From: an uncultured bacterium
Lineage (GTDB): Bacteria > Babelota > Babeliae > Babelales > Vermiphilaceae
Length of the DNA: 64,000 nt
Assembly (NCBI GenBank): GCA_963702025.1
Contig: OY969699.1
Location: forward strand, 64,001-128,000
Direction of reading: 5' to 3'
This document shows, one piece after another, positions 1 to 64,000 of this stretch (position 1 is the stretch's first letter; each line of letters begins with the position of its first letter). Position numbers and translations under genes: made by a program. A model generated the notes under the pieces. That model was not told where the DNA came from and ran no database searches. It saw only the letters and a list, made by a program, of their open reading frames with translations.

Positions 1-788
1 TCTGTAGGGAATGTTGATCCTAAGAGCATCACCAGTTCACCGCCATAAGACACTCCCCATAATGCAACACAATTTGGATCTACTTGTGGTTGTTTTTTTA
101 ACCAATGGATTGCATTTTGAAAGTATTCTAATGGAATCTCTTCTAACTTATCTGGCAATCCTGGCATCCCAAAATATCCTAAGGCCAATACTGCATAGCC
201 ATGTGAAGCCAATAGCTGTGAAATGGTTTTAGAAATCCCGCCACTTGATCCTGTTAGAGTAATAATAGCTGGCCCTGATTTCATATTGTGAGGATAAAAA
301 AATGTTCCAACTACTCCATCCCGGCTAATGTCTTTTTGTTCAATATCAGATGATATTGATGTGCGAGTAATCTTTTTTTGAGCAAGAAGTTTGTCTTGAG
401 AAAAAACAGATATTGCTATTTCATCTGGTCTGACAGAAGGCACTGAAGCATTCTCAGCAGGTAACATTGACCAAAATAATCCCATACCATCAACGCCATG
501 GTATGATCCAGAAATAGGAGCTTGGCAAGCAACATCTATTTTACCTTGGTTATCGGCTTTGAAAACAGCACTTGATTCCCAAACAGAGTTATCTTTAAAC
601 TGCTGCGAAGTCTTAATCGCAACCTGTTCATGAGGTTTTAGATTTGAAACAGATATTTTAATTGGCATATCTAATAATGCATTTTCAGGCGTTATTTCAA
701 GCCTTGGCTTACCGTGTAATGAGAAAAATAATGCGCCCGTAAAAACTACGAGGGTGATCATAGAAAATATTATAAAAAACTTCTTCAA
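1..788 (-). CDS. Acyl-CoA thioesterase/BAAT-family alpha/beta hydrolase (3' end runs off window)
   Basis: Own translation from TTG at 788 (AGAGGA RBS): N-terminal hydrophobic segment, BAAT N-domain motif GSYHGVDGMGLFWSM, LLASHGYAVLAL and nucleophile elbow GVSYGG. Confidence 0.8.
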   Translation of the reverse strand, partial: MKKFFIIFSMITLVVFTGALFFSLHGKPRLEITPENALLDMPIKISVSNLKPHEQVAIKTSQQFKDNSVWESSAVFKADNQGKIDVACQAPISGSYHGVDGMGLFWSMLPAENASVPSVRPDEIAISVFSQDKLLAQKKITRTSISSDIEQKDISRDGVVGTFFYPHNMKSGPAIITLTGSSGGISKTISQLLASHGYAVLALGYFGMPGLPDKLEEIPLEYFQNAIHWLKKQPQVDPNCVALWGVSYGGELVMLLGSTFPT

Positions 789-818
789 ATTTTATCCTCT
801 AAAAAATTAAAAAAAATA

Positions 819-1832
819 TTACGATGCTTTTCTAACTTCATTCACCATACTCTGTATCGCATCAACAATAATTTTTGGTTGATGTTGTGGAATCATATGC
901 CCACTATCTTCAGCAATAATATGATGTGATTTAGTAGATTTAGAAGCCAAATCTTTTTGCAATTCACGCCAAGCAGATGTCATTTTATCAGTATCTTCTT
1001 GTGATAATCCAACTTCTTGGGGAGTTGGTGCTTTGCCAGCCGAAATAACTATTAACGGCTTATTCCTAATTTTATTTTCTGCTTGTTTTAATTGATTAAG
1101 GCTTTCTTCCAGATTTTCCGATTCTTCAAGCATAGTCTTTAAATGTTTTGTTTGTTGTTTTTGAGACAAATATAAAGATCGAATATTTTCTGGGAATATT
1201 TCAACCTGTTTTTTAGCTTGCGGCAATGAGTGCAATAAGCGAACAACACCAAGTCGAGAAAGCGTTAATAGAAGTGCTTTTTGTTTTAACAATGCTGCTT
1301 GCTTATTGTTTGCATCTTGCGGCAATCGCTGCAATTGATCCTCATGAGCCGAATCAACCAGCACAATGCCCGCCACTTCATCGGGATATTTACTTGCATA
1401 GAGTTGTGAATTAAGGCCTCCGAATGAATGGCCAACTAAAATATAAGGACCAGAAATGTTGCTTTTTTTCAGAAGTGTTCGCATCTCTTCTACGATAACC
1501 TCGCTGGTTCTTGGTTTAGAACTTGTTTCGCTCCACGCAGAGCCCGCTCTATCTATGCTGCAAACTCTCGAGAACTTTGCAATTTCTGGTTGCACCAAAG
1601 CCCAATCGAGTGAATTGCATCCGATTCCAGCATCGAGAATTACCGTAGGTCCACCGGTTCCCGTATCATTGATATGAAGTTTGTATCCCCCAACATCAAT
1701 CATTTTCCCAACCGGAGGGTATTGATAATTTTCATATTGAGTGCGAACATATTGGTATAAGGCTCCGGTTGCGGGTATAGCGCCCAGCAAAGCACAAGCA
1801 ATTTTAAGTGTTAATAACATCAGTTGCCCCAA
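819..1832 (-). CDS. Alpha/beta fold hydrolase
   Basis: GHSFGG nucleophile motif, LVDS, C-terminal SGHMI catalytic His, N-terminal hydrophobic anchor. Confidence 0.9.
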   Translation of the reverse strand: MGQLMLLTLKIACALLGAIPATGALYQYVRTQYENYQYPPVGKMIDVGGYKLHINDTGTGGPTVILDAGIGCNSLDWALVQPEIAKFSRVCSIDRAGSAWSETSSKPRTSEVIVEEMRTLLKKSNISGPYILVGHSFGGLNSQLYASKYPDEVAGIVLVDSAHEDQLQRLPQDANNKQAALLKQKALLLTLSRLGVVRLLHSLPQAKKQVEIFPENIRSLYLSQKQQTKHLKTMLEESENLEESLNQLKQAENKIRNKPLIVISAGKAPTPQEVGLSQEDTDKMTSAWRELQKDLASKSTKSHHIIAEDSGHMIPQHQPKIIVDAIQSMVNEVRKAS

Positions 1833-1834
1833 AA

Positions 1835-2383
1835 TTATGGCAATTCATCTTTTTTAACTTTTTCAATGAGCGCTTCAATGAAATCCAACTCGGTTTGGTA
1901 ATGGGCAATGATCAGTTTATGATTTTCATCGATATGCTTAGGCAATTCTATATTTTTCATAGCAAGCGGTAATACTTGATCAGCCGATTTTATAACGAAA
2001 CGCCAGGAATCTGCCCTATGCTGTAAAGCATTGAGCAAATCATCTTTTTTTAGATAATTCATGAATGTAAGCGCTACTTGAAAAGGATCAATCGATGGTT
2101 TTAATTCCAGCCATTGCTTGGTAAGCATAACAAGAAAAGCAGAACTGCCAGCTTTGGTAATTTTATAAATAGTTTTATCTGCTTGATCATCTTTGTTGCG
2201 ATTATCAACAACCTCCAAAAAACCTTCTTCAGCCATTTTTTTTAGGGCAAAATAGATTGATCCATAACTTATATTTGACCATTTATCGGCATTCCATGAT
2301 TCAAGGACCTGCCGCACCTCATAGCCATGCCGTGGTTTCTGGTCATTTAAAATACCTAAAAGTAGGATTCTGATTGCTGACAT
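1835..2383 (-). CDS. PadR-family transcriptional regulator
   Basis: PRHGYEV...GSIYFALKKM...YKITKAG winged-helix signature. Confidence 0.9.
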   Translation of the reverse strand: MSAIRILLLGILNDQKPRHGYEVRQVLESWNADKWSNISYGSIYFALKKMAEEGFLEVVDNRNKDDQADKTIYKITKAGSSAFLVMLTKQWLELKPSIDPFQVALTFMNYLKKDDLLNALQHRADSWRFVIKSADQVLPLAMKNIELPKHIDENHKLIIAHYQTELDFIEALIEKVKKDELP

Positions 2384-2486
2384 TTGGTTAAACCTGCTAT
2401 TAACTTATATTCTATTTAGTATATTATATAGACTATATCAAAAAAGCGTTATTTCAAGACTTTTTAATGAATGTTATAGTATAGAT

Positions 2487-3569
2487 ATGATTATCAAACT
2501 GCTTCTTGGGATTTTGGGCATATATATGGGAAATGGGATTTCTATGGAAAATCAGATAAAACAAATAGAGCGCTATCTCTTATCATCGGTAGAGCAGGGC
2601 CATTTTACCGGTACTGTACTGATAGCCCATCATGGGGAAATCATATTCAACTATGGATATGGGATGGCAACACCTCAGAAGCCCAATGATCAAGATACCG
2701 TTTTTCATATAGCCTCTATAACAAAACAGTTTACGGCTGCAGCTCTTCTTAAACTCTGGCAGGCAGGAAAAGTAGATTTACATATCTCAATTAATGAATA
2801 TCTGCCTAAAGAATATCAGTCAGAGTATTGGAAAAAAGTGACACTGCATCATCTGCTTTCTCATACTTCAGGAATACCTGATTACAATGAAAAATATTAT
2901 GATCCCAAAACGATTGGCTTTGTGTCCTGTGAAATCGAAGCAAAAATGATACAAGAAACGGGACAAAAACAGTTAGAGTTCGAGCCGGGATCAAAATGGG
3001 CATACTGCAATATGGGCTATACTTTGCTTGGCATTATTCTTAAACAGCAAACCGGCAAGCAATATACAGATCTTATTAACGAATATTTTATCAAGCCATT
3101 AAACATGACTTCTACTCGATTTCATGAAGATAATTATACTGTTCACGAAAAAGATGCACTTGGATTTCGATGGGATTTTCAGAACAAAAAATGGGTAGAT
3201 GACGATAGTGAAAAAATTGTGGGAACCATACCCGATGGGGGCATACTTTCAACAGCACACGATTTGTATAAATGGAGTGCTGTTATCGAAGGCAAAAGAC
3301 CCGATATCCTCAGCACAGAAATACTTAAACTTATGACAACACCAGTACCAAATATGAGCACGCCATATGGAGGATATGGATATGGATTGGGAATCGATGA
3401 GTCTTTTGGAACTCGAAAAATTCATCATTCAGGATGGATGATTGGATTTATGTCTGATTTGTGGATGTTTCCAGAAAAGGATCTTGTTATCATTGTTTTG
3501 TGTAATAACACAACAGTAAATAGTGAAAAAATTGCAGAAGAATTAGCAAAAATTATACTCAGCTCATAA
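2487..3569 (+). CDS. Serine hydrolase, beta-lactamase class C/AmpC-like family
   Basis: FHIASITK (SxxK), LLSHTSG, YCN (YxN), HSG motifs. Confidence 0.9.
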   Translation: MIIKLLLGILGIYMGNGISMENQIKQIERYLLSSVEQGHFTGTVLIAHHGEIIFNYGYGMATPQKPNDQDTVFHIASITKQFTAAALLKLWQAGKVDLHISINEYLPKEYQSEYWKKVTLHHLLSHTSGIPDYNEKYYDPKTIGFVSCEIEAKMIQETGQKQLEFEPGSKWAYCNMGYTLLGIILKQQTGKQYTDLINEYFIKPLNMTSTRFHEDNYTVHEKDALGFRWDFQNKKWVDDDSEKIVGTIPDGGILSTAHDLYKWSAVIEGKRPDILSTEILKLMTTPVPNMSTPYGGYGYGLGIDESFGTRKIHHSGWMIGFMSDLWMFPEKDLVIIVLCNNTTVNSEKIAEELAKIILSS

Positions 3570-3597
3570 AACTTATAAAAAAATAAAATTTATAATA

Positions 3598-4503
3598 GTG
3601 ATCATGAAAAAAATAGGCCTAATAACCAGTATATTTTTTGCTTACGGACTGCATGCAAACATTTTGCTTGAAAAGCCGAGAGAATTATCTGCAGAACAAA
3701 TAGAAGAGTTGGCTAGCCAATGGCATACCACTTTTACTTGGAATTGGTCATATAAAGGGTTGGCAAAGTTGGCATGTTCATTTGTTTACGAAAATAGTAA
3801 AGCTGGGTTCGCACTAAAATACTTTGGAATCCCATTATATAGTAAAAACTATAGGTTTATTCCCACCATGCAAGAATTGCAGCACTATTTTCAGCCATCA
3901 AATTATTATTTTGACAAGGCACTTGTATACTACAACAGTAATCCTCAGCAGATAAACAAAGAAGCATTATTTACTTTAATTACCAATAAACGATGTATTT
4001 TTTATACCGGGGCCGGTATATCTGCAATGAATGGTATTGCAACAATGGGTTCACTTGAAGAATCGCTTGCTATGGATAAAGGAATAGCACAGTTCTTAAA
4101 AGATGCATGGTCTCATCCTGATAGATTATGTAATGCATTTGCTGATTTCTGCCACAAGGCTATATATAGTAGCCCGACACTGGCCCATTATACTCTGAAA
4201 CGAATAGCACAAGAAAAAGAAGTAGCTATCATTACTGAAAACGTTGATCTTTTACAACATCGTACTGGTATTGAACCGATCTTTTCCGCCTCAGACAAAA
4301 TAGCATTGTTATCACCAAAAGATTGGCAAAAAGTTGATGCAATTATCTGTATTGGTCTAAGTCACGATGATAGAGGTCTTTTAGCAAAATATAGGGATTC
4401 CAATCCTAATGGAATTTTGATCGCTATTGATTTGAAAATACCTACCTATCTTGCTGATTGTGATTATATATGTCTTGGCAATCTACAAGAAATTTTATCT
4501 TGA
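3598..4503 (+). CDS. Signal-peptide protein with a truncated Sir2/sirtuin-like domain
   Basis: YTGAGISA, ITENVDLL and CIGLS NAD-binding-like motifs; hydrophobic N-terminus. Confidence 0.65.
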   Translation: MIMKKIGLITSIFFAYGLHANILLEKPRELSAEQIEELASQWHTTFTWNWSYKGLAKLACSFVYENSKAGFALKYFGIPLYSKNYRFIPTMQELQHYFQPSNYYFDKALVYYNSNPQQINKEALFTLITNKRCIFYTGAGISAMNGIATMGSLEESLAMDKGIAQFLKDAWSHPDRLCNAFADFCHKAIYSSPTLAHYTLKRIAQEKEVAIITENVDLLQHRTGIEPIFSASDKIALLSPKDWQKVDAIICIGLSHDDRGLLAKYRDSNPNGILIAIDLKIPTYLADCDYICLGNLQEILS

Positions 4504-4533
4504 GTCTTGTTATTTTATTATAAATTTTAAAAA

Positions 4534-4776
4534 TTGATTTTTATGAATATGTATAAAAAATATAGCCCACCTTCTTGGTTTAAATGGATAATGTTTCTTA
4601 CGGTTAATCTTGGCTATTTATTGGGATTCGTACTAATACGAATGTTTTTTGATTATTCTGCTTCATATATTTCATTTGCCGCAGCAATCATTGGTTATTG
4701 GATATCATTTTTCTTGTATCCCTTATTTAGCAAGTGGAACAATAACCGTTTTAACAAAGGAAATCTTATCAAATGA
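4534..4776 (+). CDS. Small membrane protein
   Basis: Two hydrophobic helices; stop overlaps next start. Confidence 0.55.
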   Translation: MIFMNMYKKYSPPSWFKWIMFLTVNLGYLLGFVLIRMFFDYSASYISFAAAIIGYWISFFLYPLFSKWNNNRFNKGNLIK

Positions 4777-5513
4777 ACAGGGGATATTTTTTAGCACTTT
4801 GGATTGCTTGTATTATAAGCACCTTTGCCGTGATGCCATTCATTCAAACAGTTGCGCTATTTGCCGGTGCTCAACCAATTGCATTTACTCCGTTAGTTTT
4901 GGCCGTCATGATGGCAGAAAACATCATACTTTATAGCATCGCATTATTTTTTGGTTTAAGATTTGCAGAAAAAATAGGGATTCGCTTTTTATTTCTCGAT
5001 AAAAACACCAATTATCTTAATGATCTTATTAAACCAGGACTTTTCGCAGGAATTGGATGCGCATTAGCAATGCTCGTGGTTGATAAGTTACTGCCAGTAT
5101 CATCTCACGGCATTAATGCCTTAGCAAAATTCACCCCTCCTCTTTACGGTTTATTAGCAGCTCTTTTTGGCGTAATAAATCAAGAAGTGCTCTTATGCCT
5201 TTTAGGAATTTCAGGAATTGCCTTACTTCTAAAGAAATTACTCAAGAACTTAAGTATATCTCGAATTATGGCCATAAGCATTTTCATTGCCTCACTACTT
5301 TTTGGCCTAGCCCATATTCCCACTTTTATTCATGCAATTTCATTTTTAGGATCATCAGTAATTATCCGAATAATAATCCTCAATCTTATCAGTGGAACAA
5401 CATTTGGTTTGCTATTTTGGAAAAAAGGATTTGAAACAGCAGTATTTGCTCATTTTATCGTAGATTTTATTATATATTTCTTAGTGCCTTCATATAATTT
5501 GTTAATAAAATGA
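4773..5513 (+). CDS. CPBP/CAAX-family intramembrane protease-like protein
   Basis: Multi-TM; NQEVL (EExxxR variant), FGLAH, AHFIVD motifs. Confidence 0.8.
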   Translation: MNRGYFLALWIACIISTFAVMPFIQTVALFAGAQPIAFTPLVLAVMMAENIILYSIALFFGLRFAEKIGIRFLFLDKNTNYLNDLIKPGLFAGIGCALAMLVVDKLLPVSSHGINALAKFTPPLYGLLAALFGVINQEVLLCLLGISGIALLLKKLLKNLSISRIMAISIFIASLLFGLAHIPTFIHAISFLGSSVIIRIIILNLISGTTFGLLFWKKGFETAVFAHFIVDFIIYFLVPSYNLLIK

Positions 5514-6034
5514 AACATATAAAAAGAATCGCCATCATTGGCAATGCCGGTTCAGGCAAATCAACTTTGTCACAAAAGTTGCATACCATTTTCAAGTTTC
5601 CTATTTACTATCTGGACCAATATTTCTGGAAGCCTGGCTGGGTGAGAACTGAGCCGGATGAATATAAAAGAATGCATGATGCCATATGCGATAAAGAAGA
5701 ATGGATTATTGATGGCATAAATCTGAGAGTAATGGAATATCGCATAAAAAGAGCCGATATGGTTATCTTTTTAGATTTGCCGAGTTATCTATGCCTTTGG
5801 CGTATTTTTAAGCGTACTTTAAAAAATTATGACAAAGAAACGCCCAGTAGTGCAAAGGGTTGCCCCGAAAGATTTAACTGGGCATTTTTGAAATTCTTGA
5901 AATGGGTGTGGGATTTTAAAAAGAAGTACCCAGCTGCAATTAGAGAAATTTTAAAACGGTATCCAGAAAAGAGATTTTATATTTTTAGGTCACAAAATGA
6001 TGTTGACGCGTTCCTTCAGCAGTTAAAAAACTAA
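5510..6034 (+). CDS. Topology modulation protein (FlaR-like P-loop kinase)
   Basis: GNAGSGKST, WKPGW, WIIDG, GCPERF motifs. Confidence 0.85.
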   Translation: MKHIKRIAIIGNAGSGKSTLSQKLHTIFKFPIYYLDQYFWKPGWVRTEPDEYKRMHDAICDKEEWIIDGINLRVMEYRIKRADMVIFLDLPSYLCLWRIFKRTLKNYDKETPSSAKGCPERFNWAFLKFLKWVWDFKKKYPAAIREILKRYPEKRFYIFRSQNDVDAFLQQLKN

Positions 6035-6110
6035 TCTTGCTGCATTTTCTGTGCTATTCTTAAATATGTCAAAAAAAATTAATTCTTAATCAGCAAATTA
6101 GAGTAACAAC

Positions 6111-7580
6111 ATGGAAAAAGCAGTCATCTATGCCCGAGTATCATCCAAAGACCAAGAAGCAGAAGGTTTCTCGATCCCCGCTCAAATAAAAGCACTTCAA
6201 GAATATGCGGCAAAGAATCATCTTATTGTCATCCAAGAGTTTACCGATGTGGAGACTGCAAAAAAGGCAGGCCGCACACAATTTAATAAGATGCTAACAT
6301 TCATTAATGAAAATAAGCATATCAAACACATTTTAGTTGAAAAAACTGATCGCTTACTCAGAAATATACCCGATTATGCCCTTATTGATCGCTTAATACT
6401 CTATTCTGATATTAAAATTCACTTGATTAAAGAAGGCAATATCCTCAGTAAAGATTCCAAATCAAACGATAAGTTTATATTTGGCATAAAAGCACTGATG
6501 GCTAAAAACTTTGTGGATAATCTTTCTGAAGAGGTTAGAAAAGGGATGGCAGAAAAAACTGCCCAGGGTATTTATCCATCAACTGCGCCCTACGGATATG
6601 TAAATGTCCGTGAAAATGGTAAAAGCATAATCAAAGTTGATCCTCTGGCGGCTGCCTATGTGAAACAAATGTTTGAACACTATGCAACCGGCGGTTATTC
6701 ACTAAAAACCTTAAGAAAAAAAATGCTTGATGATGGGATGGTTTATCGCAATGGCAAAAATTTTTATAAAAGCAAGGTAGAAGGTATTCTGAAAAATGAA
6801 TTCTACACCGGCATTTTTATCTATCGCGGCAAGCGATATGATAATGCAACCCATGAGCCAATCATCAGCAAAGAATTATTTCAACGTGTACAGGATGTGA
6901 TGACCAATCCCTATAAAAGTAAATCTAGAAAAGGGCTTTTTCCTTATACCAATCTCATTGCCTGCGGCATGTGTGGTTGCGCATTAACTGCCGAAATTAA
7001 AAAAGAAAAGTACATTTACTATCATTGTTCTGGCTACAAGGGCAACTGCAAACAAGGCACTATACGTCAAGAAGCTATCGAAGCCCGATTTGAATCGATG
7101 CTTGAAGACATGTATATCCCCGATGATATTCAAGAAAGTATTCTGCAGGGGCTACGTAGCAGTTTTAAGGATAAGATTGAGTATCGCGCCAGTCTTGTGG
7201 ATCAACTGCAAAAACAGATCAAGCTTTTACAAAGTAGGATAGATAAGACTTACATCGATAAGATTGACGGAAAAATTTCTGAAGAATACTGGGCCACTCA
7301 CACCCAAGATTGGGCGAATGAAAAAGATATCTTAATGATAAAGCTTGTGGCAGTAGAAAAAGCAGATTCTCATTATTTGGAAAACGCGAATATTATTTTA
7401 GAACTCGCCAAAAAGGCCTCCCAGCTGTTTAAACAGCAAAATGCGGAGCAAAAACGTAGATTGATCAATTTGTTAGTACAGAACTGCTCTTATAAAGATA
7501 AGAACCTTGATGTAGAGCTGAAACCAGTGTTTGGCGAGATCATGAAATCATCAAAAACTAGAAATTGGTGTGCCCGATAG
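6111..7580 (+). CDS. Large serine recombinase (integrase)
   Basis: YARVSS catalytic Ser, DRLLR, APYGY, HEPIIS, CGMCG...YYHC zinc ribbon, C-terminal coiled coil. Confidence 0.95.
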   Translation: MEKAVIYARVSSKDQEAEGFSIPAQIKALQEYAAKNHLIVIQEFTDVETAKKAGRTQFNKMLTFINENKHIKHILVEKTDRLLRNIPDYALIDRLILYSDIKIHLIKEGNILSKDSKSNDKFIFGIKALMAKNFVDNLSEEVRKGMAEKTAQGIYPSTAPYGYVNVRENGKSIIKVDPLAAAYVKQMFEHYATGGYSLKTLRKKMLDDGMVYRNGKNFYKSKVEGILKNEFYTGIFIYRGKRYDNATHEPIISKELFQRVQDVMTNPYKSKSRKGLFPYTNLIACGMCGCALTAEIKKEKYIYYHCSGYKGNCKQGTIRQEAIEARFESMLEDMYIPDDIQESILQGLRSSFKDKIEYRASLVDQLQKQIKLLQSRIDKTYIDKIDGKISEEYWATHTQDWANEKDILMIKLVAVEKADSHYLENANIILELAKKASQLFKQQNAEQKRRLINLLVQNCSYKDKNLDVELKPVFGEIMKSSKTRNWCAR

Positions 7581-7642
7581 GATTCGAACCTATGACCTAC
7601 GGATTAGAAATCCGTTGCTCTATCCAGCTGAGCTACGGGCAC
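7566..7642 (-). tRNA. tRNA-Arg(UCU)
   Basis: Reverse complement GTGCCCG...ACGGA-TT-TCT-AA-TCCGT...GGTTCGAATCC...CGGGCAC-ACCA, 77 nt, CCA encoded. Confidence 0.97.
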
Positions 7643-7675
7643 AAATAAACAATTTCAAAGTACCTCGACATTATT

Positions 7676-7733
7676 GCCCGTGGCTCTGAGCGGAGTTTAT
7701 CCTGAGCGAGCATGGCGAGTCGAAGGGGGCACA
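7676..7733. repeat. REP-like element
   Basis: tcctgagcg...gtcgaagg arm resembles the element at 21561-21638. Confidence 0.5.
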
Positions 7734-7943
7734 AAAAGATAAACTTAAGTATACGCTACTCAGAAAATATCTCAACTTACTGCATAGAAAATCGAAGACA
7801 AAAATTACCTCCGGATATGCGTACGCCCTTATTCCAAATGGCAAATACATACTGCAGATTTAGGATTTTTCGACATTTTTTAATAAAATATTATAATTAA
7901 TACTGGTTATACTTCAAAAAAAATCCCGCCTGGAGGAATTTCT

Positions 7944-8363
7944 ATGAACAGTTCAAAAACAGTTCTTTTAAGTTTAATGTTATTACCATTATTTAGTTTG
8001 GATGCCGCAGTGAGTGTGAAATATCCAAAAGATCTTTTGGATCACACGGTATCTAATGGTAAAACCATCTATGTAAGGCAAGGCGATGAGTTTAAGTTTG
8101 AAATTGAAGTTGGGCCGCACGATTCCTTCTTTCAAATTTTTCCGCATTATGGTTCAGCATATGCTTCAAAATTTGGGCCGAAGTATAATAAACAAATGCT
8201 TGATCTGGTAAAAAGTGAATGGAAAGTGAGAACAGATAAACCGAGCAATGGCCATTTAACGGTAACTTTTGGCGCACTGGAAAATCTTGGCAGCACAAAA
8301 TTATCTCTTTTGCCCGATGATTCTGTCTGGGTTAACGTTGTGATATACAGTCGTTGGCCATAA
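7944..8363 (+). CDS. Secreted small beta-sandwich protein (chagasin/I42-like pattern)
   Basis: GGAGG RBS, signal peptide, KTIYVRQGDEFKF...LTVTFGA pattern. Confidence 0.5.
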   Translation: MNSSKTVLLSLMLLPLFSLDAAVSVKYPKDLLDHTVSNGKTIYVRQGDEFKFEIEVGPHDSFFQIFPHYGSAYASKFGPKYNKQMLDLVKSEWKVRTDKPSNGHLTVTFGALENLGSTKLSLLPDDSVWVNVVIYSRWP

Positions 8364-8490
8364 TAGCTTTGCATTTGCATATCATTTTATCATTCAATTT
8401 AGATAGTAGGCCGCGTTCTAAGAGATTGGCTTGTATCCATTGTCTACGGTAAAAAAATGCTTGGGCAAGAAGGCGGCTATCATTTCTGGC

Positions 8491-9321
8491 TTAATGAGCG
8501 CCGTTAAAAATGGCAACATTCAGATTATAATCATATATGTCACTCGCAGGATTGCCTATCAGAAAATTGAGATTTTCACTATCTGAATTATGTAAAACAT
8601 AGATAAATAGATTTTTATCTGCCACACTCAATGAAGAAATTTTTTGAGTAACAAACTCATAATTCCGCTGTTCTTCCAGCTTCGTTTTCTCTTGTTTTAT
8701 ACGTGCAGACAAGTGATCAAATTCACGTTGTTGCTCACCGGTAAAATACGCTGGGTGCCGTTGGGCCATTTTTTTATAGCTCTCTGATTCAATAGGATGC
8801 ACACCAACCCATTGGATATCAACCATTATATGGAGATCACAAGATACTGCTTTTACATCAAGTCCGTAGCCATTGCCACTAATAATAAATATCTCTTGTC
8901 CATTCTCATCGAAAATTCTGCCTAAAGATCTAAAGTGAAATGGTTGACGATCTTTAGTAATCTGAGCAAAGCATTCGGTGGCCCATTTTTTCCATAAAAA
9001 GCCATAATCATATACGAATCTAAAATCTTTATCTGATTTTTTAGCTTCTTGTTCAATACGTTTAAGCAATTCTTGTACTAATTTCTGCTCTTGCCCCGCT
9101 AACTGGCTATCATTATTACAATAGACCTTAGATAATAATTTATAGGCAAGAATAGCACCTGCCCCCAATCCCAAACCAATTGCCAGATTCTTTTTGGTCA
9201 AAAAAGGATAACCTAAAAATTGCCCTTTACAATCAAGAATGGCTAAAGACTCCATAGAATAGCCCATGGATGCAATCATAAGGGTACTGAAAATAACTGA
9301 TTTGATTGCTCTATTTTTCAT
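8491..9321 (-). CDS. Hypothetical exported protein, possibly C-terminally truncated
   Basis: GGAG RBS before MKNRAIKS at 9321; signal peptide then MES; frame stays open after the TAA. Confidence 0.6.
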   Translation of the reverse strand: MKNRAIKSVIFSTLMIASMGYSMESLAILDCKGQFLGYPFLTKKNLAIGLGLGAGAILAYKLLSKVYCNNDSQLAGQEQKLVQELLKRIEQEAKKSDKDFRFVYDYGFLWKKWATECFAQITKDRQPFHFRSLGRIFDENGQEIFIISGNGYGLDVKAVSCDLHIMVDIQWVGVHPIESESYKKMAQRHPAYFTGEQQREFDHLSARIKQEKTKLEEQRNYEFVTQKISSLSVADKNLFIYVLHNSDSENLNFLIGNPASDIYDYNLNVAIFNGAH

Positions 9322-9433
9322 AGATTCTCCATATAAATATTTTAGCATTCTTAAAACAGAACATATCTTTAATGTTACCAATAAATGTCCTCTAGCACAA
9401 CCACATTTTTATTGCCAACCTGTAAATAATTTC

Positions 9434-9461
9434 TTGACAAGGCTATAAAATAGGGTATTCT
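9434..9461 (+). promoter_or_regulatory. Sigma70-type promoter for the RBR ligase pair
   Basis: TTGACA-N16-TATTCT; GGAGGT RBS at 9500-9505. Confidence 0.55.
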
Positions 9462-9510
9462 AAGAGTTAGAATAGTAGTATTAAGTAGTATATATGTATG
9501 GAGGTTTATT

Positions 9511-11217
9511 ATGTTATATACGTCAAAATATGCACCTTTTATGGTGTTTTTACTCGTTTCAGGCCCTTTAATGGGTATGGAACTTCCCTATCGCTTAAAT
9601 AATGCAAATTATGAAGCAAAAAATGCGATTTTCCCCATTGTTGAAGCAGGGAGCCCTGCCGATCTAGATCGGGTACTGCAAAGATTCCAAAATATCTCAA
9701 TAAATGAAATTGCCAATGACCAAGAAATGGTACCTTTATTGGTAGCTGCAGTTAATGGCAATTTGCTCGTTGTAGAATACCTTATTAACGTGCATGGCGC
9801 TGATACGGGGATTACACATCATGGCCAAAATGCACTGCATAAGGCAGCGGCAAATGGGCATCTTGATGTGGTTCAATACCTTGTTGAACAATGCCACTTT
9901 GATGTTGAATTTCCTGATGAATCAGGCAATATTCCCCTTGATTTAGCTAAAAATAATGGCCATGATCAAGTTGCTAATTATCTTGCTATTTGGGCTCAAC
10001 CAGTAGCTCCGGCGGCACTTGTAGCAAAAGCTGCTCCAAAAACAGCACCAGCAGTTGCTCAAAGACCTGCGGTTAAACAACCTATTGCACCGGTGACAAA
10101 GGCACCTGCAGTTCCTCAAAGGCCCGCAGAACCAAAAAATAATGCGCCAGCAAATCAAAAAGAAGCGAACTGCCAAATTTGCTTTGATTCTAAACAATTG
10201 CAAAAACTGAACTGTGGCCACGAATTCTGCGGTGAATGTTTAAATGGTATGCTTGATACTGCAATCCGCGATAAATCAAGCAATGCGCTCAAATGCCCAA
10301 CACCAAACTGTGCAAAAGCATTTGAACCCAAAGATATAAATACCATTAATAAAGCCAAAGCGGTTCAAATACTCGATATTCAAGCCCGCGAAGCAATGGC
10401 AAAAGATAACAATATTAAACATTGCCCAACCCCCGATTGCCCGTATTCATTTGTTAATGATGCCAATAGAGCAGAAACAATTCGCTGCGAACAATGCAGA
10501 AAAGAATATTGTTCAAATTGTTTAACTCAACACGCGCAAAAAGTTTCTTGCGAGCAAGCGAAGAAAGATTCTGCCGCAGAAAGAGCAACTCAGCAATGGA
10601 AAGATGCCAATACAAAACAATGTCCTCAATGCAAAAAGAATATTCAAAAAGATGGCGGTTGTATGCATATGACCTGTGCACAATGTCATTATGAATTTTG
10701 TTGGAACTGCATGAAAAGATGGAATGCATATGAGCATCCAAATTCTTACAGCTGCTATCAAGCACCACAACAACCAGTTAACAATAATGCAATCGTAAAC
10801 GAGCCATATGTACCCGTTCACACTGAAAATGATTTTGAAGATGGCGATATTGCTTTTGGCGTACCAGCTCAAGCCTTTGCAGTGAATAATAGAAGAGATG
10901 ATCATAGGCAACCAAATATGAATCGCATGACACAACGTCAGATCCAAAACTTTGGTCCAGTTGATTATGCAATGCGACAAAGAACTTTTAACTTTGGCGC
11001 AGTGCCACGTGATTTTAATCGTTTTAGGGCCCTTTTACTCAGAAACCAAATTACACTTATTAGAAGTGAATTTACCCGCGAAGTAAATAACGCAAGAGCA
11101 GATTACTTGGTACGTGAGATCACCACATGGTCCATTGGGGTTAATTATCATCCAAGCCAAGAAAATAGAGTTCAAGAATTGGTATTCAATGCATATCTCG
11201 AAGCAATGAATAACTAA
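9511..11217 (+). CDS. Signal peptide-ankyrin-RBR (RING1-IBR-RING2) E3 ubiquitin ligase 1
   Basis: About 3 ANK repeats (NALHKAAANGH), Pro/Ala linker, RING1 CQIC..CGHEFCGEC..CPTPNC, IBR CPTPDC..CEQC..CSNC..H..C, RING2 TKQCPQCKKNIQKDGGCMHMTCAQCHYEFCWNC. Confidence 0.92.
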   Translation: MLYTSKYAPFMVFLLVSGPLMGMELPYRLNNANYEAKNAIFPIVEAGSPADLDRVLQRFQNISINEIANDQEMVPLLVAAVNGNLLVVEYLINVHGADTGITHHGQNALHKAAANGHLDVVQYLVEQCHFDVEFPDESGNIPLDLAKNNGHDQVANYLAIWAQPVAPAALVAKAAPKTAPAVAQRPAVKQPIAPVTKAPAVPQRPAEPKNNAPANQKEANCQICFDSKQLQKLNCGHEFCGECLNGMLDTAIRDKSSNALKCPTPNCAKAFEPKDINTINKAKAVQILDIQAREAMAKDNNIKHCPTPDCPYSFVNDANRAETIRCEQCRKEYCSNCLTQHAQKVSCEQAKKDSAAERATQQWKDANTKQCPQCKKNIQKDGGCMHMTCAQCHYEFCWNCMKRWNAYEHPNSYSCYQAPQQPVNNNAIVNEPYVPVHTENDFEDGDIAFGVPAQAFAVNNRRDDHRQPNMNRMTQRQIQNFGPVDYAMRQRTFNFGAVPRDFNRFRALLLRNQITLIRSEFTREVNNARADYLVREITTWSIGVNYHPSQENRVQELVFNAYLEAMNN

Positions 11218-11236
11218 AATATTTGGAGATACATCC

Positions 11237-12745
11237 ATGTCAGTATTTTTGATAAAAAAGGTTTTCCCTTTAGTGATACTCATATCCGTACCCGTAATAA
11301 GTATGGAAAAAGCGGAAAAAATTATTGCCATACAGAAGGCTGCAACTAATCCTCTGCATGAAGCTGCGGCCCAGGGTAATTTGGATAAAATTCGCTTTTT
11401 AATTGAAAAATCCGGCATGGATGTAAATGCTACCGATGCAGATAATAATATTGCTTTAGATTTCGCCAAAAAAAATCATCATAATGCAGTTGCCAATTAC
11501 CTTGTGGCAACAATGAATAAAGTTGAAAAAATAAAAAAAACTGTCGATGAGAATAAAGAATTCATGGAACTCGCAGATCTGTTTGCAAAAGAGCTAAAAG
11601 TACTCGATCCTTTACGCATGTGCAATATTTGTTTGGATGAAAAAAGTAGTCCTGAATTTAGCACGCTCGGTTGCAATCATGAATTTTGTACTACATGTTT
11701 GGATAAATTTATCAAGACTGCATGCAAGGATCACTCTACCGCTGCGTTGCGCTGCCCCATTGTTGCATGTAAAAAAACAATTGAAAATAAAGATTTTCCA
11801 AAAATTACCGACGCACAAAGTATTGCAAAACTTGAAGAGATACAACTGCAAGAATGGATTATAAAACAACCGGGAGCAAAACAGTGCCCAACTCCGGAAT
11901 GTAAATATGCATTTATTGCTGACGGCAGTAATCAAAAACAAAACATTCAGTGCCCACGATGCAAAGAACATTATTGCTCTCATTGTTTAATAAATCATCC
12001 AAAACAGATCTCATGCGAAGATGCTAATCCTGAAAGAGCATCTGATACTTGGAAAAATGCGCATACTAAACCCTGTCCACAATGCAAAGCGCCGATAGAA
12101 AAAAACGAGGGTTGTTTGCATATGACATGTCAGGCCTGTCATCATGAATTTTGCTGGGAATGTTTGGTACCCTATAAAGAGATGAAGCATGGCTTCTATA
12201 AATGTGAAAAAGTTGCATCTCAAAATTCAACAACTTCAGCAGAGCCCGATTCGCCCGAAGCACTACTAGCTCGCGGAAGGGCGTTTTTAGATGAAGCCGA
12301 CCGAAGACTCGCTCGCGAAGCGGCGACTCTTGATGAAGGCGACCAAATGCTCGCTCGCGCAGAAGCGGTTATTGCAAGATTGAGAAACCAAACATCTGCA
12401 AACAATGTAAACAGACCAGATCAGGACATCGATATTGATGATCATAATGCAAGCATAATAAGCATTATGAATAGAGCGGATCAATTAATTGCTAGACATG
12501 AACATCATATTTTTGCTGAGAATCCAACAAATACTATCCGGATCACCGCCCATCCCATCCGATATCTTAAATACGGGTTTATTTTTCGTTTTATGGATTT
12601 ATCTCAAGATCAACGTAATGCGTGGGCCACCGCAATTGATCAAAGAAATATTGCTCATTTGAATGCTTGGCAGCGCGCAGATATCTGGGAAGAAGAATTA
12701 CAAATATTAGAAAGTGCTCAAACCCAAATTACCGGCAACAAATAA
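11237..12745 (+). CDS. Signal peptide-ankyrin-RBR E3 ubiquitin ligase 2
   Basis: ANK NPLHEAAAQGN; RING1 CNIC..CNHEFCTTC..CPIVAC; IBR CPTPEC..CPRC..CSHC..H..C; RING2 TKPCPQCKAPIEKNEGCLHMTCQACHHEFCWEC. Confidence 0.92.
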   Translation: MSVFLIKKVFPLVILISVPVISMEKAEKIIAIQKAATNPLHEAAAQGNLDKIRFLIEKSGMDVNATDADNNIALDFAKKNHHNAVANYLVATMNKVEKIKKTVDENKEFMELADLFAKELKVLDPLRMCNICLDEKSSPEFSTLGCNHEFCTTCLDKFIKTACKDHSTAALRCPIVACKKTIENKDFPKITDAQSIAKLEEIQLQEWIIKQPGAKQCPTPECKYAFIADGSNQKQNIQCPRCKEHYCSHCLINHPKQISCEDANPERASDTWKNAHTKPCPQCKAPIEKNEGCLHMTCQACHHEFCWECLVPYKEMKHGFYKCEKVASQNSTTSAEPDSPEALLARGRAFLDEADRRLAREAATLDEGDQMLARAEAVIARLRNQTSANNVNRPDQDIDIDDHNASIISIMNRADQLIARHEHHIFAENPTNTIRITAHPIRYLKYGFIFRFMDLSQDQRNAWATAIDQRNIAHLNAWQRADIWEEELQILESAQTQITGNK

Positions 12746-13028
12746 CTCTCTTGATCGCGTTATGGCACGCAATGAACATGAACTTTTTGCAGCAAATCCT
12801 AATGATCCTGTGCATTCATTTCCTTTTCGCCACCTTGTCAATGCCGATTTTGTTGGCCGCTTTACGCAGCTTTCTACAGCGCAACGTAATAATTGGAAGA
12901 TTGCAGTTGGCCAAAGAACAAATGGCATTTTAGACATTCTGGAACGCGCAGACATCTGGGAAGAGGAATTGTCTCGCATAGAAATACAGCAAATAAGGGA
13001 CGACTCAATAAAACTGTATTTGCTTTAG
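12714..13028 (+). CDS. Out-of-frame second copy of the RBR2 C-terminal module (frameshifted extension, or a separate gene from ATG 12762)
   Basis: ARNEHELFAANP...RFTQLS..QRNNW..RADIWEEEL matches ARHEHHIFAENP...RFMDLS..QRNAW..RADIWEEEL in RBR2. Confidence 0.6.
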   Translation: MLKPKLPATNNSLDRVMARNEHELFAANPNDPVHSFPFRHLVNADFVGRFTQLSTAQRNNWKIAVGQRTNGILDILERADIWEEELSRIEIQQIRDDSIKLYLL

Positions 13029-13050
13029 CTTAAAGTTTTCTTGATACTCG

Positions 13051-13077
13051 GGTCTGCAAAATAGCAGGACTTTTTTA
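13051..13077. terminator. Intrinsic terminator
   Basis: gtctgc-aaaata-gcaggac hairpin followed by T6. Confidence 0.55.
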
Positions 13078-13110
13078 TTCCTATGGCGCAAAGACTAAGC
13101 AAAATTCCTT
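13077..13110 (-). repeat. Copy of the atpA 3' end (KEFCLVFAP*)
   Basis: 30/34 nt identical to 15647-15680 by manual alignment. Confidence 0.85.
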
Positions 13111-13215
13111 TATATTGATAAAAATATTTCTATTTGTTAAAATTATTGATTTGCAGTTATCTAATCTGATATCTTTCTTTTAGTAGTTATTTTTTTATTA
13201 TAAAAGGTAGTAGAA

Positions 13216-14232
13216 ATGGTAAAAATAGATAAATTTGCAGTATTTATTCTGGTTTTGCTCACTTTTAATCTTACAAAGCCAGTGGAAATTACTAAACAAA
13301 CGGACACAAGGTCTGCTGTTGAATTACTTCCTGTTGAACTTCAAACGCAAATTCTACACTATGTAGTCAAGGCCCCCGGAGCAACACAGGAGGAAAAATT
13401 AAAAAATGCTACTGCAAATATCCGCAATTTAATCAAAACCAATAGAGCATCTGAAGACCTTTTAAATGATGAGAACATCACCACATATCTTATTAACGAA
13501 TTAGCACGATATACACACTCGAATCAGCCTTTAGCTGCCATAGCTTTAGGGACCATTGGCGCACGAAACTGGTTTACCGACTACGCTAAAAACGAAGCCA
13601 ATTTATCAAAAATCGCAGAAATCTTACGGAATATAGCCTCGAAGTGTCAATTACATAAGGGAGATTTGGACATTGTCGAATTCATTTGTACGTATGCACC
13701 AAATGCAGTTAATATTATTGCAAACTCTGAGAAAAAAACTGCCTTGATATTTGCCGCAGAGCGTGGTCATACTGCCATTGTAAAAAAATTATTACAAGCT
13801 TCTACTCTTTCAGTTAATTTTCAAAGCAACAATGGAAATACTGCATTGATCTCCGCAGCAAAAGCAGGCCATACTGCTATCGTCCAACAATTATTGGCAG
13901 TTAAAGGTATTAATGTTAACACAAGAAACAAACAGCAGCAAAATGCATTATTCTTTGCAGCAACAGCTAATAAAACTGAAATCATGGAGAACTTATTAGC
14001 AGTCCCAGGCGTTAATGTTAATATACAAAATGAATTATCGGGAAATACTCTCTTAATGGTGACGGCGCGCAATGGCAATGTTCAAATTGTAAAAAAATTA
14101 TTAAAAAATCCCAGCGTCAAAGTAAATTTGAAAAATATAATTGGGGAGACTGCATTAGGAAGTGCAGAACAATCGAATGCTGCGAACAAAGAAACTATTA
14201 TTGAGCTTTTAAAGAAAAATGGCGCCAAATAA
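13216..14232 (+). CDS. Exported F-box-like/ankyrin repeat protein
   Basis: Signal peptide; LLPVELQTQILHYV; about 5 ANK repeats (TALIFAAERGH, TALISAAKAGH). Confidence 0.85.
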   Translation: MVKIDKFAVFILVLLTFNLTKPVEITKQTDTRSAVELLPVELQTQILHYVVKAPGATQEEKLKNATANIRNLIKTNRASEDLLNDENITTYLINELARYTHSNQPLAAIALGTIGARNWFTDYAKNEANLSKIAEILRNIASKCQLHKGDLDIVEFICTYAPNAVNIIANSEKKTALIFAAERGHTAIVKKLLQASTLSVNFQSNNGNTALISAAKAGHTAIVQQLLAVKGINVNTRNKQQQNALFFAATANKTEIMENLLAVPGVNVNIQNELSGNTLLMVTARNGNVQIVKKLLKNPSVKVNLKNIIGETALGSAEQSNAANKETIIELLKKNGAK

Positions 14233-14251
14233 GAAATAATGAGCAGATTTT

Positions 14252-14279
14252 AAGAGCCACAAGCGCAGGCCCTTTTTTT
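14252..14279. terminator. Intrinsic terminator
   Basis: aagagcc...ggccc imperfect hairpin followed by T7. Confidence 0.45.
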
Positions 14280-14362
14280 ATTCCTGCGGCGCAAACACCA
14301 AGGTAAATTCTTTGGCAATCACTATCAACTCCCCTCACTTATCTATCGGCAATATCTTCCGT
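14280..14362 (-). repeat. Copy of the atpA 3' end (ELIVIAKEFTLVFAPQE*)
   Basis: 14280-14328 is 43/49 identical to 15647-15695; weaker homology (TEDIAD vs TADITD) extends to about 14362. Confidence 0.88.
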
Positions 14363-14511
14363 TCTTACTTATATTTTCTACTTTGGAAAATTTTCAAATA
14401 GAATTTTTATTCGAAGGTATGGGCATTTATTGTATTGCCATAATCCGCAATTTGAGCTACTTTTGACAGTAAGTATGTTACTTACTTATTTATTCTATCT
14501 GGAGGATTTTC

Positions 14512-15042
14512 ATGAAAAATATAATCTTTCTACTGCTTAGTTGCTGTGCATTCAATCTTAGGGTTTGCGCAGATGAAAAACAAGGTTATTCACACTTTAC
14601 TGGTTCGGCCTCAATGCTTACCGAATTTGACCGCGAGCATATGTCCAAAATGAAGGAGCAAGTTTCTCAGTTTTGTGAAAATGTATTAGTAGAGGGATAT
14701 TGGGCCTCATCGGCAAACCTCGAAGATGATTTTTATCATGGCGCCTATCCTTTTCCCATAGCACATGAACTATCATGGCCGGGGCAACAGCAGTTTCTTG
14801 CAAAATTAGCGCAACTTGAAAAATCAAACAATGTAGAAAAGAAGCTGATACGAGGATTTACCTTTTCACGATTAGGCTATGAAGGATGGGATGGTAATTT
14901 ATATAGTTGCAGCGAATATTGGTACAAAGATGGTTCGCGCAGTATAGTCTGGACCGATGCATTTGGACCTTTTTATGTCGCTCAACGGAATGTAAAACCA
15001 TCACGTGAATTTTATAATTTTGTTATGAATATCTCTCTTTAA
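14512..15042 (+). CDS. Hypothetical exported protein
   Basis: GGAGG RBS, signal peptide, EGYW...RGF..SRL...NVKPSREFYNFV. Confidence 0.7.
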   Translation: MKNIIFLLLSCCAFNLRVCADEKQGYSHFTGSASMLTEFDREHMSKMKEQVSQFCENVLVEGYWASSANLEDDFYHGAYPFPIAHELSWPGQQQFLAKLAQLEKSNNVEKKLIRGFTFSRLGYEGWDGNLYSCSEYWYKDGSRSIVWTDAFGPFYVAQRNVKPSREFYNFVMNISL

Positions 15043-15055
15043 ACTGAAGGTTTTT

Positions 15056-15613
15056 ATGAAAAAACAGATCATATCACTAGTTTTATCTATCATACTCATA
15101 GCCATGCCTTTAGATATAGTTGGCCAGATTTTAAATTCACAAAACCAACCGGCTGCTAGCGGGGATGAATTTACCTCATGGCAACCCAACCCATCATTAA
15201 TACCTTTGTTGGATAGATTTTATGCAGATGCTTCTCAGACTGATTATACCTATCAGTTAAATGCTAACTTTTTTTGTTCATTGTATCAAAGCGTTAGCTC
15301 ACATGCGTGGAAATCTGAAGAAGAGAAGCTTGAGGCACAACGCTTATACAAATATATAGCAATATATCTTCATTATGCGTTCGACTTGTTACAAAAGCGA
15401 AAAGATTTAGTACAACGCTACCTTTCCGTTTGGAAAGAGGCAACGGGCCAAGAATTCACTGAAGATGATTTTTGGCAGTATTGTAGCACTGACGATGAAT
15501 CAGTGTTTACGCCTGAAGCAAAACTTTTGAATTTCTTTCTTACCGATATCATTGTCGAACAAGAAATTGAGAAATATGTTGAATCATCGTTAAAGTCATT
15601 GTATCAAGAATAA
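15056..15613 (+). CDS. Hypothetical exported protein
   Basis: Signal peptide; co-oriented 13 nt after the previous gene. Confidence 0.65.
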   Translation: MKKQIISLVLSIILIAMPLDIVGQILNSQNQPAASGDEFTSWQPNPSLIPLLDRFYADASQTDYTYQLNANFFCSLYQSVSSHAWKSEEEKLEAQRLYKYIAIYLHYAFDLLQKRKDLVQRYLSVWKEATGQEFTEDDFWQYCSTDDESVFTPEAKLLNFFLTDIIVEQEIEKYVESSLKSLYQE

Positions 15614-15650
15614 TAAAAGAGTTTGAACCGCTGCAGATTCTCTCTCATTC

Positions 15651-17147
15651 CTACGGCGCAAAGACTAAGCTAAACTCTTTGGCGATCACTATCAAATCTT
15701 CTTTAATCTCATCGGTGATGTCTGCTGTCTGCTCAATCACATCGTAGACTGGCCGATAGAGCGATTTGGTGAAACTGACAAATTGTGTAGCAAATGAATG
15801 CACCTGCTTTACGGCAATCGCATCTAAGAAATTCTCTTTTAATAAAAATAACATTAATGCCTGATCCACAAAAGAATACGTGGTATATTGCGGCTGCTTG
15901 AGCAATTCAATAATTCGCGCGCCACGGGCCAATTTGCGCTGCGAGACTTCATCAAGTTCTGTGCCAAATTGCGCAAAATCGAGAAGCTCATGATACTGCG
16001 CTAATTCTAGCCGCAATGCTTTGGTCATTTTTTTAATTGCATTCGTTTGCGCTGCACCGCCAACACGCGATACTGATAATTCAACGTTCACTGCCGGGCG
16101 CACCCCTTCATTGAATAAAGTGGTGTCCAAAAAAATTTGACCATCGGTAATTGAAATGAGATTAGTTGGAATGTAGGCAGTAATATCATCACTTTGAATT
16201 TGCACAATCGGTAATGCAGTAATGGAGCCACCGACTGCCAATTTTCCTGCGCGTTCTAACAAACGGGAATGCAAATAGAATACATCGCCCGGGTACGCTT
16301 CGCGACCTGGTGCACGGCGCAAAAGCAACGACATTTCTCGGTAGGCAATTGCATGATTGGAAAGATCGTCGTAAATAATTAATACATCTTTTTGCTGGTC
16401 CCTAAAAAATTCGGCAATCGTGCAGGCCGCATAGGGGGCAAGATAAGCGTTTAATACCGTTTCACTTGAATCGGCACTCACCACTACCGTGTAATCAAGC
16501 GCACCCTTTTCTTCTAATTCTTGCACAATGCGAGCCAAATTTGCCTGCCGTTGCGCGATAGAAACATAGATGCAAATAACATTTTTATCTTTTTGATGCA
16601 CAATAGTATCTAAAACAATAGACGTTTTACCGGCATTTCTGTTACCGATAATAAGTTCTCGCTGCCCTTTACCAATCGGTTCGAGCGCATCAATCACCAG
16701 TATGCCTGTTTCTAATGATTCATTAACCGGGCTCCGCTGCGTAATACCGGCAATAGGCTCCTCAACGGCACGATATTCTGTTGCATTAATTTTTCCCAGC
16801 GCATCTATTGGCTTGCCCAATGCATTCACTACGCGGCCAAGCAACTGATTGCTCACCGGCACCCGAAACACATTATTGGTACGTTTTGCCACTTCCAATT
16901 CCGTAACGGGAATACTGCTATCGAGCAAAAATATTGCTACAGAATCTTCATCCAAATTAAAAATAATGCCGCTATTGCCCGATTCAAATTGTATAAGTTC
17001 GCCATATTTTGCATTATTTAAGCCATGAACAAAACAGATGTTATCGCCCACTTTTATAACCAGGCCGATTTCTTCGAGCTTCTGATCTGAAAGCCCTTGT
17101 AATGCTTTTTCAAACAGCGAAACCAGATCAGTAGTCTTAATATCCAT
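15651..17147 (-). CDS. atpA: F1 ATP synthase subunit alpha
   Basis: IGKGQRELIIG, PGREAYPGDVFYLHSRLLERA, SVSRVGG. Confidence 0.98.
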   Translation of the reverse strand: MDIKTTDLVSLFEKALQGLSDQKLEEIGLVIKVGDNICFVHGLNNAKYGELIQFESGNSGIIFNLDEDSVAIFLLDSSIPVTELEVAKRTNNVFRVPVSNQLLGRVVNALGKPIDALGKINATEYRAVEEPIAGITQRSPVNESLETGILVIDALEPIGKGQRELIIGNRNAGKTSIVLDTIVHQKDKNVICIYVSIAQRQANLARIVQELEEKGALDYTVVVSADSSETVLNAYLAPYAACTIAEFFRDQQKDVLIIYDDLSNHAIAYREMSLLLRRAPGREAYPGDVFYLHSRLLERAGKLAVGGSITALPIVQIQSDDITAYIPTNLISITDGQIFLDTTLFNEGVRPAVNVELSVSRVGGAAQTNAIKKMTKALRLELAQYHELLDFAQFGTELDEVSQRKLARGARIIELLKQPQYTTYSFVDQALMLFLLKENFLDAIAVKQVHSFATQFVSFTKSLYRPVYDVIEQTADITDEIKEDLIVIAKEFSLVFAP

Positions 17148-17151
17148 ATTT

Positions 17152-17697
17152 TTAATCCTTGTGATCGTTGATCAAAGCCTGAATCCTGGCAAGCTGTTGC
17201 TTGACCGAATATTCCCAAAGATGCTCACCACTTTGCATCCGAATACCGGCTATTAAATTTTTATCCAGTTTCATCTGGCACACGATAGTATGATGAGTTT
17301 TATCATTAAGGAAATCAGTAATCGTTTTTTGTTGTAAAGAGCCCAACTCGGGACAACTTGAAATGGTAAATAGTTCAATACCCTGACGACTTTGATAAAT
17401 TTCTACGATCTGCTTTAATACATCAGCTATTAAATAACTTCTTTTTTGTTTGACCAGCAGCTGTATCAATTGTTTAAATTCAGACGGCAACGCAAAACGG
17501 GAAATTAAACAATCTTCCAGTGCATTGACTTTTAATCGTGGATCTAAAAGCGGCACCTTAAGCAGAGAGAATAATTCTGCATGGTTAGAAAAATAGGAAA
17601 TTGAAGCATTAATTTTTTCTATATATTCGGGCAGCAGAGAAAATAAATTCAAAAAGGCTTGCGCGTATCTTTTTGCAAGAAAGAATCGTGAATCCAT
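17152..17697 (-). CDS. atpH: F1 ATP synthase subunit delta
   Basis: AKRYAQA N-terminus, LIAGIR C-terminal motif, position upstream of atpA. Confidence 0.9.
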   Translation of the reverse strand: MDSRFFLAKRYAQAFLNLFSLLPEYIEKINASISYFSNHAELFSLLKVPLLDPRLKVNALEDCLISRFALPSEFKQLIQLLVKQKRSYLIADVLKQIVEIYQSRQGIELFTISSCPELGSLQQKTITDFLNDKTHHTIVCQMKLDKNLIAGIRMQSGEHLWEYSVKQQLARIQALINDHKD

Positions 17698-17699
17698 AA

Positions 17700-18182
17700 T
17701 TATTTTCTTTCCAAGCCGGTAATGAGTTTATCAAGATAGGTTTGGGCCCACATTTTGTTTGTTTCTTGCGCAAAAAAATTGTTTACCTCGTCAAGAGCAT
17801 CGGTAATCTTTTGCCGTGTAGCCTGCCGCTTTGCAATTTCTTTATTTTTACTAACCACCCGTGCAACTGCATGATCCATATATCGGTGATATTCACCGTG
17901 CTTTTTAACATTCTCCAAGCGCACTTTTAATGTCCATTCATCGATTTTTTCTTTTAAGAGTGATGCATGATTCTCTTGTTTTTGTAATTTCTTTTCAAGG
18001 TTGGCTGATTTCCCCCGCAAAAAAAGCTCCTGCTCTTCTAGTCCTTTGATGAGCATCTCTTTTTGGGTAATTTTTTCGTCGATTGAATTCTTAAAATATT
18101 TCTGAAATATAAAAGCGCCTATTCCTGCCAGAACCCCGAAATTTAAGAGTCGAAAAAAAATGGTTAATGAACTACTTACCAT
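17700..18182 (-). CDS. atpF: Fo subunit b
   Basis: N-terminal TM (RLLNFGVL) plus coiled coil; operon position; likely start at 18182. Confidence 0.75.
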   Translation of the reverse strand: MVSSSLTIFFRLLNFGVLAGIGAFIFQKYFKNSIDEKITQKEMLIKGLEEQELFLRGKSANLEKKLQKQENHASLLKEKIDEWTLKVRLENVKKHGEYHRYMDHAVARVVSKNKEIAKRQATRQKITDALDEVNNFFAQETNKMWAQTYLDKLITGLERK

Positions 18183-18543
18183 GACCCACCTTTTGTAAAA
18201 GAGCGTCAGCGATAAAGGGAGCAATATCCTCGATCCTACTTTTTTCGATTGTTGGAATAACAATTGATGGGATAACTGGCCCGCCGATCAAGGGTTCTTC
18301 TTTAAAAGAAGGACGATGGTGCAAAAAGTAATCCCGCGCCCGGCGCCAGTGCTCTTGCAAATTTTGCTCATTGCGTTCAACCTGCATTTGCCCCGACTGC
18401 ACAGATCGCACTAATGATTCTTGCAACGTATCTTGCGTGGCAATTTCGTGATATGCCTGTTTAAAAAAGAAATATTTTATAGCAACGTATGCAATGAAAA
18501 AATGAAATGCCTGCACAATCAACGTGCTATTAATAATTGACAT
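18172..18543 (-). CDS. Fo subunit b'-like
   Basis: INSTLIVQAFHF TM typical of b/b'; lies between atpE and atpF. Confidence 0.7.
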   Translation of the reverse strand: MSIINSTLIVQAFHFFIAYVAIKYFFFKQAYHEIATQDTLQESLVRSVQSGQMQVERNEQNLQEHWRRARDYFLHHRPSFKEEPLIGGPVIPSIVIPTIEKSRIEDIAPFIADALLQKVGHGK

Positions 18544-18569
18544 GAGGCCAACCCTCTGCCCAGATGGTT

Positions 18570-18824
18570 TTAGAATTTAGTGGCAATATAAATCAAACCA
18601 CCGGCAATCAGTAATACATAAATTGCCAATGTTTCAATAATACCCATACTGGCAAACATAACTTGCCTGATTTTATTTGCGCTTTCAGGATATTTGCCGA
18701 TATTTTCACATGCTTTCATGCCTATGGCACCTTGCCCAAGAGCAGGCCCTAAAACACCAAAACCAATAGCAATTGCCGCACCAAAACAAGCAGCAGCCTT
18801 TGCATAAAAAATACCTTCAACCAT
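18570..18824 (-). CDS. atpE: Fo subunit c
   Basis: Two-helix hairpin, glycine-rich GPALGQG, conserved Glu in IIETLAIY. Confidence 0.95.
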   Translation of the reverse strand: MVEGIFYAKAAACFGAAIAIGFGVLGPALGQGAIGMKACENIGKYPESANKIRQVMFASMGIIETLAIYVLLIAGGLIYIATKF

Positions 18825-19101
18825 GCTTAATTGCCTTTCTTTTAATAATCATTAAAAGTTATAGTTTATTTAATAACATAACGCATATTTTATTTAATTC
18901 TAGCTAGCATGGCCTTTTTTTTACAAGAATGTATGCATAAACTGATGGTCATACCTATTATTAATTTCTAATAAAGTAATTTCATAGAAAATGTTAAAAA
19001 TAAATTATTTATTTTATTTAAAAAGCTTACAAAAGGGCCTTAATTTGTCAGAATCGTTGAAATACTATAGGCTGATTTTGTTGTCTCAACCTTTAATTTG
19101 A

Positions 19102-20853
19102 ATGAAAATTATTGTTATGAATACAGCAAAGCAGACAGTGCTTCCCTTGCTTATTTTTTCTTTTTTTCTTCTTTCTAACTACGCATCTGCAAAAAATGTG
19201 GTTGCACCCGAAACTATAGTGAATGATATTTGCTTTCAACCTCGCGATAGTTTTGATGATCTTTTAGCTTACGTTGACAATGATATTGGTGTGAATAATC
19301 TGATCTCCAACTCAACTATTCAAAAAGAGGTCCGCCAAACAACAAAACCGGAGGTTATAACCTTACTCGATACAATTGGCTTTTTTGGTCTTTTACAACA
19401 GAACTTTTTTTTACGCACTAATAACCTTAAAACTCGCTCATTATTAGATTATCCCGAATTTACGCCATTTTCCCAAAGAGAAAAGCGAGCAGTTTACGTT
19501 GATCTATTTTACAATCAAACCTCACGTCTCTTTTTTGATCGCAATAGTAGTAATATTTGTAGTTATCTTGCCGTATCTCAACCGGGCTTTATATCCGCAA
19601 TAGAAAATATCATAGAAAACTCGATGCCACTTTTGCCTGAAGGTGTTACTATTGATGCAGATGCGATTCTTCGTCTTTTGAGTTTATTTCAAACGTTTAC
19701 GGTGCAAGAAAGAAGACTTGGCCTTATGCTGGGCGGCCAATTCTCATGGAATAGATGGCATTTTAATATATATGCTCCTTGGTATTATCTTGAACGTAAC
19801 CATTTTGTTGATCAAAATATTCAAAATAATATTGAAGACTTAGTGGCTGACATTATTGAAGATACCACCGGCAAATCGCAGCTCACGTCTGAAGAAATGG
19901 CGCTCGCTGAAAAACGTAAAAATGAATTTATTGATAATCACTTAATCTGTGACAAATTCGGCATTGGCGATACACGTATTTACGCTGATTATCCAATTAT
20001 TAAAAAGCACAAAATGTGGACACGCGTTGGCTTTCTGGCAACCATTCCCACCGCATTTGCATTTAAAAAAGGATTACGCGGCACCTCATTGTCTCGAGCG
20101 ATAAACCGCCCGACCCTTGATTTGGTTGCCTTGGTAGAAGGAGTCACCGCGCCGGTTAAATCAGTAAGCCAACAAGCATTTGATTTTGGCCTTGCCGCTC
20201 TTGATAATTTGGGCGCCATGATACTCGAAGCGCCACTAGGCAATGGGGGCCATTTTGGCATTGGCTTGTTTGGCAGAAACCGGTCGCCGTTGAGCAACTT
20301 TATCAAATTTGATTGGGCCCGCCGCATCGTTATGCGGAGCTTTATCTCATTAGAATATCAGTTTGCGGCAACTGAATGGCGCAGCTTTAGAGTGCCGGTA
20401 AATGAAGCACTTTTTAATGCGCGCAATTTAACTGAAACTGACGATCCGCTTATAGTAAACAGTAATTTTGATTTTATTGTTGCCCAGCTTACCGATCGCC
20501 TGTTTCCTATTGCACTGCAAACACGCGTAAATCCGGGAGTGATATTCCGTTGGACTTCACACATGTGTTATGAAGGAGATACCTGCGGTTTTACTCTGGG
20601 GACCGACACCTATGTCCGCAATAAAGAAAAATTTAGTAGCATTGATACTAATCCGGCAGTGAAACGAATAATTGATGAAGCCAATGCGCGCTCGCCATTC
20701 GCGTATCAAGCAAAAATGGTTGGCTCAGTGTTTTTTAAGGTTGAGAAGCCGGACAAACTGTTCACTATCTCACTTATTGGCGACTACACCTATATGAATA
20801 AAGGAATTGGCTCTGACTTCACGCTCGCGCTCAATGTTGATTGCGCATTCTAG
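19102..20853 (+). CDS. Hypothetical exported protein, candidate outer-membrane beta-barrel
   Basis: Signal peptide (ASA), amphipathic beta-like segments, C-terminal Phe (LNVDCAF). Confidence 0.55.
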   Translation: MKIIVMNTAKQTVLPLLIFSFFLLSNYASAKNVVAPETIVNDICFQPRDSFDDLLAYVDNDIGVNNLISNSTIQKEVRQTTKPEVITLLDTIGFFGLLQQNFFLRTNNLKTRSLLDYPEFTPFSQREKRAVYVDLFYNQTSRLFFDRNSSNICSYLAVSQPGFISAIENIIENSMPLLPEGVTIDADAILRLLSLFQTFTVQERRLGLMLGGQFSWNRWHFNIYAPWYYLERNHFVDQNIQNNIEDLVADIIEDTTGKSQLTSEEMALAEKRKNEFIDNHLICDKFGIGDTRIYADYPIIKKHKMWTRVGFLATIPTAFAFKKGLRGTSLSRAINRPTLDLVALVEGVTAPVKSVSQQAFDFGLAALDNLGAMILEAPLGNGGHFGIGLFGRNRSPLSNFIKFDWARRIVMRSFISLEYQFAATEWRSFRVPVNEALFNARNLTETDDPLIVNSNFDFIVAQLTDRLFPIALQTRVNPGVIFRWTSHMCYEGDTCGFTLGTDTYVRNKEKFSSIDTNPAVKRIIDEANARSPFAYQAKMVGSVFFKVEKPDKLFTISLIGDYTYMNKGIGSDFTLALNVDCAF

Positions 20854-20876
20854 AAAACTATGCGAAAGGAATTTTT

Positions 20877-21551
20877 ATGAAAAAATTGGTATTACTTTTT
20901 ATTTTATTTACAGGCTCTGCTTTAAAATGCGATATTGCCACACGTGATTATCCACCAATTATTTTAACAAGCCCTAAACTTAAATTGGTTGATGGCAAAT
21001 CCTGGGCCATGGATGGAAGACAGTTTAAAAAAACAATGAAGTTTCGTTTAGATGTTAATAAACGCCGTTTTGGTGAAAAAATAGCGAATAATGAATTCGT
21101 TGGCTTCTACATCTTTGAGGATGAAAAATATAGCCTCGCGCAACTCATTGAATTAGAAGAACAACTGATGGCAAGCAACAGCATAAGCGATCGAGAAAAG
21201 CATGCAAGATTACGCCCACTCTTGCGCGCCATTATGGAAGAATTTATTAAATTATCACAGCCATTCTTAGAAGATGCACGCGGCGCAAAAGCAGAAATGC
21301 TCGCGCTCATTACAGAGTGGGCAACAAAAGCACATAGGCTTGAAAGTTATCTGCTTGCATGGGGACGCAGCAGGGAAGGTGAAGAAGCCGAGGTAATTTA
21401 TACGAACATCAAAACATTTGCAGCGTTTGATCAATTTCTCACCGACTTGGTCTATTTCTTGGAAACACTCATGCGCAGCTGCCCTATAGCAACACAGCAA
21501 TTTAAAGATTTGCTTAAAAAAGAACAAGAACAGGCGCAATCGCATAAATAA
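20877..21551 (+). CDS. Hypothetical exported helical protein
   Basis: AAGGA RBS before MKKLVLL; signal peptide. Confidence 0.7.
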   Translation: MKKLVLLFILFTGSALKCDIATRDYPPIILTSPKLKLVDGKSWAMDGRQFKKTMKFRLDVNKRRFGEKIANNEFVGFYIFEDEKYSLAQLIELEEQLMASNSISDREKHARLRPLLRAIMEEFIKLSQPFLEDARGAKAEMLALITEWATKAHRLESYLLAWGRSREGEEAEVIYTNIKTFAAFDQFLTDLVYFLETLMRSCPIATQQFKDLLKKEQEQAQSHK

Positions 21552-21560
21552 TGGCAGAAA

Positions 21561-21638
21561 CCCTTCGATACGAAAATCTTACGATTTTCTACTCAGGGCG
21601 AGCGGATCGGGTTCCGTTCGTGCTGAGCTTGTCGAAGC
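21561..21638. repeat. REP/REPIN-like palindromic element
   Basis: cttcga..ctcagggcgagcgg pairs with ccgttcgtgctgag..tcgaag; internal hairpin gaaaatc/gattttc. Confidence 0.65.
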
Positions 21639-21689
21639 ATTGCAGCGAGCGTATCGTACCATACTTCTAAGTCTTAAAAAAAAGATCAT

Positions 21690-23870
21690 ATGGCAGATTT
21701 GCAACAATTAAAAGGCACAGTTGACCGTTTTTTATTCCAAAATAGTGAAAACGGTTATGCAGTATTTTATGTTCTGCTCGATAATGAAACGCAGGTAGTA
21801 GCCCGCGGCTACTTACCCAGCATTCAAGCGGGCCAAGAAGTAGTGTTACAAGGAAGCTGGATTGTGCATCCAAAATTCGGCAAACAATTTGACGTTGCGC
21901 AATGCGTTACCCAAGTGCCAACTTCGGTTGTTGGGCTCAAAAAATATCTTGGTTCAGGGCTGATAAAAGGCATTGGCCCCGTGTATGCGGAAAAATTAGT
22001 CTCTCATTTTGGCGCCACGGTTTTGGATGTCATTGATTCTGATCCTGCTCGTTTGCATGAAGTGCCGGGCATTGGCCATAAGCGTATTGAGCAGATTATT
22101 AGTGCATGGCGCGACCAAAAAGAGATCTCCAATGTGATGATCTATTTGCAAGAAAAAGGAATTTCTGCTGCTTACGCGGCTAAAATTTACAAGCAATATG
22201 GCCAGAATTCCATCGCTACCATTACCGAAAATCCCTATCGATTAGCCGATGATATTTGGGGCGTGGGATTTAAAATGGCCGATCAGCTGGCCAAGGCAAT
22301 CGGCATTTGCCCTGAATCACCTAAACGCATTAAAGCGGGATTACTTTTTGCCATCACCAATAACCTCGCGCAAGGACATTTGTATGTTGAGCTTGATGCC
22401 CTCAAAGAACAAACAACAGAGTTGCTCGCGGTAGAAAATAATGCTGAATCCCTGCTAAAAAACGCACTGCATGATCTGTATAATGAACAAAGAATTAAAT
22501 TAATTTCTCATAAAGATCATCATTATATTACGCTAACGCAATATTATATGAGTGAAAAAGGAATCGCGCAAAAACTGCAGAAATTATTGAGCTACCAACC
22601 CCTGCATAGTTTAGACATCAATGCCATTTATCACACACTTCGCGCCGCAGCTGCACAGGAAATAGTGCTCAATGATGATCAGCAAAGAGCTATACTCGCA
22701 TGCCTGCAAAATAAAGTAACAATAATAACCGGCGGCCCGGGAACGGGTAAAACCACGGTTATAAAAAAATTGCTCCAGATTCTTGATGAAAATAAACTTT
22801 CTTATCGGCTTGCCGCGCCAACCGGACGCGCTGCTAAACGCATCACGCAAAGTACTGGAAAAATTGCACTTACAATCCATCGTCTTTTAGAGTTCGATGT
22901 AGCAACACGGGGATTTTCACGCAACGAACAAAATGCGCTTCAATTGGATTTTTTAATTGTTGATGAAGCATCAATGATCGATGTCTTTCTTGCCCATTCA
23001 TTATTAAAAGCATTGCCCTTCAGCGCCCATCTTGTTTTGATTGGCGATATCGATCAACTTCCTTCCGTGGGTGCGGGAAACTTTTTAAATGATCTTATTG
23101 CCAGCACCAAAGTTGCTACTATCCGGTTAACAGAAATTTTTCGTCAAGCACAAGATAGTTTGATTATCTTAAATGCCCACCGCGTTAATAATGGGGAATT
23201 TCCTCTTTCTTTTTTACCCGACGCAAAAAGAGATTTTGTTTTCATTAAAGAGGATGACCCACAAAATGTACATCACCATCTGAATGAAATTTTACTCAAG
23301 CAGCTGCCCCGTTGGAACATTAGCACTCAAGATTGCATGGTATTGGTGCCCATGAATCGCGGCATAGTAGGAACCCAACAATTAAATAGCTATTTACAGC
23401 CAATTCTTAATAAAACCGCCGATCAAAAGCAGCTTATACATGGAATCTACCGCTATACCATTGGCGATCGCGTGATGCAAATTCGCAATAATTATGACAA
23501 AATTGTTTTTAATGGCGATGTTGGCACCATCACCGATATAAATATTTCTGATAAGATCATATTTGTGCAATTTTATGAGCGGGTTGTTGAATATGAACAA
23601 TCCGAACTAGATGAACTGGTACTGGCTTATGCAATTTCAATTCACAAAAGTCAGGGCTCGGAATATCCTGCGGTAATCATACCGATTTTTATGCAACATT
23701 TTACATTGTTACAACGCAACCTACTTTACACCGCTATCACTCGCGCGAAAAAATTATGTATTCTTATTGGGCAACCGAAGGCGATTGGCATGGCCGTGAA
23801 AAACAAGAAAAGCCTTGAACGTATTACTTTTTTATCTGAATTCCTGGTCAATAATTTAGAAGCACGATAA
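21690..23870 (+). CDS. recD2: RecD2 SF1B helicase
   Basis: N-terminal OB/HhH region (YLGSGLIKGIG), GGPGTGKT, DEASM, GDIDQLPSVG, HKSQGSE. Confidence 0.95.
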   Translation: MADLQQLKGTVDRFLFQNSENGYAVFYVLLDNETQVVARGYLPSIQAGQEVVLQGSWIVHPKFGKQFDVAQCVTQVPTSVVGLKKYLGSGLIKGIGPVYAEKLVSHFGATVLDVIDSDPARLHEVPGIGHKRIEQIISAWRDQKEISNVMIYLQEKGISAAYAAKIYKQYGQNSIATITENPYRLADDIWGVGFKMADQLAKAIGICPESPKRIKAGLLFAITNNLAQGHLYVELDALKEQTTELLAVENNAESLLKNALHDLYNEQRIKLISHKDHHYITLTQYYMSEKGIAQKLQKLLSYQPLHSLDINAIYHTLRAAAAQEIVLNDDQQRAILACLQNKVTIITGGPGTGKTTVIKKLLQILDENKLSYRLAAPTGRAAKRITQSTGKIALTIHRLLEFDVATRGFSRNEQNALQLDFLIVDEASMIDVFLAHSLLKALPFSAHLVLIGDIDQLPSVGAGNFLNDLIASTKVATIRLTEIFRQAQDSLIILNAHRVNNGEFPLSFLPDAKRDFVFIKEDDPQNVHHHLNEILLKQLPRWNISTQDCMVLVPMNRGIVGTQQLNSYLQPILNKTADQKQLIHGIYRYTIGDRVMQIRNNYDKIVFNGDVGTITDINISDKIIFVQFYERVVEYEQSELDELVLAYAISIHKSQGSEYPAVIIPIFMQHFTLLQRNLLYTAITRAKKLCILIGQPKAIGMAVKNKKSLERITFLSEFLVNNLEAR

Positions 23871-23872
23871 CA

Positions 23873-24538
23873 ATGATAAAATTCACCAATATTCTGTATT
23901 TGCTCTGTCTTTCATCATCAATATGTACCGCCTGGATATTTAATGCATCACCCGAAAAAAAATCTTTTGTAATGATGCTGGAAGTGGCCGGCGATAATCT
24001 CCATACCGGCAGGACTCTCGGTGAATGCTTTGAAAATAGTTTTTGTTTGGAACTGTCGCAACAAATTAAACAACTATTGGAACAGAAAAGATCGGACATA
24101 AAGTGTGTGATCAACAGGGCGCCCGGGCAAAGCCTTGCACCCTTGGCAAATCAAAACTATGCCAATAAATTAAACGTTGATCTTTATGTGAGCATAAACG
24201 CATTTTATGTACGCGAAAAAGAAATGTCTATCGCTCTCTATCAATTCTCCTATCAGGATCCATTTATTTTAAAAGAAAATTCGTTGAGTTTTTATCCCTA
24301 TGATAAACTCTATCTTCTTAATGAATCGGTCACCAAAGAATGGGGCCAGACCATCAAAAAGCAATTAGCAGCTGCCACCGATTTAAAAATAAAAGGGCCA
24401 TACTCGATGCCTTTTAAACCGTTAATTGGCATAAAGGCGCCAGCTTTGGCATTTGAAATCGGAGTAACCGATACGCTAAATATTCAAGAATTAGCCAAAA
24501 TTATGGGCAATGCCTTGGCAGCACTCCGTGAGCAATAA
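23873..24538 (+). CDS. N-acetylmuramoyl-L-alanine amidase (Amidase_3)-like protein, degenerate
   Basis: ANKLNVDLYVSIN and PALAFEIG fold motifs; zinc-binding His residues absent. Confidence 0.7.
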   Translation: MIKFTNILYLLCLSSSICTAWIFNASPEKKSFVMMLEVAGDNLHTGRTLGECFENSFCLELSQQIKQLLEQKRSDIKCVINRAPGQSLAPLANQNYANKLNVDLYVSINAFYVREKEMSIALYQFSYQDPFILKENSLSFYPYDKLYLLNESVTKEWGQTIKKQLAAATDLKIKGPYSMPFKPLIGIKAPALAFEIGVTDTLNIQELAKIMGNALAALREQ

Positions 24539-24540
24539 CC

Positions 24541-25077
24541 ATGAAAATAAAAGAAATCGTATACTCGTCCGGATTCATGATTGTGGCAGCGCTTTTATTT
24601 TTTGCCTACCAAAAACAGTACATTATTTTTAACATTCCTAATTCAATCAGTATTCCCATCGTTAGCGCTGAAAAAAAACAGGTAGACTTTTTCTTTTATC
24701 AAGAAGAAAAGATTCACCGCGAAACACAAACAGTCGTTTTTACCGATATTCCTGAACAGAATATACATCTTGTTATTAGTAGATGGCTTGAAATCGCTTT
24801 TGATGAAAAAATAGTATCAAAAAAAATTACCCTTCAATCGGCAATTCTGAGCTATGATTCAAAAGAATTATATCTTTCATTTGATTCTCTTTTATGGCAC
24901 AAAGAATCGAATACTTTTTATAAATGGTCCATCATTGAAGGCATCTTAAAAACAATAAAAAACCTTGGTTTTGGTATAACCAAGGTTCACTTTTTAACCA
25001 ACCATCAAATAATGCAAGACCATCATTTGGATTTTACCAATCCTTGGCCCATTGATGGATTTATGGATTCACCTTAA
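24541..25077 (+). CDS. Membrane-anchored GerMN-like protein
   Basis: N-terminal TM; LYLSFD...ILKTI...VHFL...HLDFTNP pattern; follows the amidase. Confidence 0.6.
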   Translation: MKIKEIVYSSGFMIVAALLFFAYQKQYIIFNIPNSISIPIVSAEKKQVDFFFYQEEKIHRETQTVVFTDIPEQNIHLVISRWLEIAFDEKIVSKKITLQSAILSYDSKELYLSFDSLLWHKESNTFYKWSIIEGILKTIKNLGFGITKVHFLTNHQIMQDHHLDFTNPWPIDGFMDSP

Positions 25078-25316
25078 CTAACAACTTTTGGTTTCTGGAC
25101 AGCCGCAGCTTTTGCAGCCACACATTGCTGTTGTTCTTGCTGCTTGTCTTTCTCAGTTGATGGGCATGTACATGGCGTACATTTGCACGGCGCTTGACAC
25201 TGAGTGCAACAGGCAGTCACTTTTTTTTGCTCCTGGGCAACGCACGTCGCTTCTGCGGCATTTAATAGCGCACTCGCCGATGACAATAGGCCCAGAAAAA
25301 TCATTATTTTTAACAT
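25074..25316 (-). CDS. Small secreted Cys-rich protein
   Basis: AGGAG RBS, signal peptide, CCTQCQAPCKCTPCTC. Confidence 0.65.
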   Translation of the reverse strand: MLKIMIFLGLLSSASALLNAAEATCVAQEQKKVTACCTQCQAPCKCTPCTCPSTEKDKQQEQQQCVAAKAAAVQKPKVVS

Positions 25317-25527
25317 CGCAACTCCTTGAAATATATAATTAAAATCTCCTTTTTTTTACTATGCGGTTATTATTCTGTCAAATAAAAAAAAATTGTATTT
25401 TTATCAAAATACAAAATATGAGCGCACGAATGCCAAACCCATTCTCTATTCTAACTGTTGCCATTTTCTCATTAAACTGGTTACATTACCAGTACACAGT
25501 ATTTTTTAAAAAAAAGGAGCTTTAACT

Positions 25528-25728
25528 ATGAATTCTCCCCATATATCACACAAAGCAAAAGGCGCATTTTTAATGACCGCCGGCATCATCTTATTCTTAT
25601 ACGTTACTAAAATTATTACCGCAAGCTTGGAAATGATAATTTTACTCGCCTCAATTTTGATGATCATCTATGGTTTTATAGAAATGGGTGGCTACAACAA
25701 GCTTATGCAGCTCTTTAATAAAAAATAG
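25528..25728 (+). CDS. Small two-TM membrane protein
   Basis: AAGGAG RBS, two hydrophobic helices. Confidence 0.7.
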   Translation: MNSPHISHKAKGAFLMTAGIILFLYVTKIITASLEMIILLASILMIIYGFIEMGGYNKLMQLFNKK

Positions 25729-25732
25729 TAGC

Positions 25733-25756
25733 AGGGCTCGCAAGAGCCCTTTTTTA
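25733..25756 (+). terminator. Intrinsic terminator
   Basis: agggctc-gcaa-gagccct hairpin followed by a T-run. Confidence 0.8.
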
Positions 25757-25772
25757 ATGAAAAAGGTTTCCC

Positions 25773-26543
25773 ATGAAAAAAATTATATTTCTTCTCATCG
25801 TGGCATCCAATTTGGGCGGCATGGACAATGACAAAGTAGTAAATGAAGAAAAGGCTCCATTTAAAATTCCGGCAACTATCCCTATTGAGGTTCAAGAAGC
25901 ACAAAAACGTTTGATAGAACAACTTAAAGAGGTTGTCGTCTTAAAGAAACTAAATCTCGAAACTCAAATAATCGTGGCAAAAGAACTGATCCAAGCACCA
26001 CCTAAAAAATACCCAAAACCGATCTTACAACCGGCTAAAAAAAGTCCGGCGCAAAAGTCCACATCTGTTGTTTCCCAAGAATTAGATGATCTTCTGAAAG
26101 AACTTGAAGCATCTGCACCTAAAAAATCAGCCCCTGTTCACGACCCAGTTATAACCACATTAGGCGAACTTGAGCTATTAACCGCGCAAGCCTCTTTAAT
26201 TGCTGAAGGCTTTGGAACTTCCCAGGAAATAGATAAAAAAACACTTCTTGGTCTTATTAAAGAATTGAATAAGAAATCTGATTCACTGGCAAATTTGGTG
26301 CCAACATATACACCATCTTTTGCACGACCAGCAACCGCTCTCAGGAGATTGGATTCATTTGTTAAAACTATGCAAGAGACAAATGCTTCTTGGGCAGAAA
26401 GAAATACTACTCTGCAACATTTAAGCTCTTTAATCTCTATAAAACAAGTATTAATTCATTGGGTGAAACACTCGAACAATTTAAGCAGTCGTAAAAAAGT
26501 TAATTTATTTCTTTTTTGCGCTCTATGCTTCCGGAATTGGTAA
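25773..26543 (+). CDS. Hypothetical exported protein
   Basis: Signal peptide then MDND; 3' end overlaps the mscS-like gene by 44 nt. Confidence 0.6.
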   Translation: MKKIIFLLIVASNLGGMDNDKVVNEEKAPFKIPATIPIEVQEAQKRLIEQLKEVVVLKKLNLETQIIVAKELIQAPPKKYPKPILQPAKKSPAQKSTSVVSQELDDLLKELEASAPKKSAPVHDPVITTLGELELLTAQASLIAEGFGTSQEIDKKTLLGLIKELNKKSDSLANLVPTYTPSFARPATALRRLDSFVKTMQETNASWAERNTTLQHLSSLISIKQVLIHWVKHSNNLSSRKKVNLFLFCALCFRNW

Positions 26544-29500
26544 CAACCACTCGAACCGGATAGGCAATCTGAATGTCATGTTCATGCAACCGCTTAACTA
26601 TTGCCAAGCGGACATCACTAGCTATATCCCACATGTCGGCAGTATGATTTGAGCTCATATAGCCGCGCACTAAAAACACATAGCCCAGATCGCTAAAATT
26701 TTCCAACCGAACCACCGGCCGTGGATTCTTCAAAATAACACGACTTTCATCGAGCACACGTAAAAGCAATTCCCGCACATGTGCCGGATCAGCCTTATAC
26801 GGGATTGTAACCATAATGTCATCAAAGGCGATGAAAGAACGGGCATGGTTCCAATTAGCAACCGATTGCGTGGTTATTTGGAGGTTAGGAATAAGTACCG
26901 TGGTGCTATTTTTGCGCCTTATTTCAACCGACCGCGGTGTAATGCGGCGAACAAAACCATTTACGTTGTCATTTAAAAAAATATAATCGCCGACTTTTAC
27001 CGGTCTTTGTACAATAATAATAAAATACGCTATAAGGTCGGCTACCGGATCCTTGATCACCCAACCAATAGCAAGTATTAATCCTCCCAGGAGCCACCAA
27101 ACAACATCTCCCAGATTTGCCGCATGGAATCCTAAAATTGTTGCCGTAATAATGATAAGATACCGGCTCAGCGTTGCAATAGTATTTTGAACGCCTGAAT
27201 CGACGAGTAAAATGTCAAAAATCCGGCCCAAAACAAACCGATTAATTGCAAAGGCAATCATCGATCCTGCAATCAAGAAACCTATAATCTTAAAAAGAGT
27301 ATAAAGTGAAATAGGCGAACTGGTATTCTCAAGAAGAAATGGCGTTTTTATCCAGACCATCACATCCGACCATTTTTGCACTTTGAGCAGCACTTCCGGG
27401 CCATGCCAGATGCGAGCCGCTATTAACAAACCAACAAAAATAAAGATGGCAAAAATCAGAACTACCAGAAGCCCATACCATGTTTTTGCATACGGGAAAC
27501 GGTCGCGGGCAATTTCATCATCTGTATCAAAATAAAAAAATATACCCGAAGAAATTCGTTTGATCCATTCATGGATCCACAAAAGTAATTGCAACAGAAT
27601 CGCCGTATACAAAAGACGTTTTAGAATATAGAGCACCAATCTGCCGTAGCCCACATACGGATTACTCATTACAATAACGGCAATCAAAAAGAATTGCAGC
27701 AAATAGTAATAGGTATCAATCAGATCGTAGAGCGCTTTACCAAAATCTGTTTTTACCGAGATTAAACTTAAGATCTGGTCTTTTGAAAGCAGCAAAATAG
27801 CCGATATTTGGAAAATAATAAAATTAATCGTAAGCAACAACGTAGGGAGTTCTGATTTATGATAATTTCCTAAGATAAATGCTTCTCTAAAGCAGACAAT
27901 CGCTATCGTTGCGTAGAGCAGCGTTGATACCACTAGAACAAAGCGATCTTGATAATCTTTATTGAGTAAACAATAATCATGAGTTTCATTAAAATAGACC
28001 AGATATTTCATGAATCTATTGGCAAGATACATAAGATAGGGAATTGAAAGAAGATAAAAAAGAATATACGGGAACGGATCCAAACAGCGACTACCAACTA
28101 AAAATATAACTATCGTAAGCCAAATAAAAATACTTACCATATGCTTAGCAATAAAACCAAGAATCACTGCGATCAGAGCACCGGCCCACCGGATACCCGC
28201 TGGCGCGGCGTGAATCGAAACGAGATTTTGGGTGACCATGGGAAGCGATAATTTAATGAAAAATAAAATGGCCAATAACACCAAAAATTTTACAAAAAAA
28301 TGATAGAAGTTACTCAACGGTGAAAATTGATCTTTAATCGTATTCCACAATGAACTGAAATTGAGCAATCCAATATAGGTAACAACATCTTTAATAAAAG
28401 ATTGTGCATCAGGGATACTGTTTTTTATGCCATCCCATGATATAGCATGCGCCGGACGTCCCCAGGGCGTTATAGTACCGAGCTCTACGATAATAAAATC
28501 AATATGTTTACCCGCATTACTGATCTTTGAAATAATATCGGTATAAACACCGGTTAATTTACCCAGTAGGTCAATCTGCTCTTCTATTTTTGATTGGGCA
28601 TGCTTGAGCAGCGCAACATACTGCTCATACTCTACAGAAGCAGTTTTAAATAGTGAATTTTTTTCTTGCTCAACCGTCTGGAGCTTTGCGGTTAAATTTT
28701 CTAAAGCTTTCTTTTGTGTAGTAATCATCGACGAAACATTATTTAATCGTTCTTTATACAAAGCAAGGTTTGTTTTGTTTTCATCTTTTTGAATCTGGTA
28801 TTTTTTTATTTCGGCACTGAGCGTCTCTTCGGTGTTAAACAACGAATTGCTTATTTTGAAAAAGGAATCTTTTACGCCGATACGCAACGCTTCATCGCGC
28901 AACCGCTCATCCTCTAAAGAATTATATGCTTCCAATAGCTCTTTTTTCCGCTTAATACCAAGCACCTCATCGTTAAGCATACCCACTTTTGCCAGTGCCA
29001 AATAACTGTTAATCGTCCTTTTTGGTTCTTTAGACCATTCATCTAATTCAGTGCCCAAAGGAATATTGAAGCGTTTGCTCAGAGCATCAAGCTCTTTTTC
29101 TTTTTCTTTTAACTCGAGATTAATTTTTTCAATCTCTTTTTGGTACGCTTCTTTAGCCGGACGTGCTTGCTGTTTCTTTTTATCAAGTTCTTCAAGTGCC
29201 AGCGCAACATCCGCTTCATTAATTTTTGTCAGCGGTTTAATAGTTTGAAGAATTCCTTTGAGTTCATCCAACTGTTTTTTTGCAGTAAACAATTCAGTCT
29301 GCGCTATGGTATGCTTCAGTTCAATTTCATTAATTTTCATCGCGTCCGCTGCACGGCGATCGTTAAAAGCTTGCTCTTTGAGCGTATCCAATTCAGCTTT
29401 TTGGCGGGCAGATAAACCGGGTTCCGGCTCTTTTTTCTCTTTGCTTACTTGAAACGCATCGATGGTCGCCTGAGCGGCCCGCTTTCTGGTTTGCAACTCA

Positions 29501-30069
29501 GAAAGCGCATTGGCTTCTTGCTCGCTCAAAGCGGTAATATCTTTTTCACGTTCTCTTATTTTTTCGTAAATCGGCAAAAGGTCTTCATCAAATGAATAGC
29601 TTGATTTACCTAAAAATGTTTGGCCCAATTTTACAAATTCCGGATCGGCAAGATATTCCTGATCCTGCTTATTCAGCTTGTCTATATTTCCTATTACTTT
29701 GGCCCTTGCTTCTTTTAAATCATTATTCGCCTGTAATCTTTCCAGTTCCAGCTGTATTTTTTGCCTAATAAATTGCTCGCTATCAGGATTCATACGCGCC
29801 AGTTGTTCATTAGAATCAATATCATTTTTAAGTTGTTCAACAGTTGCACTTATGGCATTATTAAACTCTTTATCCGTGGCAACCATGGCAGCACGTTCTT
29901 TCTTGCGCGCAGCAAGACGCTCTTGGCGTTCTTCAACAATGGTTGGGAAAAGTTTACCACTGGCCGGCAATAACTTTTTGCTCGTTTCTTCTACCAGCGC
30001 TCCCCCAAAACTGAGTTGCGCGGTCAAAATGCCAAGGATTAAAAAAATATTTTTTTTCACTGTGTTCAT
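26500..30069 (-). CDS. Large MscS-family (MscK-like) mechanosensitive channel
   Basis: Signal peptide, long coiled-coil periplasmic part, many TMs, RPVKVGDYI...IPN..I..VANW MscS core. Confidence 0.9.
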   Translation of the reverse strand: MNTVKKNIFLILGILTAQLSFGGALVEETSKKLLPASGKLFPTIVEERQERLAARKKERAAMVATDKEFNNAISATVEQLKNDIDSNEQLARMNPDSEQFIRQKIQLELERLQANNDLKEARAKVIGNIDKLNKQDQEYLADPEFVKLGQTFLGKSSYSFDEDLLPIYEKIREREKDITALSEQEANALSELQTRKRAAQATIDAFQVSKEKKEPEPGLSARQKAELDTLKEQAFNDRRAADAMKINEIELKHTIAQTELFTAKKQLDELKGILQTIKPLTKINEADVALALEELDKKKQQARPAKEAYQKEIEKINLELKEKEKELDALSKRFNIPLGTELDEWSKEPKRTINSYLALAKVGMLNDEVLGIKRKKELLEAYNSLEDERLRDEALRIGVKDSFFKISNSLFNTEETLSAEIKKYQIQKDENKTNLALYKERLNNVSSMITTQKKALENLTAKLQTVEQEKNSLFKTASVEYEQYVALLKHAQSKIEEQIDLLGKLTGVYTDIISKISNAGKHIDFIIVELGTITPWGRPAHAISWDGIKNSIPDAQSFIKDVVTYIGLLNFSSLWNTIKDQFSPLSNFYHFFVKFLVLLAILFFIKLSLPMVTQNLVSIHAAPAGIRWAGALIAVILGFIAKHMVSIFIWLTIVIFLVGSRCLDPFPYILFYLLSIPYLMYLANRFMKYLVYFNETHDYCLLNKDYQDRFVLVVSTLLYATIAIVCFREAFILGNYHKSELPTLLLTINFIIFQISAILLLSKDQILSLISVKTDFGKALYDLIDTYYYLLQFFLIAVIVMSNPYVGYGRLVLYILKRLLYTAILLQLLLWIHEWIKRISSGIFFYFDTDDEIARDRFPYAKTWYGLLVVLIFAIFIFVGLLIAARIWHGPEVLLKVQKWSDVMVWIKTPFLLENTSSPISLYTLFKIIGFLIAGSMIAFAINRFVLGRIFDILLVDSGVQNTIATLSRYLIIITATILGFHAANLGDVVWWLLGGLILAIGWVIKDPVADLIAYFIIIVQRPVKVGDYIFLNDNVNGFVRRITPRSVEIRRKNSTTVLIPNLQITTQSVANWNHARSFIAFDDIMVTIPYKADPAHVRELLLRVLDESRVILKNPRPVVRLENFSDLGYVFLVRGYMSSNHTADMWDIASDVRLAIVKRLHEHDIQIAYPVRVVVTNSGSIERKKEIN

Positions 30070-30665
30070 AACATCAACCTATCGGTATCTAAAAAATGAA
30101 TGGTCTTAAATGAGTGTGCCAGGGGGTGTACCCGCAGGCAGCACCGTATCCATTCATGCAATACGGGTTTTATGTTTAAATGTATTGACTTATTCATAAT
30201 AGTGTCAATAGATTCTCTTGCAAGAAAATAATAATACGGCTTTTGAAAATGTGGCTCATCAGGATGCATACCCAGCAAAATAAGCAGTTTAAAGAGAAAA
30301 ACAACCTTAAATAACGAGCTTTGATCAGTGCTACTATATTTAAATAATAAAAGAAGAAGCTCAAATATTTCCGTATTACTGCTGCCAAATGGCACAGAAA
30401 AATAACAGACTTCCAGAACATGATGGAGAAATAAAATGTCATCCTGCGCAATCGCTATGGGCACATCAATCAAGTCACACTCTTGAAGCAGATTTAAATG
30501 TCCTTTTTGTTGCCGATAATAAGCAAGAAGCGCACCGCATGCGATAGCATCAGAAGGAGAAATAGCTTCAATTTTGCCCAAATCCTCATCGAGGATAATC
30601 ATTTTCATCTTTTTTGAGAAAAAAGTTTTTAATACAATGCCATTTTTTTTATTCACGTAATCCAC
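30066..30665 (-). CDS. recO: RecO-like DNA repair protein
   Basis: GIVLK..ILDEDLGKIEA N-terminal OB pattern; FLFKLLILLG.HP. Confidence 0.55.
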   Translation of the reverse strand: MDYVNKKNGIVLKTFFSKKMKMIILDEDLGKIEAISPSDAIACGALLAYYRQQKGHLNLLQECDLIDVPIAIAQDDILFLHHVLEVCYFSVPFGSSNTEIFELLLLLFKYSSTDQSSLFKVVFLFKLLILLGMHPDEPHFQKPYYYFLARESIDTIMNKSIHLNIKPVLHEWIRCCLRVHPLAHSFKTIHFLDTDRLML

Positions 30666-30804
30666 CTCACTATTGAGCTCTCATCTAATCCTACTTATCA
30701 TTCTTCTATTTCGCTACAAAATTTTTACTGTTTTATGGCATCCCTTGATTTGGCTAGATCGATTTCCATAGATTTAAGGGGAGCCATTTACTCAGGAAGG
30801 TAAA

Positions 30805-32505
30805 ATGATGAAAAATATGATAAAAAAAATCACTTCACTTGGTGTCGCATTATTAGTTCTCTTTTCGTGTTCTCTTTCTGCGTACTATAAAAAACCTCGG
30901 CTTACCGTGATCATGGTGGTTGACCAGTTCGCCTACAACTACATTCGGCAAATGTCCCCCTATTTAAAGCATGGCATTAAATATTTGATGCAACAGGGTA
31001 TCGTTTATGAAAATGCCCTTTTCCCTCACGCAACTCCCTCAACCGGACCGGGCCATGCAGGGCTCAATACCGGCATTACGGCAGATTATCATGGCATTGT
31101 GGGCAACTTTTTTTGCAATCCTTCTTCGGGGCAAAAAATGTCATGCGATGATGATGACGTTAAAACATGCGCAGTAATCAACCCTAAAGGCGGCATGTAT
31201 GAATATGGCAAGGGGCCCGTTAACATTATGGTTGACGGTATCACCGATCAATTCGTGTTGAGCTCTCAGCCTGGCGCAGCGCGCACCTCGCTATCAATTT
31301 CAATTAAAAGTAGAGCTGCCATATGCACCGCAAATAAAATGGGCAAGGCGATATGGTTTGATACTAAAACCGGTCTATTCACCTCAAGCAAGTATTATTA
31401 TGACCAGCTGCCTTCTTGGCTCACGCAATTTAATCGGCAAAAAGGCGTGAATAGGCTTTCTTGCATATCATGGCCACTTTTTTATCCCCGTAATTCAGCA
31501 GCCTATAATTTTAAAGAAATTGATAATTATACCTACAGCTCACACGCTCCTATCGCCGGCAAAACACTTTCAATTGTCAATGCTGAAAATGGCTTTGCTC
31601 TTTTTGAACATACGCCTGCCGCAAATCAACTGCTCTTTGATTTGGCTGCGCGCGCCATTCAAACCCATATCACTCGCACTTCATGCCAAGAAATGATGTT
31701 GTGGGTCTGCTTGAGCCCGCTCGATTTTGTAGGGCACGATTACGGCCCGCAAAGCCGTGAGGCAATTGATATGATCTATCATCTTGATTGTCAGATTGCG
31801 CAATTTATGGATAAAGTTGCCGATTATTTAAAAAGGACCGACGTTTTATACGTCTTAACGGCGGACCACGGCGTGAGCCCTATTCCAGAATTGCTTAATA
31901 AGGAAGGATATCCTGATGCGTGCCGTATCGATTACACAAAAATAATTCAAGAACTCAATGGCTTTATCCATCAAAAGTTTGGCGTTAATGATCTGGCTTG
32001 TAGCTGCCTTTCTACCCAAATTTATTTTAAAGATGCCGTTTTCAAACCATTGCCATGCGATAAACAAAAAGCAATTTTAGATGCCGCAAAACAAAAAATT
32101 TCAGAAGTTCTGGGTGTTAAAAAAGTATGGACCTATGATGAGCTGATGCAAACATGGTATGAACATGATCAGATTGAATCCTATTACAAAAGACAATTAT
32201 ATCCTGGAAGAAGCGGTAATCTTATTATTCAGCCGTTTCCTTACTGCATTCCGGATGAATTTAAAACCGGCACCGGTCATCGCACACCATACCAACCTGA
32301 TGTGCACGTTCCGCTTATTTTATATCAAAAGCATAATCTGGAAAAACGGGTAATTTATGATAAAGTTTGGACATTGCAATTGGCACCGAGCCTTGCACAC
32401 ATTTTGCGCATACAACGTCCATCGGCATCAACATATCATTTACTGCCGGGCTTGATTGATTATGATCCTATTACGGGTGAAGTGTTACAAACAATAGTAT
32501 TGTAG
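30805..32505 (+). CDS. Alkaline phosphatase, PafA-like
   Basis: VVDQ, TGPGHA (Thr nucleophile), DFVGHDYGP, TADHG. Confidence 0.9.
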   Translation: MMKNMIKKITSLGVALLVLFSCSLSAYYKKPRLTVIMVVDQFAYNYIRQMSPYLKHGIKYLMQQGIVYENALFPHATPSTGPGHAGLNTGITADYHGIVGNFFCNPSSGQKMSCDDDDVKTCAVINPKGGMYEYGKGPVNIMVDGITDQFVLSSQPGAARTSLSISIKSRAAICTANKMGKAIWFDTKTGLFTSSKYYYDQLPSWLTQFNRQKGVNRLSCISWPLFYPRNSAAYNFKEIDNYTYSSHAPIAGKTLSIVNAENGFALFEHTPAANQLLFDLAARAIQTHITRTSCQEMMLWVCLSPLDFVGHDYGPQSREAIDMIYHLDCQIAQFMDKVADYLKRTDVLYVLTADHGVSPIPELLNKEGYPDACRIDYTKIIQELNGFIHQKFGVNDLACSCLSTQIYFKDAVFKPLPCDKQKAILDAAKQKISEVLGVKKVWTYDELMQTWYEHDQIESYYKRQLYPGRSGNLIIQPFPYCIPDEFKTGTGHRTPYQPDVHVPLILYQKHNLEKRVIYDKVWTLQLAPSLAHILRIQRPSASTYHLLPGLIDYDPITGEVLQTIVL

Positions 32506-32584
32506 GATAAGGATGACTCTTTAATACTTATTGAATAAAAAGAGACGCCTTTTACAGCGCCTCTCCTTTTAATGCTCTCCGATT

Positions 32585-32995
32585 TTACTCGATAGAAGCT
32601 TTAAACTTGGCCAATTCAGCCTTTTCAGCTTCGTAGTATTGGCGACCCTTTGCTTCCCATGCTTGGCTGAGGTTTCTCCATTCTTCAAGATGCTTTTCAT
32701 GCAATGCAATCATCTCATCAGTTTGGTTAGATAAGTAGACTGCTGCATCATCTGTTTTGCCAAGTGTGGCTATGTTGCTCTTAACAACATCCATGATCTG
32801 TCTTTTGTGTTTTTTCATGATATCCAGTTTGGCATCATGATACCCTTTAGAGAAATCAAACCATTTATCTTTATGTTTTTGTTCCATAGAGATGTAGTTT
32901 CTTGCATTTTTGGCAGCTACCGCTAAATCTGCTTCTGCATTGATTTCACTAACCAAAGGGACAGCTATTAATGCTGCAAAGATTAATTTCTTCAT
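32585..32995 (-). CDS. Hypothetical secreted helical protein
   Basis: AAAGGA RBS, signal peptide (INA-E). Confidence 0.7.
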   Translation of the reverse strand: MKKLIFAALIAVPLVSEINAEADLAVAAKNARNYISMEQKHKDKWFDFSKGYHDAKLDIMKKHKRQIMDVVKSNIATLGKTDDAAVYLSNQTDEMIALHEKHLEEWRNLSQAWEAKGRQYYEAEKAELAKFKASIE

Positions 32996-33357
32996 ATTAA
33001 ATCCTTTTTTTGGGCATTACTACTATCAAGAACAGGTTGCCAAACCTGATTTTCAAGAGCCAAAAGATCATCCTCTGGCTATTCTTAGACTAACAAATAC
33101 GAATGCCAAATTGCAATAGTTTATATTCAAAAAATCCTTTATTTTAGCTACTTTCAAAGGAATTAACCGGGCTCTTGCTCGTTCACCCATGATGCACTGC
33201 CACAAGTCAAGATAGAATTTTAAAAAGATAGAGAAAGTCCGTTTACTTGAGAATTTATGTGCCATCTAAAAAAATAAGCCCCGGATTTTCTTCGGGGCAT
33301 TATTTTGAAATACTAAAACTCAACATTAAAGAAATTTCGGCTCGCGCCTTAATCCAA

Positions 33358-33702
33358 TTACTTGATATTAATCTTATACAGTTTTTCGGCAATTGTTGCT
33401 CCGTGTTGGCTCTGGCATTGAAACGTCATCGATGTTTCTCCCGCTTTCAAAGCAAGATAGGTCAAACTATGATTTTGCCCACCACAACTTTCGGTAGCAT
33501 ATTTGGATGGGGAAAAAGAATCTCCGATCAATCGGACTGCTTCTGGATCGGCTACAACACACCGCCATTTGGTCATTAACTGCCCACCCTCAAAAAGTGT
33601 AATAATAAATCGCTTACCTTTATGAGCATCAATGGTTTCTTGCTGCATGGCATACAATGAACCTACCAATGAGAGTGTGGCAAATACTATTTTATTCTTC
33701 AT
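33358..33702 (-). CDS. Secreted chagasin/I42-like beta-sandwich protein
   Basis: Signal peptide; TIDAHKGKRFIITL..KW..CGG..YLALKAGETSMTF..INIK pattern. Confidence 0.55.
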   Translation of the reverse strand: MKNKIVFATLSLVGSLYAMQQETIDAHKGKRFIITLFEGGQLMTKWRCVVADPEAVRLIGDSFSPSKYATESCGGQNHSLTYLALKAGETSMTFQCQSQHGATIAEKLYKINIK

Positions 33703-33776
33703 CAGAAATCCTTACTAAGAGATTATTTAGATTAGCAAGGAAATTACCGCGATTTTTTTAAAAAATCAATCTCAAT

Positions 33777-35870
33777 TCAAAAACCCATATCAAGTAAAAA
33801 TGCTTCCTGATTTGGCTCACGGCCCAAGAAATCTTTAAGCAAGTCATTGGGATCTTTGCTGCCACCTTTACCAATCACATTTTTGATGTACCGTTGGCCG
33901 GTGGCAGAATTAAGCAATCCGGCTTTTTTAATCTCAGAAAACAGATCGTGCGCAAATACTGATGACCACATATAGCCATAATAACGTGCGCCGTAGCCCG
34001 TTAGATGGCCAAACGATGCGTACTGATGATCCGTTGGTTCAAACTGTATGCCATAGATAAATTCATTAAACTCTTTTTTAATCAATGCATCTAAATCCAT
34101 CTGAGGACCATTATTAAAGCAATCGAGTGATAGCTTGGCAAGGTATAATTGTCGAACAGTATGAAACCCGGAATCAAAAGTGCGAGATCTTAAAATTGAT
34201 GCAATAAGATCATCCGGCAATGGTTGGCCGGTTTGATAATGTTTGCTCACCATTTTTAAAATATCAGGATTCCAGAGCCACTCTTCCAGCATTTGTGATG
34301 GCATCTCAACAAAATCTCTTTTAACTCTTGTACCGGCAAACGAGGCTACCGCTGTCCTGCCCAGCAAGGCATGCATTGCATGGCCAAACTCATGAAAGAA
34401 GGTGTTAACCTCTTTGAGGGTAAGCAACGATGGTTTATCCACCAACGGTTTGGTGAAATTGGCAATAACAATTACCACACCAACGGTAGGCTCACCATTT
34501 TTGTGGTAAGTAACCGGCAGCATGGTGTGCTCACAGGCATGATTGAATTTATTAGGACGCGGAAAGAGATCTAAAAACAGAAACCCAACTGTTTTATTAA
34601 TCGTCTTATCAATAACTTCAATCAAACGGACATCAGCATCCCATAATCCTGAAGCGGGTAATTGTTTAAGTTCAAGACTTAAAAATTCTTCATAAATGTG
34701 CAACAATCCATCAACAGTTTCCTGCATCGGAAAATATTCAGCAACAACTGCTTCATCAACATTGTATTTTTTGAGTTTGTAATAATTTTTTAAATAGAAC
34801 ACATCCCATGGGCGCAATTTGCCATCTTTGGTAAGTTCAACTCCGGCAGGAATATCTTGCATAAATGCTTTAAATTCTTGCATCGCTTTTACTTGAGCTT
34901 TCTTGTTTAAATCAGCAATAAATTGCGCCGCTCGGGCAGGCGATTTAACCATTTGATCATCAAGTTCCAATGCCGCATAGGTTGCAAAGCCAAGAGCTTG
35001 GGCCAATTGATATCTTTTTGCAATCAAATCTTCCAATACTTTTTTGTTCGCCGGGTAGGATCGATTAATACTTGCGTGCCATAATTTTTTTCTGGTTTGC
35101 GGAACTGAACAATTGGTCATAACCGCAAGATAAGTTGCTGTATCAATACCAACAATATATTTACCAGCTTCAGTTTTCTTTAAACTTGCAATAAAATCAT
35201 CTTTCATGCCTGCAAGATCATCTTTTTCTACTTCGATGGTACTTTGATCGTCAGCAATATTTTTATCAAATTCGAGTTCAAGCGCTACAATTTCTTTTTT
35301 GAGCGCAATAATTTTTTCCCGTTGATCATCGGGCAAATTAAGGCCGGCGCGTTCAAATTCTTTGAGTGTTTCATCTATAAAGCGCTGTTGCTCAGCGGAA
35401 AGAACTTCATTTTTAGCGTTGCCGTGGGCGTAGGCCTTTAAAGCTTCATACAGTTTTTTATTACTTTCCACGTTTTCGATGAAAAAATTCTGTGTTTCTT
35501 GCATGGTGTCGCGTGCCACATCTCGCAATTCTTTATTCGGATTCACCATATCAACCGTTGCATTAATAGATGCATTAATTACCGCAGGAGAAAATCCGCC
35601 AAGCCGGTCAAGAGCACCAACAGTATTTTCATAGGTGCGCTGATCATCGGGAATCGCAATGATGTTGTTTATTGTCTCTTGTGCTTGATCAAGATATAAT
35701 TTTGTTCTTTGCTTTATTTCAGAAACAGATTTGGGAAAGAGCGCAATCGCATCTTGGGCAGATTTCACCGTATCAAGGGCATGAATCATAGAGGGCCTTC
35801 TATAAAAAAAATATACTATAACCAGCGTTGCTACTATCGCTAAGGCAATAAGACGTCCATTCTTTATCAT
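33777..35870 (-). CDS. M3A oligopeptidase (thimet-like) with N-terminal anchor
   Basis: FHEFGHAMH, DFVEMPSQMLEEW, YYGYMWS. Confidence 0.93.
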   Translation of the reverse strand: MIKNGRLIALAIVATLVIVYFFYRRPSMIHALDTVKSAQDAIALFPKSVSEIKQRTKLYLDQAQETINNIIAIPDDQRTYENTVGALDRLGGFSPAVINASINATVDMVNPNKELRDVARDTMQETQNFFIENVESNKKLYEALKAYAHGNAKNEVLSAEQQRFIDETLKEFERAGLNLPDDQREKIIALKKEIVALELEFDKNIADDQSTIEVEKDDLAGMKDDFIASLKKTEAGKYIVGIDTATYLAVMTNCSVPQTRKKLWHASINRSYPANKKVLEDLIAKRYQLAQALGFATYAALELDDQMVKSPARAAQFIADLNKKAQVKAMQEFKAFMQDIPAGVELTKDGKLRPWDVFYLKNYYKLKKYNVDEAVVAEYFPMQETVDGLLHIYEEFLSLELKQLPASGLWDADVRLIEVIDKTINKTVGFLFLDLFPRPNKFNHACEHTMLPVTYHKNGEPTVGVVIVIANFTKPLVDKPSLLTLKEVNTFFHEFGHAMHALLGRTAVASFAGTRVKRDFVEMPSQMLEEWLWNPDILKMVSKHYQTGQPLPDDLIASILRSRTFDSGFHTVRQLYLAKLSLDCFNNGPQMDLDALIKKEFNEFIYGIQFEPTDHQYASFGHLTGYGARYYGYMWSSVFAHDLFSEIKKAGLLNSATGQRYIKNVIGKGGSKDPNDLLKDFLGREPNQEAFLLDMGF

Positions 35871-35874
35871 ATTT

Positions 35875-37869
35875 TCATCCTTTTATTTCACTTAAAGCTT
35901 TTTGTAAAGAAAACCACTCATCACGAAGCGCAATAGCCTTTTCAAAATCAAGCGCTTCTGCTGCTTTGCTCATTTCGATTTCAATTTCAGCAATTCGCGT
36001 TTCAATTTCCGGCAGGGTTTTTGGCGCTTCTTTTTTCTTTTTCTTCGTTTTAGCGGCGGATGCTTGCGCAATCGCTTTTTGTAAATCGGTGATACTTTTG
36101 GTTACTTCCCGCTTCACACTCACCGGTGTAATTCCATGCGCTTTATTAAATGCTTCTTGCAATGCTCTGCGCCGATTGGTTTCATCGATAGCGCCTTTCA
36201 TAGATTGCGTTACTTTATCTGCATACATTAGCACCCGCGATTGGGTATTCCGCGCAGCACGGCCGATTATCTGGATAAGCGATCGCTTGTCTCTTAAGAA
36301 ACTTTCAATATCCGCATCCATAATAGCAACAAGTGCAAGCTCAGGCAAATCGATACCCTCACGCAATAAATTAACCCCAACAAGACAGTCAAAAATGCCC
36401 AATCGCAACTTTTGCAGAAGTTCGGTGCGTTGTGGCGTCTTTAATTCACTATGCAAGTAACAGACCTTTATCTTTCTTTCTTCTAAATAACGAGCCATAT
36501 CTTCGGCTAATTTTTTTGTGAGCACGATCACCAAACTACGAAATCCCTTTTGCGTAGTTTCTTCTATTTCTTTAACGAGATTATCTATTTGCCCTACACG
36601 CGGACGAACTTCAATGGGCGGATCAACCAAACCGGTCGGGCGAATAATTTGTTCAACCAGACTATCCGAATGTTGCAACTCATAGTCGCCGGGGGTCGCT
36701 GAAACAAAGACAACATCTTTAAAATAACCTTCAATCTCTTCAAATTTTAACGGCCGATTATCAAACGCCGAAGGCAAGCGGAATCCAAATTCGATTAATG
36801 ATTTTTTACGCGCGCGATCTCCTGCATACATGCCGCGCAACTGAGGCAATGCCATATGAGATTCATCAATAACAAGCAAAAATTCATCTTCAAAGAAATC
36901 AAACAATGAATGTGGTTGTTGGCCCTCGGTTCTGCCATCAAAATGGGCCGAATAGTTTTCTATACCCGAACAATAGCCAACCTCTTGCATCATCTCAAGA
37001 TCATGTGAAACACGTTTTTCTATACGCTCTTTGTAAATAGGGTTAGTAATTTGTGGCGCCCATTCAAGAAGCTCATTTTTGATACTTTCTATGGCCATTT
37101 TAAATTGTTTTTCAGTCGTCACAAAATGCTTTGCGGGGAACACGATTGTATCATCAACCGTTTGCACAACAGTGTTATTCATCTTGTTAACCCATTGCAT
37201 ACCTTCAATAGAGTCACCAAAAAGTTCGATGCGTAACTTTTCTTTTTGATACGGAATTTGCACTTCTACTGAGTTGCCCATAACTTGGAATGTTCCGGCT
37301 CGGCGATCCATTTCATTTCGCTCATACTGGATATGAATCAGTTTATGCAAAAGATCTCTTCTGCTGATTTTTTGTCCAACTGTTAAGGGCACCGCCAATT
37401 TCTTATAATCGCTGGGATTACCCAAAGAATAGATGCAAGAAACTGAAGCAACAATAATCACATCTTTTCGATGCATAAGAGAAGCAGTTGCCTCAATGCG
37501 CAGGCGTTCAATCTCACTGTTTACTTTTGTTTCTTTGGGCACATAAATATCCTGTGCGGGCAAATATGATTCAGGCTGATAATAATCGTAGTAACTCACA
37601 AAATAGCAGACTTTATTTTCCGGGAAAAACAATGAAAACTCTTCATAAAGCTGCGCCGCCAAGGTTTTATTGGGCGCCAAAACCAACACCGGCTTATTCT
37701 GATTGGCAATAACATGTGCCATTGAATAGGTTTTTCCAGACCCTGTAACGCCCATTAAGGTAGAAATACCTGGACGCGCCTGCGTTAATTTCTTTATTGC
37801 CGCAGGTTGACTTCCTGCCGGAGCAAAAGGAGAATGCAATTTGAATAATTTTCCCATAGCAAACTTCAT
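35875..37869 (-). CDS. uvrB: Excinuclease ABC subunit B
   Basis: GVTGSGKT, YYDYYQPE, DESH, C-terminal UVR domain. Confidence 0.98.
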   Translation of the reverse strand: MKFAMGKLFKLHSPFAPAGSQPAAIKKLTQARPGISTLMGVTGSGKTYSMAHVIANQNKPVLVLAPNKTLAAQLYEEFSLFFPENKVCYFVSYYDYYQPESYLPAQDIYVPKETKVNSEIERLRIEATASLMHRKDVIIVASVSCIYSLGNPSDYKKLAVPLTVGQKISRRDLLHKLIHIQYERNEMDRRAGTFQVMGNSVEVQIPYQKEKLRIELFGDSIEGMQWVNKMNNTVVQTVDDTIVFPAKHFVTTEKQFKMAIESIKNELLEWAPQITNPIYKERIEKRVSHDLEMMQEVGYCSGIENYSAHFDGRTEGQQPHSLFDFFEDEFLLVIDESHMALPQLRGMYAGDRARKKSLIEFGFRLPSAFDNRPLKFEEIEGYFKDVVFVSATPGDYELQHSDSLVEQIIRPTGLVDPPIEVRPRVGQIDNLVKEIEETTQKGFRSLVIVLTKKLAEDMARYLEERKIKVCYLHSELKTPQRTELLQKLRLGIFDCLVGVNLLREGIDLPELALVAIMDADIESFLRDKRSLIQIIGRAARNTQSRVLMYADKVTQSMKGAIDETNRRRALQEAFNKAHGITPVSVKREVTKSITDLQKAIAQASAAKTKKKKKEAPKTLPEIETRIAEIEIEMSKAAEALDFEKAIALRDEWFSLQKALSEIKG

Positions 37870-38067
37870 TTTTTTATTGAGAATTAAACTATTTAATATT
37901 ACAATTATCTTGCCAAATCGTCAAGATCCACCTCTATTTCTAGGTTCTACTTGAAACAAAGTAAAAAAGCCGTAAAGTATTAAAAATATCGCGATATGTA
38001 ATTAAGCATAAACGATTTAATAATAATTTTAGTCAATTGCCTTCAGAAAAAAATTAGCAAATAGTTC

Positions 38068-38811
38068 ATGAAAAACCTACTTTTTATTTTATGCACCATT
38101 TTATTTTCCTTTAAAGTCCAATGCATGCTGCCCGAGGGCGACATAGACAGATTACCTCTGACCTCAATCGATTTTACAATAAAACAACATTTTCAAGAGC
38201 GTTACGAACAGGACATCACCAAAGCTTTGGCAGAAGAAATGACAACGGAAGAAGAACAACATGAAGAGATTAAACGAGAACATGTGATTGAACAACCAAT
38301 AGTGGCAATTAAACAAGAAGAAAATGATGAAGGCCATGTACTTCTTTTAGAAAATATTTATCAGAAGACTCGAGATCATGTAAAAGCAACCCCCTCGTAT
38401 ATTTTAGGAGAAAAAAATAGTGAAGAAGAACTATCCAATAATGAATCTTTCGATGATGATTTTAGCAGCAATGATCTCGATGATGAAACTCATTGTAAAT
38501 TGGATAGAAAATTGTTCTTTCGTATGTCTGCCCGAGAAGGAAAAAAAATTCAAAAAAAATTGGCCGAAGATCCTCAGCCACTTACTTATTATATGGACCA
38601 ATTGCTTGAGAGAGTTATGGCTAATCGGCACGACGAAAAATCATCACCAGAATTGCGCATAGTTAAGCAAAAAAATAAGCCGTATCTCTACAGCATAAAG
38701 CTTTCATATAAAAAAGTACGCAAAAGAATAAAAAAAAATCGTGCAACCCCTTTTTTGTTATCAAGAATCAAAAAAAATCCTAAAAGATCAAGGAAAGTGA
38801 TTAACTCCTAG
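38068..38811 (+). CDS. Hypothetical exported protein with an acidic region and basic C-terminus
   Basis: Signal peptide; KKVRKRIKK...KKNPKRSRK. Confidence 0.65.
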   Translation: MKNLLFILCTILFSFKVQCMLPEGDIDRLPLTSIDFTIKQHFQERYEQDITKALAEEMTTEEEQHEEIKREHVIEQPIVAIKQEENDEGHVLLLENIYQKTRDHVKATPSYILGEKNSEEELSNNESFDDDFSSNDLDDETHCKLDRKLFFRMSAREGKKIQKKLAEDPQPLTYYMDQLLERVMANRHDEKSSPELRIVKQKNKPYLYSIKLSYKKVRKRIKKNRATPFLLSRIKKNPKRSRKVINS

Positions 38812-39459
38812 TTTTTGCCAGTCACTGTTAAATTTTTCTATGCCTTGATCGGTCAATGGATTTGAAATTGCTTTTTCAAATATCTCAACCGGCAATGTTA
38901 TCGCATCGGCTCCGGCATTCAGCGCGCCATGAAAATCATGCACATCGCGAATGGAGGCAGCCAAAATTTTCGTGTCAAATCCATAAAAATCTATCATCTC
39001 TCTCATTTGGGGAATAAATGACATGCCATCAACATCAATATCGTTCCAGCGGCCAATAAAGGGCGAAATATAATAAACCCCTAACTTACTCATCATTAAA
39101 CTTTGCAGCACCGTAAATACTAAGGTAATATTAAGCTTTATTTTCTCATCAACAAGCTTTTTAATAACTTCATAATAACGCGCATGACAGGGAATCTTTA
39201 CCCATACATTCGGCGCTAATTGGGCAATCTCTTTTGCTTGGAGATACATCTCAGCGGGTTCAAGCTTAGTCACCTCGATGCTAATTTGCCCCTGCGGTAA
39301 TAGTTTACAAATTTCCATCACAATTTTTTTGGGATCCCCGCCCTCTCTGCTCAAATTACTCGGATTGGTAGTAATGCCATCGATCAACCCGGTCGGAATA
39401 TATTTTTTTATATGGGGAATATTGGCAGTATCTAAAAATATCTTCATTAATCCACTCAC
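38788..39459 (-). CDS. tal: Transaldolase (short FSA/TalC type)
   Basis: IFLDTA, GITTNPS, VKIP Schiff-base Lys, SPFIGR (Phe of the transaldolase type). Confidence 0.9.
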   Translation of the reverse strand: MSGLMKIFLDTANIPHIKKYIPTGLIDGITTNPSNLSREGGDPKKIVMEICKLLPQGQISIEVTKLEPAEMYLQAKEIAQLAPNVWVKIPCHARYYEVIKKLVDEKIKLNITLVFTVLQSLMMSKLGVYYISPFIGRWNDIDVDGMSFIPQMREMIDFYGFDTKILAASIRDVHDFHGALNAGADAITLPVEIFEKAISNPLTDQGIEKFNSDWQKLGVNHFP

Positions 39460-39462
39460 CTG

Positions 39463-42400
39463 CTAACGAATCGTATAAAAGGTTATCATTGTAACGATAA
39501 ACCAGGCACCAAACTCAATGGGCCAAAATAAAATTTCAAAATAGGGGGTTAATGTTTCCAGCATAAACCGCTGGAAAGATCTGATTTTAATGGTCAGTAC
39601 ATGCACAATAAGAAGCAAAATCGTGATATAGGTGAAAAAGAAGAAATATTCAATATACAATAATTCACCGGCTTGATACTGGCTGCGCAATGTCTGATGC
39701 AATAAGATCAGCGAAAAAAAGACCGCAACGTATGCGCTCAATGATGAGAACATGTCATTGTATTTGCCACGCCGTATAGACACTAAGAAAATTGCGTAAA
39801 TTGAAAATAAAATGATCAAGAGCGGCAACAAGAATACGATAAATGGATTGGTCAATTTACGGGCAAGAATAAGATTATAATGCAAGCGTGGTTTTTCTGT
39901 TACATTCCTGAGTAGTTCTAATCCAATCTCATCAAACGCCGGAATTGGTATATAGCTAAAAAATGAACGCTCAAACGTGAACCCCGGAACATTAAGCTCA
40001 TTGCTAACACCGGGCAACGGATCAATATCAAATGATTTATAACTACTAAAATCAGGTACGAGAATAACATTGTTTACAAAATCAATACTCGTTACCACCA
40101 GATCTACATGAACACGATCAAAAGGGAACCAGGAAAAACGATGCTTTTGAAAGAATGTTGCTTCAACATCCCATCCGAGTATTTGCCCATCAGTATCTTC
40201 CTTATTTAAGATTTCTCGTACTTTAATTACCGTCGCTTCGGGAAATCTTATTCCTTGTATAACCGAATTTGTTGATTTAAATCGTTGCCATACATTGAGC
40301 GAAACCGTAATTTTATTCGGTTCAGCCAATGAGATAGAATTAATCAAAATGCCGGTTGGCACTATTATCGGTTTTTTCTCATTTCTTTGTTCAGCGTCGA
40401 GATTCAAAAATGCAACATATTTGTCTAAACTTATTTGATCTCGAATAATGATACTCTCACTACTGGGCTGATACGGGGCTCTTCCGGTAATTACCCAAAA
40501 AACTATTAACGCAATTACTAAAAGTGCGGTAACAAATACCGCCCATTCTTCTAATTTTTTTAATGTAAAATGTGCAAGGTCAACAAGATAGGTAATAAGA
40601 AATATAAAGGCAATTACCAATAATATTAATATCCATATCTCTTGTTTATGCATTCTTTGTAATGGCAGATCAAGAGATTCTTGCGAAAATAATACGGCAA
40701 CTACCCAGTTTGTAGATTTAATATGCTCAAAGTATATCCAATGCCGCAATCCATTTACCGTGTCAAAATAAGAATCAAAACTGCGATTTTTCTTCTTTAT
40801 CTCTTCCATAATATCTTTAAATTCAGGATTGTTTTGCTCTTGCGTAATATCCAGTAATGTTATCTGCTGTGAAGCATATTGGGCCAAAGGATGATAAATT
40901 ATTCTACCGGCAAGGGAAGTTATAATCGGGTAACCGGTTTTGCCCACTTCAACTTGCCGTATGCTTTGCAAAATCTTATCCATACGGTACACAATCATAA
41001 CAACACCGTCAGGCTCTTGTGAACCGTTAAGATAAAAAGGAAGGGCATAAAGCACCAATTGTTTTTTAATTTCCGGTTCATAAAAAGGATATGACCAAAA
41101 AGCACCTTTTTTTAACGCTTTATCAAACCATCCTTCCAACGGGTTTTTATCGGATCCAGGGATCATATAATCGTTAGTAAGCTCGCCTACTTGCATTTGT
41201 CCGTCAGCATCTCTTGCTGCTTGCAGGGCATACAATCTTCTTTGCGAATCAAAACGAAACGGTGCGTATGAAACGGTAATACTAACGGTATCCGGAAACT
41301 CTTTCAAATCTCTTTGTAATCGAATTTTAAGATCCTCTTTTTTGAGCATTTCGTTGCGTAAATCTTGCGCAATCGATTCTGCAACTCTCTCTATACCGGT
41401 GGTGTATTGCTCTATTGCATTAACTTGCGTATGAACCTTGAACTCCGCCAGTTCTTTGGTTGCGTTAAAAACTGACCAATGGGTTTGATACCGAATATAA
41501 ATTAAGAGCATTGCTGCGATAAAAGCTGTCATAAAGCCAATAAGAGAAATCGCTTTTAAAAAACGGTATGACTTCAAAAAAGAAAAAACTCGTTTAAAAT
41601 ACCAGGTATGACGGTAATCAAAAATTAATATTCCGAGCGCAATACATAAAATGAGAAGCAAAATACGATAACTAATTCTAAAAATAGAATACGGACTCAA
41701 AAGTTCGCTCATTTGAATGCCATCAGTGAGCCCAAGGTCAAGTTGCGGCACAAAAAGCCATGCGGCAGCAACCTCTATGCCAAACGAATCAATAATAACG
41801 CCCGAGCCCGAAAAACCCAGCGATGCGCGTCGCGCAGGAGTAATCGCATATTTATCCGGATTGGTTATTTTTTTGAATGCTACATTCGGGTATAAACGGG
41901 ATGGCGCAACAAAAAGTACCCGATCAACTATTTGCTTAGTAACAAAAATGTCACCGGTTTTACCCAAACCCTCATAATTCTGAATAATTTTATATAAAAT
42001 ATCTTCATCAATCAGTACCGCCAGCACGCCTACAAATTTATTTTCATTCATCACCGGAACTGAGATAAAAAGTGCGGGCATACGTGCCACCGGATCATTA
42101 CTAAACTCACTCACATCAATCGTAAGTGATAAACGAACTCGCTCAAATGACTGAGCCAAAGCACTTTTATTGAGTAGTTTTAAGAGATTTTTTTCTTCAA
42201 AAAGATCCATCTTACTTGTATAAAACATGGAGCCATCAGGCTGAACGAGAATGATATCTTTATACAAAAACTGTGATTGATAGTTATTCAGAAATTTATC
42301 TAATTTGACTTCAATCTTTTTGTATTCTGGATCAGTAATAGTACCGGTAAATGTTGCCGATAACTGAGTAAAGAGATCCACAAATTCAGCATTTTGCGCA

Positions 42401-42597
42401 AGTTTGCTGCATGCCGCTCGCTGGCTGATAAGCGCTTGGATAATTTGTTGTTTTCTATCCCTTGCAATGGCAATTAATCCCTGTTCAGTTTTTTTTGCAA
42501 GAGTAAAACGCGCGTACCAGTATCTTATAAAACAATAACTGGCAGCAAAAAATACCACTATACAAATTATCTTTTTCAGCCAGTTTGACGTGACCAT
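39463..42597 (-). CDS. Double Cache-domain pentameric ligand-gated ion channel (pLGIC)
   Basis: Two TM-flanked Cache regions (GLGKTGDIF; WF..WSYPFY; GKTGY..IIYHP), then an ECD with FPE and FPFD motifs and four C-terminal TMs (LLPL M1 proline). Confidence 0.75.
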   Translation of the reverse strand: MVTSNWLKKIICIVVFFAASYCFIRYWYARFTLAKKTEQGLIAIARDRKQQIIQALISQRAACSKLAQNAEFVDLFTQLSATFTGTITDPEYKKIEVKLDKFLNNYQSQFLYKDIILVQPDGSMFYTSKMDLFEEKNLLKLLNKSALAQSFERVRLSLTIDVSEFSNDPVARMPALFISVPVMNENKFVGVLAVLIDEDILYKIIQNYEGLGKTGDIFVTKQIVDRVLFVAPSRLYPNVAFKKITNPDKYAITPARRASLGFSGSGVIIDSFGIEVAAAWLFVPQLDLGLTDGIQMSELLSPYSIFRISYRILLLILCIALGILIFDYRHTWYFKRVFSFLKSYRFLKAISLIGFMTAFIAAMLLIYIRYQTHWSVFNATKELAEFKVHTQVNAIEQYTTGIERVAESIAQDLRNEMLKKEDLKIRLQRDLKEFPDTVSITVSYAPFRFDSQRRLYALQAARDADGQMQVGELTNDYMIPGSDKNPLEGWFDKALKKGAFWSYPFYEPEIKKQLVLYALPFYLNGSQEPDGVVMIVYRMDKILQSIRQVEVGKTGYPIITSLAGRIIYHPLAQYASQQITLLDITQEQNNPEFKDIMEEIKKKNRSFDSYFDTVNGLRHWIYFEHIKSTNWVVAVLFSQESLDLPLQRMHKQEIWILILLVIAFIFLITYLVDLAHFTLKKLEEWAVFVTALLVIALIVFWVITGRAPYQPSSESIIIRDQISLDKYVAFLNLDAEQRNEKKPIIVPTGILINSISLAEPNKITVSLNVWQRFKSTNSVIQGIRFPEATVIKVREILNKEDTDGQILGWDVEATFFQKHRFSWFPFDRVHVDLVVTSIDFVNNVILVPDFSSYKSFDIDPLPGVSNELNVPGFTFERSFFSYIPIPAFDEIGLELLRNVTEKPRLHYNLILARKLTNPFIVFLLPLLIILFSIYAIFLVSIRRGKYNDMFSSLSAYVAVFFSLILLHQTLRSQYQAGELLYIEYFFFFTYITILLLIVHVLTIKIRSFQRFMLETLTPYFEILFWPIEFGAWFIVTMITFYTIR

Positions 42598-43847
42598 CGG
42601 TTACCCCATGACTCATAAAGATCTTTAATAAACTGATCCCATGATTCTTTCTCTTTAAAAATCGGATAATTTACCGGTTTAATAGTTTTTTTAGAATCCC
42701 AAATTATTGAAAATTGCCCGTCGGCCCGAAGTTTGCCAACGTAGACCATTTTCCAGGTATTAAAACTTTCATGATCGGTATAAACAATTCCTGACGGGGC
42801 GCTTAGAACGCGGTCATGTAAATATTTTCTAACTTGATTGGCTTGAGATGACTTGGCATCAGAAATCGCTTGAGCCCAAAAATGAACACCAATATATCCG
42901 GCTTCGCATGCTTCATTAAGAACGCGAGCGGGGCCATATTTTTGTTTAAACTGTGATACAAAATTAGCGTTTTGCTCAGTCTCAAGACTTTGGAAATAAC
43001 TTGCGGTAACATAATCACCGGCCATGGCACTATTGCCAATCTGTGCAAACTCCACCTCGGTTACACTGCTGATAGACATTACGGGAATTTTTTCAGATGT
43101 AATGCCCCGTTCGCGTAATTCTTTAAAAAAGGCGACATTGCTTTCACCTTGAATGGTGTTGATAATAATATCAGGATTTGCTGCCAGAATTTTAGCAACC
43201 ATCCCTGTTACATCCGCGGCTCCCAACAAAATATAATCCTCGCCAACAATTTCGGCATTCACGCAGGCCACCACATTCTTTATTATCTGATTGGCTGTCC
43301 GCGAAAATATATAATCAGAACCAACTAAAAAAAATTTTTTGCCAAGATTATAGAAACTCCACAGAGCACAAACCGTTATTTGTTGATTTTGGGTTGCTCC
43401 GGTATACAAAATATGCGAAGAATCTTCGATCCCTTCATACGAAACAGGATATATCAACAAATTATCATATTTTTCCACTACCGCTTTTACCGCTTTTCGG
43501 CTCGCCGATGTCCAGCAGCCGATGATTGCATCAACCTTTTCATCTTTAATTAAGCTCTCTGCTTGTGCCGCAAAGATTTTTTCATCAGATTTACCGTCTT
43601 TAATAATCGGTATTATTTTTCTACCGATAATGCCACCCTGCTGATTAATTTCATCAATGGCCATAATTTCCGCATCAATCAACGGTTTTTCACTCATTGA
43701 TTGGCTCCCGGTAATTGAATGCAAAATCCCTATTTTTATCGGCTGTTTTGTATAAAAATAAAATGCGCAAGCAGCTGCTAATAGTACTACACTTGCAAAA
43801 AAAGCAGCAACAGCCAGTTGAAACTCTTTTTTTGTTCTCTCTTTCAT
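42576..43847 (-). CDS. UrtA/AmiC-like urea/short-chain amide binding protein
   Basis: IKIGILHSITG, GCWTSASRKAV, YEG.E, GSDYIF; N-terminal TM anchor. Confidence 0.9.
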   Translation of the reverse strand: MKERTKKEFQLAVAAFFASVVLLAAACAFYFYTKQPIKIGILHSITGSQSMSEKPLIDAEIMAIDEINQQGGIIGRKIIPIIKDGKSDEKIFAAQAESLIKDEKVDAIIGCWTSASRKAVKAVVEKYDNLLIYPVSYEGIEDSSHILYTGATQNQQITVCALWSFYNLGKKFFLVGSDYIFSRTANQIIKNVVACVNAEIVGEDYILLGAADVTGMVAKILAANPDIIINTIQGESNVAFFKELRERGITSEKIPVMSISSVTEVEFAQIGNSAMAGDYVTASYFQSLETEQNANFVSQFKQKYGPARVLNEACEAGYIGVHFWAQAISDAKSSQANQVRKYLHDRVLSAPSGIVYTDHESFNTWKMVYVGKLRADGQFSIIWDSKKTIKPVNYPIFKEKESWDQFIKDLYESWGNRWSRQTG

Positions 43848-43855
43848 TGCGCCAC

Positions 43856-45436
43856 CTATTTAATCATTTTTAAGAATTTGAGCAATGAAACTGCGTGACC
43901 ATCAATTTTCTCCCAGGGGTCACCTATTTTTTGTAATCGCGGTATAACAGTTTTTATGGTAAATTTCTGTGAAGTAAGTTTGGGATCATGAACTTCTTCC
44001 CACTTGAGCGGTGTTGCAACGGGAGCCATTTCATGCGGCCTCACTGAATAGGGCGCCACTGAAGTTGCGCTAAAACGATTACGCAAGGTATCAATAAAAA
44101 TTTTTCCGCCTCTTTTTTCTTTGCGAACCTCCAAAGTATACTTTTTGGGGTCCCTCTTAATCATTTCTTCAGCAATTGCGTAAGCAAATTGAGCAATTTG
44201 ATCAAAGGTATGAACACGCTTGAGGGGAACAACAACATGCATTCCACGTGAGCCTGTTGTCATAGCAAAACAGGGGATATCATGCTTATCAAAGATTTCT
44301 TTGATCAGCAAAGCCGCCTCGCGGATATCAGAAAATTCATTTTTTTTTGACGGATCAAAATCAAAGACCAGCCGATCAGGCGTATGAAGCTTATCGTAAC
44401 GAGAGAGCCATGAATGAAAGGTTAATGCGCCCTGGTTTGCAAGATAGACTAATGTTGCCGTATCATTTGGCACCACATAATTTACCTTGCCGCCTCCTTC
44501 CTTTGCAATGGCAGTTGTTTTGATCCATTTTGGAAAATATGAGCCTGCATTTTTTTGATAAAATGATTGTTTGGTGATTCCATCAGGAAACCGTTGCATA
44601 GTAAGAGGATGATTTTTTACATGAGAAACAATATATGCGCCAACGGCATTATAATAATCTAAGATTTCACCCTTAGTAATTTTTGATTCGGGGAACCAAA
44701 CTTTAGATTGATTGCTCAATTCTATGGTACGTGACCCAACTTTAATAGGGTCATCATCTTCTGAATCCCAAACCTTATCTTTATCTGAAGCAATTTTACT
44801 CAATGTTCTGCCAGTGAGCGCGGATACGTCTTTTTTTATTTTATTCTTTTTCGCTTGTTTAAAAAGATCAGCTCCTTTTTTCATTTTAAGAATTATCCAG
44901 CTGTTTTTATTGGAAAGGCCCGCGGTTTTGATGAGCGCATACGGGCCCCATAATTTCTTGCCTTGTAAAAATACTTCTATAGTGCCTCGAGCGTAGCATT
45001 CTTTCATTGGTACAATCTTGCCATTCTCTTCTTTGATGTTCACGTAGGTGCCAATATCCCACACCATCACCGTACCACCGCCATAATGCCCCTCGGGAAT
45101 AATTCCTTCAAAATCAGCATATTCCATTGGATGGTCATCGGTGGGCATCGCTAAATGGCGTACATTGAGAGTCTCTGGCAATCCTTTGGGAACCGCCCAT
45201 GATTTGAGCACGCCATCAATTTCTAATCGAAAATCATAATGCAAGTGGCTCGCATCATGCTTTTGAATAACAAAAAGTGGATTCTTTTTTGGCTGTTTTG
45301 CAACTTTTCCAAAAGGCTCAGCAGCTTTGACTGTTTTTTTTAAGCCACGACGTTGCCGATATGTTTTTAATGGATTTGAGGCCATGCTACATCCCACTAC
45401 TATGAAACTCAAAATAATGATGCTACTTGATTTCAT
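43856..45436 (-). CDS. ligD: LigD phosphoesterase + polymerase fusion without ligase domain; start at 45436 or 45385
   Basis: PE: FVIQKHDASHLHYDFRLE, SWAVPKG; POL: RFPDG, FYQKN, PDRLVFDFDP, TTGSRGMH, APYSVR; no ligase domain. Confidence 0.85.
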   Translation of the reverse strand: MKSSSIIILSFIVVGCSMASNPLKTYRQRRGLKKTVKAAEPFGKVAKQPKKNPLFVIQKHDASHLHYDFRLEIDGVLKSWAVPKGLPETLNVRHLAMPTDDHPMEYADFEGIIPEGHYGGGTVMVWDIGTYVNIKEENGKIVPMKECYARGTIEVFLQGKKLWGPYALIKTAGLSNKNSWIILKMKKGADLFKQAKKNKIKKDVSALTGRTLSKIASDKDKVWDSEDDDPIKVGSRTIELSNQSKVWFPESKITKGEILDYYNAVGAYIVSHVKNHPLTMQRFPDGITKQSFYQKNAGSYFPKWIKTTAIAKEGGGKVNYVVPNDTATLVYLANQGALTFHSWLSRYDKLHTPDRLVFDFDPSKKNEFSDIREAALLIKEIFDKHDIPCFAMTTGSRGMHVVVPLKRVHTFDQIAQFAYAIAEEMIKRDPKKYTLEVRKEKRGGKIFIDTLRNRFSATSVAPYSVRPHEMAPVATPLKWEEVHDPKLTSQKFTIKTVIPRLQKIGDPWEKIDGHAVSLLKFLKMIK

Positions 45437-45493
45437 TTTTTTATTTTTAGATTGCTTAAAACCAGAATTACATTGCAAGAGAATTTTAAAAGT

Positions 45494-46258
45494 TTAACGC
45501 AGAATGACTTGCATACCGTCAAAGGCAATAGCAACTTTAACATCACGTTCTTTACCAAGATTTTCAACTTTTTCTTCAACCTCACGAGCATTGCCCGCAA
45601 CAATTTGTGTACCACAATGGGTTATGATCGCACGCGGCACTTTTTCTTTTTGACACCAACCAAGTTGCGCTCGAATGGTGGTGTGCCCAAAGAGTTGATT
45701 GCCTTTACGCCTGACCATGGGTCTGAAAATCGTTGCGCCATCACCAATGTATAACCGCACATTTTTTAATGCCGCATGCCGTTGGTTAATTGAAATCAGA
45801 TCACCAGCATAATAGATGGTTGCCTTGCCGGCAGTTATTCGATAGCCGACACCCGGACATCGTATGGAATGCACCTCAGAAAAAACTTCGACCGTAAAAC
45901 CAACAATGTCCAATTTTTGCCGATCATGAATAACTATTTTTTCTTTGATGGGAAATTTTTTTAGTTCTTTGGTATTCCAACTATCCTTGGTTGCATAGAC
46001 CGGGCACGGTGCGCCATTTTTTAAACCCCATGCATGGTCAGGATGAGCATGTGTTAAAATAATTGCATGCGGTTTTATTGCATTCACCTTGCCGAGCCAA
46101 TCCAAACCGCAATCTATCAATATGCGTTTGCCTTTATAGGTGATCAAGGTAGAAGTATGGCGATAATGTTTTTTGGATCGCACATCGATATAGCCACGTG
46201 TGCCTAAAAAAGTAATCTTCATGCTATGAGCTTGAAAAAAGAGCTCACGCAAAGTCAA
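45494..46258 (-). CDS. MBL-fold metallo-hydrolase
   Basis: FLGT, IDCG, THAHPDHAWG, HS, GD, GH. Confidence 0.9.
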   Translation of the reverse strand: MTLRELFFQAHSMKITFLGTRGYIDVRSKKHYRHTSTLITYKGKRILIDCGLDWLGKVNAIKPHAIILTHAHPDHAWGLKNGAPCPVYATKDSWNTKELKKFPIKEKIVIHDRQKLDIVGFTVEVFSEVHSIRCPGVGYRITAGKATIYYAGDLISINQRHAALKNVRLYIGDGATIFRPMVRRKGNQLFGHTTIRAQLGWCQKEKVPRAIITHCGTQIVAGNAREVEEKVENLGKERDVKVAIAFDGMQVILR

Positions 46259-46342
46259 TAAAAAAGGCAGGTTTTTGAAGCCTGCCCAATTTTTACTTCC
46301 TTAAATGAAAAATGTGCTCATTGCTCTCTTTCTTTGGATTAG

Positions 46343-46666
46343 TTACGCAACAACAACTTTGTTTGCGGTAACGGTGATATCTAAAGTTTCGTCTTGTGAC
46401 GCCAAGAAAAGATGAGCTGGCTCATCAAAATTAACCAAAACTTCTGGTTGAGATATCACAACATTTCCCGCTTCATCTGTTTTAACTACAGAAAAAGTTA
46501 CCAATGCTTGTGTTTCTGTTTCATTTACTACAACTAATTGTGTAATGCTGATATTTGCGTCCATCTGGCCGTTTCTCAACACGTCAACGGTAGCAGCAAC
46601 TTCTGCATTTGCTGCAACTGCGAGCATTGATGCCAAACCGAAAGCAAAAAATTTAACTGATTTCAT
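46343..46666 (-). CDS. Small secreted beta-rich protein
   Basis: AAGGAG RBS before MKSVK; signal peptide. Confidence 0.65.
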   Translation of the reverse strand: MKSVKFFAFGLASMLAVAANAEVAATVDVLRNGQMDANISITQLVVVNETETQALVTFSVVKTDEAGNVVISQPEVLVNFDEPAHLFLASQDETLDITVTANKVVVA

Positions 46667-46798
46667 AGAAATCTCCTTATACTGTTTATTAATATTAGTA
46701 ATCATTACTTTTAAGGAAGCATCTTCTATTACTACTTTTTTTCTTTTATGATTACACAGTGTAACAAATGCCGGTGAAAACACAACGAATATTAAAAT

Positions 46799-47173
46799 TT
46801 ACACCTTTACGGCGGCAACTAATAAGCTAAACACTTCATCTTTGCCATTGCATTGCAAAGATGACATTCCCAAGCCGCGCTCAAGTGAAATGCTCAGATG
46901 CGGTGCGCCGCGCACCATAAAAGCATTACTCTCATTTGTTGTAGCGACAATAAAACGTATTTGTGCTTCAGAGTTCTCTCCAAGCAACTCCACTTCAATA
47001 TAGGTGCGGGCATCTTGATAAATTTTGTGTGTTTTACCATCAACTGATAATTCTAGTGGCTCAGATATAGCAACATTTATGTTTCTTATAACAGCCAGCT
47101 CAACACGCACGGTTGAAAACGCGGGAGCCACAAAACCCAAAATCCCCAATACTAAAAATGTCTTTAATTTCAT
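46799..47173 (-). CDS. Small secreted beta-rich protein, likely paralog of 46343
   Basis: AAGGAG RBS, signal peptide; V.RN, F.V..T.E and P shared with the neighbour. Confidence 0.6.
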   Translation of the reverse strand: MKLKTFLVLGILGFVAPAFSTVRVELAVIRNINVAISEPLELSVDGKTHKIYQDARTYIEVELLGENSEAQIRFIVATTNESNAFMVRGAPHLSISLERGLGMSSLQCNGKDEVFSLLVAAVKV

Positions 47174-47191
47174 AACTACTCTCCTTAATTT

Positions 47192-48571
47192 TTAAGCGGT
47201 TATTAATTCGATTTCATTTTCTTTTGTTTCTTGCGGTGGTGTCGCTGCACTTACCGGCTCATTAGCGTTAGCATTGCTTTGGTCGTTAATAATGTCATGG
47301 ACCACATCTTGTGTTACCACACTAACTATTTCAATCACAACAGGATCAATGGTAGCCGGCTTTTCATTATGTGCCTTTTGTTCCTGCTCTTCAACGCATG
47401 CAACTTCTTTATTTTCATCGCAGGGAATTTGCATCTTTTGGCAGGAATCAACTTCTTCAGCCATCATGTGTGGCACGTCAACCATCGGTTGCTCTTGTGC
47501 ATCAGTCGTATTGCAAGCGTCACACTCATAAGTGTACCGATCAAGCAATGCAATAATGGAATCACGATTTCCAACTTCTTGGGCTACCTGTACCAAAGTT
47601 TTACCGGAAGACTCTCTTTGAGCAACATCCGCGCCGGCGTCAAGTAACATCTGTACAATCTTTTCATCGCCTTTGACAACTGCCAAAAGTAATGGGGAAA
47701 AGCCACAGTCTACGCCTTTATTAACGTCCGCTCCTGCGTCGATAAGAAATGCAACCGTGTCCAGTGCATTTTTTTCTGCGGCGATAGCCATATGCAAAGG
47801 AGTAGCTCGATCAAGATTGCTACAATTTACATCAGCGCCATTCGTCAATAATAGGTTTATCAGAGGACCGTTGCAACAATAGGCTGCATAATGCAAAGCA
47901 GTATCGCCAAATTGGCTTGCGATGTTAATATTTACCCCCTCTTGGGCAAATCGCGTCAGTGTCTCAAAATCATTGTTGTTGATTGCAATTATGATCTGCT
48001 CATCTTGGGTCAATTCTCTGCAAACGTCGGCTTGTTCCATATCTTGATCAACGGCCACAACGCTTGAATAGGGCGCTTGCTCAACGGCATCTTTGCTTAA
48101 TTCTCTGCACACATCTGGGTCCATACCTTGATCAGCGGCCATAACGATTGAGCATGGCGCTTGCTCAACGGCATCTTGTTTCTCGCAAGGCATTTGTGCA
48201 TTTTTGCTTTGTTCAGTATCGCAGGAATCAACGGACGGCATCAAAGGCTGACTTACAACGCACGGCATTTTGCACTGATCATTATTTTCTTTTTTACTGC
48301 GGTAATAATCTTGGTGCTCTAAATCACAGAGCAATTGATCTTCATCAACGCAGGGTGAAAGAGAAAGAGAATCTTGTTTTGGCTCTTCAGCTTTTTTGAA
48401 CAAACTATAAACAATATAACCTGCAGCAACTGCGCCAATGGCTGCCGCTATTTTTTTTGTATTAGACCAGTTATTAATGTCATTAACTAAGGTATTAAAA
48501 ACAGAAATTCCCGGTTGAGTAACTCCGATCCAAAAAAGGCTCACAATACAAATAACGTGTAATACTTTCAT
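47192..48571 (-). CDS. Ankyrin repeat protein with low-complexity Cys/acidic flanks
   Basis: GDTALHYAA, ATPLHMAI, SPLLLAV; signal peptide plus TM. Confidence 0.85.
   Translation of the reverse strand: MKVLHVICIVSLFWIGVTQPGISVFNTLVNDINNWSNTKKIAAAIGAVAAGYIVYSLFKKAEEPKQDSLSLSPCVDEDQLLCDLEHQDYYRSKKENNDQCKMPCVVSQPLMPSVDSCDTEQSKNAQMPCEKQDAVEQAPCSIVMAADQGMDPDVCRELSKDAVEQAPYSSVVAVDQDMEQADVCRELTQDEQIIIAINNNDFETLTRFAQEGVNINIASQFGDTALHYAAYCCNGPLINLLLTNGADVNCSNLDRATPLHMAIAAEKNALDTVAFLIDAGADVNKGVDCGFSPLLLAVVKGDEKIVQMLLDAGADVAQRESSGKTLVQVAQEVGNRDSIIALLDRYTYECDACNTTDAQEQPMVDVPHMMAEEVDSCQKMQIPCDENKEVACVEEQEQKAHNEKPATIDPVVIEIVSVVTQDVVHDIINDQSNANANEPVSAATPPQETKENEIELITA
48012..48177 (-). repeat. Intragenic tandem duplication (about 28 aa x2)
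   Basis: DAVEQAP.S.V.A.DQ.M...DVCREL occurs twice. Confidence 0.85.
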
Positions 48572-48594
48572 AACTAAACTTTCAATCTAAAATT

Positions 48595-64000: not shown

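Follow-up and report, generated by a model that had tools for sequence, protein, structure and literature searches.

Organization of the locus

The window, i.e. the entire 64,000-nt stretch that was analyzed (contig OY969699.1, assembly GCA_963702025.1), originates from a bacterium of the phylum Babelota (Dependentiae/TM6), whose genome is a single 1.6-Mb contig, 95% complete with 0.88% contamination. The bacterium is likely a protist parasite; protists are given as the hosts of all cultured Babelota (PMC12172432). Two uninterrupted genes lie in tandem on the forward strand, separated by 19 nt. The first (9511..11217) encodes P0001 (568 aa), composed of a signal peptide-like segment (residues 1-22), ankyrin repeats, a Pro/Ala linker, a RING1-IBR-RING2 (RBR) module and a unique tail. 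The second (11237..12745) encodes P0002 (502 aa), with a signal peptide-like segment (residues 1-22), an ankyrin region, an RBR module, a linker and a helical domain, designated module B.

The coordinates, together with ribosome-binding sites in front of each gene (GGAGG at 9500-9504 and GGAGA at 11225-11229), agree with a first-pass annotation of this DNA, which had described two adjacent, intron-less genes in a bacterial setting between tRNA-Arg and atpA. The sigma70-like promoter that it had also reported (TTGACA-16-TATTCT, 9434..9461, forward strand, 10 of 12 matches) should be regarded as a plausible site only, because promoter-like sites showed no excess in this region (10, compared to 13.1 ± 3.6 in shuffled sequences). 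The tRNA-Arg gene (7566-7642) is separated from the pair by two genes. On the other side, a partial duplicate and three genes precede atpA (15651..17147, reverse strand), the 3' end of which faces the RBR genes. The partial duplicate is a stand-alone ORF (12714..13028, forward strand) of 104 aa starting from GTG, without a signal peptide, which duplicates the C-terminal ~85 aa of P0002, i.e. module B (43.5% identity, E 1e-14), and is likely the remnant of a tandem duplication. A weak terminator-like hairpin (13053..13068, forward strand) may close the putative operon (7 hairpins were found, compared to 4.0 ± 2.3 in shuffled sequences). Local GC content is 0.36-0.42 (genome, 0.39), and for GC3 the two RBR genes are at the 7th and 20th percentiles among 995.

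Read coverage was examined in four DNA runs from one study, at a depth of 2-4. Identical short contigs were found in both RBR genes and in atpA; one of them bridges the two RBR genes (11033-11281), and none spans to atpA. Since these runs may represent the source sample, the read contigs were not counted as support.

RBR domains and catalytic site

In Pfam searches, both P0001 and P0002 gave matches over the cut-off to IBR (E 4.5e-19 and 1.3e-14, respectively), IBR_1, which corresponds to RING2 (1.8e-18 and 2.7e-18), zf-C3HC4, which corresponds to RING1, and Ank_2. The domains follow the order RING1-IBR-RING2 and every zinc ligand is present in both proteins, which confirms that each gene encodes a complete triad. 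In P0001, RING1 (10171..10311; all features of the two genes are on the forward strand) contains C221, C224, C235, H237, C240, C243, C262 and C267, and the IBR (10423..10551) contains C305, C310, C326, C329, C334, C337, H341 and C347; the P0002 counterparts are located at 11621..11770 (C129-C178) and 11885..12016 (C217-C260). Zinc loop II of RING1 is of the C-x4-C type in both proteins (C262-x4-C267-Ala and C173-x4-C178-Lys), with no linchpin Arg in either. In HHARI, a C-x4-C loop is described as keeping E2~Ub open (PMC5462532).

The RING2 (Rcat) domains, at 10621..10755 and 12074..12205, carry the putative catalytic residues C384 (10660-10662), H386 and E395 in P0001, and C293 (12113-12115), H295 and E304 in P0002. 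The motifs and the Cys/His numbering were as annotated in the first pass. The proposed equivalence with the catalytic Cys-x-His of Ariadne and Parkin also held, as both cysteines align with that of the ARIH1 GGCNHM motif, and both sets reproduce the spacing of Parkin C431/H433/E444 (PMC3709503).

An AlphaFold model of the P0001 core (pLDDT 93) was used in a Foldseek search, in which all 42 matches listed were RBR ligases (best match 5udh, E 7e-13); the relative placement of the domains in the model differs from that in these matches (TM about 0.5). The family profile searched against the PDB retrieved ARIH2 (E 7e-40) and ARIH1 (1e-37), followed by CUL9, HOIL-1, Parkin, HOIP and RNF216. Across the whole RING1-IBR-RING2, the best matches in both sequence and structure were to Ariadne proteins (ARIH1/HHARI and ARIH2; plant ARI7/ARI8), which share the zinc ligands, the C-x4-C loop and the catalytic Cys-x-His. 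In contrast to them, the bacterial proteins lack the acidic N-terminus and the UBA-like and Ariadne domains, and carry a signal peptide, ankyrins and private tails. Parkin, HOIL-1, HOIP and RNF216 have the RBR fold, and Parkin the same Cys/His/Glu spacing, but their similarity is lower (E about 1e-19 to 1e-25), and no match to Ubl, RING0, LDD or NZF was found in the bacterial proteins.

PF19422 and PF21235, detected in eukaryotic homologues and which we take to be the C-terminal Ariadne domain and the N-terminal UBA-like domain, were absent from P0001 and P0002 at E≤0.01 in Pfam. No Ariadne or Ubl domain appears among the Pfam matches of either protein, as had been noted before. The constitutive activity previously considered possible on these grounds does not follow, because HOIL-1 and RNF216 constructs trimmed near the RBR module are reported to still need allosteric di-ubiquitin (PMC9834252).

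Ankyrins, tails and N-termini

Ankyrin repeats were confirmed in each protein. They occupy residues 76-159 of P0001 (9736..9987, Ank_2 E 2e-14) and 36-91 of P0002 (11342..11509), the two regions being 47-51% identical. At E≤1e-6, ankyrins were detected in just 8 of 48 scanned relatives, preceding the RBR module, following it or flanking it. In the eukaryotic ligase ANKIB1, with which a parallel had been drawn, ankyrin repeats lie N-terminal to the RBR. In the bacterial family, by contrast, they are optional and variably placed, and the source genome has 163 Ank_2 matches of its own; the ANKIB1-like architecture is therefore likely convergent.

The C-termini of the two proteins differ, as claimed in the first pass, but that of P0002 is not private to it. 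Module B (12467..12727), a helical domain of ~85 aa, recurs after RING2 in 13 other entries of the family. It had no Pfam family and no Foldseek match at E≤0.001, and its best VIA result (Z 5.7, rmsd 3.8, 68 residues aligned) was among helical bundles. A weak match to the cysteine domain of ubiquitin E1 (1z7l, E 0.049) was rejected, as it disappeared when a 14-row alignment was used. The C-terminal domain of P0001 (10960..11214) was otherwise found only in the close homologue P0004, and it gave no match to the second tail module that recurs in the family (0.8% probability in hhalign). An NCBIfam search returned nothing beyond ankyrin cross-hits. Ankyrins and tails are shuffled modules in this bacterial family.

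A Sec signal peptide is predicted for P0001 (9511..9576), with the mature protein starting at Met23-Glu24. Signal peptides were called by a hydropathy/charge heuristic, not by a trained predictor. The N-termini of both proteins are signal peptide-like, as annotated, though the heuristic also flags 788 of the 1470 genome ORFs. By the same heuristic, such starts were found in 69 of 78 genome ORFs of the family and in 1 of 148 eukaryotic homologues. The source genome has two secretin genes; type II secretion and ubiquitin-directed proteins have been described for the phylum (PMC4378268, PMC4776705).

Distribution and conservation of the family

Matches to the RBR family were identified in 47 of 261 Babelota genomes, including 50 full triads from 30 genomes. 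RBR genes adjoin atpA in three further genomes (G189, G190 and G209), with the 3' end of atpA facing them as in the window. The pair is part of a phylum-wide clade and not a local curiosity. RBRs were also found in a Myxococcota order with small genomes and in an Endozoicomonas element, and bacterial matches occurred almost solely in small-genome or host-associated lineages. A contig scan with one exact peptide pattern yielded 16 loci; it missed most known members and so cannot show absence in other phyla. No RBR match was found in the phage records searched.

All 50 genome-anchored triads have the catalytic Cys, at a mean column identity of 28%, and so do 205 of the 206 distinct RING2s of bacterial type, IBR-less and truncated ones included. 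Solved RBRs do not use this residue to bind zinc, and its conservation therefore suggests a catalytic role. Of the 50 triads, 32 retain the His (137/206 overall, compared to 109/123 in eukaryotes), which is replaced by Tyr, Ala, Trp or Lys in about a third of the members, and 24 retain the catalytic-site Glu. This incomplete conservation suggests that the catalytic chemistry may vary within the family. Among the scored bacterial-type RING1s, 154/203 have the C-x4-C loop and 45/203 a short C-x2-C loop. The IBR is absent in 21 of 78 members, 6 of the 78 consist of RING2 alone, and the second zinc site is missing in 7 of 9 RING2s of the Myxococcota order. Several relatives end in hydrophobic tails. 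Three family pairs, none including a gene of the window, gave dN/dS values of 0.09, 0.22 and 0.24.

As a class of enzymes, RBR ligases have been known from eukaryotes and from eukaryotic viruses. Our literature search turned up no account of RBR ligases in bacteria, in line with the novelty claimed for the pair; the automatic names "RBR family" and "IBR domain" exist at NCBI for some members. In its accessible text, a 2026 paper counts at least seven bacterial E3 families, one alone resembling eukaryotic RING ligases, and lists no RBR type (PMC13728172).

Phylogeny and origin

The phylogenetic comparison with eukaryotic and giant-virus homologues that had been suggested was performed on a tree without any named ANKIB1 sequence. 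The Babelota RBRs formed one clade (support 95/93), which lay outside that of the Ariadne and giant-virus sequences and was not nested in the Ariadne clade (99/98). The best sequence matches are of the Ariadne type, whereas the tree position is outside Ariadne. Four to five viral rows fell outside the bacterial clade, and the trees give no support to a giant virus as intermediary. When eight long-branched rows of the Myxococcota order were added, the FastTree branch of ≥95 around L084 and the Babelota rows was lost. Of the 18 IBR-less members placed, 13 were scattered inside the smallest clade that contains the full Babelota triads, without strong support for their positions.

A single Babelota clade suggests that these RBRs likely descend from one old acquisition, and their origin is likely eukaryotic, as the earlier proposal of horizontal transfer had it. 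Giant-virus RBRs (BFVD: Fadolivirus, Hokovirus, Klosneuvirus, Megavirus; IMG/VR L090-L100) are similarly encoded in non-eukaryotic genomes for use in protist hosts. In contrast to the bacterial proteins, signal peptides were lacking from those viral ORFs that were read, and the viral proteins are made inside the host, not exported.

Proposed function

P0001 and P0002 carry intact RBR domains of a Babelota-wide family and are probably exported effector E3 ligases, which would borrow the E1, E2 and ubiquitin of the protist host. The full catalytic set and the purifying selection seen in the family are in line with the earlier view of catalytic RBR effectors, and host-directed export is likely. 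Following Sec export, with cleavage before Met23, the proteins would cross the outer membrane via a type II system, load zinc and fold. RING1 may then engage the E2~Ub of the host in its open conformation, ubiquitin would be transthiolated onto C384 or C293, and the His would assist its transfer to a substrate lysine. Location and substrate are likely set by the ankyrins and interchangeable tails, so that the host proteins marked would differ from one paralogue to the next. A point against this route is that some 24 zinc-ligand cysteines would have to stay reduced and load zinc although they pass the periplasm, and that any vacuole membrane would have to be crossed as well.

Known bacterial E3 effectors (RING/U-box, HECT-like SopA, NEL IpaH/SspH, SidC and F-box types; in Babela, RING, F-box and C19 peptidases) have the same likely role, the exported manipulation of host ubiquitin. 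The NEL, HECT-like and SidC enzymes also work through a catalytic Cys. Their folds are unrelated to RBR, and delivery of the RBR proteins is likely by Sec/type II and not by type III/IV.

It is possible, if rather unlikely, that the RBR ligases are active and exported but mainly modify something other than a host regulatory protein, namely the surface of the bacterium itself or its vacuole, an acceptor other than lysine, or a virus or microbe infecting the same host. The His replacements and hydrophobic tails of relatives are compatible with this, as is the reported activity of HOIL-1 on Ser/Thr and sugars (PMC9834252), but in both window proteins the canonical Cys/His/Glu set is intact and ankyrins, which are a protein-binding fold, are present, with no later transmembrane segment evident in either sequence. 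Members lacking the IBR or reduced to RING2, and the half RING2s of the Myxococcota order, could instead suggest catalytically idle mimics that hold host E2~Ub or ubiquitin, serving as decoys or scaffolds and carrying out no productive transfer. This is improbable, since a decoy would not need the non-structural Cys that is retained even in IBR-less and truncated members.

There is very little probability that the site of action is the bacterial cell or its periplasm, where the proteins would work with a ubiquitin-like system of the bacterium or have a zinc/redox function. Ubiquitin-like systems do exist in bacteria, and Sec signals guarantee periplasmic delivery only. However, the 95%-complete genome gave no E2 or ubiquitin match (a weak negative, as the control searches were silent too), matches concentrate in small-genome or host-associated lineages, and the patchy distribution, variable copy number and domain shuffling of the family are typical of effectors. 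Finally, RBRs are a eukaryotic hallmark, the public reads are too thin to bridge the RBR locus to atpA, and the outside match L088 looks like a contig-edge eukaryotic fragment, but an assembly chimera or eukaryotic/viral contamination is excluded by the spread of the genes over the phylum in one bacterial clade and the shared position next to atpA, along with the single contig of low contamination, the bacterial ribosome-binding sites, the lack of introns and the local GC content, which establishes these as genuine bacterial genes.

Implications

We give about even chances to a broader proposal, in which the RBR effectors of the Babelota are the first such class from bacteria. One ancient eukaryotic capture would have given rise to a phylum-wide modular arsenal of as many as about seven RBR-type genes in a genome, with transfer in one direction or the other between the Babelota and the small-genome Myxococcota order. 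The arsenal would include natural IBR-less RING1-RING2 ligases that transthiolate without an allosteric ubiquitin site; the "unifying" RBR mechanism, as described, includes an allosteric Ub/UBL site at the RING1-IBR helix (PMC9834252).

The family is a natural experiment on RBR catalysis, comprising some 200 divergent, small, regulator-free cores. Some of them have the His replaced, a shortened zinc loop, no IBR or half a RING2, and could show which of the "unifying" features matter. Compact cores with swappable targeting modules may also serve as research tools. If the proposed function is true, the set of eukaryotic E3 mechanisms among bacterial effectors would be complete, and in this phylum of protist parasites, about whose manipulation of the host almost nothing is known, these proteins would be the first virulence enzymes to be defined.

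Two adjacent genes encode RBR-family proteins

Two ORFs on the + strand, 9511-11217 (P0001, 568 aa) and 11237-12745 (P0002, 502 aa), are separated by 19 nt, and each is preceded by a purine-rich ribosome-binding site. The promoter proposed in the first-pass annotation exists as a motif, but such sites are not above chance. The ankyrin repeats and complete RING1-IBR-RING2 triad claimed for both genes were confirmed with Pfam, which placed ankyrin, C3HC4 RING, IBR and IBR_1 (RING2) domains above cut-off in each protein. On inspection, all expected zinc ligands were found in RING1 (C221-C267), IBR (C305-C347) and RING2 (C371-C415) of P0001, as well as in RING1 (C129-C178), IBR (C217-C260) and RING2 (C280-C323) of P0002. 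An additional RING2 cysteine (C384 in P0001, C293 in P0002) aligns to the GGCNHM motif of ARIH1, in agreement with the catalytic Cys-x-His of Ariadne and Parkin type originally postulated. The Cys, His at +2 and Glu at +11 of both proteins resemble C431, H433 and E444 of Parkin, in which Glu is at +13 (accessible text of PMC3709503). In both RING1 domains four residues separate the final two ligands and no Arg follows, features that in HHARI hold E2~Ub open, according to the available part of PMC5462532.

The P0001 core was modelled by AlphaFold with a pLDDT of 93, and all 42 listed Foldseek matches of this model are RBR ligases. The cores of P0001 and P0002 are 41-43% identical, and a sister relation between them was not resolved in core trees. 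By every available sequence and structure test these are genuine genes and true RBR-family members, positioned outside the Ariadne subfamily.

Residues 411-497 of P0002 make up its last domain, a tail module that recurs after RING2 in relatives (module B); a stand-alone ORF (12714-13028) encodes a second copy of it. Module B is present in 13 other entries of the set, two being duplicates of genome ORFs, and in 4 of 261 genomes, each time at RBR loci. Its predicted fold is a helical bundle (pLDDT 86), for which no clear match was found. A second recurring tail module (module A) follows RING2 in about 20 entries; assignment of the P0001 tail to it was not achieved.

Genomic context

The window genome (G000), from the phylum Babelota, is a single contig of 1,596,033 bases, 95% complete and 0.88% contaminated, in which these are the only RBR genes. 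The remainder of the window (29 ORFs scanned) carries usual bacterial genes, including recD2, uvrB, leuS, rpsA, ligD and further ankyrin-repeat genes (13216-14232, 47192-48571, 51246-52832); the genome yields at least 163 Ank_2 matches among the candidates scored. At E<=1e-8 the family profile matches 47 of 261 phylum genomes and 9 of 21 family-level groups, the weaker matches possibly representing single domains. Among 69 loci from other genomes, those of three genomes resemble the window in having RBR-type genes directed towards the atpA 3' end: G189 and G190 (same genus) and G209 (a different genus); G190 has a tandem RBR pair. Because phylum genomes match and these three share the atpA-side position, assembly chimerism is excluded by genome comparison, and the genes stand as bacterial; coverage in public sequencing runs was too low to contribute.

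The downstream side of atpA, occupied by RBR genes in four genomes, is a possible effector insertion site. Here (15651-18543) the ATP synthase cluster comprises atpA and the delta and b genes, and gamma and beta do not follow. Within 6111-7642, a large serine recombinase gene finishes at tRNA-Arg(TCT), a site that is likely the border of an upstream integrated element. In genome G004, a recombinase 70% identical to that of the window lies near an RBR fragment.

The RBR family in Babelota

DNA was taken around IBR_1 matches that had loci or were above cut-off, giving 78 distinct ORFs from 43 genomes: 50 full triads (30 genomes), 21 with RING1 and RING2 lacking IBR (13 genomes), 6 with RING2 only, and 1 with IBR and RING2. 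The IBR-less genes are at loci L010, L018, L024, L025, L029, L031-L033, L034, L046, L047, L050, L052, L059, L065, L069 and L073. In the measured members their RING-RING linker is 45-75 residues long with few or no cysteines, compared to 97-123 residues and 7-10 cysteines in triads, and the catalytic Cys is present in those whose RING2 motif was inspected.

This cysteine is retained in all 50 triads despite a mean column identity of 28%, with His in 32/50 and Glu in 24/50. A search of 1.84 billion representatives added 146 new proteins among the best 150 matches, 102 of them with signal-peptide-like starts. Unnamed bacterial-type search proteins pooled with the genome ORFs gave 206 distinct RING2s, of which 205 have the catalytic Cys and 137 the His; among the 203 RING1s scored, 154 show the C-x4-C loop. 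By a heuristic, signal-peptide-like starts occur in 69/78 genome ORFs versus 1/148 eukaryotic homologues. Identity reached >=58% in 4 of 1225 core pairs, none including the P0001 or P0002 gene; dN/dS was 0.09-0.24 for three and saturated for one.

The architecture is shuffled, with ankyrins before or after the RBR in 8 of 48 scanned relatives. In L049:1362-2417 (G210), a signal peptide and SAM methyltransferase are fused to a lone RING2. At locus L034 (G242:C1:583000-602500) five RBR-type genes stand in an array; one of them has additional RING1 repeats, and another comprises RING1 and two RING2-like units.

Origin and distribution outside Babelota

The nearest named eukaryotic sequences are of Ariadne type, and core trees place the bacterial proteins on a separate branch. 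Its support was 96 in FastTree, run on 88 rows that comprised 40 eukaryotic, 5 viral and 3 other sequences together with the 40 triads, out of 50, that remained once near-duplicates were removed. IQ-TREE, run with a mixture model on the 55 rows left after 33 long or redundant ones were dropped (bootstrap not fully settled), gave a clade of 24 Babelota rows, locus L084 and protein P0007 (95/93), apart from an Ariadne and giant-virus clade (99/98). Addition of eight further long rows from a Myxococcota-titled order abolished the strong FastTree support. From these unrooted trees, with thin sampling of non-Ariadne eukaryotic subfamilies, one old eukaryote-to-bacterium transfer appears likely.

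In that order (the order of G261), 5 of 38 genomes, 1.6-3.4 Mb in size, carry RBRs (9 matches; L111, L113-L120); the catalytic Cys is kept in 9/9 and RING2 is cut after the first zinc site in 7/9. A search of 72,556 plasmids revealed one Endozoicomonas record, in which sp. Mp262 (CP092490.1) carries a signal-peptide-like RBR gene (L101:1933-3333) beside ORFs resembling phage lysis and packaging genes. Its product retains the catalytic Cys, has Arg for His and falls outside the Babelota clade; it is apparently an independent capture. Giant viruses have annotated RBRs. In a Competibacteraceae-titled record, an IBR/RING2 fragment at the contig edge (L088:2-628) ends in a hydrophobic tail and lies near housekeeping genes of bacterial type; it has a eukaryotic look and is possibly chimeric.

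Predicted export and function

P0001 and P0002, whose N-termini are signal-peptide-like, would undergo Sec export with signal peptide cleavage before Met23, and could then transit outward through a type II system. Two neighbouring secretin (GspD-like) genes are present at G000:C1 366024-371191. In G000, [A/G/S]-Met occurs at positions 15-31 in 303/788 signal-peptide-like ORFs versus 75/682 others, and Glu follows that Met in 145 of the 303 (background 6%), both window genes included. Mature proteins beginning with Met-Glu would be suited to N-terminal acetylation in eukaryotes and to stability under the N-end rule; alternatively, internal start codons may explain the pattern. Five other RING-finger genes above Pfam cut-off (G000:C1 55823, 398579, 468385, 622484, 869107) are candidate RING E3 effectors. 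No E2 or ubiquitin match was found in G000, a weak negative with controls likewise silent.

According to the accessible text of published accounts, Babela has type II as its sole detected secretion system and also possesses genes for F-box, RING and C19 deubiquitinase proteins (PMC4378268), TM6 genomes generally contain gspD in two copies (PMC4776705), signal peptides are present on 44% of the proteins of Chromulinavorax (PMC6561590), and all cultured Babelota have protist hosts (PMC12172432). With host E2~Ub, the exported proteins would perform standard RBR catalysis, the ankyrins and tails picking targets. The suggestion that they may be constitutively active is unsupported, though not refuted, because they may require allosteric ubiquitin, as the HOIL-1 and RNF216 cores do (available part of PMC9834252).

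No description of bacterial RBR ligases was found in literature searches covering result lists and the openings of abstracts, although supplements and subscription reviews may mention such proteins. At least seven families of bacterial E3s are recognized, one alone resembling eukaryotic RING ligases (2026; accessible text of PMC13728172), and bacterial RBRs are not mentioned in the available portions of PMC12591485, PMC8567218, PMC2904391 and bioRxiv 10.1101/2025.07.29.667580. Single members already bear automatic database names; MFC1842378.1, for example, is called 'RBR family RING finger protein', and MDR3647140.1 'IBR domain-containing protein'. The RBRs of Babelota very likely constitute an undescribed class of bacterial ligases with a predicted effector role.

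Follow-up and report, generated by a model that had tools for sequence, protein, structure and literature searches.

We analysed a window of 64,000 nucleotides from the genome of a Babeliales (Dependentiae) bacterium (G000), using 261 genomes of the order, G000 included. From atpA, the locus continues in the order cassette B, orphan tail T2, cassette A, orphan tail T1 and two ANK-RBR genes (Table 1). An empty layout, with the RBR genes following atpA, occurs in two genomes of the same genus (G003 and G002), both of other species. All the relatives compared belong to other species, and the closest atpA to that of G000 shows 87% amino acid identity. The ANK-RBR genes are older downstream neighbours of atpA in the genus and lie outside the captured blocks; the initial annotation had placed them just beyond a stack of effector genes. 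It had also reported no integrase. None lies between 13111 and 15646, but a large serine recombinase stands at tRNA-Arg, 5.5 kb from the tails; we record it as context only. A link between the tails and this recombinase was dropped because no partner site was found, with no second tRNA end within 80 kb.

Table 1. Features of the atpA locus, by position in the window
Feature	Position	Strand	Description
Large serine recombinase	6111..7580	+	Overlaps 3' end of tRNA-Arg
tRNA-Arg	7566-7642	-	
Two ANK-RBR (RING-IBR-RING) genes	9511-11217 and 11237-12745 (overall 9511..12745)	+	
Weak terminator-like hairpin and T run	13053..13068	+	Between RBR genes and T1; folds no better than shuffles
Orphan tail T1	13077..13110	-	30 coding nt + 4; 30/34 identical; reads K-E-F-C-L-V-F-A-P-stop
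Cassette A	13216..14232	+	338-aa ankyrin-repeat protein; hydrophobic N-terminus; family-specific N-terminal domain, F-box-like by eye only
Orphan tail T2	14280..14331	-	48 coding nt + 4; 45/52 identical to 15647-15698; reads E-L-I-V-I-A-K-E-F-T-L-V-F-A-P-Q-E-stop
Cassette B, ORF B1	14512..15042	+	176 aa; distant homologs carry DUF7919
Cassette B, ORF B2	15056..15613	+	185 aa; hydrophobic N-terminus; no Pfam match
Working copy of repeat	15647-15698		Last 48 nt of atpA + 4 nt
atpA	15651..17147	-	F1 ATP synthase alpha subunit, 498 aa; final gene of atpE-atpF'-atpF-atpH-atpA run

Both orphan tails matched the end of atpA far above chance. Genome-wide BLAST gave E values of 2e-11 for T2 and 6e-6 for T1, whereas the best ungapped match that 1500 random trials on unrelated 3-kb regions produced was 32/52 at the length of T2 and 24/34 at that of T1. 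Our recount agreed with the earlier report that the last atpA codons recur at 14280-14328 (43/49 nucleotides) and 13077-13110 (30/34), and extended the T2 match to 45/52. All seven synonymous third-position changes listed there were correct; the other three differences were AGC/ACC (S/T), TAG/CAG (stop/Q) and AGC/TGC (S/C), with an additional GAT/GAG at the T2 edge. Each copy had indeed retained an in-frame stop: TAG for T1 and, two codons further on, TAA for T2. The terminator hairpin said to adjoin each copy was not borne out: a terminator-like match, and a weak one, was present only at T1, and the three post-stop regions showed no gain in folding over shuffled sequence (z between -0.20 and +1.25, six folds).

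Identity among the copies of the atpA end at this locus was 82-88%. Four states were shared by atpA and T1 against T2, and three by atpA and T2 against T1, so the three alleles do not stand in clock order. At the position of the atpA and T1 stop, T2 carries Gln, as does the working allele of G006, and the Thr of T2 occurs in 9 out of 91 natural alleles. T1 is likely the oldest resident atpA end.

The cargo comprised an ankyrin-repeat protein and two unannotated proteins, with no restriction-modification or nuclease gene in either cassette; the inserts measured 1.17 and 1.32 kb, and the flanking repeats 34 and 52 nt. Cassette A had been described as F-box-ANK. Its ankyrin repeats were confirmed, but no F-box was detected in Pfam at E values up to 5 or among the best 60 PDB matches listed for an eight-member family profile; an LP-E-x-I motif resembles one, and the N-terminal domain looks F-box-like by eye only. 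The cassette A protein family has six members in G000, and a relative is located at Ku in G007. Cassette B was present at 14512-15613 as annotated, but as two ORFs rather than one. Homologs of B1 occurred in 3 of the 260 other genomes (G007, G017 and G015), none of them adjoining atpA or lying inside direct repeats in the 1.5 kb on either side; an Atlas search returned no usable match for B1. B2 had no homolog in those 260 genomes and was found in G000 only. We dropped the idea that the cargo travels with atpA tails, because B1 homologs elsewhere lack repeats, B2 lacks homologs and the cassette A relative sits at Ku. The description of A and B as effector cassettes is the inference of the initial annotation.

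A genome-wide scan for other duplicated 3' ends, as had been proposed, found orphan tails behind four more genes of G000, all of housekeeping type: typA, recJ (two tails), sbcC and a metallo-beta-lactamase-fold gene. The tail count for G000 was 7 in 1258 ORFs; in relatives, 3178 ORFs yielded 16 that were kept, with targets such as ileS, recD2, glucokinase, an RF-1-domain gene and a cyclase. Further atpA tails were also present in two other genomes. Comparing the region downstream of atpA across relatives, another suggestion, yielded the empty layouts of G003 and G002, but a tail at only 1 out of 80 genome loci (66 with at least 3 kb downstream). One clear case was seen among 80 metagenome atpA loci, a set dominated by short loci and by other phyla. 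On these counts we rejected atpA as a dedicated attachment hot spot. An empty layout was also found for recJ, which is directly followed by a kinase gene in G020. Mirror 5' copies occurred at a cyclase gene in G000 and at Ku in G007; a tandem duplication might explain the Ku copy, where ANK identity falls from 100% to 67% along the length of the copies. Cargo at other scar sites, identified by eye from the sequences, included an MNT-HEPN-like pair, a DUF433-like gene and a GIY-YIG-like nuclease.

For these counts, we dropped all matches of the collagen-like locus L227 and, in one scan of the relatives, queries with more than three matches; removing 3 of 28 tail matches as intergenic repeats (L277, and L278 twice) left 25 tails. 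They ranged from 25 to 127 nt, with 15 at most 54 nt long, 10 of 42-48 nt and 6 of 47-48 nt; 12 started 42-54 nt before the gene end. Identity to the working gene ends was 77-98%. The cassette blocks, at many genes and with variable boundaries, measured 0.45-5.8 kb, and no shared motif was seen by eye in the 30 nt before 19 junctions. The control scans of G000 were not empty (four tails upstream, nine heads upstream and three mid-gene matches); the nine heads read mostly as paralog starts, with one of five checked being single-copy. The relatives' scan from which queries with more than three matches had been dropped gave four mid-gene downstream matches versus three tails, all weak or palindromic.

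The ratio of synonymous to non-synonymous differences was 95:55 over the 25 tails (63% synonymous) and 54:29 over the 19 left after removal of paralog-array and recombinase-linked cases, whereas duplication followed by neutral decay would be expected to give a synonymous fraction of 0.35-0.46. For the four atpA tails, it was 17:5 (77% synonymous; P from 6e-5 to 3e-3), and for T1 and T2 alone a barely significant 7:4 (P 0.04-0.19). Several tails showed no such bias (L246, 1:4; ileS, 3:5; L334, 1:4). The proposal that the copies diverged as functional alleles is supported for the tails in the main, and the synonymous bias supports allele exchange. The expectation that each tail would match an allele of a relative failed: no sampled atpA allele was closer than that of G000 itself (T2 matched its own gene at 41/48, while the runner-up among 127 records reached 35/48), and neither a donor tract nor a donor allele appeared among the sampled genomes, all of other species. 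The greater decay on the 5' side predicted by a two-arm model was not significant (P 0.115); five of seven gaps in tails fell in the 5' half.

On balance, we favour the view that the orphan ends once belonged to the resident gene and were displaced when a relative's DNA entered atpA twice in succession, with no integrase involved. It rests directly on the repeats and the order in which they lie, on the excess of synonymous differences, on similar scars behind many unrelated genes and on the empty layouts in relatives. Serial capture, as first proposed, fits the arrangement of tails and cassettes. Of the two routes suggested for it, we favour homology-facilitated recombination; the many unrelated targets, the variable lengths, the junctions in which no motif was seen and the tail at only 1 of 80 genome atpA loci speak against an att-like site or specificity for atpA. 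Chromosomal DNA of a close relative would enter the cell, probably by natural transformation, and recombine into atpA, bringing its own atpA end and the genes behind it. The donor may pair through long atpA homology while its far end joins the resident gene within ~50 nt of that gene's end; cargo would thus be gained with no downstream loss. The first join would be illegitimate and HFIR-like. Once a tail-cargo-tail unit exists, the orphan tail could serve as a short second homology arm, which would make the block insertable behind the atpA of any relative, whatever lies downstream, and allow blocks to stack. Cassette A would have been gained before B.

G000 carries matches to competence and pilus gene families (comEC, dprA, comM-type, yraN-type and two pilus-ATPase genes), but its competence is only putative, because the same families also match in 8-13 out of 14 control genomes. 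In V. cholerae, one long arm with a 40-80-bp arm suffices, although the short arm is ~100-fold less efficient in the wild type and highly efficient only in recJ/exoVII mutants (PMC5499599). G000 carries recJ, which we counted against the short-arm model. The four true HFIR clones described for E. coli had deletions, not duplications (PMC3240628). We also entertain, tentatively, a further and rather unlikely idea: that the tails have a preferred length of ~47-48 nt, matching 46-bp duplications in H. influenzae, and that this length marks a fixed step of natural transformation. The tail might then be what is left of the displaced D-loop strand once ComM/YraN have processed it, or the minimal second arm that can still pair.

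A circular intermediate would account equally well for the direct repeats and their synonymous bias, for the range of target genes and for the mirror copies of 5' ends. Donor tail and cargo would circularise, illegitimately or by pop-out between tails, and enter through one crossover in the ~50-nt tail, making both copies hybrids of working alleles and placing no donor DNA in the atpA body. Such events have been reported in E. coli conjugation, where 56 of 60 recombinants were partial lacZ-end duplications (109-950 bp in the 14 sequenced), attributed to a single crossover of a recircularised molecule (PMC3240628). The Babeliales tails, however, are mostly shorter and their copies imperfectly identical, so they would probably make a poor sole substrate, and we consider this route unlikely. 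Long target duplication, in which a staggered break or a nuclease doubles ~50 nt of the resident DNA and the two stretches later drift apart within one lineage, is a known class, and two 46-bp H. influenzae cases overlap gene ends (PMC2853133). The GIY-YIG-like nuclease, encoded in the typA cassette between palindromes, and the tails with little synonymous bias agree with it. Yet it predicts 35-46% synonymous differences rather than the 63% seen overall and 77% at atpA, it requires that the stop in the atpA trio went TAG>CAG>TAG or that the same stop arose twice independently, and cassettes A and B lack a restriction-modification or nuclease gene; we think it quite improbable.

We give equally little credence to site-specific integration in trans, by which a G000 recombinase would use att-like sites at gene ends and cassettes would carry a replacement end, as with e14 at icd. 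The e14 prophage has an integrase and a fixed site. G000 does have six recombinase loci (four serine, two tyrosine), including the one near the tails; its scar at genome position 39721 contains a recombinase-like fragment; and the T2 and G023 tails start at, or very close to, one Leu codon, with the L054 tail beginning there or three codons after. Against this, T1 starts 18 nt from T2, cassettes at housekeeping genes hold no integrase-sized gene, targets are unrelated, no shared motif was seen, lengths vary, the nearby recombinase overlaps a tRNA-Arg for which 80 kb of sequence showed no second tRNA end, and atpA loci rarely carry a tail. An assembly artefact or a chimera of several strains is very improbable. 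The genome is metagenome-derived, and contigs from four runs (X1-X4), which may come from the campaign that yielded the source assembly, bridged only 2 out of 5 junctions under a 31-nt rule, the cassette-B side of T2 and the atpA end, at a depth of 2-4. Those short-read contigs nevertheless differed from the window region at no more than one position per piece and showed no joints or loose ends at the tails; the copies are unique and diverged at 12-13% of positions; and the same structure recurs in other assemblies. The contigs contained no joints of excised or empty forms, at a depth too low to decide.

Taken singly, the atpA locus is an ordinary recombination scar. Orphan tails nonetheless offer a simple mark by which recent gene gains in a host-dependent lineage can be counted (~0.5% of scanned ORFs), they order the gains at one site, and they suggest that an essential gene can acquire small accessory genes behind it without a mobile element. 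This kind of event is already known and recurs across the group; new here are the census and the possible ~48-nt length mode. We found no census of such tails in Babelota in a search of largely open-access literature. Should a large census bear out the mode, defined donor DNA could be used to test the illegitimate half of transformation, which is poorly understood. If the fixed-step idea is true, every gene end would act as an insertion port that renews itself and needs no integrase, with tail-cargo-tail units as the portable modules from which Babelota accessory arrays are built.

By analogy with published systems, capture may work like HFIR displacement or long target duplication. The E. coli conjugation duplications (PMC3240628) share an experimental gene-end duplication of variable length around incoming DNA without integrase, but are plasmid-borne, arise from identical homology and span 109-950 bp. 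At E. coli icd, e14 likewise supplies a replacement end that keeps the gene working, while a C-terminal piece, the pseudogene icdC, is orphaned beyond the insert; e14 is a 15-kb prophage, whereas the Babeliales blocks are small, lie at many genes and have variable boundaries (PMC13626634). The restriction-modification units of Furuta, Abe and Kobayashi (2010), most of whose hosts are naturally competent, share unique direct repeats of >30 bp, a small insert and no mobility gene (PMC2853133). The atpA cassettes have inserts under 20 kb, repeats over 30 bp and no mobile gene, but no R and M genes; their repeat is mostly coding, ends at the stop and carries allelic differences, whereas the copies in PMC2853133 match at 44/46. 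In the T6SS/rhs orphan arrays of V. cholerae (PMC5361080), explained by HFIR with sequential displacement, a conserved gene serves as anchor, cargo is added, the resident part is pushed downstream and gains stack serially without integrase, as in our reading of the Babeliales scars. There the anchor is a toxin-delivery gene and the orphans are whole immunity genes or toxin tips, whereas in Babeliales any housekeeping gene could be the anchor and the orphan is a ~50-nt end; the far-end joint, variable in length and with no motif seen by eye, has the illegitimate character of HFIR.

In the genome that holds the window (G000), two orphan copies of the atpA 3' end, the tails T2 and T1, lie downstream of the working gene in the order atpA-cassette B-T2-cassette A-T1-RBR, where RBR stands for ANK-RBR (RING-IBR-RING) genes. 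Besides T2 (E 2e-11) and T1 (E 6e-6), nothing in the genome matched the atpA end significantly (next E 0.13), and in 1500 trials no random query exceeded 32/52 and 24/34 identical positions, below T2 and T1, respectively. The working atpA stop, TAG (15651-15653), falls two codons before the stop of the T2 allele and of the same-genus genome G006 (…PQE-stop), and the older, later stop persists in frame beyond it. Contigs of four runs agreed with the region, with two of five junctions bridged, and none of them showed joints at the tails. The atpA locus is a real, well-preserved double recombination scar. Directly ahead of T1, a 104-aa frame (12714-13028) repeats the C-terminal ~87 aa of the second RBR protein (42% identity), as a C-terminal module that is either tandem or orphaned. 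The cassette A protein has three tandem relatives at G000:C1:902824-906842; the F-box assigned to it by the initial annotation was not confirmed. The terminator hairpins claimed beside each copy were not supported either: post-stop hairpins folded no better than shuffles, although post-stop sequences loosely resemble, by eye, a hairpin arm behind atpA in G003 and G002.

Features of the atpA region (window positions) and orphan ends elsewhere in G000 (positions prefixed G000:C1)
Feature	Position	Strand	Identity to atpA end	Description
Window	G000:C1:64001-128000			Part of single-contig genome of 1.596 Mb
Large serine recombinase and tRNA-Arg(TCT)	6111-7642			Recombinase stop codon within 3' end of the tRNA gene
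T1	13077-13110		30/34 nt	Direct copy, 2570 nt downstream
Cassette A	13111-14279			One ankyrin protein
T2	14280-14331		45/52 nt	Direct copy, 1367 nt downstream
Cassette B	14332-15646			Two ORFs, neither with Pfam hits
atpA	15651-17147	-		Last gene of short ATP-synthase run; convergent genes opposite
typA cassette (L286)	G000:C1:490272-490809			Gene for a small GIY-YIG-like nuclease, flanked by palindromes; a 48-nt typA tail brackets the cassette
sbcC orphan tail (L288)	G000:C1:1303388-1303445			Ends ~5 nt ahead of next gene's start

None of seven same-genus genomes carried a tail copy in the covered flank behind atpA, which was only 1.0 kb in G004 and 1.5 kb in G002. The atpA stop of G003 and G002 is separated by 36-37 nt from the end of an RBR gene; in G006, two other genes precede RBR, and the remaining four genomes have different genes there. 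Because RBR directly follows atpA in G003 and G002, atpA-RBR is likely the older layout and T1 the old resident end, ahead of which cassette A and then B were likely inserted. Elsewhere, 1 of 80 genome loci had an atpA tail: G023 (L039, identical to L148; 59/64 nt, 5/5 differences synonymous), where the cargo is one gene of 797 aa. Together with a metagenome locus (L054, 38/44), orphan atpA tails are recurrent but rare. In G005, 5 kb behind atpA (L035:5013-10187), a serine recombinase is followed by methyltransferase-, endonuclease- and Vsr-like genes, by inspection.

We scanned the last 200 nt of 1258 G000 ORFs for downstream same-strand copies, with mid-gene windows as control. Seven genes had nine such copies: atpA (two), typA, recJ (two), sbcC, a metallo-beta-lactamase-fold gene and two accessory genes; the control gave one downstream match, a tRNA. 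The duplicated 3' ends that the initial annotation had proposed seeking in other core genes are thereby present in typA, recJ and sbcC. Across ~4.26 Mb of partly overlapping sequence from other genomes and contigs (3178 ORFs), 16 of 19 matches were kept, with anchors including ileS, recD2, glucokinase, an RF-1-domain gene, an SPFH gene, a cyclase and FAD oxidoreductases. Cargo spans 0.45-5.8 kb in both orientations, usually with GC below that of the anchor gene, and its ORFs, read by inspection, comprise exported-looking and ankyrin proteins, toxin-antitoxin-like pairs and a small nuclease. In G020 the kinase gene directly adjoins the end of recJ, an empty layout, and in G006 sbcC is immediately followed by a gene that, judged by eye, is probably homologous to the one behind the G000 sbcC orphan. 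The 5' end of a cyclase gene in G000 and that of Ku in G007 have mirror copies; the Ku cargo is a cassette A relative (33% identity), and this case could instead be a tandem duplication. Also in G007, L227 (C2:20001-40000) holds a coding region of great length made up of collagen-like (Gly-x-Thr) repeats. Since the sbcC tail ends so close to the next gene's start, that gene may draw its translation signals from the tail, which could explain why tails are kept. At G000:C1:621162-622250, a gene end plus the next gene form a repeated unit whose copies are 98% identical in the gene end and about 79% over their whole length, so stacking of foreign alleles may give rise to tandem paralogs. At G000:C1:36874-47353, a recombinase-like fragment and three toxin-antitoxin-like genes are enclosed by a 107-nt tail copy, beside a serine recombinase region with a frameshift.

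Duplication followed by decay of one copy would make 35-46% of differences synonymous. We counted 95 of 150 across 25 tails (P 2e-12 to 2e-5) and 22 of 31 in the seven housekeeping tails of G000, with some tails showing the opposite trend. The initial annotation held that the atpA copies had diverged as functional alleles; its seven synonymous changes are correct, and four atpA tails together bear it out (17/22, P 6e-5 to 3e-3), although the window's tails alone do so less clearly (7/11, P 0.04-0.19). Against T2, atpA and T1 share four states, the early TAG among them; against T1, atpA and T2 share three. The pattern fits allele exchange better than clonal descent. When tails were matched to relatives' alleles, as had been proposed, none of 127 sampled atpA ends matched either tail better than its own gene; the donors would thus be unsampled close relatives. 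By the initial annotation's own criterion this outcome would count against serial capture, but it is uninformative in a sample that covers no same-species genome.

Most likely, a relative's DNA, comprising the atpA body, its end and cargo, recombined through long homology, with the donor's far end joined no more than ~50 nt before the resident gene ends; cargo would be gained, and the resident end and everything behind it retained. Measured from the 5' BLAST edge through the stop codon, tail lengths were 25, 30, 37, 42, 44, 44, 45, 47, 47, 48, 48, 48, 48, 52, 54, 65, 66, 74, 83, 88, 90, 97, 110, 120 and 127 nt. Ten of the 25 fall within one 7-nt window (P 0.017, geometric null, scan-corrected) in a small sample in which short diverged tails are under-detected, making a preferred length of ~48 nt possible. 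Once formed, a tail-cargo-tail unit would have the geometry ordinary for insertion by two D-loops (PMC13663708, excerpt), the orphan tail serving as short arm. In Vibrio cholerae, integration with one long arm and a second of 40-80 bp is possible, though efficient only when exonucleases are mutated (PMC5499599, excerpt), and out-of-register pairing during transformation yields duplications (PMC3784515, excerpt). The 5' decay gradient predicted by the two-arm model was not significant. G000 encodes comEC, dprA, comM-type, yraN-type and two pilus ATPase genes, families also common in controls, and its DNA uptake is putative.

A circle integrating by single crossover would leave the same end product as this long-arm, integrase-free gain and has experimental precedent (PMC3240628, excerpt). 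An integrase acting in trans at gene ends would account for neither the many unrelated targets nor the variable edges, and is therefore unlikely; no shared junction motif was seen across tails. A Leu-codon start common to atpA tails in two or three genomes speaks for it, but the nearby serine recombinase overlaps tRNA-Arg without a visible partner site, no second tRNA end lying within 80 kb. Of the three other G000 recombinase matches, two lie no more than 1 kb from tRNA-Gln and tRNA-Asp.

Insertion with long target duplication is reportedly also treated by Nobusato (2000). The atpA scar looks like this class but lacks its RM hallmark, as excerpted in PMC2853133. We found no census of such tails in Babelota in the literature searched. 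The kind of event is already known, and the census, the codon test and the possible ~48-nt preferred length are what we add. As far as the excerpted accounts go, the atpA scar works like displacement by homology-facilitated illegitimate recombination (PMC5361080) and resembles the icd/icdC scar, except that it lacks an integrase (PMC13626634).
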